NCBI RefSeq assembly: GCF_000011465.1 | Contig: NC_005072.1 | Span: 360,001 to 392,000, forward strand | Reading direction: 5' to 3' | Length of the DNA stretch: 32,000 nucleotides | Origin: Prochlorococcus marinus subsp. pastoris str. CCMP1986 | Lineage (GTDB): Bacteria > Cyanobacteriota > Cyanobacteriia > PCC-6307 > Cyanobiaceae | Shown: one piece after another, positions 1 through 32,000 of the stretch | Position numbering within the stretch: the first letter of the stretch is position 1 | Layout: every line of letters begins with the position of its first letter | Made by a program: the position numbers and the translations under genes | Notes under the pieces: model-generated | Told to the model about the DNA's origin: nothing | Database searches by the model: none | The model's input: the letters and a program-made list of their open reading frames with translations, nothing else

Positions 1-18
1 TTAGATCGACTGTCAATA

Positions 19-486
19 TCAAATCCCTAGCTCTGTGAGTCCAGGAAAATCTTTTGGACGGGGTCCATCTCCCCATGTAAAAAGACAATCTTTTTTATCT
101 ATAGAAATATCATTTATGCTCGCCTCTCTTCTACTCATTAAACCTGTTTCAGAAAATTCCCAATTTTCATTACCATATGCACGAAAATAATTAAATTCTG
201 GATCGTGCCATTCATATTGAAAACGTACAGAAATTCTATTTTTATCATAAGCCCATAATTCTTTGATAAGTTTATAGTCAATTTCCTTGATCCATTTGCG
301 TTTTAAAAACTCTATAATTTCTTCTCTTCCTTTAATAAATTCGCTTCTATTTCGCCAAAAACTATCTTCTGTATAAGCATGTGATACTGTTACAGGATCT
401 TTTGTATTCCATGCATTTTCAGCTAATCTTACTTTTTTAATAGCTGTTTCAAAATTGAACGGAGGAATAGGTGGTTTTATTGACAT
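19..486 (-). CDS. DUF1348 family protein (NTF2/SnoaL-like fold)
   Basis: A 155-aa ORF. The string of motifs '[12 protein letters not shown]', 'FWRNRSEF', '[10 protein letters not shown]', '[12 protein letters not shown]', 'YGNENWEF' and 'ASINDISI' matches my recollection of the DUF1348 family along its full length. Confidence 0.8.
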
Positions 487-640
487 TTAATATTTAATAA
501 ATTTACTTACTTAATAATATTTAGAAAAAACATCAATCGCCCCTATTTTTATATTGAAAATTTAAGAAACTTTTTTCTTTATAAGTTATTTTTAATTTGA
601 AAAAAATATTTGCATAATTTCTTACAACTGGTAATTTTAG

Positions 641-871
641 TTGACTTGGATAACTCAAATGCAAGATCAAAGAATTGAAAAGATAGCAGCAGTCACAGTA
701 AACATAACTAAGGTTCTGGCAATAATTTATTTTGGCTTAGTAGAAGTATTTAAAATAGGCAAATTAACTAGAAAGATATTAGTTACTGAATCTAATAATT
801 CTCAAAAATGGGCTTCAAAAACTTATTCAATTTTAAAAATACGACAAGCTAGACAAAAACTAGCAGCATAA
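641..871 (+). CDS. Hypothetical small protein with one hydrophobic segment; the TTG start is doubtful and an internal ATG lies at 659
   Basis: An ORF only, with no recognisable motif. It sits in an AT-rich spacer. Confidence 0.25.
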   Translation: MTWITQMQDQRIEKIAAVTVNITKVLAIIYFGLVEVFKIGKLTRKILVTESNNSQKWASKTYSILKIRQARQKLAA

Positions 872-1090
872 AAAATTAGTTATTTTTAAGCCGCATTATA
901 TTCATCCCTATCTTCAAGCTCTCTCATAAATCTTTTATCTCCTATAAAATATTTTTTTATATTTAACTTTTCAGCTTCCTTTGCACTTGAAGGCATCTTT
1001 AGCCATTCAATAGGTATATCTTTTTTATATTTTATTTCATCATTTTCCACTAATAAAAATTTTGGTTTGTTTTAAATGACTGTTTTAAAG

Positions 1091-1597
1091 TTAATTACGT
1101 TTCCTCATTTGTTCAAACATTGTTAGGTATTGAAGAGGAAATACATCCGCTAAGTTTTCAATCCTTTCATCATCTAACTCAACCCCTTCGGGCAGTTTTT
1201 TTATTAATTTTGGAATAGCCAATTTTGTAGCATCTTTACAAAAATTGATTCTATATACTGACTCTTTTTGAATGGTCTCTTTAATTGACCCATCTTTTTC
1301 AAAAATAGAATTTATATCGAGATTGTTTCCCTTCAAGAGAGCAATCAATACGCCATCAGCAATCCTAAGTGCTTCTTTTGAATCTTTTCCATTTTTAATC
1401 CCAAATACCCATGTGCAAGCACCTACTCCAAAAGCTCTTGCAATACATTCATCATTACCTATTTCATCACAAGGCAATTTGAATGAATCCTCAATTTTCT
1501 TTAAGTCATAACCTTTTTCTCCCTCTGGAAAACCAGCAGAAGTTTTAATTGGAGAAATTAAACTTATTAATAGTGATAGAAGAAATAATTTTTTCAT
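1091..1597 (-). CDS. Hypothetical secreted protein
   Basis: A 168-aa ORF with a textbook N-terminal signal peptide (MKKLFLLSLLISLISPIKTSA|G) and several Cys residues. No family was recognised. Confidence 0.65.
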   Translation of the reverse strand: MKKLFLLSLLISLISPIKTSAGFPEGEKGYDLKKIEDSFKLPCDEIGNDECIARAFGVGACTWVFGIKNGKDSKEALRIADGVLIALLKGNNLDINSIFEKDGSIKETIQKESVYRINFCKDATKLAIPKLIKKLPEGVELDDERIENLADVFPLQYLTMFEQMRKRN

Positions 1598-1661
1598 TTG
1601 GTAGAAGGATTTAAAAATAATTTGTTTTCTGATTTAACATTTAATTGTTTATGATCTCAGT

Positions 1662-1853
1662 ATGACTTTAAGTTCTTACAGAATGCATAGAATTTATCTG
1701 GCAGCGACCATGGGCTATGGCCTCGGTTCTGATGATCCTGAGGAAGTTGCATACTACAAGAAATTAAGGAAAGAAATGGATGAAATGAAGAAGGATGTGG
1801 TTAAAAAAGGTATCCCACTTACATGGGATATCCCAGATGGAATGGATAAATGA
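1662..1853 (+). CDS. Hypothetical small protein (63 aa)
   Basis: An ORF with a plausible charged, helical composition. It converges on the next gene. No family was recognised. Confidence 0.4.
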   Translation: MTLSSYRMHRIYLAATMGYGLGSDDPEEVAYYKKLRKEMDEMKKDVVKKGIPLTWDIPDGMDK

Positions 1854-1950
1854 ATCTGAATACTTTTTTATTAATTGATGGGAGTCTTATGCTTATTGGA
1901 TTTCCTTTACTGATGATCCTCAAAGGCAAAAAGAGGACTCCCTAATTCAA

Positions 1951-2733
1951 TTATTTAACAGCGAAAGTTACTCCCATTACGGCAGTAATATCTTTCTTTA
2001 TAGTAGACGTGTCATAAGATCCCCAGCTGCTTACACTTGTGGAATTAGGAACTGTTATCTGAAAAACTCCAGTATTAACTCTTTTCAAACCACCTACTTC
2101 AGAACCTGCCTGTAAAGCAATTGCCTCGGCTCTTACTCTTGCATCTTTCGCTGCCTTAGCGAGCATATCAACTCTTTTATCAGCAAGTTTTGAATAGGTA
2201 AATTCAGGACGACTTGGTTTTACTCTTACACCTTTACCAAGCAATTCTGTTATCTGACTATGAGTCTTCTGGATGTTATAAACATCCCTACTCTCAATCT
2301 CAATATTCTGATAAGTGATCCATTCAGTTCTAATGATTTCATTAGTCTTTGGATGCTTAGTTTTATATTCACTAATACTTGCAGGACCAAGATAAACGTC
2401 TTGCTTCACGCTGTCCTTAATTCCATTGGCGTTAAGAAATTCCATTGTCTTGTTTATAGACTGTTTATGCTTGGTAAATGAGTCAATCTGAGTTTTACCT
2501 GAGGTCTTTACCTGGACAGACCATTTTGCTATATCACTTTCAAAACTCTCAGTACTAGCACCAGTAACAGTAATCGTATTCTCCACAGTCCTGAACCCTC
2601 TGACAAGAACAGTGGATGCACCTATAAAACCCCCAAGAGACAAAACTGCCATTGCAAATACGAGTGGCGGGGTACGGCGAATAATACTCAGAGAATCGCC
2701 TGGAAGCGACCTGAGATATTTAATGATTTTCAT
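1951..2733 (-). CDS. SIMPL-domain (DUF541) protein with an N-terminal membrane anchor
   Basis: A 260-aa ORF. It has an N-terminal TM segment (PPLVFAMAVLSLGGFIGASTVLV). This is followed by 'ITVTGAS...' and a C-terminal 'KAAKDARVRAEAIALQAGSEVGGLKRV' block typical of SIMPL/26-kDa periplasmic antigen proteins. Confidence 0.7.
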   Translation of the reverse strand: MKIIKYLRSLPGDSLSIIRRTPPLVFAMAVLSLGGFIGASTVLVRGFRTVENTITVTGASTESFESDIAKWSVQVKTSGKTQIDSFTKHKQSINKTMEFLNANGIKDSVKQDVYLGPASISEYKTKHPKTNEIIRTEWITYQNIEIESRDVYNIQKTHSQITELLGKGVRVKPSRPEFTYSKLADKRVDMLAKAAKDARVRAEAIALQAGSEVGGLKRVNTGVFQITVPNSTSVSSWGSYDTSTIKKDITAVMGVTFAVK

Positions 2734-3006
2734 TTTTATAAGTATGTGTGTAGGAACTTTTTAACAGCTGAACCGAAAGGAAAATATTTTTAAAAACCCT
2801 GATCTCAAATCCTTCAGTTCTATTTGGCCATTAAGGGAAACATCTTAAGTTGATGTGCCAATTTTGGAGTCGGTTACTAATATTGCCAAATGAAATAATG
2901 ATACGCAAGAAGTATATTTGTATTATGAATAAAGGTAATTAGAATTAATTACATAAATAATATTTTTACTGATGAAGAGTTAATAGATTTAGTCTCTAAA
3001 ATTTAT

Positions 3007-5496
3007 CTAAATTTCAAATTCTTCTCTTGAAATTACAGTGTCGAAAAGTCCAACTTCATCATGAGTATTTTTTGTTAGACCGATATAACTAAGGCTCGAG
3101 TCCTCATATCTTTTGAAATTATAAATAGCATCATTCATCAAACTACTATTAAAGACATTTAGGCTAATAAGTAAATCAAAATCTTTGAGACTAAGACCAG
3201 TAACCTTTTTAAAAAGTCCTGGCTCTAATTGTGTAATTACATCTTTTAAAGACCTTTCTCTGTAATCAGTTAAATACATGAATATTGGAATTCTGGTAGC
3301 AAACTTGATAAGTTGCTTTTGAATTTTTTTTCTTAGATTGATAAATTCTTTTTCCTGTTCTGTTAGTTGTTTTTTTTCTTTTTTATTTAATTCCTCCTCA
3401 TTAGCTTTTGTTTTTAAATTTTTTATTGATTCTGAGGAATTGATTATCGAAGTTATATCCTCATTTAGACTCCTAAATCCTTCAATAGCTTGTAAGGCTT
3501 TCATTGCTTCATCGTTACCCATAAGCCTTTCTAAAGTTGAATTATCTACGTTAACTAGAAGCGCACTTTCCCAACGACGAGCTAAAAGAGTAGCGGTTGT
3601 TCCGCTTATTGTCATGTCCAAAATTGATGTAGCATCTACCTCAATCATTGAGCTACCGTCATAAGATAAAACTGGTAAGAATTTTATAAACTCACCAACT
3701 TTTTTTTCAGGATCATTTTCTTGATAATTCAAGTTACAACTATAGTCTGAAATCTGAGTTAGAGCTCTGTTAGGAGCAAAATCAAATACATAACAATTAT
3801 GCTTTAGGACGTCTTTCTCATTAGGCGATTTACTATCTGGATTTTCTATTTCCCATGGTGTTTGAACTCTGAAGGCAGATTGAAAATATGTTTCGGGACT
3901 TGATATATTTCTAAGCATGAATATCCCACTCCAGGGTTTAACAGAGACACCAGTTGTTAATTTTCCGCAAGAAAGTGTTATTGATTTTGACTCAAGTGGA
4001 TTATCCATAGCATCCCTTACAGGCCATAAGGCTTTCAGACCAAGACCTGCTTTATTACCTGCAGCAACAATAATTTTATAACTATGAAAAAAAGTATTTT
4101 GTCTCTCTTGAAGTAAATTTCTCATCGCAAAACACGATGAAACATTTGGTAGGTACCAAAAAGTATGGCTAAGTAGTGATAATAATCTACTATCACTAAA
4201 AGGATAGGGTGGTTTCTTATCTTTTAATTTTAAAGTTGTTTTAATTTCTTCTAAATTTTGACCTCTAATAAGATCTAACCATTTTTGTACTTCATCTTTA
4301 TAAATAAATTCAGAAGCATCGTCCTCATATTTTGCAGAGAAGAAGGTATTGAGATCAAATTCATCAAATTCCCCCTCATTTGCAACTTCTAAAATATAAT
4401 CCGGCACTTTATAAGTCATTAAAATCATTCTTGGTAATGATGAATATGGATTTTTATCACCTACCCAATTATTTTTTGCATTTTGTTCATCTGAATAGGT
4501 CCAATTAAAAATTTGTTCTTCAATGAATTCTCCAGTTGATATTGCTCTGAAAGGCGTTCCTGAAAGATATAAATAAAAATTTGTTGAGATTGGCATATTT
4601 TCCTCTTTAAAAAAAGATATACCTTCACCCTCTTGCAGCTTTATTTCTTTATTTTCTTCCCCCTCAAATAGCTCTTTCGCTCTTTCTCTCCACGCCCCAT
4701 AATGATATTCATCTAGTATTACGCAATCCCATTTTATGGTGTGAACCCATTCATTTTTTGGTTTAATTCCCCCTGCATTGTTTTTTCCAAGAAAATCTTG
4801 AAATGATCCAAAACAAACAAAAGGTTTACTTTTATCAGCTTCTCCAAATGACATCCCATTTCTGTTTATAAATTGCCAACCTTCAAAATCAATATGTGTA
4901 AGTAAATCCTCTTCCCACGCACTTTGAACTGCTGGTTTAAAAGTTAAGACAAGCACTTTCGTCCATTTCATTTCTAAAGCCAACTTATAAGCTGCAAAAG
5001 TTTTACCAAATCTCATTTTTGCGTTCCATAAGAAATGGGGAACTTTATTAGATTTTTCCTTTATGAAACCATTTATATAATTTTTTGTTTTCTCTATCGC
5101 TTCTTTTTGTTCTGGACGAAGTCCAAAATTATTTGGCCTGCCCTCTACTCCAATATCTCCAAAAGCAACTAGATCTATAGCAGCATTCACATCAGTTACT
5201 TTGCAGCGGAACCACTCACCGGCTGGATTAGGAAAACCTTTAGCTCTTAAAATTTTATGAACATCTTTATCAATAAAAGAAGTCCCATCTTTCCTAATAG
5301 CACTTCTATCTAAATGAATAGTATATGTTTCTTCTCCGGGAGTAATTATGGGATACTGTGCTTCAACTCTTTGCTTAACAGTATTTTTAGATGTGAATCC
5401 TACTTTTAATAAACCTTGATATTGCGGATGTGAATCAGAATAAGCATATATCTTGGGATTCCCTTCATACCTTTTATAGAAAAAGTCTTTAGCCAT
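3007..5496 (-). CDS. Fusion of a GIY-YIG/T5orf172-like nuclease domain to an SF2 (ResIII-type, DEAH-like) helicase; candidate restriction/effector subunit
   Basis: 829 aa. The N-terminal ~115 aa carry a T5orf172/GIY-YIG-like pattern: 'KIYAY', 'LLKVGFT', 'VKQRVEAQ', 'VHKILRAKG....GEWFRC'. The helicase motifs that follow are 'LRPEQKEAI', Walker A 'KMRFGKTF', Ia 'VLVLTFKPAV', II 'VILDEYHYG', III 'LYLSGTPFRA' and VI-like 'YFQSAFRVQTP'. The C-terminal ~200 aa are unassigned and include a Lys/Glu-rich coiled-coil stretch. The start codon lies 1 nt after the upstream gene's stop (TAA T ATG). Confidence 0.85.
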   Translation of the reverse strand: MAKDFFYKRYEGNPKIYAYSDSHPQYQGLLKVGFTSKNTVKQRVEAQYPIITPGEETYTIHLDRSAIRKDGTSFIDKDVHKILRAKGFPNPAGEWFRCKVTDVNAAIDLVAFGDIGVEGRPNNFGLRPEQKEAIEKTKNYINGFIKEKSNKVPHFLWNAKMRFGKTFAAYKLALEMKWTKVLVLTFKPAVQSAWEEDLLTHIDFEGWQFINRNGMSFGEADKSKPFVCFGSFQDFLGKNNAGGIKPKNEWVHTIKWDCVILDEYHYGAWRERAKELFEGEENKEIKLQEGEGISFFKEENMPISTNFYLYLSGTPFRAISTGEFIEEQIFNWTYSDEQNAKNNWVGDKNPYSSLPRMILMTYKVPDYILEVANEGEFDEFDLNTFFSAKYEDDASEFIYKDEVQKWLDLIRGQNLEEIKTTLKLKDKKPPYPFSDSRLLSLLSHTFWYLPNVSSCFAMRNLLQERQNTFFHSYKIIVAAGNKAGLGLKALWPVRDAMDNPLESKSITLSCGKLTTGVSVKPWSGIFMLRNISSPETYFQSAFRVQTPWEIENPDSKSPNEKDVLKHNCYVFDFAPNRALTQISDYSCNLNYQENDPEKKVGEFIKFLPVLSYDGSSMIEVDATSILDMTISGTTATLLARRWESALLVNVDNSTLERLMGNDEAMKALQAIEGFRSLNEDITSIINSSESIKNLKTKANEEELNKKEKKQLTEQEKEFINLRKKIQKQLIKFATRIPIFMYLTDYRERSLKDVITQLEPGLFKKVTGLSLKDFDLLISLNVFNSSLMNDAIYNFKRYEDSSLSYIGLTKNTHDEVGLFDTVISREEFEI

Positions 5497-5497
5497 A

Positions 5498-6988
5498 TTA
5501 TTCCATTTTCATAATGGTCTTTTCAATAAAATTTATTTCCTCACTATCTAGTTCATACTTTGAATAAAGCTCGTTATCAGAGTACTTTTTATTCCAATTA
5601 AGTTTTGGTACAAATGCAAATCTTCCTTTTGTTATATGTTGAGAAACAGTCATCTGAGCAATTAGAAATCTAGTAAATTTAAGTTTTAGAAATGCTTCTA
5701 AATTCTCAGCCATTTCTTGGTTATCAAAAGTATCTATAACTAAATAAGTTTCAGTACATACTGTATTTGGAGGTGCTAAAAATAATTTTGCTAAAACCTT
5801 TCTCTCCCCATTTTTATTTGGTTGTCCAGCATGATCATAGGAAATGTTAGAGGTTAAGACTTTCCATTTTGGTATTAATTCTTTATTGTTAAGCACCTCA
5901 CCTGAAGATATTTTGCCCTCACCTTTACTTGTTATGAGATTTAAGTCTCCCGTCTCTTTTGCTTTCACTGTTGTTGTCAAACCAAATGCTGCTCGACTAC
6001 TAACGACAGAATCCAAAGTTAATTCATTTTTGGTTCTGATTTTTTTAATTATGTTTGAAGCTATTCCAAACCTTATAAAGGTGTCGAATTCATTTAATTT
6101 TCTATAAGAAATTTGTTTCTCATCTCTCCAGTTATTTATTACTTCAGTTAAGCCTTCATAATCTCTTTGCCAATGAAAATAGCAAACCCCACCTGCTATA
6201 TCAACTCCTGGAAAACAATCTTTTGCTTCAGGATAATCAACAATTTTTTTTATTCTTTTATCATTCAACATTTCATTTCTGAATTCGTCTAATCCTTTAC
6301 CCCCTGCATACCACCTTGATGGAATAATCATTAATAAATGTCTAGGATTTAATTTCTTCGCCTGTTCAATAAACCTATTGTAAATTGGTTTAGCACTCTT
6401 ACCAAAACCACTATCAGATATTTGATAAGGGGGATTGCCAATAACTACATCAAATTTCATATCAAAAAATAAATTAGGATTATCTTTATGAATGAATGGG
6501 TAAGCATATGTTTCTAACTCATCATTCCTATTGTAGGCATCCTGCGGGGCTCCACAATATTTACATCGTGAATTTACCCATAAATGATTTGATCGACTAT
6601 AAAAAATATTTCCACTCTCATTTACTGATGCATCAAAAAGAGAATATTTGCTATCAGCTTTTTTGGAACAGTACAAAGTCCTCCTACCCATGAGGCTTGT
6701 TAGTTCAGTTGTCGCGATTCCAAAAACTTGATTTTTAAAAATATTCTCAATACGTTTCGTCTTCTCAGGTAATGTATTTACTAATTGCTTATCTAATCTT
6801 TTAGCTATTTCCCTTAAAAATATTCCTGATTTCAAGCATGGGTCTATAAACGTAGAAGTTTTATCCTCAAAAATTTCTTTTGGCAAACTGTCCAAGATTT
6901 CATTGGCTAATGATGGAGTGGTAAAGACTTCATCGCTACTCAAATTAGCTAAACAATTTAGTACATCAGGATTATGTCTCTTTTTCAT
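5498..6988 (-). CDS. Gamma-class N6-adenine DNA methyltransferase (Eco57I-type methylase domain) with a C-terminal target-recognition region
   Basis: 496 aa. Motif X is 'DEVFTTPSLANEILDSLP' and motif I is 'FIDPCLKSGIFLREIAKRL'. An insertion contains the Cys cluster 'LYCSKK...RCKYCGAP'. The catalytic motif IV is 'FDVVIGNPPYQ'. The tail 'YELDSEEINFIEKTI' is typical of this methylase family. Confidence 0.9.
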   Translation of the reverse strand: MKKRHNPDVLNCLANLSSDEVFTTPSLANEILDSLPKEIFEDKTSTFIDPCLKSGIFLREIAKRLDKQLVNTLPEKTKRIENIFKNQVFGIATTELTSLMGRRTLYCSKKADSKYSLFDASVNESGNIFYSRSNHLWVNSRCKYCGAPQDAYNRNDELETYAYPFIHKDNPNLFFDMKFDVVIGNPPYQISDSGFGKSAKPIYNRFIEQAKKLNPRHLLMIIPSRWYAGGKGLDEFRNEMLNDKRIKKIVDYPEAKDCFPGVDIAGGVCYFHWQRDYEGLTEVINNWRDEKQISYRKLNEFDTFIRFGIASNIIKKIRTKNELTLDSVVSSRAAFGLTTTVKAKETGDLNLITSKGEGKISSGEVLNNKELIPKWKVLTSNISYDHAGQPNKNGERKVLAKLFLAPPNTVCTETYLVIDTFDNQEMAENLEAFLKLKFTRFLIAQMTVSQHITKGRFAFVPKLNWNKKYSDNELYSKYELDSEEINFIEKTIMKME

Positions 6989-7616
6989 TTTTATTAATCT
7001 TCAGGAAATGAATTAAATCAAACTCAGCAATAGGCTCTGGTATAAAAGCTAATTCACCAAGATCTGAAAACAATGGCAATGCATTTAGTTCTTCATTATT
7101 AATGATTGATTTGAAAGAATAGTCAAGTCGTTTCACTTTATATTTGGATATTAAACTCCATTTTGAAAAAATAATAGGTGTATCACTTGAAGGGAGCTTT
7201 AAAGTCAATGCATCCCCCCAAGTAATATTTTTTGATAAAAGAAATTTAATTACTCCAAAGAAATCAGTATCTTCTTTGTATTTATTCTCGTAAAATTTTT
7301 TTATTTTTTTAAAAAGTCTTAATTGACATTTAGAAACATTTTCCTTCTGGATATCAATACCATAAAGGGATGAGACAGCAAGAAATATATCTATTTGATA
7401 ATTTAATTTTATTGATTTATTTAACAATGAAATTGACTTAAGCTTTCTATCAAGTACTTCTATTAAAAAATTGCCATCGCCACATGCAGGCTCTAAAAAA
7501 GTAGAATCTAATCTTCTTGTTTCTTCATCAACAATATCCAGCATTCCATTAACTTCGTTTGATGAAGTGAAAACTTCTCCATATTTTTCAATTTTTGTTT
7601 TAATATTCTTAATCAT
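6972..7616 (-). CDS. Methyltransferase-like half protein: SAM-binding motifs X and I-III are present, catalytic motif IV (NPPY) and the TRD are absent. It is either a decayed gene or an accessory subunit.
   Basis: 214 aa. Motif X is 'GEVFTSSNEVNGMLDIV', canonical motif I is 'FLEPACGDGNFLIEVL', motif II is 'LYGIDIQ' and motif III is 'NITWGDAL'. Where FDxxxGNPPY is expected the sequence reads 'DTPIIFSKWS'. The 3' end overlaps the start of the next gene by 17 nt (6972-6988). Confidence 0.65.
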   Translation of the reverse strand: MIKNIKTKIEKYGEVFTSSNEVNGMLDIVDEETRRLDSTFLEPACGDGNFLIEVLDRKLKSISLLNKSIKLNYQIDIFLAVSSLYGIDIQKENVSKCQLRLFKKIKKFYENKYKEDTDFFGVIKFLLSKNITWGDALTLKLPSSDTPIIFSKWSLISKYKVKRLDYSFKSIINNEELNALPLFSDLGELAFIPEPIAEFDLIHFLKINKNEKET

Positions 7617-7821
7617 TCCGTAATTCTAAAATTTCGAAAAATTTATACAACTAAGTTTTTAAAAATATTACCTTTATCTACATACTATAAAAATTTAAAA
7701 TGTGGGAAAAACGTGGGCAAAAGTCAACCTCTAGTGAACATTTACGAACAATACAAAACACTAGCATATCGCTACTAATAAGGTTATGACTAATAATTCT
7801 AGTTATAGCTTATTTTGCACG

Positions 7822-7868
7822 GTTGCTTTGGGAGCACTAGGTCGCAGGTTCCAATCCTTTAGCCCTGA
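7822..7868 (+). pseudogene. Decayed tRNA-Pro(UGG)-like 3' fragment; candidate integration (att) scar
   Basis: The sequence GTTGC-TTTGGGA-GCACT-AGGTC-GCAGG-TTCCAAT-CCTTT-AGCCCTGA reads as a tRNA 3' portion. It has an anticodon loop UU-UGG-GA with G37, a variable loop AGGUC and a T-loop TTCCAAT. The stems carry mismatches and no matching 5' acceptor or D arm lies upstream. Confidence 0.45.
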
Positions 7869-8001
7869 CTCTAGAAATCCAAGTTATAAAAAAGCTTCCT
7901 TAGACTCACTTTTTTTAGATAATTATGATGAAATACGTTTCCATCATAATCCCAAAAAAAATGGAATCTCTATTTTTTTTTGATAACCATTAACACTATT
8001 T

Positions 8002-8220
8002 TTAATTGTTGTAATTTTGCATCATCGTATCCCGAAATTTCCTTTCGATGGGTAAGGTTTGAGAGGTTCTTTTGTTTGCAGAACCTAGTCCTTCGTTATA
8101 AACATATAAAAGTTTGGTCCTACCGCTATTTTCGCCATTCACTCTAAATCCACGACCAAAATTAGTGCAGATATTTTTTCTTAATTCTTTTTCCCAAGAA
8201 GTGCTGTTAGCACTAGTCAT
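8002..8220 (-). CDS. Hypothetical protein (72 aa)
   Basis: An ORF between the tRNA-like scar and tRNA-Thr. No confident family. There is a faint resemblance to the beta-rich N-terminal DNA-binding modules of integrases ('GFRVNGENSGRTKLLYVY'), which is not sufficient for a call. Confidence 0.35.
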   Translation of the reverse strand: MTSANSTSWEKELRKNICTNFGRGFRVNGENSGRTKLLYVYNEGLGSANKRTSQTLPIERKFRDTMMQNYNN

Positions 8221-8270
8221 TATAAAAATGTAATTAGTGCAAATATAAGTGCAGAATTGCTATATTGTCG

Positions 8271-8286
8271 ATATATCTAGATATAT
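8271..8286. repeat. Perfect 16-bp palindrome ATATATCTAGATATAT
   Basis: Read directly from the sequence. It lies about 50 bp upstream of the 72-aa ORF start and about 60 bp from the tRNA-Thr 3' end. Confidence 0.9.
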
Positions 8287-8347
8287 TTGGTGTTTATAGA
8301 TTCTTCTTGAATTTCTTAAAAGCTAGTGATAGAGAGGTTTCGAGGTA

Positions 8348-8419
<72 letters not shown>

Positions 8420-8429
8420 TGAAAAAAAG

Positions 8430-8511
8430 TGGGCCGGGTTGGATTTGAACCAACGTAGGCAGAGCCAGCGGATTTACAGTCCGCCCCCTTTAACCACTCG
8501 GGCACCGACCC
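8430..8511 (-). tRNA. tRNA-Tyr (anticodon GUA), class II with a long variable arm
   Basis: The reverse complement is GGGTCGG...GCGGA-CTGTAAA-TCCGC, then a long variable arm, then GTTGG-TTCAAAT-CCAAC and CCGGCCC-A. All stems pair. It lies 10 nt from tRNA-Thr and is probably co-transcribed with it. Confidence 0.95.
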
Positions 8512-8612
8512 CCACTATTTGAACTTATCAGTTAATGGTCACTTTGTGTGAAAATGTTTTGGTTTTTTTGTTTCTTTCTAGATAGCATTTAAAAGAAAAG
8601 ACTTAATTGCTG

Positions 8613-9053
8613 ATGAATATTTTATTGATAAATGGGCCAAACCTTAATTTGTTGGGTACTAGAGAACCTGAAATATATGGAAATAAAACCTTGAATGATA
8701 TTGAAAAAGATTTAAACAAAGTTGCTAAGGAAAAAAGTATTAATCTTGAATGCTTTCAAAGTAATCATGAAGGTGAAATCGTTGATAAAATACAATCCTC
8801 GGTAAGTAGTATCAGTGGAATCCTTATTAATGCCGGTGCTTTTACTCATACTTCAATTTCTATAAGAGATGCTTTAATTGGATCAAAAATCCCATTTGTA
8901 GAACTACACATATCAAATATCTTTAGCAGGGAAGAATTTCGAAAAGAATCTTTTCTTACAGACAAAGCAATAGGAATAATTAGTGGATTTGGTATTACAA
9001 GTTATTTTCTTGCTCTTGAGGGAATAATTGAATTTTTAAGTATTAATAATTAA
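8613..9053 (+). CDS. aroQ: Type II 3-dehydroquinate dehydratase
   Basis: '[22 protein letters not shown]', '[12 protein letters not shown]' and '[17 protein letters not shown]' are hallmark AroQ motifs. The ORF track starts at TTG 8607; the ATG at 8613 gives the canonical N-terminus. Confidence 0.95.
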
Positions 9054-9662
9054 ATGCTAGTAGATTTTAAAAGGCCCTCTTCTAATATTAAATATTTATC
9101 CTCATTATCCTCAGAAAGTTGGCTAGAGCAAGCTTTATCGAATCCAATAGAGATACTTATTGATCATGCTCATTGTGAAAGAAAAGCTGCTGGAGTTGCA
9201 ATTCAATTAATGTTTAGATATCCATCTGAACCTGACCTGGCAGAAGTTTTGAGCCCCATAGCAAGGGAAGAGTTGGAGCATTTTGAAAAAATACTGGTTT
9301 TACTAAAGGATCTTGGTCATTCGCTTAAAGCTCTTAAGCCTCCCCCATATGGAGCTGAATTGGCGAAATGTGTCAGGAAAGAGGAACCATATAGAATGTT
9401 AGATAGTTTCTTAATAGCAGGACTTATTGAAGCAAGAAGTCATGAAAGATTAAGTTTACTAGCATTGAATTCTGAGCACAAATCTTTCAAGTTGCTTTAT
9501 GTGTCTTTACTTGAAAGTGAAGCAAGACATTTTGGAATTTATTGGAAACTAGCACAGACTAAATTCTCTAAAAATGAAACTAACAAAAGATTAGAGGAAT
9601 TATCTAATATTGAATCGGAGATCTTATCCCAAACGTTTGCTTTGCCAAGAATTCATAGTTAA
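9054..9662 (+). CDS. miaE: tRNA-(ms2io6A37)-hydroxylase, MiaE family (di-iron)
   Basis: 'LIDHAHCERKAAGVAI', 'REELEHF' and 'ARSHERL...EARHF' form the ferritin-like di-iron motif set of MiaE. The start abuts the aroQ stop. Confidence 0.85.
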   Translation: MLVDFKRPSSNIKYLSSLSSESWLEQALSNPIEILIDHAHCERKAAGVAIQLMFRYPSEPDLAEVLSPIAREELEHFEKILVLLKDLGHSLKALKPPPYGAELAKCVRKEEPYRMLDSFLIAGLIEARSHERLSLLALNSEHKSFKLLYVSLLESEARHFGIYWKLAQTKFSKNETNKRLEELSNIESEILSQTFALPRIHS

Positions 9663-9682
9663 TTGAATTTTGTTATTAATTT

Positions 9683-10438
9683 ATGGGAATTAGAAATACT
9701 CTAAAAAATCTGCTTGGTTTTAAAAGTGATCTTGCATCATTAACAGTAGTTGGTGTAGGTCCTGGAGATAGTTCTTTACTAACTTTTGCTGCAGTAGAAG
9801 CAATTAAAAAAGCAAAACTTATAGTTTTCCCAATTTCAAGTGATAATAGAAAGAGTGCATCTGCGGAAATAGTCAAAAAATATATCAAATTCAAGAAAAA
9901 AATACCCATTATTTTTCCAATGGCAAGACAAGAATTTGATCCAGATCAAATCTGGTCTAGTGCTGTGGATATAATTGTTAAATCTGTTAGAAACAATAAA
10001 TCTGTTGCTTTACTTTGTCTTGGAGATCCTTCACTTTATGCAAGTTCCTCAAATATTCTGAGAATAATAAATAATAATTATCCTGAAATAATCACAAAGA
10101 CAATACCAGGGATATCATCTATCTCAGCAGCAGCAGCTTTAAGTAATTTTGATTTAGTAAAGAAAGGCGAGGCTTTGATAGTAAAAGAATGTCCTTCTTC
10201 TAAATCCGAATTAATAACTCTAATAATTCAGACTAAAGCAAATAAAACAGTTTTAGTACTTATGAAAGTTGGGAAAAGATGGGGGTCAGTTAAAGAAATT
10301 TTAAAAAAAGAGAAAATCATTAATAAAGCTTTAATCGCTTTAAATGTAGGGATGCCTGATCAAATTATCCAACATGCTTCAAAATATAATGTGGAGACAA
10401 TGCCTTATTTTTCTTTAATTTTGATAAGACCTAATTAA
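9683..10438 (+). CDS. cobI: Precorrin-2 C20-methyltransferase
   Basis: The tetrapyrrole methylase signatures 'LTVVGVGPGDSSLLT' and 'LCLGDPSLYASS', plus 'IPGISSISAAAA', are present. Confidence 0.85.
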   Translation: MGIRNTLKNLLGFKSDLASLTVVGVGPGDSSLLTFAAVEAIKKAKLIVFPISSDNRKSASAEIVKKYIKFKKKIPIIFPMARQEFDPDQIWSSAVDIIVKSVRNNKSVALLCLGDPSLYASSSNILRIINNNYPEIITKTIPGISSISAAAALSNFDLVKKGEALIVKECPSSKSELITLIIQTKANKTVLVLMKVGKRWGSVKEILKKEKIINKALIALNVGMPDQIIQHASKYNVETMPYFSLILIRPN

Positions 10439-10920
10439 TGAATAAGGACAAATTTCTAAGAAATGATTTTAAATGGTCCATAAGTAGGCAAATATTGTCT
10501 CTAATACTTGAAGATAAAGTAAGTGATATTTTTGTATGTGAATTAGTATGGGAAAGACTTTTTTATATCAATGAACCTTCTATTGATGGATGGACTTCAA
10601 GTTCCTTAACTCCATCATATTGGTCAGAAAAATTTTCAAAAGCCCCTCAAATTATTTCAGAACGATCAGCTTCTGTTCATTTGACACGATCTATACCGAA
10701 AGATCACAAACAAAATTTAAAAAAAGTTCTAAATTTTAAAGGTTATAAAATTAACGAACTCTATCCTAGAAGAACAAGAAGAGCAACTGCTGTCAATTGG
10801 CTTATCTATTGGTCTATTGACTCGAGTTCTTCTTTAGATGATTTTCCTAAGTTACCTAAAATATCTCCCCCATCTCCTAATCCAGCAAAAGGTCATTTTG
10901 GAGATCCTGAAATCAAATAA
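10438..10920 (+). CDS. Conserved cyanobacterial hypothetical protein (possibly DUF1823)
   Basis: A 160-aa ORF whose start overlaps the cobI stop (TAATG). The family assignment is from memory only. Confidence 0.65.
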   Translation: MNKDKFLRNDFKWSISRQILSLILEDKVSDIFVCELVWERLFYINEPSIDGWTSSSLTPSYWSEKFSKAPQIISERSASVHLTRSIPKDHKQNLKKVLNFKGYKINELYPRRTRRATAVNWLIYWSIDSSSSLDDFPKLPKISPPSPNPAKGHFGDPEIK

Positions 10921-10992
10921 ATACTCCTGGATAGAGTAAAAGATAGTATTGAGGTTATAGTTGTAATAGATCTAATTTTTTTAGGGGAATAA

Positions 10993-12369
10993 TTGACTCT
11001 TCCATCAATAGCAATAATCGGAAGACCTAATGTTGGGAAGTCTACTTTGGTTAATAGGTTATGCCAAAGTAATGACGCAATTGTATTCGATAAACCAGGA
11101 GTTACTAGAGATAGAACTTATCAAAATGCTTCTTGGGCTGGGAGGGAATTTCAAGTTGTTGATACGGGAGGATTAGTTTTTGAAGATGATAGTGAATTCC
11201 TCCCCGAGATTCGCACTCAAGTATTTTTAGCATTAGAAGAGGCTTCTCTTGCTTTGTTTGTAGTTGATGGAAATCAAGGTGTAACTGACGGTGACTTATC
11301 CATAGCAAAATGGCTGAGAAATTCAGCTTGTAAGACAATTGTTGCAGTAAATAAATGTGAATCTACATCCTTAGGAGTTTCTTTGGCCTCTGAGTTCTGG
11401 AAATTGGGTTTAGGTGAACCTTATCCTGTCTCTGCTATTCATGGCTCTGGAACGGGGGATCTATTAGACCTTGTTATTGATGGATTCCCTAAAGATTTAA
11501 ATGTTGAAGATAAAGAGGATAAAATAATGATGTCAATTATTGGGAGACCAAATGTTGGTAAATCGAGTTTGTTAAATGCTATTTGCGGAGAAAAAAGAGC
11601 AATAGTTAGTGATATAAGTGGGACTACAACTGATTCAATAGATACTCTTATTAAGAAAGATTCCCATCTATGGAAAATAGTGGATACAGCAGGAATAAGA
11701 AGAAAAAAAAATGTAAAATATGGAACTGAATTTTTCGGAATTAATAGAGCTTTTAAATCTATTGATAGAAGTGATGTTTGTGTCCTAGTTATAGATGCTA
11801 TAGATGGAGTGACTGATCAAGATCAGAAATTGGCAGGGCGAATAGAAGAACAAGGTAGAGCATGTGTAATTGTAGTGAATAAATGGGATCTTGTAGAGAA
11901 GAATAATTCCACAATCTATCAAGTTGAAAAAGAACTTAGATCAAAATTATATTTTTTGCATTGGTCAAAAATGATTTTCATTTCAGCTTTGACTGGTCAA
12001 AGAGTTCAAAATATTTTTGAGCATGCTCTTAGTGCTGTAACGCAACATAGAAGGAGAGTTACAACTTCAGTCGTTAATGAAGTTCTTAAGGAGGCTCTTG
12101 GATGGAAAAGTCCACCAACAAAGAGAAGCGGAAAACAAGGAAGACTTTACTATGGGACTCAAGTAAAAAACCAGCCTCCAACTTTTACTCTTTTTGTAAA
12201 TGACCCTAAATTATTTGGAATTACATATAGAAGATATATTGAAAAACAAATAAGATTAAATCTTGGGTTTGAAGGGTCTCCAATAATTTTACTTTGGAGA
12301 GGAAAACAGCAAAGAGACCTAGAAAAAGAGACATCAAAAAAGAATATTAATATTATTCAAAAAGATTAA
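10993..12369 (+). CDS. der: Ribosome-biogenesis GTPase Der (EngA)
   Basis: There are two tandem GTPase domains, each with 'GRPNVGKS(T/S)L', 'DT(G/A)G' and 'NK(C/W)(E/D)' motifs, plus a KH-like C-terminus. The start codon is TTG. Confidence 0.95.
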
Positions 12370-13283
12370 TGAATATTCTCACTAAATTTCCTATTGGACA
12401 ATATGTTGATGGTAATAGAAGTTGGTTAAGAATTGTCGACAGTAGATTAAAGATAATTGCAGTATTTATTTTTCTAATTACTCCAATCTGGGCAGGCCCA
12501 TTGTGGAGACTAAGTTTAGTTATTTGTTTGCTATTTATTACTTTTATCAGTTTGTTACCCTTTAGAGTTTGGTGGCGATCACTTCTCTTCCTTTTAGGAT
12601 TATCAATGATAATTGGATTAATATCAACAATAGCATTTTCTGATATTCAATCTCTTGATAGCTCTTTAAGAGATCCGAATGAATTGAACTTGATTTTAGA
12701 AAGTCAGAAAACTTGGAATATTTTAGAAATTCCATCTAAGAAAATAGGATTTATAACTCTTGGGTCTTATAACTTATCTTGGAAAGCTTTCGAGTTAGGA
12801 ATAAAAACTTCAACATTAATATTTACTGTTATTCATAGTGTGAATTTGATGCTGTTAACAACATTACAGGAGGATATAGTCTGGGCCTTAAGTTGGTTTA
12901 TGATTCCTTTTAGAAAAGTTGGGTTGCCTATTGATAAATGGCTTTTCCAATTACTTTTAGCATTGCGTTTTATTCCTTTAGTTCAAGAAGAATTACAAAA
13001 CATAATTAAATCAGTATCAGTTAGATCAATAAATCTTAGAAGTTTGGGTTTTAAGAAATCTATTAATGTTTTATTAACAATAATTGAAAGACTTTTTTTA
13101 AATATATTCTTAAGAATTGATCAAGGGGCAGATTCGTTACTTTCTAAAAAAAAAATAACTATAAAAACTTATAGATATAAAGCTTTTGATAAAAAAAATT
13201 CCCTAACTTTTATTTTTAATTCATTATCGATTTGTTTTATATGCATAGCAATTTTTCTTAGAAAACAGTATGGTGCATTGTAA
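12369..13283 (+). CDS. cbiQ: CbiQ/EcfT-family transporter transmembrane component
   Basis: A polytopic membrane protein with the conserved 'ALRFIPLVQEELQNIIKSVSVRS' coupling-helix motif. The start overlaps the der stop (TAATG). Confidence 0.75.
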   Translation: MNILTKFPIGQYVDGNRSWLRIVDSRLKIIAVFIFLITPIWAGPLWRLSLVICLLFITFISLLPFRVWWRSLLFLLGLSMIIGLISTIAFSDIQSLDSSLRDPNELNLILESQKTWNILEIPSKKIGFITLGSYNLSWKAFELGIKTSTLIFTVIHSVNLMLLTTLQEDIVWALSWFMIPFRKVGLPIDKWLFQLLLALRFIPLVQEELQNIIKSVSVRSINLRSLGFKKSINVLLTIIERLFLNIFLRIDQGADSLLSKKKITIKTYRYKAFDKKNSLTFIFNSLSICFICIAIFLRKQYGAL

Positions 13284-13300
13284 ATAAATAATTTTTTAGT

Positions 13301-13567
13301 TTGAGTTCAGAGCGTTATTTAAATCACCCAACATTTGGAATGTTATATCAAGTCTCTCTAGGGATTGAGGGAAAAGATATTTATGCGACTTTGTATGCAC
13401 AAAAAATGTTTTTTTTAGTAGAAGTTAAACAACGAGAAGTCTTTTTTGAAGTTATACCCTATTTAGATGCTCGAAATCAGTCTGAATTAAACTTGCAAAG
13501 AGCAAGAAGACAAGGATCAGAAGATTTCTCAAAATGGGATAATTTATTTAGACAAACTTTTTTATAA
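13301..13567 (+). CDS. pipX: PII-interacting protein PipX
   Basis: 'YLNHPTFGMLYQV' and 'ATLYAQKMFFLV' are PipX hallmarks. The size (88 aa) and the position directly upstream of a YggS-family gene also fit. Confidence 0.85.
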   Translation: MSSERYLNHPTFGMLYQVSLGIEGKDIYATLYAQKMFFLVEVKQREVFFEVIPYLDARNQSELNLQRARRQGSEDFSKWDNLFRQTFL

Positions 13568-13570
13568 AAT

Positions 13571-14209
13571 TTGGAAATTTCAAATTACTTGCAAATTAAA
13601 AAACAATTACCTCTTAATGTAAATTTACTGGCTGTGAGTAAAGGGTTTAGTAGTAAAGAAATCAAAATTATAAATAATTTAGGACAAAATGATTTTGGGG
13701 AAAGTAGATTTCAAGAAGCTATTGAGAAGAAAATCTTATTAGATGATTTAAAAAATATAAAATGGCATTTCATCGGAAGAGTGCAGACTAATAAAATAAG
13801 AAAAATAGTCCAAAATTTTGAATATATTCATTCTGTAGACTCATATGAAAAATTGTTAAAGATTTCCAATGTTTCATTTGAAGAGAAGAGAAATCCAATA
13901 GTAATGTTGCAAGTTAAATTAAGTGATGATCCAAATAAAGGAGGATTTAATCCTAAAGTATTGCTAGAAAAATGGGATCAGATTAAGGAATTTAAAAGTA
14001 TCAAAATTAAAGGCCTAATGACTATCAACCCAAAGGGTTTGAGTTCAATAGAAAATATTAAACTATTTAAAAAATGCAGGTACCTAGCAGATTCCCTCAA
14101 ACTTCAGGATTGTTCAATGGGAATGTCTGGAGACTGGGAGGAAGCGGTTAAAGCAGGATCTACTTGGCTAAGGTTAGGATCAACAATTTTTGGTAACAGA
14201 ACATATTAG
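13571..14209 (+). CDS. pipY: YggS/PipY-family PLP-binding protein
   Basis: 'LLAVSKGFS' carries the PLP lysine. 'HFIGRVQTNKIRKI', 'MGMSGDWEEAV' and 'GSTWLRLGSTIFG' are also present. Confidence 0.9.
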   Translation: MEISNYLQIKKQLPLNVNLLAVSKGFSSKEIKIINNLGQNDFGESRFQEAIEKKILLDDLKNIKWHFIGRVQTNKIRKIVQNFEYIHSVDSYEKLLKISNVSFEEKRNPIVMLQVKLSDDPNKGGFNPKVLLEKWDQIKEFKSIKIKGLMTINPKGLSSIENIKLFKKCRYLADSLKLQDCSMGMSGDWEEAVKAGSTWLRLGSTIFGNRTY

Positions 14210-14366
14210 TCAGCAATTAATTATATTTTATAAAAATCTTGTTTTTAAACTTGCAGTAAACTATAAGTAACGTTATTTAAGTATAGGTAGTTTATTCATT
14301 CATAAAAGATGGATACCTTACTAAAGGTTTTTTGGCCTTAGTTATCAATTTCAAGAGGATTTAAAA

Positions 14367-14942
14367 GTGTCACTTATTTCTCGATTAAAGGCAGTTGTTG
14401 CAGGGGATGATTTTCTGGATGATGATTTTGATGAGTTGGATTATGCATCAGAGGATGAATTTAATGGTAATGATGATTTAAAACAAAATTATAAAAAATC
14501 GAATGCACTTTCAAATTCAAATCCATTTGAATTTATGAACAATAATAGGACATCAAATGTGGTAGGAATGCCAGGTATTGCTAATTCATCTTCAGAGGTA
14601 AACTTGATGGAGCCTAGAAGTTTTGATGAAATGCCTCAAGCAATACAGGCATTAAGAGAAAGAAAGACTGTAATTTTAAATTTGACTATGATGGATCCTG
14701 ATCAAGCACAAAGAGCTGTTGATTTTGTTGCAGGAGGTACATATGCAATAGATGGTCATCAAGAAAGAGTCGGTGAAAGCATTTTTCTTTTTGCTCCTAG
14801 TTGTGTAAATGTAACTAGTTCTTTCCCAGAGGAGGCTTCTCCCTCTAATGTTTCAAGCAAAAAAACATCTCAATATAAATTTGAAACTAACACAACTCCA
14901 GAGCCAGCTTGGGGAGAATCTAAACTATCGGCTTACAATTAA
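14367..14942 (+). CDS. sepF: Cell division protein SepF
   Basis: The C-terminal SepF domain reads '[43 protein letters not shown]'. The N-terminus is acidic. The start codon is GTG. Confidence 0.9.
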
Positions 14943-14949
14943 CTAATCT

Positions 14950-15756
14950 GTGACAAGTAAAATTGCAGTAATTGGGTTTGGAAATATTGCAAAAGCTATT
15001 ATAACTCCGCTATTTGATAAAAAATTACTAAAACCAAAGGATGTTTATTGTTTAGTAAATACAAAAAAAAGTTTAGAAAATATTAGAAAAAACTATAAAT
15101 ATGATATTAATATTTTTCAGGCAAACTCCAAAGGTTCGGAAATTATATGGGATTGCGAAGTTAAATTTCTCTCTGTAAAGCCTCAGCAACTTAAAAATAT
15201 AATTGAATTAGAAAAAAATAAAAATTATTTATTGGTTTCTATTTTAGCTGGTGTATCTTTAGAAAAACTTATAAAAAAATTTCCAAATCATAAATGTGTT
15301 AGGGTAGTGACTAATATTCCAATAACAATTGGTAAAGGTTTAACTGGAATTTCATGGGGAGATGAAATAAAGGAAGCTCAGAAGCAATTCATAAAAAGAT
15401 TATTTGAAAATTCTAGTAAAATTTATGAATTTCCTGAAGATTTACTCGATATTTTTTTATCATTAACTTCTTCCGGGCCAGCTATAGTTGCCCTGATTAT
15501 TGAAGCTTTAAGTGACGGAGGTTTAAGCGGCGGATTGCAAAAAAGACTTTCTGAAGAACTTGTTGTAGAGATGATTTTAGGCACTGTTAGTTTAATAAAA
15601 GAAACTAATTTAACAACTGCTGAGCTTAAGAATATGGTAACTTCTCCTGGGGGCACCACCATATCAGCACTAAGGGTTTTAGAAAATAGGAGTTTAAGGT
15701 CTGCTCTTATAGAAGCAGTAGTTTCGGCCAGTAATCGTAGTAAAGAATTTCGTTAA
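14950..15756 (+). CDS. proC: Pyrroline-5-carboxylate reductase
   Basis: The N-terminal Rossmann motif is 'IAVIGFGNIAKAI' and the C-terminal motif is 'VTSPGGTTISALRVLE'. Confidence 0.9.
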   Translation: MTSKIAVIGFGNIAKAIITPLFDKKLLKPKDVYCLVNTKKSLENIRKNYKYDINIFQANSKGSEIIWDCEVKFLSVKPQQLKNIIELEKNKNYLLVSILAGVSLEKLIKKFPNHKCVRVVTNIPITIGKGLTGISWGDEIKEAQKQFIKRLFENSSKIYEFPEDLLDIFLSLTSSGPAIVALIIEALSDGGLSGGLQKRLSEELVVEMILGTVSLIKETNLTTAELKNMVTSPGGTTISALRVLENRSLRSALIEAVVSASNRSKEFR

Positions 15757-16919
15757 GGGTTAGATATTTTTATAGTATTTAAGTAAAGTTTTTCCAGGGC
15801 TTCAATATTTTTTTTAATTGTATATCTTTCAATTACTCTTTCACGTCCTTTTTCCCCCAGAGCCTTTGTGAATGAAGGATGATCTACCAAAATTGGAATT
15901 ATAGTTTTTAATTGAGTGACAACATTTTCAGTAGAGATCACAATGCCTGCTCCATTATCTAAAACTTCACCATCAGCTCCAGCATCAGTTGCAACACATG
16001 CCGTACCAGTGGACATTGCCTCTAAAAGTGATAAAGATAGTCCCTCTATTAAACTTGGTAAAAAAAACACCTCTGCGATTTGCATAATTGCTACTCTGGT
16101 TTCTAAATCAGTTTCTGATCCCCACCAAATTAATTTATCTTTTCCTAGGTTAGAAAAACTATTTTCCAGTGTAGGCTTCATTGGTCCGTCTCCAACAATT
16201 ACTAGTTTGCAATTATTAGTTTTTGTTTGACGCCAGGATTTTAAAAGAGCCTCAATATTTTTTTCGTTAGCAATCCTTCCCATATATATAAATATTCTTC
16301 CTTCCCCTAGTTTACTTTTAACTAAATTATATTTTTTACTTTTTACTTTAACAGGTTGCCAAATACTTTCATCAACTCCATTTGGAATAATTATTTGCTT
16401 TTCTTTACTAACGCCTAGGTTTTCTAAAAGTGTTTTTTGAGGTTCTGAAAAAACAATTATTTTATGAAATTTAGCAAGAGAGGGCGCATAAAGTTGATAA
16501 GTTAGTTGTTGAGTACTTGCAGTTAAGTTCCTATTATTTTTATCAAATGCGGGATGAAATGTCCCTACAAGTGGGAGGTTTATTTGTTTGCAAAGTTCAG
16601 GCAATCTAAAGTCGAGAGGAGATAAAGTTAGACTTGCATGAACTATATCTGGCTTTAATCTCTCTAATGAATGTCTTAGTTCTTTTTCTGCTCTTGGAGA
16701 AGGGATCGTATAAACTTGTGATTTAATTAAGTAAGGAAGACTGACCTCAGGATCGTTGGCTAAAAATAAGGGTTTAGATTCGTTTGTATTAGAGGGTTTA
16801 TCAAAATGTATAAAACTTACTTTATGGCCTCTCACTTTTAATTGTTCAGTAGTTAAATTTCCATAACTTACATTTCCACAAAAGGGAGATTTTTTACCTA
16901 ACCAGGCAACATGAACCAC
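15753..16919 (-). CDS. Glycosyltransferase, family 4 (GT-B fold)
   Basis: The 'EGLSLSLLEAMSTGTACVATDAGADGEV' EX7E-type motif and 'GRIANEKNIEALL' are present. The stop codon overlaps the proC stop. Confidence 0.85.
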   Translation of the reverse strand: MVHVAWLGKKSPFCGNVSYGNLTTEQLKVRGHKVSFIHFDKPSNTNESKPLFLANDPEVSLPYLIKSQVYTIPSPRAEKELRHSLERLKPDIVHASLTLSPLDFRLPELCKQINLPLVGTFHPAFDKNNRNLTASTQQLTYQLYAPSLAKFHKIIVFSEPQKTLLENLGVSKEKQIIIPNGVDESIWQPVKVKSKKYNLVKSKLGEGRIFIYMGRIANEKNIEALLKSWRQTKTNNCKLVIVGDGPMKPTLENSFSNLGKDKLIWWGSETDLETRVAIMQIAEVFFLPSLIEGLSLSLLEAMSTGTACVATDAGADGEVLDNGAGIVISTENVVTQLKTIIPILVDHPSFTKALGEKGRERVIERYTIKKNIEALEKLYLNTIKISNP

Positions 16920-17004
16920 ATCAAATTAATCAACTATTTATAAAGTTAACAGTCAAAGTTACAATCATCGAGATCTTTTAATTTAATAACAATTTAACCC
17001 TTAA

Positions 17005-17784
17005 TTATCTATAAAATTCTCTTAACATTTTTAGTGAAGATAATTCTTTTTCTAATTGGGCAGAGATCCAATTTTCAACAATTGATAATATCTTAAGCCA
17101 AACTTTTTTAGGTCCTAATAATTCTCCATTTGATTTGATGGGTAATTCTGCAAAAAGAAGTCTTTGTAAAAGAGCAATTTCAGAAGCATTAACTTTTAAA
17201 ATACTACGTTCATCTTCTACTGTAGAAAATCCCTCATTTGGTAAATAGGAACATTGCCAATCCCAGTTACCTAAGGGGGGGATGATAGCCTCGCCCGTTT
17301 TACAGCAAAAATTTACGGGAATATTTATCCCTCCAATTGCTAATAAATGAATTAAAGATTGAATACTCATTGAAAGCATTTTGAAGTCCTCTTCACTTTC
17401 AAGGTTATATTCATAAATTCGATCTAAATGAATAAGTACGCTAGATAAGTAATCTTTTTGCTTGTCGTTGTTTCCAACTAATAAAAAGGTTAATTCAGTT
17501 ATTGCTTGAGCTGCAGCAAGACATTCAATATTTTTCCCCAACCCGTTGTAGCTTTTGAGAATTTTAATCTGACGAACAGACTTGAGACTTCTTTTTCCAA
17601 AGATCTGAAAACTTAAATATGTTAACGGAGTAGCTGCAGCAAGACTACTTTTTGGACGCCTGGCACCTGGAGCTGCAAGCCTAATAATACCTTGTTCATC
17701 TGTTAAAACAGTAATTAATCTTCCACTCTCACCTAGCGGACTAGCTTTAATACAGAGACCTTTTATTCTACTTTCGCCTGACAT
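17005..17784 (-). CDS. recO: DNA repair protein RecO
   Basis: A 259-aa ORF with an N-terminal OB-fold-like segment 'GLCIKASPLGESGRLITVLTDEQGIIRLAAPGARRPKS' and a conserved position after deoC. The start immediately follows the upstream stop. Confidence 0.8.
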   Translation of the reverse strand: MSGESRIKGLCIKASPLGESGRLITVLTDEQGIIRLAAPGARRPKSSLAAATPLTYLSFQIFGKRSLKSVRQIKILKSYNGLGKNIECLAAAQAITELTFLLVGNNDKQKDYLSSVLIHLDRIYEYNLESEEDFKMLSMSIQSLIHLLAIGGINIPVNFCCKTGEAIIPPLGNWDWQCSYLPNEGFSTVEDERSILKVNASEIALLQRLLFAELPIKSNGELLGPKKVWLKILSIVENWISAQLEKELSSLKMLREFYR

Positions 17785-18444
17785 TTAAATAAGTCTAATT
17801 TCTTTAAAAATCTCATTAAAATTTGATGTTCCAATACAATCTATACCTGAATCAAATAAATCAACAACTTGGGTTAGTGTTTTTATGCTTCCTACCACTT
17901 TTATAGAATTCTGGTTGCCAATAAATTTTAATATTTCAACTATATCAACTTTAGAAATAGCAGCTCCAAAACCATCTCCAAATTGAAAATTTGTTATTCC
18001 TAATTCAAGAGAAATTTCTATGGCTTTTTCAAAAAGTTCTTTATCTAATTTTGTTTTGTTTATGATTATAGTGACTGGTAATTCTGAAGCATTAATACTC
18101 TCAATTTCACTAGCAAAACTATTTAAATCATTTTTAGATAGTTTTAGAAAATTAGGGATGTATTCTATTCCGCTTGCACCATTATCTTTTGCATAGCAAA
18201 CAAATTCATCAATAAAATCAAGTGGTAAATCAGCTAATGGATAAGAAATTAGAGTATTTATATTTACTTTATGATTGTTTAATGCATCTTTTATAGGACT
18301 TAAAAAGTTAAGAGATGTAGAAACATTTCTAATATTATATTTTTGAATTAAATCGCAGTTGGCATTTAATTCTTCCAAAGATAAATACGGATTAATTATT
18401 ATTGCATGTATCTTTTCATTTAATTCATAATCGATATTAAACAT
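17785..18444 (-). CDS. DeoC/DERA-like class I aldolase-fold protein; the catalytic lysine is apparently not conserved (see findings)
   Basis: An alignment by eye to bacterial DeoC gives 'TLISYPLA' for 'TVIGFPLG', 'GASGIEYIPN' for 'GATEVDMVIN', 'GITNFQFGDGF' for 'GADFVKTSTGF' and 'IKVVGSIKT' for 'VKASGGVRT'. Confidence 0.6.
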   Translation of the reverse strand: MFNIDYELNEKIHAIIINPYLSLEELNANCDLIQKYNIRNVSTSLNFLSPIKDALNNHKVNINTLISYPLADLPLDFIDEFVCYAKDNGASGIEYIPNFLKLSKNDLNSFASEIESINASELPVTIIINKTKLDKELFEKAIEISLELGITNFQFGDGFGAAISKVDIVEILKFIGNQNSIKVVGSIKTLTQVVDLFDSGIDCIGTSNFNEIFKEIRLI

Positions 18445-18452
18445 TTTTAGTA

Positions 18453-19037
18453 TTATTTAGACTGGATTAATCCATAACCACCATGATTCCTTTTATAAAT
18501 AACTTGTAGTTCATTATTTAATTTATTTCTAAATAAATAAAAATCATGATCAATAAAATCTAATTGTTTTCTAGCCTCTTCCAAAGAGATAGGAATCATT
18601 TCAAAATATTTTTTTTTAATAGATGGTTCAGGTAATCTCACCTCTCTTTCCTCGTTGAATATATCTTTATCTATAGAATCTGATTCTTCAATTGCATTGG
18701 AATAAGAATTTTTATTCTTTACAAGATTATTATGTAATTTTTTATTATGCCTCTCTTTATATTTCCGTAGTTTTCTACAAAGTTTATTTGAAACCAAATC
18801 AATACTTGAATATAGATTCTCTGTTTTTTCTTCAGCTCTGATAATAGTTCCATTAGCAAAAATTGTAACTTCAGCTGTTTGGAATGAAACTCTTGGATTC
18901 TTTTCGATTGAAAGGTGTATATCTGCTTCTTTAACGATATCCTTATAGTGATGCGTTGCTTTTTCTATTTTTGCCTCAGTATATTCTTTTAAAGGTCCTG
19001 TAAGTTCGAGATTCTTTCCATGGATTAAAATTTTCAT
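18453..19037 (-). CDS. hpf: Ribosome hibernation promoting factor, long form (light-repressed protein A)
   Basis: The N-terminal sigma-54 modulation/S30EA domain reads 'MKILIHGKNLELTGPLKEYTEAKIEKA'. The C-terminal dimerisation domain reads 'DHDFYLFRN...LQVIYKRNHGGYGLI'. Confidence 0.9.
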   Translation of the reverse strand: MKILIHGKNLELTGPLKEYTEAKIEKATHHYKDIVKEADIHLSIEKNPRVSFQTAEVTIFANGTIIRAEEKTENLYSSIDLVSNKLCRKLRKYKERHNKKLHNNLVKNKNSYSNAIEESDSIDKDIFNEEREVRLPEPSIKKKYFEMIPISLEEARKQLDFIDHDFYLFRNKLNNELQVIYKRNHGGYGLIQSK

Positions 19038-19081
19038 AATAAATCTAAAAATATTTTCATATTTCCTAAATCTACATAACT

Positions 19082-19726
19082 ATGATTAATAGAACATCAA
19101 TAATTAAACAACCTGATAAAATTTCATTTTTTTATGACGTATATAAATTACAAAAAGAATATCAAGACTCATTAATTTCAGGTAAATCAAATATGAATTT
19201 TATTTGGTTAGGCGAGCATCAACTTTGCTATACAGTCGGAAGAGGTTCGAATATGGATAACTTGCTTTTCTCAGCAGATGAACAAGATGTATTTAAAATT
19301 GATAGAGGTGGTGAGGTTACATGCCATATGCCAGGACAGTTAGTCACTTATTTAGTTTTAGATTTGAGTAATTTAAATAAAGATTTAAATTGGTATTTAA
19401 GAAAAATTGAAAAAATAATTATTAAAACTCTAAGGAGTTTTAATATTAATTGCTCTACTAAAGATGGATTTACAGGTGTGTGGATAGGAGAAAGGAAAAT
19501 TGCTTCAATCGGTATTGGATGCAAACGGTGGGTAACAATTCATGGCTTCTCAATAAACGTTAACTGCAAATTAGAAAATTTTAATAAGATTGTTCCTTGC
19601 GGTATTAAGGGCTGCCAAATGGTAAATATGTCTGATTACAATAAAAATGTAGATATAAAAGAAGTTAAGAAAATTGTTAAAAAAATCATTCATGAAGAGT
19701 TTAATTTTAATTTTGTATCAGAATAG
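19082..19726 (+). CDS. lipB: Octanoyltransferase (lipoyl(octanoyl) transferase)
   Basis: '[15 protein letters not shown]', 'KIASIGI' and 'IVPCGIKG' (the catalytic Cys) are present. Confidence 0.9.
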
Positions 19727-19756
19727 AAACTTAAAAGATTTGGAAATTTCATAAAT

Positions 19757-21682
19757 ATGAAAGAATTAGCATATTGGCCTGCAGCAAAATCTCTTTCAAA
19801 AAATGAAAAATTTACAAGTACAAGGAAAGATATAAATAATCTTGATCATGTTGATCAAATATGGGAATACTTAAAATTAAGATGTGGGAATACAATAGCT
19901 ATTAATGATTTGAGAGGAAAAAATAAAGAAAAAATTTCCTATTCTGAGTTAGCTGATTTAATCACTAAAGTCTCTAATTCTTTTAAAAATTATGGATTAG
20001 TTAAAGGTGATGTTGTCACCTTAATATCTGAAAACTCACCAAGATGGTTAATAGCTGACCAAGGGTTGATGCGATTAGGAGCTATTAATGCTGTAAGAGG
20101 TATTAATTCACCTTCAGTAGAATTAGAGTACATAATTGAGCATTCTAATTCTGTTGGTCTAATTGTTCAATCTAAAGAAGTCTGGTTAAAATTAAATAAA
20201 AAAAATGAATTAAAAAAAAGATTCAAATTTATAATTAATCTGGAAGATGAACAATTTGAAGATCTAATAAATTGGCCTGAATTTATAAAAGCTGGAGAGG
20301 AAAATCTTTTAAAAAATAATAGTTTCGAAAAATATAATCATCAGATTAACGATATTGCCAGCATTCTCTATACATCAGGGACAACAGGTAAACCAAAAGG
20401 TGTTCCCTTAACACATGCAAACTTTTTACATCAAATCATTAATCTGGCCAATATCGCCGATCCAGAACCGGGAACTTCTGTCTTGAGTGTATTACCTATC
20501 TGGCATTCGTATGAAAGAAGTGCAGAATATTTCTTTTTTTCATGCGGGTGTACTCAATTTTATACAAATCCAAAATTCCTGAAAGATGATATTAAACAAG
20601 TTAAGCCAGTTGTTATGGCTACTGTCCCTAGGCTATGGGAGGCCATTCACGATGGCTTTTTCTTGGCTTTAAAAAAAATGCCTCCTAAAAAACAGAAAAT
20701 TATAAAGATCTTGATAAAGAATAGTTCTATTTTTAAAAGAAATTTAAGAAAGATCAGAAATTTAGAAATTAATCAAGTAAGTTCCTTAGCAAAAATATCT
20801 TTGACAATATCTGTAATAGGAAGATTTTTTATACATAAGATATCTTCTACTTTTTTATGGCCAAGTATTTTGAAACAATTATGTGGAGAAAAACTAAAAT
20901 TTCCAATCAATGGTGGGGGTGCTTTACCTGAGCACGTAGATTTGTTTTTTGAATCTTTAGGTATAGATGTTCTAGTCGGTTATGGATTAACAGAAACCAG
21001 TCCAGTACTCACTTGTAGAAGAAGAGAACTTAATGTTAGGGGATCTTCTGGACAACCATTGGCATTTACTGAAATTAAAATAATGAATGAAGAAAAAGAT
21101 AAGATTTTGAAATTTAAAGAGATAGGCAAGATTCTTGTTAAAGGACCTCAAGTAATGAAAGGTTATTTGAATAATATTTCAGCTACTAAAGATGTTTTAT
21201 CAAAAGATGGTTGGTTTGATACTGGAGATTTAGGTTTTCTTATTCCAAATGGATCTTTGGTTATAACAGGGCGAGCGAAGGATACGATAGTTCTTTCTAG
21301 TGGAGAAAATATAGAGCCAAATCCCCTTGAAACTGAGATTCTTAGTTCTGAATTTATTAATCAAGTTCAATTAGTAGGTCAAGATAAAAAATGTTTAACA
21401 GCACTTGTCGCTCCAAACATAGAATTAGTAGAAAATAAATTCTTTGAAAATGATATTTCCAAATTAAATTCGAATAAAAAAATTGGTTTGTTTTTTAAGT
21501 CGCAGATAAATAATTTGCTAAAAAATAGATTAGGAGCAAGATTTGAGGAACAGATATTAGAATGCTATTTTGTTGATGCTTTTACTTTAGAAAATGGTTT
21601 ATTGACTCAAACTCTTAAGCAGAAAAGAAGAGAAATAGTTGATTTATATTCAACACATATAGAAGAAATGTATAAAAAATAA
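19757..21682 (+). CDS. aas: Long-chain acyl-CoA/acyl-ACP synthetase (AMP-dependent ligase)
   Basis: The AMP-binding motif 'ILYTSGTTGKPKGV', 'GYGLTETSP' and 'GWFDTGDLG' are present in a 641-aa protein, as in cyanobacterial Aas. Confidence 0.9.
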   Translation: MKELAYWPAAKSLSKNEKFTSTRKDINNLDHVDQIWEYLKLRCGNTIAINDLRGKNKEKISYSELADLITKVSNSFKNYGLVKGDVVTLISENSPRWLIADQGLMRLGAINAVRGINSPSVELEYIIEHSNSVGLIVQSKEVWLKLNKKNELKKRFKFIINLEDEQFEDLINWPEFIKAGEENLLKNNSFEKYNHQINDIASILYTSGTTGKPKGVPLTHANFLHQIINLANIADPEPGTSVLSVLPIWHSYERSAEYFFFSCGCTQFYTNPKFLKDDIKQVKPVVMATVPRLWEAIHDGFFLALKKMPPKKQKIIKILIKNSSIFKRNLRKIRNLEINQVSSLAKISLTISVIGRFFIHKISSTFLWPSILKQLCGEKLKFPINGGGALPEHVDLFFESLGIDVLVGYGLTETSPVLTCRRRELNVRGSSGQPLAFTEIKIMNEEKDKILKFKEIGKILVKGPQVMKGYLNNISATKDVLSKDGWFDTGDLGFLIPNGSLVITGRAKDTIVLSSGENIEPNPLETEILSSEFINQVQLVGQDKKCLTALVAPNIELVENKFFENDISKLNSNKKIGLFFKSQINNLLKNRLGARFEEQILECYFVDAFTLENGLLTQTLKQKRREIVDLYSTHIEEMYKK

Positions 21683-21739
21683 ATTAAAAAAGAAAATCCT
21701 CTTTGATATCTCTATATTGAAAGGGTAAATTAATTTTTT

Positions 21740-22186
21740 ATGGAAACTAAAAACTCTATATCCATCAAACGTTCAATAGCAATAAAAGCTATTGTTACCC
21801 CTACTTGGAAAGAAGATGCTGAGAAGGAATTAAGTAATGCGATTTCTGCAGTTGACCAACAATTATCACAACTTGAACAAGAAGGTCAACAAATAGTTAG
21901 TAATATAAGATCCCAGTCAGTAAATCCATTAGATCCAAGAGTTCAAGAGCAAGTTGGCCAAGTTCAGCAACAAGTTGGTGCGAAAAGAAACGAACTTGAA
22001 GAGCAAAAAAGAAATCTATTGCAACAACAAAGCCAAGTTCGTGATTTAAAAATGGATGAAATTGTTGATCAAGGTCAGGTTGATAGCTTTTGTGATGTTT
22101 CGGTTGGAGATAATCTTATTAAGAAGATGCAAGTTTCAATAACAGTTAAAGATGGGATAATTCAATCGATTAATAACAACGAATAA
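21740..22186 (+). CDS. Coiled-coil protein, possibly YlqD family
   Basis: A 148-aa ORF with a Gln-rich central coiled coil and beta-rich ends. The family name is from memory and is not verified. Confidence 0.7.
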   Translation: METKNSISIKRSIAIKAIVTPTWKEDAEKELSNAISAVDQQLSQLEQEGQQIVSNIRSQSVNPLDPRVQEQVGQVQQQVGAKRNELEEQKRNLLQQQSQVRDLKMDEIVDQGQVDSFCDVSVGDNLIKKMQVSITVKDGIIQSINNNE

Positions 22187-22300
22187 ATTTAAAAGTTTAA
22201 ATTCCTTTTTGAATGTAAATCATAGTTTCTTTGGGGCAAATTTTGTCATGCCTTCACTAAATTTTCGATCGCTTTTACTCTTTCAGAATCGCCTATAAGG

Positions 22301-22612
22301 TTATTGAATTTTAATTTTTTCTAAATTCCATTTATCAAATATTAGTTTCATTTCTCTTTCGTAGAATCTTACTTTCTTTGAGAAAGGTAGTTGTTGAATA
22401 ATTATTCCAAAGGGGAATTTAAAAAAAGAAGAAACATAAACAATATAAAACTCGACAAATGAAGGTTTTGGTGGGAGAGGTAAATTTTTTAAATATGCCC
22501 AATCAATGCATGGTTTTAGTTGCTTATCACTAGCAGCAATATTTTTTTTACATCTCCAGTAAGAGAATAGATAAATGCCTATAAAAATCGGTAGTGGAAG
22601 AAGTCGCAACAT
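22301..22612 (-). CDS. Hypothetical membrane protein (103 aa)
   Basis: An ORF with an N-terminal TM segment. No family was recognised. Confidence 0.4.
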   Translation of the reverse strand: MLRLLPLPIFIGIYLFSYWRCKKNIAASDKQLKPCIDWAYLKNLPLPPKPSFVEFYIVYVSSFFKFPFGIIIQQLPFSKKVRFYEREMKLIFDKWNLEKIKIQ

Positions 22613-22775
22613 TAAATATCAAGGATAATTTTTCTTCTCATTGATTCACACTTATATTTGATAATAAATGGATAGTTTTGTTTTTATGGAAATTCTGCTC
22701 ATTGGATTATCACTAGGTCACATCAAAATTTGAGATTTGTTTTAATCATTTTGCCAGAAATTAAAATTTTGTCCT

Positions 22776-22880
22776 TTACTCTTTACCTTTAAATAAATCA
22801 ACTTTGATATCAAAAGTAACCACTATTCCAATGCTTATTAGCAATAATCCAATCGCAATTTGAGCTGAAGGTAAAACCAT
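22776..22880 (-). CDS. Candidate 34-aa single-pass membrane peptide (MVLPSAQIAIGLLLISIGIVVTFDIKVDLFKGKE)
   Basis: Translated by hand and below the ORF-track cutoff. It has one clear hydrophobic helix. There is no other support. Confidence 0.25.
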   Translation of the reverse strand: MVLPSAQIAIGLLLISIGIVVTFDIKVDLFKGKE

Positions 22881-22973
22881 ATAAAACTTATTTGCATTCA
22901 CCCTATCTAATCCATTCAAGTATCGATGAAAGATTTAGTAATATTAAATTAAAATAAAGCAGTACATTTCAAC

Positions 22974-23168
22974 ATGGCACGAGCAGAAAATGATCTTGAT
23001 ATCTATTATGCAGTAGGTAATGCGAATACTCAAAGACAAGAAAGTGAAATTGCAGCAATAATCAATAATAGGAATTCTGGAGGGTGGAAATTAATCTCAA
23101 CATGTACCGCAATTGTGGATACTAAAAATCAATTTTCAAACCTTTATTTATTCTGGGAAAAGAAATAG
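22974..23168 (+). CDS. Hypothetical protein (64 aa)
   Basis: An ORF followed about 85 nt downstream by a strong intrinsic terminator. Confidence 0.45.
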   Translation: MARAENDLDIYYAVGNANTQRQESEIAAIINNRNSGGWKLISTCTAIVDTKNQFSNLYLFWEKK

Positions 23169-23254
23169 TGTGTAAACACTACATTGAATTGAAATCTTTT
23201 CCATTCGATTAATAACATCAGAAACTCCTCATATACAAATTTCTGATCACTAAA

Positions 23255-23286
23255 CACTCCGATTCTTAAGAATTGGGTGTTTTTTT
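23255..23286 (+). terminator. Rho-independent terminator
   Basis: The hairpin is CAC(T)CCGATTC-TTAA-GAATTGGGTG: 10 bp with one bulge and one G-U pair. It is followed by TTTTTTT. Confidence 0.65.
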
Positions 23287-23386
23287 AATGCAATTAAGTC
23301 TGAAGAGGTATAACTGTCATATGTGACAATTAAGTAATATTACTCACCCCCTTCCACGAAAAAGAAATATATGTAATAGTTTATTG

Positions 23387-23483
23387 TTGTGTGTAGGAGA
23401 GTTTTTACTGAAACAGTGGAAACAAGGAAACACTTGATTCGGTAAAACCAGAAAAAGACCTCTAGAAATAGGGGTCTTTTTTT
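23387..23483 (+). ncRNA. Yfr2-family-like small RNA (5' end approximate)
   Basis: Three tandem GAAACA motifs are present: UGAAACA at 23409-23415, GGAAACA at 23418-23424 and GGAAACA at 23426-23432. The RNA ends at a terminator hairpin AGACCTC-TAGAAATA-GGGGTCT plus a T-run (23456-23483). A -10-like TAATAG lies at 23374-23379. The predicted length of ~95 nt matches the Yfr2-5 family known from Prochlorococcus. Confidence 0.55.
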
Positions 23484-23571
23484 GTGCAAATGATCTCTAA
23501 TCCACCTGTAACTCGATATCCTTTTTATTACTTTCTTAATCTTCTATGGTTCCCTATAGAACCTGTTTTTG

Positions 23572-23577
23572 TATAAT
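23572..23577 (+). promoter_or_regulatory. Candidate -10 box (TATAAT) for pdhC
   Basis: A perfect TATAAT about 93 nt upstream of the pdhC ATG. Such hexamers are common by chance in an AT-rich genome. Confidence 0.3.
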
Positions 23578-23669
23578 ATGAATAACACGGATTTAGTGAG
23601 TCTGACGTAGAAAAGTGTAGACACTTTTGTAGACACCACCACCAGATCCCTTACTATAACTGATCTTGT

Positions 23670-25037
23670 ATGTCTCACGAAATATTTATGCCAGCTCTTA
23701 GTTCTACTATGACTGAAGGCAAAATTGTTGAATGGTTAAAGAATCCTGGAGATAAAGTTGAAAGAGGAGAATCTGTTTTAGTTGTTGAATCAGATAAAGC
23801 TGATATGGATGTTGAATCTTTTCAAGATGGATATCTTGCTGCAGTACTAATGCCAGCTGGTAGTACTGCTCCAGTTGGTGAAACCATTGGACTTATTGTA
23901 GAGAATCAGGATGAGATAGCTTCTATACAAGAACAAAATAAAGGTAAACAGACTGAAGTATCAAGTGATGGTCAACTCGAATTACCAAATAATAAACCTG
24001 AAATAAAAGAAGAAAAGCAAAAAGAGGTGCCTCAAAATAATGAGCAGGAAGTCGAGATTAAAAGGGAAAAAGTGCTAATTACCTCTAATGAGATTCAATT
24101 TAACGCCTCTACTAGTAATAATTCTTCAAGAGTAATAGCATCTCCAAGGGCAAAAAAACTTGCTTCTACAATGGGAGTCGAATTAGCAAAAGTGCATGGA
24201 TCAGGACCTCATGGAAGGATTCAGGCTGATGATGTATTGAAGGCAAATGGCCAACCTGTGTCTATTCCATGGATAGGAGAGGGAAGTTCTCCCGCCAGTA
24301 TTTCTAGTCCTCATGTTCAAGCCGAAAGCAAGTCAGAGACATTAGGGAATAGTTTTGGAAACCCCGGGGAAACTGTACAATTTAATACTCTTCAAAAAGC
24401 TGTAAATAAGAATATGGAATCAAGTTTAAATGTTCCATGTTTTAGAGTTGGGTATTCAATTAATACTGATAAATTGGATAATTTTTACAAGAAAGTAAAG
24501 CAAAATGGAGTTACTATGACTGCGTTGTTAGTCAAGGCAGTTGCAAAGACACTTAAAAAACATCCCCAAGTTAATTCAAGCTTTTCAGAAAACGGAATTT
24601 CTTATCCAGAAAATATAAATATTGCTGTGGCTGTTGCTATGGAAGATGGAGGGTTGATAACTCCAGTATTAAAAGAACCTTGTAACACTGATTTATTTGA
24701 ATTATCTAGAGAGTGGAAAGATCTTGTGAAAAGATCTAGAGCAAAACAATTAGAACCAGATGAATACTCAACAGGAACATTTACTTTGTCAAATTTAGGA
24801 ATGTTTGGTGTTGACAGGTTTGATGCAATACTTCCACCAGGTACAGGTGCGATTTTAGCCATAGCATCATCGAAGCCAACAGTTGTTGCTAATAATGATG
24901 GCTCAATATCTGTTAAAAAAATAATGCAAGTAAACTTAACCGCTGATCATAGAGTAATTTATGGTGCTGATGGTGCATCATTCTTAAAAGACTTGTCTTC
25001 TCTCATTGAAAACGAGCCAGAAACACTTGTAGCCTAA
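23670..25037 (+). CDS. pdhC: Pyruvate dehydrogenase E2, dihydrolipoamide acetyltransferase
   Basis: It has a single lipoyl domain ('VVESDKADMDVE'), an E3/E1-binding domain ('ASPRAKKLA...GSGPHGRI') and the catalytic motif 'DHRVIYGADGASF'. Confidence 0.92.
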   Translation: MSHEIFMPALSSTMTEGKIVEWLKNPGDKVERGESVLVVESDKADMDVESFQDGYLAAVLMPAGSTAPVGETIGLIVENQDEIASIQEQNKGKQTEVSSDGQLELPNNKPEIKEEKQKEVPQNNEQEVEIKREKVLITSNEIQFNASTSNNSSRVIASPRAKKLASTMGVELAKVHGSGPHGRIQADDVLKANGQPVSIPWIGEGSSPASISSPHVQAESKSETLGNSFGNPGETVQFNTLQKAVNKNMESSLNVPCFRVGYSINTDKLDNFYKKVKQNGVTMTALLVKAVAKTLKKHPQVNSSFSENGISYPENINIAVAVAMEDGGLITPVLKEPCNTDLFELSREWKDLVKRSRAKQLEPDEYSTGTFTLSNLGMFGVDRFDAILPPGTGAILAIASSKPTVVANNDGSISVKKIMQVNLTADHRVIYGADGASFLKDLSSLIENEPETLVA

Positions 25038-25043
25038 ATATAA

Positions 25044-26168
25044 TTGAATTTTGAAATTCATAATGAAGAAATAGATCATAAGCTAGAAGCTTATGATTAT
25101 ATTCTTGATGAAACATTAATTGCTAATAAACCTTCTAAAGTAAGGCACGAATCTAGATTAATGATAGTTAGAGATAGTTCATTAGAAGAAGACTTTACAA
25201 CAAATAAATATACAAAGAATCTCTTGGACGAACTTAGAAAGGGTGATTTGGTCGTTGTAAATGATACGAAGGTGATGAAAGCAAGGTTAAAGGTTGAATT
25301 AGAAAATGGGAAATTAGTCGAATTATTAGTTTTGGAGAAAGCAGATCAATCTACTTGGCTATGTTTAGCAAGGCCTGCTAAAAAGTTAAAAATAAACAGT
25401 CAATTAAATTTAAAATCATCCTTGGCAAAAGATATAAAATTGCATATTTCTGGGACTGATAAAGAAACTGGAGGAAGATTTATCAAGTTTCCAGAAAATA
25501 TAAATGATCTAATTTCAATGAATAATCTCCTTGATATATATGGAGAAACTCCCCTCCCTCCATATATAAAAAGCGCCGAAGAAGAATCTTTTCATGAAAA
25601 TAGTTATCAAACTGAGTATGCAAGTAATCCTGGAGCAGTTGCTGCTCCAACAGCAGGATTACATTTAAGTAAAAGTCTTATTTCAAATTTAAAAAAAAAA
25701 GGCATATTAGTTATGCCAATTACTTTGCATGTAGGTTATGGAACATTTAAGCCAATTGATCAAGAAGATTTATCTAATTTAAAACTTCATAAAGAGTGGG
25801 TCAGGGTTAGTAGTGAAGTCGTAGAAGAAATAAAAAGAGTAAAAAAAACGGACAGAAGAGTAATAGCTATTGGAACTACAAGTGTAAGAGCTCTTGAAAG
25901 TTGCTATTCGTATGAAATGGGAGACTTAATTCCTATAGATAAGTATGTTGATTTAGTAATTAAGCCAGGTTATAAATTCAAAGTAGTTGATGGATTATTA
26001 ACTAATTTTCATCTTCCAAAGAGTTCATTATTACTACTAGTAAGCGCAATGATTGGTAGAGAAAGATTACTAAATCTTTATAAAAAAGCCATAAGAGAAA
26101 AATTTAGATTCTTCTCTTATGGCGATGCTATGTATATTTCACCAGATTCATTTCTGGTGAAAAAATAA
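25044..26168 (+). CDS. queA: S-adenosylmethionine:tRNA ribosyltransferase-isomerase
   Basis: 'GETPLPPYIK', 'YQTEYA...GAVAAPTAGLH', 'HVGYGTFKP', 'GTTSVRALES' and 'NFHLPKSSLL' are present. The start codon is TTG. Confidence 0.95.
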   Translation: MNFEIHNEEIDHKLEAYDYILDETLIANKPSKVRHESRLMIVRDSSLEEDFTTNKYTKNLLDELRKGDLVVVNDTKVMKARLKVELENGKLVELLVLEKADQSTWLCLARPAKKLKINSQLNLKSSLAKDIKLHISGTDKETGGRFIKFPENINDLISMNNLLDIYGETPLPPYIKSAEEESFHENSYQTEYASNPGAVAAPTAGLHLSKSLISNLKKKGILVMPITLHVGYGTFKPIDQEDLSNLKLHKEWVRVSSEVVEEIKRVKKTDRRVIAIGTTSVRALESCYSYEMGDLIPIDKYVDLVIKPGYKFKVVDGLLTNFHLPKSSLLLLVSAMIGRERLLNLYKKAIREKFRFFSYGDAMYISPDSFLVKK

Positions 26169-26170
26169 AT

Positions 26171-27157
26171 TTAAGCTTTAACTGGCTCCTCAATTATTCC
26201 ATTTGGAACTTCGGTAAACATAATTGATGATAAATACCTCTCAGCTAAATCTGGTAAAACAACCACTATAGTTTTTCCTGCATATTCATCTTGCTCAGCT
26301 AATCTAACAGCAGCAGCAGCAGCAGCTCCACAAGATATTCCCACGAGAAGCCCCTCTTCTTTTGCCAATCTAAGAGCCATCTCGATTGATTCATCATTAG
26401 TAACCTGCTCAACTTTATCAACAATTGATAAATCAAGGTTTTTAGGAATAAATCCTGCGCCTATTCCTTGTATTTTGTGTGGTCCAGATTTAACTTCTTC
26501 GCCATTCATTGTCTGTGTAATAACAGGGCTATGTGATGGTTCTACTGCTACAGAAACAATATTCTTGCCCTTCTCTTGTTTGATGTATCTTGAAACTCCT
26601 GTAATTGTTCCACCTGTTCCAACCCCTGCAACAAAAACATCAATCTCACCATCGCAATCATCCCAAATTTCAGGCCCAGTTGTTTTGAAATGAATTTCTG
26701 GGTTTGCTGGATTATCAAATTGACCTGGCATGAAATATTTAGAGGGATTACTTTCTGCGATCTCTTTAGCTTTGGCAATTGCTCCTGGCATACCTTTAGA
26801 AGCCTCTGTTAAAACAATTTCGGCGCCCAATACTGCCATCACCCTTCTCCTCTCAATAGACATAGATTCTGGCATTGTAAGGACTAGTTTGTAACCTCTT
26901 GCTGAAGCTGTAAAAGCTAAGGCAATTCCAGTATTTCCAGAGGTAGGTTCAACGATAGTTTTGTCTTTTGTAAGTTTTCCGCTTTTCTCCGCATCCCATA
27001 TCATGTTTGCACCAATCCTGCATTTAACACTATATGCAGGATTTCTACCTTCAATTTTTGCTAATACAGTAGCTTTAGCGTTTTTAGTAACTGATTTTAA
27101 TTTTACTAATGGAGTGTTTCCAATAGCAAAGCTGTTGTCCTCATAAATTTTTGCCAT
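26171..27157 (-). CDS. cysK: Cysteine synthase A (O-acetylserine sulfhydrylase)
   Basis: 'GNTPLVKL', '[11 protein letters not shown]' (the PLP Lys), '[12 protein letters not shown]' and '[10 protein letters not shown]' are present. Confidence 0.95.
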
Positions 27158-27241
27158 TTATATGTTGAAAAATATATATTAATACTAACTATTATTTAAT
27201 AAAAAGAGTACATAAGTTTTTATACGGTAAATACTAGGTAT

Positions 27242-28711
27242 TTAAAAATTATTTAATGCTTCAGAAAAGGCTCTCCATAAGTGATCTTTATCTTCTAGTC
27301 CAACAGATACTCTAATAAGGTGCGAAGGAATGTTAAAACTTTCAACCCAATCTAATTCGTCATAATGAGCTAATAAAACATAAGGACATACAAGGGTAAA
27401 TTTTGTACCTAAACTAGGTCCTTTTGATATTTGAAGAGAATCATAAAACTTTTTAGCTTTCTCAAGACCTCCTTTTAATTCAAACGATAATAAGCAACCA
27501 TATCCCCCATCAGAAGTAAGTATGGAATTGAAATTAGGACAATTTTCGGGATGGAAAATATTTTTGATCTCTTTACGGTTTTCTAATCTTTTTTTTAATT
27601 CTAAACATGCTTTATTTTGCTCAAAAACTCTTTGTTTTACATCTCTACTAGCTTTTTCGAGTGAAACCATATCGCCATCTGAAAGCATTGGAAGGTTGAC
27701 TTCATTTACGGCATTTCTAAACTGATCAATCCATCTGCTTTTTGGATTTAGTATTAGTGACCCAGCAAGAATATCCCCGCTACCGGAAAAGATTTTTGTT
27801 AGTGAAGTGAAAACGATATCTGCATGTTCTAAAGAATTTATATTTAAATTTGAACCAATAGTATCGTCAACTATCACAGGTATATTTAATTTATTAGCTA
27901 TTTCTGAAATTTTTTTTATGTTCACACATTTGAGCATTGGATTACTTGGTAATTCAATTATCAAGGCTGCTGGATTTATTTTTATCATTTCTAATTCAAT
28001 ATCCTTGCAATTTTCTTCTGTTATTAACTTGGCTCCATGAAAGATATTCATTGGTAATTTAAGTACATCTACATATGGAAAACCAATTTGAAGTGTAGGT
28101 CTATCTGGAAATAATTTATATATTATTTCTAATGATGTGTATAACGCTGACATGCCAGATGAGGTCAAGTGAACATCATTAGAGTTTGTTTTTGTAAACT
28201 TAGAAATTCTATCTTTTATTCTTTGACAACTTTCTATCGCTAAAGATTTCGAAGGGCAATCCTCTAGGCCCAATTCAATTGCAGCCGCTCTTGAAGATAT
28301 ACCGAGACCGGTATGTTGCCAAAAATATCTTGCATATTTGCTCGCTGATTCTCTAGTAATTAAAAAAGCTAAATTATGCCTTCTTTCAATATATGTAGAT
28401 CCTTTAGAAGAATTTCTATCACAGTATTTTTTTGCTTTTAAAGCTATTCTTTCATTTGGATAAGGCCAGATACCTACATCATTTAAGTGACTTTCTTTTT
28501 TTACCTTTTCACATAATCTTTTTACTAAAGGATTGAGTCCAAAACGAGGATAGATTGACTTTAACAATTCCATGCATTTTGGATTTTTTTCCTCATAATT
28601 AATTACATCTTTCCAAGTTGGTAAAGCTACAGAAACAGCATGTTCATTATCAGGAATCGAATACCCCAACTCTAAACTTCTCCATATTGGATTTTTTAGT
28701 AAATTCCTCAC
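27242..28711 (-). CDS. Cys/Met-metabolism PLP enzyme, cystathionine gamma-synthase-like, with a ~110-aa N-terminal extension
   Basis: 'FTSLTKIFSGSGDILAGS' carries the PLP Lys. The N-terminal 'HAVSVALPTW...IYPRFG' block resembles the Str2/fungal-type CGS family. At 489 aa it is larger than the ~390 aa of canonical members. Confidence 0.8.
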   Translation of the reverse strand: MRNLLKNPIWRSLELGYSIPDNEHAVSVALPTWKDVINYEEKNPKCMELLKSIYPRFGLNPLVKRLCEKVKKESHLNDVGIWPYPNERIALKAKKYCDRNSSKGSTYIERRHNLAFLITRESASKYARYFWQHTGLGISSRAAAIELGLEDCPSKSLAIESCQRIKDRISKFTKTNSNDVHLTSSGMSALYTSLEIIYKLFPDRPTLQIGFPYVDVLKLPMNIFHGAKLITEENCKDIELEMIKINPAALIIELPSNPMLKCVNIKKISEIANKLNIPVIVDDTIGSNLNINSLEHADIVFTSLTKIFSGSGDILAGSLILNPKSRWIDQFRNAVNEVNLPMLSDGDMVSLEKASRDVKQRVFEQNKACLELKKRLENRKEIKNIFHPENCPNFNSILTSDGGYGCLLSFELKGGLEKAKKFYDSLQISKGPSLGTKFTLVCPYVLLAHYDELDWVESFNIPSHLIRVSVGLEDKDHLWRAFSEALNNF

Positions 28712-28714
28712 TTT

Positions 28715-29887
28715 TTAGAATCTATTTAAGGCAAATAAGATATCTGAAATTAAATCATTTGTATCTTCACAACCTACCGACAATCTTATAAGTGAATCAT
28801 CAATACCTAGGAGGTTTTTTGTTTTGTCATCAACAGATGCATGAGTCATTGTTGCTGGGTGGCAAATTAAACTTTCAACACCACCAAGACTCTCTGCTAA
28901 TGAGAAATATCTGAGTGATTTACAAAATTTAAAAGTGTCCGATTTGTTTAAATTTAATTTAAGGGTGATCATTGAACCACCAGATTTCATTTGTGATTTT
29001 GCTAAATTAAATTGTGGATGTTTTTGATTAAAGGGATAAAAAACTTTACTAATTATTCTATGATTTGCAATTTCCTTAGAAATTATCTCTGCACTTTTTG
29101 TTTGTTGTTCGATTCTTAGAGGGAGAGTTTTTACCCCTCTTGTAATTAACCATGTATCAAAAGGCGAGGGTTGAAGTCCTAAAGCTTTTTGAGAGAAAAG
29201 CATCTTACTATTCCATTCCTCATTGTTTGTTAGGACTGCTCCACCAAGTGCATCACTATGGCCATTTATAAATTTTGTTGTACTTATAAGAGATAGTGTT
29301 GCGCCTAGTTCTAGAGGTTTTTGAATAAGAGCTGTAGAAAAGGTATTATCTAGAACAACAGGTATTTTGTACTTATTAGCTTCATCACAAATAAGTTTAA
29401 TATCAAGTACTTTCAAAAGAGGATTTGTTGGACTTTCGAGCCAGATTAAAGTTGGCTGAAAGTCTTTAATTTTTTTTAAATTTTCTTTATTTGCTAAATC
29501 TGTATATAAAACTTGTATTCCAAATTTTTTGAATATTTTATCGAACATTCTTACAGTACAACCATATAGATTTGACTCGCATAGTATTTTATCGCCTGAT
29601 TTTAATGAAGATGTAATTGCAGTTACTGCACTTATGCCAGACCCAAAAATTGTACAATATTTGGATTCTTCTATGGATTTAAGTATATTTTCTAGAATTT
29701 TAAAGTTTGGATTACCTGATCTGGTGTAATCGAAATTGCCCTTATTACCATGTTTAAATGTTGAGGTAGAAAAAATTGGTGGCATGACACATCCAGTTTC
29801 TTCAGAAAATGTTTCTCCATGATGAATTGATAAGGTTTTAACACCTGGCTTTTTGATAATATTTTTCTTATTTCCCATTGTTTTCAA
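28715..29887 (-). CDS. metB: Cystathionine gamma-synthase/beta-lyase family PLP enzyme
   Basis: 'YTRSGNPN', 'DNTFST' and 'STTKFINGHSDALGG' (the PLP Lys) are present in a 390-aa protein. The exact reaction (CGS, CBL or OAH sulfhydrylase) cannot be decided by eye. Confidence 0.85.
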   Translation of the reverse strand: MKTMGNKKNIIKKPGVKTLSIHHGETFSEETGCVMPPIFSTSTFKHGNKGNFDYTRSGNPNFKILENILKSIEESKYCTIFGSGISAVTAITSSLKSGDKILCESNLYGCTVRMFDKIFKKFGIQVLYTDLANKENLKKIKDFQPTLIWLESPTNPLLKVLDIKLICDEANKYKIPVVLDNTFSTALIQKPLELGATLSLISTTKFINGHSDALGGAVLTNNEEWNSKMLFSQKALGLQPSPFDTWLITRGVKTLPLRIEQQTKSAEIISKEIANHRIISKVFYPFNQKHPQFNLAKSQMKSGGSMITLKLNLNKSDTFKFCKSLRYFSLAESLGGVESLICHPATMTHASVDDKTKNLLGIDDSLIRLSVGCEDTNDLISDILFALNRF

Positions 29888-29905
29888 AATAAGAATTAAT
29901 TAAAC

Positions 29906-29926
29906 CTCTCACCAACAAGGTGAGAG
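29906..29926 (-). terminator. Candidate terminator hairpin downstream of rpsD
   Basis: A perfect 8-bp stem CTCTCACC/GGTGAGAG with a 5-nt loop lies 27 nt past the rpsD stop. On the minus strand it is followed by GTTTAATTAATT, which is only moderately U-rich. Confidence 0.45.
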
Positions 29927-29952
29927 ATTTAATAATTTGAAGAAAAGGATTT

Positions 29953-30561
29953 TTATACTTTTCTTGAATAGTATTCAACAACTAATAACTCGTTTATTTC
30001 AAGCGCGACCCATTCTCTATCACACTTTCCGTTGATTTTGCCTGTTAACTTAGGTTTGTCTAACTCTATATGAGGAGGAACATTAGCTAAACCAGGAAAT
30101 TCAATATTACCTTCAACAAGTTTTTTACTCGCTTTGTTTTCTTTAATGCTAATTACATCTCCTGGTTTACATTGGTAACCTGCAATATCAAGAACTTTTC
30201 CGTTAATGGTTACATGCCCATGATTTACTAATTGTCTTGAACCTGGTATTGTTCCACCAAAACCTAATCTAAAACAAACATTATCTAATCTGTTTTCTAA
30301 AAGTCTAAGGAGATTGGTTCCTGTAGAGCCTTCTTGAGCCCTAGCTTTTTTAACGTAACGAACTAGTTGCCTTTCAGAAACTCCATAGTTGAATCTAAGT
30401 TTCTGCTTTTCTTCTAGACGAATTGCGTATTCTGATCGCTTGCGACGGGCTTGACCGTGCTGACCTGGAGGATTAGACTTCTTTGAAGCTTTCCTAGTGA
30501 GACCTGGTAGTTCTCCCAAGCGACGCGTAACCCTTAATCTTGGGCCGCGGTATCTTGACAT
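29953..30561 (-). CDS. rpsD: 30S ribosomal protein S4
   Basis: '[16 protein letters not shown]', '[27 protein letters not shown]' and the S4 RNA-binding domain are present. Confidence 0.97.
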
Positions 30562-30656
30562 AAGTTTAAATTAAAATTGAGATTTGCAATAAATTGGATA
30601 ATTGATTAAATTCAACTAAACTAAATACTACTGAACTGTTATTTTACATCATTAAA

Positions 30657-30893
30657 GTGTTCAAAACTATTAATAAATCAATTACTTCTATACTTCTATT
30701 TATGATTTCCTGTTATCAAAAGTGGTTTTCTCCTTTTTTTGGACCAAGATGTAGATTTATACCAAGCTGCAGCTCCTATGGATACGAGGCAATTACTAGA
30801 CATGGACCTTGGAAGGGAGGGTGGTTAACTTTAAGAAGATTAAGTAGATGTCATCCTTTAACTCCCTGTGGATGTGACCCTGTGCCTGATTGA
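30657..30893 (+). CDS. yidD: Membrane protein insertion efficiency factor YidD
   Basis: 'CRFIPSCSSYGYEAI..HG..KG..L...RL.RCHP' is the YidD signature. The start codon is GTG. Confidence 0.9.
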   Translation: MFKTINKSITSILLFMISCYQKWFSPFFGPRCRFIPSCSSYGYEAITRHGPWKGGWLTLRRLSRCHPLTPCGCDPVPD

Positions 30894-30897
30894 ATGA

Positions 30898-31200
30898 ATG
30901 AAAATATTTATTTTTGTTAGGCAGGGATGTTGCCTTTGTGATTCATTAAAAAACAAACTGGCAAAAATAAATCTTAATGAGTTATTCCCTAATCTAGAGG
31001 AGCTTAAAGAAATTGATATTGATAGGATCGATTTATATAAAGATAAATATAAAAAATATGATTATGAAGTACCTGTAATTGCTGTTGAAGGAAATAGGTA
31101 TGAGGAAATTATAGAATTACCTCGTATTTCTCCAAGATTAAAAGATGATCAATTAAAGAATTGGTTTCAAAAAAATATTAATACCATTCTGAAGAAATAA
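30898..31200 (+). CDS. Glutaredoxin-like (DUF836/thioredoxin-fold) protein
   Basis: A 100-aa ORF with an N-terminal 'RQGCCLCD' CxxC redox motif and 'YDYEVPVI'. Confidence 0.75.
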   Translation: MKIFIFVRQGCCLCDSLKNKLAKINLNELFPNLEELKEIDIDRIDLYKDKYKKYDYEVPVIAVEGNRYEEIIELPRISPRLKDDQLKNWFQKNINTILKK

Positions 31201-31210
31201 TTTTTGTTAT

Positions 31211-32000
31211 ATGAGATCTATAAAATTACATAGACTTTTAGATTTGGTAGGAATTATCCCCTCATTAGATCTAATTGATAAAGAAATCAATAATATTTCT
31301 TTTAACTCTAAAGAAGTACAAAAAGGAACTTTATTTTTAGGTATGCCTGGTTTAAATGTTGATGGAGGAAAATATTGTATTGAGGCAATTGAAAATGGTG
31401 CAGAGGCTGCCATTATTGGATCTGCTGCAAAACAGAAAATTGGATCTATTGATCGAGAAAGGATTTTGGTTATAGAGGATAATTTAGATTATATTTTTGG
31501 TCAAATAGTCTCTGAGTTTTGGAATAGGCCTTCAAGAAAACTAAAACTTATTGGTGTTACGGGTACAAATGGAAAAACGACAATTACTTTTTTACTGGAA
31601 TATCTTTTAAAAAAATTAGGAAAAAAGACTGCATTATTTGGGACCTTATTTAATAGATGGCCTGGCTTCTCTGAAGTGGCTTCTCATACAACTGATTTCG
31701 CTGATAAACTTCAAAAAAAATTAAATGCTGCTGTTGATGCAGAATCTGAATTCGCGATATTAGAAGTAAGTTCTCATTCTATTGCTCAAAACAGGATATC
31801 TGGCTGCGAATTTGAAGCGGCTATTTTTACTAATTTAACTCAAGATCATCTTGATTATCACTCAGATATGGAATCTTATTTTCAAACAAAAAGAAAATTA
31901 TTTTTCCCACCTTATTTAAAAGATAAAGATGGAATTTCCGTATTAAATCATGATGACCTTTGGATATCTAAATTATCATCTGATCTTGAAAAGAGATCGT
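31211..32000 (+). CDS. murE: UDP-N-acetylmuramoyl-L-alanyl-D-glutamate--2,6-diaminopimelate ligase, 5' part (runs off the window)
   Basis: Hand translation from the ATG at 31211 gives 'MRSIKLHRLLDLVGI...NSKEVQKGTLFLGMPG...' and then the Mur ligase P-loop 'IGVTGTNGKTT' and 'LEVSSHSIAQNRI'. The frame stays open to the end of the window. Confidence 0.9.
   Translation, partial: MRSIKLHRLLDLVGIIPSLDLIDKEINNISFNSKEVQKGTLFLGMPGLNVDGGKYCIEAIENGAEAAIIGSAAKQKIGSIDRERILVIEDNLDYIFGQIVSEFWNRPSRKLKLIGVTGTNGKTTITFLLEYLLKKLGKKTALFGTLFNRWPGFSEVASHTTDFADKLQKKLNAAVDAESEFAILEVSSHSIAQNRISGCEFEAAIFTNLTQDHLDYHSDMESYFQTKRKLFFPPYLKDKDGISVLNHDDLWISKLSSDLEKRS

Follow-up and report, generated by a model that had tools for sequence, protein, structure and literature searches.

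The locus at positions 3007-7616 of the window (the whole 32,000-nucleotide stretch of Prochlorococcus MED4 DNA analysed here) probably encodes a three-subunit, ATP-dependent restriction-modification (R-M) system that resembles a Type ISP enzyme split into separate polypeptides. Judged from sequence, the family to which its three genes, A, B and C, belong is most likely a very widespread kind of R-M system. In MED4 the genes form a horizontally mobile cargo within the tRNA-Thr(GGT) island. The new elements are an obligate A subunit, predicted to be inactive, and the scale of the family.

Exactly three minus-strand open reading frames were listed in this interval: A (6972-7616, 214 aa), B (5498-6988, 496 aa) and C (3007-5496, 829 aa). 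A and B share 17 nt (6972-6988), and between B and C the sequence is GAA TAA T ATG, with the stop codon at 5500-5498, a 1-nt spacer at 5497 and the ATG at 5496-5494. The initial annotation had proposed a tightly packed three-gene operon, and the reading frames, the overlap and the 1-nt gap all bear this out; only its coordinates for the 7-nt TAA T ATG string (5496-5500) are two bases off, a trivial slip. Scanning for promoter and terminator consensus sequences gave nothing above chance. In most loci of the family, neighbouring genes overlap or directly adjoin at A/B and B/C, which is consistent with translational coupling of the three genes. All three reading frames of the MED4 cassette are intact, and the window copies of B and C carry the catalytic motifs that are invariant across the family.

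B is a gamma-class N6-adenine DNA methyltransferase of the Eco57I family. It covers the full length of the Pfam Eco57I profile (PF07669, 4.4e-34), and matches the PADLOC profiles PDLC03375 and PDLC03626 at about 1e-41. Its homologues, of which there are at least 8000, go by the name adenine-specific DNA methyltransferase. The motifs, like all those given below, lie on the minus strand and follow the gamma-class order X-I-II-III-IV, with motif X (EVFTTP) at 6914-6931, motif I (FIDPCLKSGIFL) at 6815-6850 and the NPPY motif IV (GNPPYQ, aa 184-189) at 6422-6439. A conserved Cys/His cluster is located at 6551-6673. Towards the C-terminus the protein becomes variable: mean pairwise identity is 0.69 in aa 1-275 and 0.38 in aa 276-425 (5714..6163), and the block profile drops likewise. 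We presume this variable C-terminal region to be the target-recognition domain (TRD). The earlier description of B as a complete gamma-class enzyme with a C-terminal TRD-like region is thus upheld by the Eco57I profile, the GNPPYQ motif and the variable segment.

Pfam matches, conservation and a fold search divide C into three parts: a nuclease-like domain of the T5orf172 type, then an SF2 DExH ATPase, and finally a C-terminal region made up of helices. The N-terminal domain (aa 17-110, 5167..5448) belongs to the T5orf172/MUG113 families of the GIY-YIG clan and scores 36.6 bits against PF10544 (6.8e-9; cutoff 20 bits). Across 25 diverse homologues, seven of its residues never change: Y17, Y19, K31, G33, R43, H80 and E94. 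They include the tyrosines on the first two strands, the catalytic arginine and the metal-binding glutamate that characterize the GIY-YIG superfamily (Y17, Y19, K31-x-G33, R43 and E94). A Pfam profile search of C found no PD-(D/E)xK family match. The helicase/translocase core (3697..5127) matches ResIII over aa 124-278 (5e-7, exceeding the Pfam cutoff), so that both domains assigned to C by the initial annotation, which had named a profile search as the check, were recovered above their cutoffs. The core contains Walker A (RFGKTF, 4996-5013), motif II (DEYH, 4702-4713), motif III (SGTPF, 4549-4563), motif V (TGVSV, 3940-3954) and motif VI (QSAFRVQT, 3859-3882), and homologues keep the Walker A GKT, DEYH, SGTP, motif V and motif VI without variation. 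In the alignment, 390 columns of C are at least 95% conserved, and the motor has a median identity of 65%. Homologues of C fall into 3835 clusters at 50% identity.

The AF2 model of C is reliable to different degrees along the chain, with pLDDT values of 75-87 for the T5orf172 domain and 55 for the whole protein. Because the complete model is poor, we read its fold matches (Snf2, XPB, ZorD, SauUSI and LlaBIII) as generic to SF2; the best were Snf2-type remodellers and ZorD, and LlaBIII ranked 50th. Sequence searches found no similarity between C and the solved motors of Type ISP, Type I or Type III enzymes. The helical C-terminal region (aa 645-800, 3097..3564; AF2 helices at 677-799) has no nuclease match in Pfam. 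It is probably a coupler or docking region, since in fused relatives it runs straight into the methylase.

A is a SAM-binding paralogue of the N-terminal part of gamma-class methyltransferases from which, as far as motifs and homologues tell, the catalytic motif has been lost. It aligns with the N-terminus of B with an hhalign probability of 97% (E = 1e-10) and keeps motif X (GEVFT, 7566-7580), motif I (FLEPACGDGNFL, 7464-7499), motif II (LYGIDI, 7350-7367) and motif III (WGDALT, 7203-7220). FSKWS (7155-7169) stands at the NPPY position, where the family consensus is FSEWS. Across 58 homologues the SAM-binding residues are retained and no NPPY-like motif occurs anywhere in the protein, so that A lacks the (D/N/S)PP(Y/F/W) motif IV of active N6-adenine methyltransferases. 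No Pfam methylase match reaches its cutoff, and the alignments are confined to the N-terminal part of N6-adenine methyltransferase profiles. PADLOC matches A weakly to PglX and, at its N-terminus, weakly to Type I methyltransferases. The AF2 model (pLDDT 76) gave weak fold matches to CamA and to the LlaGI methyltransferase domain.

The initial annotation correctly recognized A as a SAM-binding, methyltransferase-like protein without NPPY; its view of A as the split half of a methylase has to be given up, because B is complete on its own. About 5300 homologues of A were found, and the 120 listed are all 155-252 aa long, none being fused to another domain. A is therefore a separate, conserved paralogue. 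Strict co-inheritance of a paralogue without a catalytic motif and an active methylase is seen in the pairs DNMT3L-DNMT3A and METTL14-METTL3. These pairs offer the nearest functional analogy for what A might do, although they are eukaryotic, unrelated in sequence and found outside restriction systems.

The three genes travel together. We surveyed 53 unrelated genomes with enough flanking DNA around the module, and 49 have A, B and C in this order on the same strand. In the remaining four the locus is degraded and contains a transposase, an integrase or inserted cargo. Such conservation of genes, order and strand shows that the trio is no chance juxtaposition, and it answers the earlier proposal to examine co-occurrence of B and C homologues across genomes: they are linked. 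The module is found in almost every bacterial phylum and in Thermoplasmata and Woesearchaeota. Its distribution is patchy and trans-domain, with 64-71% identity, and includes plasmids and a gut phage, whose module also has A. In about 20 loci, cargo such as Bro-N, DUF1016/YhcG, RhuM-like or toxin-antitoxin-like genes lies between B and C; inserts of this kind are common inside Type I operons.

Natural single chains of 1100-1460 aa contain a full C followed by a full B, in the order T5orf172, ResIII, Eco57I and TRD. At the joint, the match to the C profile runs to position 800 or so and is followed directly by the B profile, starting from position 7 to 20. Gene A remains separate and overlaps the start of the fused gene in the loci L087 and L088 and in E. 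faecium pAT02-a. The fusions may be taken as Rosetta-stone evidence for a complex between B and C. The split between B and C, kept in 49 of 53 loci, is the common, conserved state of the family and no interruption.

Among the known systems closest to the locus are the Type ISP enzymes LlaGI and LlaBIII. These too combine a nuclease, an SF2 ATPase, a gamma-class N6-adenine methylase and a TRD, and the C-B fusions have them in the same order from N- to C-terminus. C supplies the ATPase between nuclease and methylase (by its ResIII match, its motifs and fold matches that include LlaBIII), B supplies a gamma-class methylase followed by a C-terminal TRD, and a helical region lies between motor and methylase in both. 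The locus also differs from them. The nuclease-like domain is T5orf172/GIY-YIG here, whereas Type ISP enzymes have an N-terminal Mrr-like PD-(D/E)xK domain; the enzyme is divided between two polypeptides, here by a stop codon and a 1-nt spacer and in most genomes likewise; and the obligate third methyltransferase paralogue A, predicted to be inactive, is absent from Type ISP. Neither B nor C matched LlaGI (5ffj) or LlaBIII (4xqk) in phmmer and profile searches of the PDB. Type ISP enzymes translocate by ATP hydrolysis, cleave on collision between head-to-head sites and methylate one strand.

Comparison with other R-M classes gives a mixed picture, and the earlier statement that the locus lacks a canonical Type I, II or III layout stands. 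No HsdS-type specificity gene, as expected of Type I, occurs in the cassette or its relatives. Type III systems of the EcoP15I-like Mod2Res form would share an asymmetric site and ATP dependence with the locus and likewise have a methylase/specificity subunit apart from the motor-nuclease; C matches ResIII. Type III Mod, however, is beta-class with an internal TRD, whereas B is gamma-class with a C-terminal TRD. Likewise the PD-(D/E)xK nuclease of Type III Res is C-terminal, whereas the nuclease-like domain of C is N-terminal and GIY-YIG-type. PADLOC Type III models gave no match. The PADLOC Type IIG profile PDLC03626 is matched in consecutive parts, with C aligning to positions 152-809 (1.8e-33, up to C aa 766) and B to positions 1011-1359 (2e-41), and the methylase of B falls in the Eco57I Pfam family. 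Yet the characterized Type IIG enzymes Eco57I, MmeI, BpuSI and BcgI lack an ATPase motor, and their PD-ExK domain cleaves at a fixed distance, whereas the window encodes a helicase and a GIY-YIG-type domain, in two chains. The "IIG" label therefore denotes an R-M fusion only. That this profile spans C and then B, and that natural C-B single chains exist, supports the split Type ISP-like reading put forward by the initial annotation.

The claim of novelty made there was overstated. PADLOC recognition of B and C as Type IIG, while favouring R-M identity, counts against it, as does earlier work. The MED4 genes have been labelled as putative restriction and methylase genes since 2003, with the GenBank labels "possible uncharacterized restriction enzyme, interrupted-C", "Type III restriction system endonuclease" (the label of B) and "possible uncharacterized DNA methylase". 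Clusters of a gamma-class methyltransferase, a helicase and a GIY-YIG protein were described by Morgan et al. 2009, who proposed that the helicase and the GIY-YIG protein are separate subunits of an R-M system that methylates one strand, and Sisakova et al. 2012 alluded to related helicase/GIY-YIG clusters. Our literature search found no published biochemistry or phage-challenge test on this exact A-B-C family. An analogous methyltransferase/helicase/T5orf172 cluster in Vibrio crassostreae is reported to protect against some phages.

The dnmA-yeeB-yeeC operon of B. subtilis raises the question of whether the cassette still restricts. DnmA(YeeA)-YeeB-YeeC is likewise a conserved operon of methylase, SF2 helicase and T5orf172 protein in defence islands, and it shows no phage or plasmid restriction, its methylase acting as an orphan regulator. 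By this precedent the MED4 cassette could be an epigenetic module or a relic R-M system in which B methylates and C no longer restricts. The original annotation of C as "interrupted" would agree with such a fate. So would the MED4 copy of A: of 66 highly conserved columns it departs from the consensus in 13, with E152K (within the FSEWS motif) and R164L among the changes. In its described architecture the B. subtilis operon is different. There a large MmeI-like methylase gene is followed by one gene for the helicase and another for the T5orf172 protein, whereas in the window the helicase itself carries T5orf172 at its N-terminus, the methylase is compact and of the Eco57I family, and the small pseudo-methylase A is additional. 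We consider the epigenetic or relic reading unlikely. The three MED4 reading frames are intact with all catalytic motifs there, the split is the usual state, and the cassette recurs at 98% identity in several ocean samples. Among Prochlorococcus variants, C has a dN/dS of 0.03-0.05, B one of 0.20 and A one of 0.35. These values indicate that the cassette is under purifying selection, and that of C is unlike the evolution of a dead gene. The highly conserved motor and hypervariable presumed TRD together suggest R-M-like evolution.

Somewhat less probable again is a defence or conflict module that dispenses with classical cleavage, in which the motor of C would block replication or remodel DNA in the manner of BREX or DISARM while T5orf172 binds DNA, or in which modified DNA would be the target. 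T5orf172 was originally described as a DNA-binding domain, and for this reason it is the conserved residues of C that carry the prediction of nuclease activity. The leading fold matches of C to remodellers and ZorD, the weak PglX matches of A, and the pairing in BREX-type systems of a gamma-class methyltransferase with one-strand methylation and probable translocation would all suit such a module. The invariance of R43, E94 and the tyrosines across phyla argues otherwise, since binding alone would not need such conservation, whereas a catalytic role would be expected to produce it. A T5orf172 protein of phage ICP1 that keeps the catalytic Arg and Glu is a characterized origin-directed nuclease. 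Other BREX or DISARM components are absent from the cassette and its conserved relatives, PADLOC gives no BREX or DISARM match for B or C, and the domain order is that of Type ISP nucleases.

We therefore favour an ATP-dependent R-M system, for which the following mechanism can be proposed. The TRD of B would read a short, probably asymmetric DNA site, at which B would methylate adenine (m6A), presumably on one strand, and so mark host DNA. C would attach to B by the helices of its C-terminal region. At an unmethylated site, such as one on phage DNA, C would translocate along double-stranded DNA by its DExH motor, and its GIY-YIG-type domain would cut or nick the DNA distant from the site. A, as a predicted catalytically dead but SAM-binding counterpart of the N-terminal lobe of B, most likely heterodimerizes with B, taking the position that a second methylase protomer has in Type I M2 or Type III Mod2 complexes. 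It might then support or activate methylation, or link SAM status to restriction; this part of the scheme is pure inference.

The genomic setting agrees with the island context claimed in the initial annotation. The mobile cassette extends over 2937..7915 (minus strand), a segment with 98.3% nucleotide identity to three ocean metagenome contigs (L173, L174 and L175) that carry other DNA beyond both ends. A degenerate 3' half of tRNA-Pro(UGG), comprising the anticodon arm, T-arm and acceptor strand, lies within it at 7820..7888 on the plus strand; Rfam and ARAGORN did not detect this remnant, and cleaner tRNA-Pro copies border the cassette at both ends in environmental contigs L172-L174. It is likely an integration scar. 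That the trio is selfish cargo of tycheposon-like elements, plasmids and phages, serving mainly element maintenance (addiction) or competition between elements and not host phage defence, is very improbable: carriage on plasmids and in a gut phage, the att-like partial tRNA-Pro repeats, the integration-hotspot island and the patchy trans-domain distribution fit it, but the 5-kb MED4 cassette contains no integrase or replication gene, and selfish carriage is compatible with an R-M mechanism without replacing it. Partial tRNAs, Pro-tgg included, mark island integrations in Prochlorococcus (Hackl et al.), and the MED4 region has both such scars and variable DNA starting from one of the seven island tRNAs. 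Synteny with Prochlorococcus contigs L091 and L094 stops exactly at 8348, the 3' end of the island-seeding tRNA-Thr(GGT) (8348..8419, minus strand), which is adjoined on the conserved flank by tRNA-Tyr(GTA) (8429..8511, minus strand).

The putative restriction-modification (R-M) cassette consists of three minus-strand genes, and our ORF listing returned exactly the set described in the initial annotation. Gene A (6972-7616, 214 aa; CAE18845) is labelled 'possible uncharacterized DNA methylase' in GenBank, gene B (5498-6988, 496 aa; CAP16345) is labelled 'Type III restriction system endonuclease', and gene C (3007-5496, 829 aa; CAE18843) carries the label 'possible uncharacterized restriction enzyme, interrupted-C'. 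Putative R-M labels have been attached to these MED4 genes since 2003. The tight packing reported initially was confirmed, with a 17-nt overlap between A and B and a 1-nt gap between B and C (B's TAA, a single T, then C's ATG). The GC content of the cassette is 0.30-0.33, no different from the remainder of the window. Identical proteins are those of MED4, with the same context in a 1.66-Mb genome and in many sequencing runs. Promoter and terminator scans gave signals no better than chance.

Protein B has the features of a complete methylase. It covers the entire Pfam Eco57I profile (PF07669) at 4e-34, and two PADLOC R-M methylase profiles align with residues 178-495 at approximately 1e-41. Motif X (EVFTPP), a variant of motif I (DPxCKSGxF), a Cys/His cluster and GNPPYQ are kept across 62 homologues, and GNPPYQ is invariant among them. 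Residues 276-425 are hypervariable, with a mean pairwise identity of 0.38 versus 0.69 for residues 1-275, as would be expected of a target-recognition domain (TRD). The Cys/His cluster (YCSK ... H ... CxxCG; 6551-6673, minus strand, aa 106-146) is located between methylase motifs II and IV and comprises C107, H135, C142 and C145 in the MED4 protein. The cluster resembles a small zinc-binding element.

Protein C combines a nuclease-like domain with a motor. T5orf172 (aa 17-110, 6.8e-9) and ResIII (aa 124-278, 4.7e-7) both exceed their Pfam cutoffs. Conservation was assessed across 25 homologues at 67-85% identity, in which the GIY-YIG-type residues Y17, Y19, K31, G33, R43, H80 and E94 are invariant, as are the SF2 motifs GKT (164-166), DEYH (262-265), SGTP (312-315), V and VI. 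Phage ICP1 has a T5orf172 protein with the catalytic Arg and Glu still in place, and its characterisation showed an origin-directed nuclease. For C, the AF2 model built from a 25-sequence alignment has a mean pLDDT of 55, and residues 10-260 alone are reliable. Because the model is poor, Foldseek retrieved only generic SF2 dsDNA translocases (Snf2, XPB, ZorD and SauUSI), with LlaBIII at rank 50. Searches of the PDB with B and C, using phmmer and profiles, matched no solved R-M motor or other structure. A distant relative of the C motor (21% identity, aa 155-691) is present in Synechococcus phages MA01, MA10, ME01 and MC09 (PP110483-PP110486), where the annotation reads type II R-M restriction subunit or Eco57I.

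Protein A matches only the N-terminal portion of N6-adenine methylase profiles, with all matches below threshold. Its family retains motif X, motif II (YGIDI), motif III (WGDALT) and an invariant motif I (FLEPACGxGNFL), while the NPPY position is occupied by a conserved FSEWS (FSKWS in MED4). A is paralogous to the N-terminal 100 residues of B (hhalign probability 97%, E = 1e-10), and its model (pLDDT 76) bears a weak likeness to the N-terminal lobe of CamA and to the LlaGI methylase domain. Given the kept SAM motifs, the replacement of NPPY, the paralogy with B and the model, A is best described as a putative SAM-binding, catalytically inactive methylase paralogue. Inactive methylase paralogues that work with active partners include DNMT3L and METTL14, and these may offer the nearest analogy for A. 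The family has approximately 5300 matches, and the 120 listed are 155-252 aa long with none fused. The existence of a standalone family of this size, the purifying selection on A and the complete N-terminus of B rule out that A is a decayed remnant or the front half of a frameshifted methylase.

The three genes form a conserved unit with a very broad distribution. When one genome per GTDB species was scanned, at least 570 stretches were found to encode a relative of C, and the best 80 of these span nearly every bacterial phylum together with Thermoplasmata and Woesearchaeota at 63-71% identity. At 50% identity, an exhaustive search with C gave 3835 clusters. Of the 53 loci that have at least 4.2 kb upstream of C, 49 have A and B ahead of C with order and strand kept, at median identities to the window of 44% for A, 49% for B and 65% for C. 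The remaining four loci are degraded and contain a transposase, an integrase beside a truncated B, or inserted cargo. GenBank's 'interrupted-C' label implies that the split between B and C is a pseudogene, a reading ruled out by the retention of the split arrangement across these 49 loci. The junctions are conserved as well. A and B nearly always overlap, and B and C mostly abut or overlap. The start of B always stands in one frame relation to A, a constancy that spans phyla and probably reflects ordinary translational coupling through a start/stop overlap. The A/B overlaps in 58 loci are almost always 8, 11, 14, 17, 20 or 23 nt long. Among the A and B homologues listed, there was no fused A-B protein of the kind a programmed frameshift would give.

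About 20 loci have 1-2 kb of unrelated cargo between B and C, including Bro-N/KilA-N-like, DUF1016/YhcG PD-(D/E)xK, RhuM-like, toxin-antitoxin-like and nucleotidyltransferase-like genes (fetched stretches L002, L003, L009, L010, L013, L015, L018, L023-L025, L029, L034, L045, L054, L056, L064, L076 and L079). The B/C junction appears to be a hotspot at which accessory genes, possibly with defence roles, become embedded. Unrelated inserts of this sort are typical of Type I R-M operons. Plasmids carry the module too. A human-gut Caudoviricetes phage, NatCom_35866 (PV036449.1, 1685-6916), carries a complete A-B-C set, with every one of the genes matching the family HMMs; its C is 974 aa long with an extra C-terminal extension. 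Phage-borne systems of this type may serve superinfection exclusion.

Natural fusions indicate how the subunits are organised. The PADLOC Type IIG profile PDLC03626 has 1359 positions, of which 152-809 align with C and 1011-1359 with B. Natural proteins of 1100-1460 aa contain a complete C followed by a complete B, that is, T5orf172, ResIII, and Eco57I with the TRD. This is the domain order of Type ISP enzymes with the Mrr nuclease swapped for T5orf172. No A module was found inside the fusions examined. Instead, an A-like gene encoding 198-248 aa overlaps the start of the fused gene in both metagenomic loci examined and on an Enterococcus faecium plasmid. It follows that B and C very probably act as one complex and that A, judged from gene arrangement, is a constant and always separate third subunit. 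On the plasmid in question, pAT02-a (NZ_CP097062.1, 4220-9296), a 1445-aa fusion is accompanied by an overlapping A-like 'N-6 DNA methylase', and the module adjoins the oxazolidinone/phenicol resistance gene optrA. Plasmid records with homologues comprise 32 from Enterococcus and nine from Lactococcus, and among the rows listed the Enterococcus matches are genes annotated as Eco57I-domain proteins.

We consider it likely that the cassette as a whole is an ATP-dependent R-M system. In the proposed mechanism, B would read a short site and deposit m6A. C would dock on B via its helical C-terminal region, the same region that runs straight into B in the fusions. On unmodified DNA, C would hydrolyse ATP and translocate, and its T5orf172 domain would cut the DNA. 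By analogy with Type ISP, cleavage may require two converging complexes. A probably heterodimerises with the catalytic lobe of B, like the second methylase protomer of Type I and Type III complexes, and would either make methylation possible or link restriction to the availability of SAM. The chances that this specific role for A is correct are roughly even. A broader proposal is that A-B-C constitutes an unrecognised class, among the most widespread of ATP-dependent R-M systems, in which a dead SAM-binding A is obligate, partners the methylase and gates the T5orf172-armed motor; we advance this only tentatively and think it rather unlikely to hold in full.

Three other explanations bear on this reading. 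Maintenance of a selfish element could go hand in hand with an R-M mechanism and is no substitute for it. The intact motifs and strong purifying selection (dN/dS of 0.03-0.05 for C, 0.20 for B and 0.35 for A) speak against a relic or orphan-methylase module of the kind proposed for dnmA-yeeB-yeeC of B. subtilis. A motor system that resembles BREX and does not cleave is also disfavoured, as the nuclease residues are invariant and other BREX or DISARM components are absent.

The R-M reading places the cassette close to several known systems. The initial annotation had proposed a split, Type ISP-like system of non-standard layout. The domain order of the fusions upholds this view, and the cassette is neither Type III, since its methylase is gamma-class and its nuclease-like domain is N-terminal and GIY-YIG-type, nor Type I, since an S subunit is absent. 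Sequence homology to LlaGI or LlaBIII was, however, not detected. The cassette is proposed to work like Type ISP enzymes, yet it is not a single chain and lacks their Mrr nuclease. Among described systems, the YeeA/YeeB/YeeC cluster, which Morgan et al. (2009) pointed out and which has been studied in B. subtilis and Vibrio, comes closest. Helicase subunits and GIY-YIG nucleases also feature in related R-M enzymes mentioned by Sisakova et al. (2012). Laurenceau et al. regard R-M as likely in MED4 and list R-M systems among the remaining hurdles to Prochlorococcus genetics. Together with the 2003 labels, these reports mean that the concept is already known. Our literature searches found no paper characterising this exact three-component architecture, and found neither an obligate inactive methylase subunit nor the very large trans-domain distribution described. 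A restriction-enzyme specialist would not find the cassette very surprising, but it offers a clearly delimited system open to testing, in an organism that matters ecologically and is genetically recalcitrant. The family is vast and unusually well conserved, and is tractable for studying the coupling of methylation to motor-driven restriction through its T5orf172 nuclease swap, its natural occurrence in both split and fused forms, and especially its always-separate inactive paralogue. If true, gating by a dead pseudo-methyltransferase would be a form of regulation not reported for any type of R-M. Transformation is still not possible in MED4, the main laboratory strain; the cassette is an intact candidate barrier, and could, if the proposal holds, contribute to the strain's genetic intractability.

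The cassette's location in a genomic island, suspected from the outset, is well supported by a synteny break at a tRNA gene, by tRNA remnants and by published marks of integration. Just upstream of the operon lie tRNA-Tyr and tRNA-Thr(GGT) (8348-8511, minus strand). Two Prochlorococcus metagenome contigs, L091 (1-447) and L094 (1-513), follow the window collinearly across aroQ and the tRNAs until similarity ends exactly at 8348, the 3' end of tRNA-Thr(GGT), with unrelated DNA beyond. The aroQ metagenome scan gave few usable contigs; most break at the island edge and several end just upstream of aroQ, which suggests a hypervariable junction that breaks assemblies. From 7915 to 2937, the cassette is 98.3% identical to three ocean contigs with different flanks. 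A 45-66-nt tRNA-Pro element recurs on both sides of the cassette in the ocean contigs as clean tRNA-Pro(UGG) 3' halves (L173, 177-221 and 6830-6878; L174, 5120-5168 and 5358-5423; L172, 4009-4053). These bracketing copies resemble the att scars of tycheposon-type integrative elements. MED4 has a degenerate tRNA-Pro(UGG) 3' half, from anticodon arm to acceptor strand, at 7820-7888 (plus strand), between tRNA-Thr and gene A, which was identified solely by alignment to the cleaner environmental copies; Rfam and ARAGORN called no tRNA there. A second copy is absent from the 32-kb window, and neither tRNA-Thr nor tRNA-Tyr was found to have direct repeats that could serve as att sites. Hackl et al. 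describe Prochlorococcus islands seeded at seven tRNAs, Thr-ggt and Pro-tgg among them, and regard partial tRNAs as marks of past integrations.

A complete putative DNA-targeting defence module therefore circulates at 98% identity in tRNA-seeded islands of wild high-light Prochlorococcus, which would tie the dynamics of islands to defence against phages. The best relative listed in the species-representative scan is only 71% identical, and none of the 80 loci listed is from a Prochlorococcus genome, which suggests that the cassette is rare in the genus, fitting a flexible island gene. Two small ORFs between tRNA-Thr and A, at 8002-8220 (minus strand, 72 aa) and 7786-7983 (plus strand, 65 aa), are genes in the NCBI record with no family matches, and the latter, which the tRNA-Pro remnant overlaps, is probably spurious. 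On the downstream side of the cassette (1951-2733, minus strand; and 12764-22490 of L081, a fetched stretch) are a SIMPL-domain gene, many tiny ORFs and two DUF3303 genes, and genes for cyanate lyase and a cyanate ABC transporter likewise lie downstream; these may be further island cargo. Elsewhere in the window, the cyanobacterial sRNAs Yfr10 (23217-23296, plus strand, 82.7 bits) and Cyano-1 (23387-23454, plus strand, 61.8 bits) are 90 nt apart.

Follow-up and report, generated by a model that had tools for sequence, protein, structure and literature searches.

The window analysed in this study, a stretch of 32,000 nucleotides from the genome of Prochlorococcus marinus subsp. pastoris str. 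CCMP1986, contains a tightly packed cassette of three genes, here termed A, B and C (Table 1). A overlaps B by 17 nucleotides, and C, the last gene of the cassette, starts with an ATG codon one nucleotide past the stop of B and ends with a stop codon at 3007–3009. The fusion of a nuclease to a helicase that a preliminary description had proposed at the position of gene C is indeed present, and all motifs quoted there were found in the translation. The strand had been left unspecified in this description; the open reading frame is located on the reverse strand, and the forward-strand frame of the same span is interrupted by stops throughout.

Table 1. Features of the A-B-C cassette, with positions given in window coordinates and residues numbered as in protein C.
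Feature	Position	Strand	Basis
Gene A, 214-aa methylase-like protein	6972..7616	-	weak Pfam MmeI_Mtase, family alignment, PDB profile matches
Gene B, 496-aa gamma-class N6-adenine methylase	5498..6988	-	Pfam, PADLOC, conservation profile
Gene C, 829-aa nuclease-motor-connector protein	3007..5496	-	ORF list, translation, Pfam, homologues
T5orf172 (GIY-YIG superfamily) domain of C, putative nuclease, residues ~10-115	5152..5469	-	Pfam, homologues, conserved residues, model
SF2 helicase-like motor of C, residues ~120-620	3637..5139	-	Pfam ResIII, PADLOC, invariant motifs, Foldseek
All-helical C-terminal region of C, unmatched fold, proposed connector/dock to B, residues 621-829	3010..3636	-	AF2 model, fusions
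Long Lys/Glu-rich helical hairpin of C, residues 677-733	3298..3468	-	model, identity profile
Compact helical bundle of C (RIPxFMYLTDxRE...), residues 734-806	3079..3297	-	identity profile

Domain organisation of the C protein

Gene C encodes a real and highly conserved protein, whose open reading frame lies far outside chance expectation. A protein search gave scores to more than 8000 homologues, the best 120 of which share 67–92% identity with C over its full length, and a collection containing one genome per species yielded at least 598 candidate stretches that encode a relative. The protein consists of three parts, an N-terminal T5orf172 domain, a motor of the SF2 ResIII/Snf2-like type and a C-terminal region of about 210 amino acids, which in longer homologues is followed by extensions that match no Pfam family. 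Searches of PDB sequences with the single sequence of C, with a full-length profile and with a profile of the N-terminal domain returned matches at chance level only, and among the solved structures neither LlaGI nor LlaBIII showed a sequence-level match. A profile search with 45 diverse representatives returned to the same clade of 62–72% identity, and sequence diversity was instead obtained from a search of protein representatives, whose sequences were used for a second structure prediction. The full-length AF2 model of C, which was based on 51 close homologues and has a mean pLDDT of 60, was used for coarse secondary structure and generic SF2 matches only.

The assignment of the N-terminus to the GIY-YIG superfamily, as proposed in the preliminary description for residues ~1–115, is borne out by the match of residues 17–110 to the Pfam family T5orf172 (E 6.8e-9, 36.6 bits at a cut-off of 20, covering positions 2–100 of the 101 positions of the profile). 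The same family is matched by the N-terminal domain of all 25 diverse family members investigated, 20 of which also match MUG113, and both Pfam families have been placed in the GIY-YIG clan (PMC8263062). The described motifs are found at residues 15–19 (KIYAY), 29–35 (LLKVGFT), 40–47 (VKQRVEAQ), 80–83 (HKIL) and 93–98 (GEWFRC), with Y17, K31, G33, R43, D76, H80 and E94 as key residues. The catalytic residues of the superfamily, the Tyr of the GIY motif, the Arg of the first helix and the metal-binding Glu, are all present in C. No variation is seen at Y17, and the conservation of R43 and E94, the Arg and Glu whose absence from alignments had been named as an argument against this assignment, ranges from at least 90% to complete in alignments extending down to 29% identity (alignments A2 and A4). 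Over the same range K31 and G33 are conserved to 90% or more, and in this K31-x-G33 element an invariant Lys takes the place of the second Tyr of the GIY-YIG motif. In the full-length model, this domain is predicted with a pLDDT of about 80 as a succession of beta-beta-alpha-beta-alpha-alpha elements, an order that would fit the GIY-YIG fold; a search of its profile against PDB sequences found nothing. A T5orf172 domain has been treated as a nuclease domain of the GIY-YIG superfamily, with Arg and Glu retained, in Gp88 of phage ICP1, which is called an ‘origin-directed nuclease’ in the title of the respective paper (PMC8263062). The N-terminal domain of C is a putative nuclease.

The subsequent motor matches the Pfam family ResIII at residues 124–278 (E 4.7e-7), which covers only the N-lobe of the helicase. 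It contains a Q-like motif (LRPEQ, 126–130), motif I (AKMRFGKT, 159–166), motif Ia (LTFKPAV, 184–190), motif II (DEYH, 262–265), motif III (SGTP, 312–315), a V-like segment (508–519) and motif VI (QSAFRVQTP, 539–547), and among homologues of 29–53% identity the residues of motifs I, II, III and VI either do not vary or are conserved to 90% or more (alignment A2). The helicase core with motifs I, Ia, II, III and a VI-like sequence that had been recognised at residues ~125–620 is supported by both the family model and the conservation of its motifs. Searched with Foldseek, the low-confidence full-length model finds Snf2-family remodellers, SauUSI, LlaBIII and HsdR with E-values between 5e-9 and 5e-7.

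The C-terminal helical region and its junction to the methylase

Beyond residue ~620, C matches nothing in Pfam or NCBIfam, which, together with the PDB sequence searches and Foldseek, agrees with the earlier remark that its last ~200 residues carry no recognisable motif. Structure prediction and Foldseek comparison of this region, both of which had been suggested at the outset, provided a confident AF2 model of residues 585–829 (pLDDT 83.7, pTM 0.76), which is all-helical and contains a long hairpin, with helices at fragment positions 93–116 and 121–149, followed by a compact bundle. The previously noticed Lys/Glu-rich coiled coil, with its charged stretch at residues 695–729, is modelled as part of this hairpin. 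No match to the model was detected in the PDB or BFVD (best E 0.6 and 0.1, respectively), and Foldseek detected no similarity to either the coupler of Type ISP enzymes or the helical and C-terminal domains of HsdR. A PD-(D/E)xK nuclease at the C-terminus, which would have turned C into an ordinary Res-like protein, was rejected, as the predicted fold is all-helical and not of the alpha/beta core type and Foldseek found no match. The hairpin is less conserved than its neighbours, its identity being 63% within the close clade and 23% within a diverse set. The bundle is the best-conserved segment of C; its identity amounts to 86% within the close clade, where the RecA lobes reach 76–78%, and to 45% within the diverse set, and F739, Y741, E747, F762, F794 and E798 are conserved to at least 90%.

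The relationship of this region to the methylase is illustrated in natural fusions, where single-chain relatives join residue ~800 of C directly to residue ~1 of B. In P0246, residues 15–802 of C correspond to residues 4–749 and residues 1–489 of B to residues 750–1189, and the junctions in P0244, P0259 and P0252 are located within about 15 residues of the same position. Single chains with the succession T5orf172-ResIII-Eco57I were also seen by Pfam, and the PADLOC model PDLC03626, a ‘Type IIG REase-MTase’ of 1359 aa, can be aligned first to residues 120–766 of C and then to residues 178–495 of B. Where C and B are fused, gene A is still separate and located upstream; the proteins of E. faecium pAT02-a and L. 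cremoris p1196B are examples of natural fusions with an A partner. The fusions that join residue ~800 of C to residue ~1 of B support the idea of a docking surface, and of the two roles considered in the preliminary description, a docking surface for the methylase or a sensor, we favour the former since the region runs into B in these proteins. The C-terminal region therefore most likely attaches C to methylase B. If we refer to it as a coupler, this denotes a positional analogy only, because no likeness of the region to the coupler of Type ISP enzymes or to the HsdR domains was detected. What a fusion demonstrates is that two proteins are functionally linked and follow each other in one chain, and not the surface through which they touch.

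Instead of a dock, the helical region might serve as a DNA clamp, as a sensor or regulatory domain, or as a dimerisation coiled coil, with B being contacted elsewhere, for example via A or an insert of the helicase. The Lys/Glu-rich hairpin resembles coiled coils that dimerise or contact DNA, and the coupler of Type ISP enzymes is associated with a DNA footprint (PMC4666363). Moreover, in a fusion subfamily that comprises P0260, P0262, P0258 and plasmid proteins from Enterococcus and Lactococcus, the alignment to C ends at residue ~650 and is followed by a different linker of about 230–400 amino acids, which implies that the C-terminal region is replaceable. We nevertheless regard this alternative as unlikely in light of the four independent fusion representatives that keep the bundle, where it abuts residue ~1–8 of B, and of the higher conservation of the bundle relative to the motor, a pattern to be expected if the bundle forms an obligate protein interface with the N-terminus of B, which is equally conserved. 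The roles of a dock and of a clamp, sensor or dimerisation element can coexist in the same region.

Genes A and B and the spread of the cassette

The methylase encoded by gene B matches the Pfam family Eco57I (E 4.4e-34) and the PADLOC models MTase_II and REase_MTase_IIG. Motif X (EVFTTP, 20–25) and motif I (FIDPCLKSGIFL, 47–58) precede the NPPY sequence at residues 185–188. The DPxCKSGxFL element of B is conserved throughout the family, and we take it to resemble the single-glycine motif I of M.TaqI; a complementation by A of a degenerate AdoMet motif in B was set aside in light of this family-wide conservation. Besides the strongly conserved N-terminus, the core of B shows a conservation of 58–64%, compared to 29% in residues 281–400, and this variable region is a putative target-recognition domain. 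Protein A contains motifs X, I, II and III and carries the sequence IIFSKWS at the position expected for NPPY, and its PDB profile matches to HsdM and MmeI are confined to the N-terminal half of the methylase domain.

Of 51 loci for which 3.5 kb or more of upstream sequence was available, 49 carry the genes in the order A-B-C on a single strand, and these loci originate from a wide range of bacterial phyla as well as from CPR bacteria and archaeal MAGs. Elsewhere, genes for YhcG/DUF1016, RhuM, Fic, Bro-N, HEPN or Schlafen/AlbA_2 are located between B and C, and genes of these families also reside inside Type I restriction-modification operons. The mobility of the cassette is reflected in its presence on plasmids, among them small ones and Enterococcus plasmids that carry optrA, and in a Caudoviricetes phage of the gut, with an excisionase annotated in the same record. 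In one fusion variant on Lactococcus plasmids, a different N-terminal module occupies the position of T5orf172. Its identification as LlaGI or LlaBIII was rejected, since the plasmids encode A together with a fused C-B protein of different N-terminus that has no PDB sequence match. In CCMP1986, a scan of positions 2700–8350 detected fewer promoter-like sites than in shuffled sequences and no convincing terminator, and a tRNA-like fragment at ~7818–7862 was unconfirmed by ARAGORN or Rfam. No direct repeats flanking the cassette were found and there is no contrast in GC content between cassette and flanks (0.28–0.36 throughout).

Relation to known systems, proposed mechanism and significance

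Among the systems considered for comparison, A-B-C would in its mode of action most resemble a Type ISP enzyme that is split into subunits and has a GIY-YIG nuclease in the place of Mrr. The fused C-B relatives share with Type ISP proteins the order of modules, consisting of nuclease, SF2 ATPase, connector, gamma-class N6-adenine methylase and variable recognition region (PMC4666363), and LlaBIII (4xqk_A) shows the highest query-normalised TM-score (0.35) among the 50 matches listed for the low-confidence full-length model of C. In the fusions, the motor is followed by a positional equivalent of the coupler and then by the methylase, although with a connector whose predicted fold matches neither 4xqk nor any other PDB entry. 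In contrast to Type ISP enzymes, which are single polypeptides with an N-terminal nuclease of the Mrr/PD-(D/E)xK type, the system described here contains a T5orf172/GIY-YIG domain, is distributed over three genes, with A separate even in C-B fusions, and includes in A an extra conserved methylase-like subunit; neither C nor the fused Lactococcus plasmid proteins show sequence-level similarity to LlaGI or LlaBIII.

A second likeness, established by shared domain families only, concerns the DnmA(YeeA)-YeeB-YeeC cluster of B. subtilis, which combines an MmeI-like methylase with an SF2 helicase and a T5orf172/GIY-YIG protein (PMC2731913, PMC9973331) and for which Morgan et al. (2009) had voiced the same speculation of a Type I-like system modifying a single strand (PMC2731913). 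There, however, helicase and GIY-YIG protein are separate, with T5orf172 located at the C-terminus of YeeC, DnmA is a large MmeI homologue, and a subunit resembling A is not described. With Type I systems, A-B-C shares the separate R subunit composed of nuclease, SF2 translocase and a C-terminal helical part, which in HsdR binds the methylase, and the same kinds of hitch-hiker genes within the operon, and HsdR (4bec) is among the Foldseek matches. Type I systems differ in the RecB-like PD-(D/E)xK nuclease of HsdR, which was not found in C, in C-terminal domains without detectable similarity to C and in separate HsdM and HsdS subunits recognising a bipartite target; NCBIfam and Pfam identified no HsdS or HsdM family in the cassette but only the Eco57I/Alw26-type methylase. 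The Type IIG/IIL enzymes Eco57I and MmeI are related by the Eco57I-like core of B and by the PADLOC label ‘REase_MTase_IIG’ of the fused relatives, yet they lack an ATPase motor and cleave independently of ATP by a PD-ExK nuclease fused to the methylase, whereas B contains no nuclease domain and the nuclease is located on C, the protein with the helicase motifs. A Type III Res protein was rejected, as ResIII is merely the name of the Pfam helicase model. Type III Res proteins contain an N-terminal SF2 helicase and a C-terminal PD-(D/E)xK nuclease and act with a beta-class Mod partner, unlike C with its N-terminal GIY-YIG domain, its predicted all-helical C-terminus and its Eco57I-type partner.

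We consider it probable that C constitutes the R subunit of an ATP-dependent restriction-modification system that consists of three genes and follows a split Type ISP-like logic. In such a system, B would read an asymmetric target with its variable C-terminal region and methylate an adenine, which would protect the DNA of the host, and C would be bound to B via its helical hairpin and bundle (~621–806). On encounter of an unmethylated target, the motor of C would hydrolyse ATP and the complex would move along double-stranded DNA, upon which the T5orf172/GIY-YIG domain would nick or cleave. Because this domain contains a single active site, a double-strand break would probably require two converging complexes. 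A would act as conserved, catalytically dead methylase-like accessory subunit that possibly binds AdoMet. In a more far-reaching version, which we deem rather unlikely, A-B-C would form a distinct and very widespread ATP-dependent class that combines a GIY-YIG nickase on a motor and an unprecedented connector fold with an obligatory AdoMet-binding pseudo-methyltransferase A, which would permit or hold back the action of the nuclease-motor, for example via methylation state or the level of AdoMet. Type I, ISP and III enzymes lack such a control layer.

The presumed nuclease activity of C is the point at which a further alternative departs, where the system would modify DNA and either interfere with invaders without cutting, similar to BREX, or act in epigenetic regulation, with T5orf172 as a DNA-binding module. 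Such a role would accommodate the Lys at position 31 in place of the second Tyr of the motif and the description of the T5orf172 domain of YeeC as largely uncharacterised, with predicted functions related to DNA binding (PMC9973331). It also finds a parallel in the component-related B. subtilis DnmA-YeeB-YeeC, whose methylase regulates genes and which showed no restriction or anti-phage activity, a result that also speaks against the proposed mechanism (PMC9973331); deletion of Vibrio homologues increased the sensitivity to some phages in a study as cited in the same source. We regard this alternative as quite improbable, since the invariance or at least 90% conservation of Y17, R43 and E94 in distant homologues is hard to reconcile with a module that only binds DNA, nuclease activity is proven for one T5orf172 protein (PMC8263062) and the exchanged N-terminal module of the Lactococcus fusion is expected of a swappable effector. 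That the cassette in CCMP1986 is the decaying relic of a mobile element, in which at most the methylase would still function, appears very improbable, for although it adjoins tRNA-Thr and tRNA-Tyr in island-like surroundings and the analogous cluster of B. subtilis has been proposed to be a relic (PMC9973331), the three open reading frames are intact with every motif present and translationally coupled, and a protein identical to C is found on at least 24 contigs, several of which are genome-sized.

The preliminary description had regarded the architecture of C as uncharacterised, and in the literature searched we have found no biochemical characterisation. Its novelty was nevertheless overstated, as the family is huge and already named ‘GIY-YIG nuclease family protein’ by NCBI, and helicase-associated GIY-YIG relatives in restriction-modification were noted in 2009 and 2012 (PMC2731913, PMC3553950). 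If the proposed restriction-modification model is right, A-B-C, which is not known to have been studied experimentally, would rank among those motor-driven restriction systems that are most abundant and most mobile by horizontal transfer, and it would illustrate that the logic of Type ISP and Type I enzymes works with a GIY-YIG nuclease containing a single active site. The existence of split and fused natural versions of the same enzyme offers a way to dissect the communication between motor, nuclease and methylase, and the conserved, presumably dead methylase subunit A raises a concrete question concerning its function. In the streamlined genome of this marine cyanobacterium, A-B-C may act as a barrier against gene flow and against infection by cyanophages.

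Gene C, its putative nuclease domain and its helicase-like motor

Gene C, which encodes the nuclease-motor-connector protein of the A-B-C cassette, is genuine and strongly constrained. Its open reading frame lies on the minus strand and starts with ATG, whereas stops run throughout the plus-strand translation of the same interval, and all motifs quoted in the preliminary description, whose finding is real and whose interpretation is essentially right overall, were located in the translation where it had placed them. Among 5.8 billion proteins searched, at least 8000 homologues were scored, the best 120 of which are full-length, 67-92% identical and derived from Alphaproteobacteria, Planctomycetota, Cloacimonadota and others. 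Their product names at NCBI are 'GIY-YIG nuclease family protein' or 'DEAD/DEAH box helicase family protein', and no NCBIfam model matches C. An identical protein is present on at least 24 contigs, among them CP138976.1, a 1.66-Mb genome whose neighbourhood agrees with the window. A low GC content, together with genes for PipX and cyanate lyase, would point to a marine cyanobacterium resembling Prochlorococcus. An unlikely rival reading holds the cassette to be a relic in this genome.

The assignment of the N-terminus to the T5orf172/GIY-YIG class is borne out by a Pfam match (E 6.8e-9, exceeding the curated cut-off) and by the conserved Arg and Glu. Across 45 representatives of 29-53% identity, Y17 and K31 are invariant and G33, R43, D76 and E94 at least 90% conserved, illustrating that the GIY-type Tyr (Y17), the helix-1 Arg (R43) and the metal-binding Glu (E94) are all retained; the second GIY-YIG Tyr is replaced by a conserved Lys. 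The trimmed N-terminal alignment displays the same pattern, with T5orf172 matching all 25 domains and MUG113 also 20 of them. The predicted secondary structure (beta-beta-alpha-beta-alpha-alpha, pLDDT ~80) fits a GIY-YIG fold. A T5orf172 protein of phage ICP1, called an origin-directed nuclease in the title of its report, is described as belonging to the GIY-YIG superfamily with retained catalytic Arg and Glu (PMC8263062). On the Lactococcus cremoris plasmid p1196B, a fused relative of C and B that is preceded by an A-like partner gene carries a weak DUF4145 match and about 290 residues of other sequence at its N-terminus in place of T5orf172, which suggests that the effector module was exchanged between subfamilies.

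The proposed helicase core is confirmed by a ResIII match in Pfam and by invariant residues of its motifs I (AKMRFGKT), II (DEYH), III (SGTP) and VI (QSAFRVQ) in the diverse set, namely K160, M161, R162, G164, K165, D262, E263, H265, G313, T314, Q539 and R543. Foldseek matches of the full-length model, which is poor (mean pLDDT 60), are generic double-strand-DNA SF2 translocases, namely Snf2-family remodellers, SauUSI, LlaBIII and EcoR124I HsdR (E 5e-9 to 5e-7).

The helical C-terminal region and its probable link to the methylase

A model of residues 585-829, obtained from 99 sequences with distant representatives among them (pLDDT 83.7, pTM 0.76), contains two short beta pairs and becomes all-helical from about residue 622, where several short helices lead into a hairpin, a compact bundle and a short tail. 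The Lys/Glu-rich coiled coil noticed earlier corresponds to this long hairpin. Foldseek found nothing significant in the PDB (best E 0.6, TM at most 0.24) or BFVD (best E 0.1) and detected no likeness to the Type ISP coupler or to HsdR C-terminal domains. A PD-(D/E)xK nuclease, whose presence the preliminary description had named as the outcome that would speak against its reading, was therefore not found at this location, and the all-helical model together with the missing Foldseek match rules it out. Conservation along C is uneven, as illustrated by the identities in the table. Many homologues from Bacteroidales and Clostridia (960-1054 aa) extend 130-220 residues past the end of the window protein, and Pfam assigns no family to these extensions except for one weak tudor-like match.

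The only strong PADLOC match of C is a 1359-residue 'Type IIG REase-MTase' model, which aligns with its residues 120-766 and also with residues 178-495 of the methylase B. Natural single-chain C-B proteins are present among the representatives clustered at 50% identity, where Pfam places T5orf172, ResIII and Eco57I in single chains, and the BLAST junctions indicate that in these fused relatives the helical bundle leads directly into the first methylase residues. Gene fusion classically argues that two proteins are linked both physically and in function and, from sequence, favours the suggested role of the region as docking surface for the methylase, although fusion does not prove the contact surface itself. 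As a less likely rival, the C-terminus may instead clamp DNA, sense a signal or dimerise the protein. In a second fusion subfamily (P0260, P0262, P0258 and plasmid proteins of Enterococcus, Lactococcus and other Bacillota), alignment with C ends at about residue 650 and is followed by a different, longer linker, which identifies the connector as a replaceable module. Fused proteins are arranged as C then B downstream of gene A and split genes as A, B, C, a difference in order that cannot come about merely by losing or gaining a stop codon and implies a rearrangement.

Partner genes, distribution and mobility

A compact minus-strand cassette ends with C; its genes A and B share 17 nt, and 1 nt separates the stop of B from the start of C. 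B matches Pfam Eco57I (E 4.4e-34) and contains motifs X (EVFTTP), I (FIDPCLKSGIFL) and NPPY; its core is 58-64% conserved and residues 281-400 only 29%, the pattern that would be expected of a target-recognition region. A Cys/His cluster between motif I and NPPY (YCSK ... H.W ... C.YCG), kept across 65 homologues, could be a zinc-binding insert of the methylase domain. A, which stays a separate upstream gene in split and fused forms alike, retains motifs X, I, II and III (GEVFTS, LEPACGDGNFL, YGIDI, WGDALTL), with EPACGxGNFL more than 90% conserved in its family, and carries IIFSKWS (consensus PIVFSEWS) at the NPPY position. Its profile matches HsdM and MmeI only within the N-terminal half of the methylase domain, and A could be either a pseudo-methyltransferase or a regulator that binds AdoMet.

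Scanning one genome per species gave at least 598 stretches in which a relative of C is encoded. Among the 80 loci kept are metagenome-assembled genomes assigned to Heimdallarchaeota, 'Candidatus ainarchaeum' and Saccharibacteria, and 49 of the 51 whose sequence upstream of C extends for 3.5 kb or more show the same-strand order A, B, C, the remaining two having B. One or two unrelated genes of the YhcG/DUF1016 (PDDEXK), RhuM, Fic, Bro-N, HEPN-Apea or Schlafen/AlbA_2 types separate B from C in about 24 related loci, and none does so in the window; the same hitch-hikers lodge within Type I operons. Small plasmids, Enterococcus optrA plasmids and a Lactococcus plasmid carry the cassette or the fused version of it, and a complete A-B-C is found in the gut Caudoviricetes phage NatCom_35866 (PV036449.1), where a neighbouring gene bears the annotation 'excisionase and transcriptional regulator'. 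The window cassette adjoins tRNA-Thr and tRNA-Tyr and shows no GC contrast to its flanks. Between gene A and tRNA-Thr, a stretch resembling a tRNA T-arm and 3' part (GGTCGCAGGTTCCAATCC...), oriented opposite to both tRNAs, could be a relic island attachment site; ARAGORN and Rfam make no call there, and the region downstream of C yielded no direct repeat to match it. The same interval holds two small ORFs, each of which the matching genome record lists as a gene; the 72-residue one has no Pfam, NCBIfam or PADLOC match.

Coordinates of features in the window, in C and B (residues) and in related loci
Feature	Coordinates	Strand	Size or remark
Gene A	6972-7616	minus	214 aa
Gene B	5498-6988	minus	496 aa
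Gene C	3007-5496	minus	829 aa
Split order A, B, C	3007-7616
tRNA-Thr	8348-8419	minus
tRNA-Tyr	8429-8511	minus
tRNA-like stretch	~7818-7862	plus
Small ORF	8002-8220	minus	72 aa
Small ORF	7786-7983	plus	65 aa
C, T5orf172	17-110
C, ResIII	124-278
C, RecA lobes			identity 76-78% close clade, 46-48% diverse set
C, hairpin (677-700, 705-733)	677-733		63%, 23%
C, bundle	734-806		86%, 45%
C, tail	807-829		43%, 13%
B, Cys/His cluster	~105-146
Fusion P0246	C 15-802 at 4-749; B 1-489 at 750-1189		1193 aa
Fusion P0244	C 15-826 at 12-772; B 8-276 at 760-987
Fusion P0259	C 15-800 at 8-703; B 8-492 at 712-1105
Fusion P0252	C 14-794 at 12-849; B 6-262 at 864-1099
Fused order	L007 649-4230; L008 2971-6954
p1196B, fused protein	L091 2730-7100		1456 aa
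p1196B, A-like gene	L091 2036-2728
E. faecium pAT02-a, A and fused C-B	L089 4220-9296		~920 bp downstream of optrA resistance gene
Phage NatCom_35866, A-B-C	L092 3685-8916
Genome record with both small ORFs	L004
C-terminal extensions	L054 8482-8937; L083 8494-9156; L047 8479-8931; L074 8503-8952
B-C inserts	L001 6916-8001; L009 2993-4108; L086 4992-5996; L041 4942-5964; L077 4954-5982; L031 3721-5166; L021 5097-5996

Proposed mechanism and relation to known systems

The best-supported reading of A-B-C is a restriction-modification system that depends on ATP and follows the logic of Type ISP. B would recognise and methylate the target, C would dock onto it via its helical C-terminus, the motor would translocate away from unmodified sites and the GIY-YIG domain would cut DNA, probably with two converging complexes since this domain has a single active site. 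We infer complex formation, translocation, cleavage, specificity and defence from properties established at the level of sequence. Type ISP enzymes are defined as single chains with an Mrr nuclease, an SF2 ATPase, a coupler, a methylase and a recognition domain (PMC4666363). Although A-B-C would work alike, it fails membership on four counts, as its nuclease is of the GIY-YIG instead of the Mrr fold, its genes are split, sequence similarity is absent and Foldseek detects no match of the connector to the coupler; it also fails the tests for Types I, III and IIG. A less likely rival is a non-cleaving or epigenetic system. DnmA-YeeB-YeeC of B. subtilis shares the three domain families, there on separate proteins, and no restriction was seen for it; the same report cites a study in which sensitivity to some phages rose upon deletion of the Vibrio homologues (PMC9973331).

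We found no biochemical study of this GIY-YIG nuclease-motor fusion in the literature searched. The idea of helicase-associated GIY-YIG restriction systems is not new: MmeI-like methylases with helicase and GIY-YIG genes on their flanks were described in 2009, along with large single polypeptides, said to 'have received little attention', that combine endonuclease, helicase, methylase and recognition domains (Morgan et al., 2009; PMC2731913), relatives with GIY-YIG nucleases were mentioned in 2012 (Sisakova et al., 2012; PMC3553950), and PF10544 is filed under restriction-modification in a table of defence genes credited to Makarova 2011 and Doron 2018.
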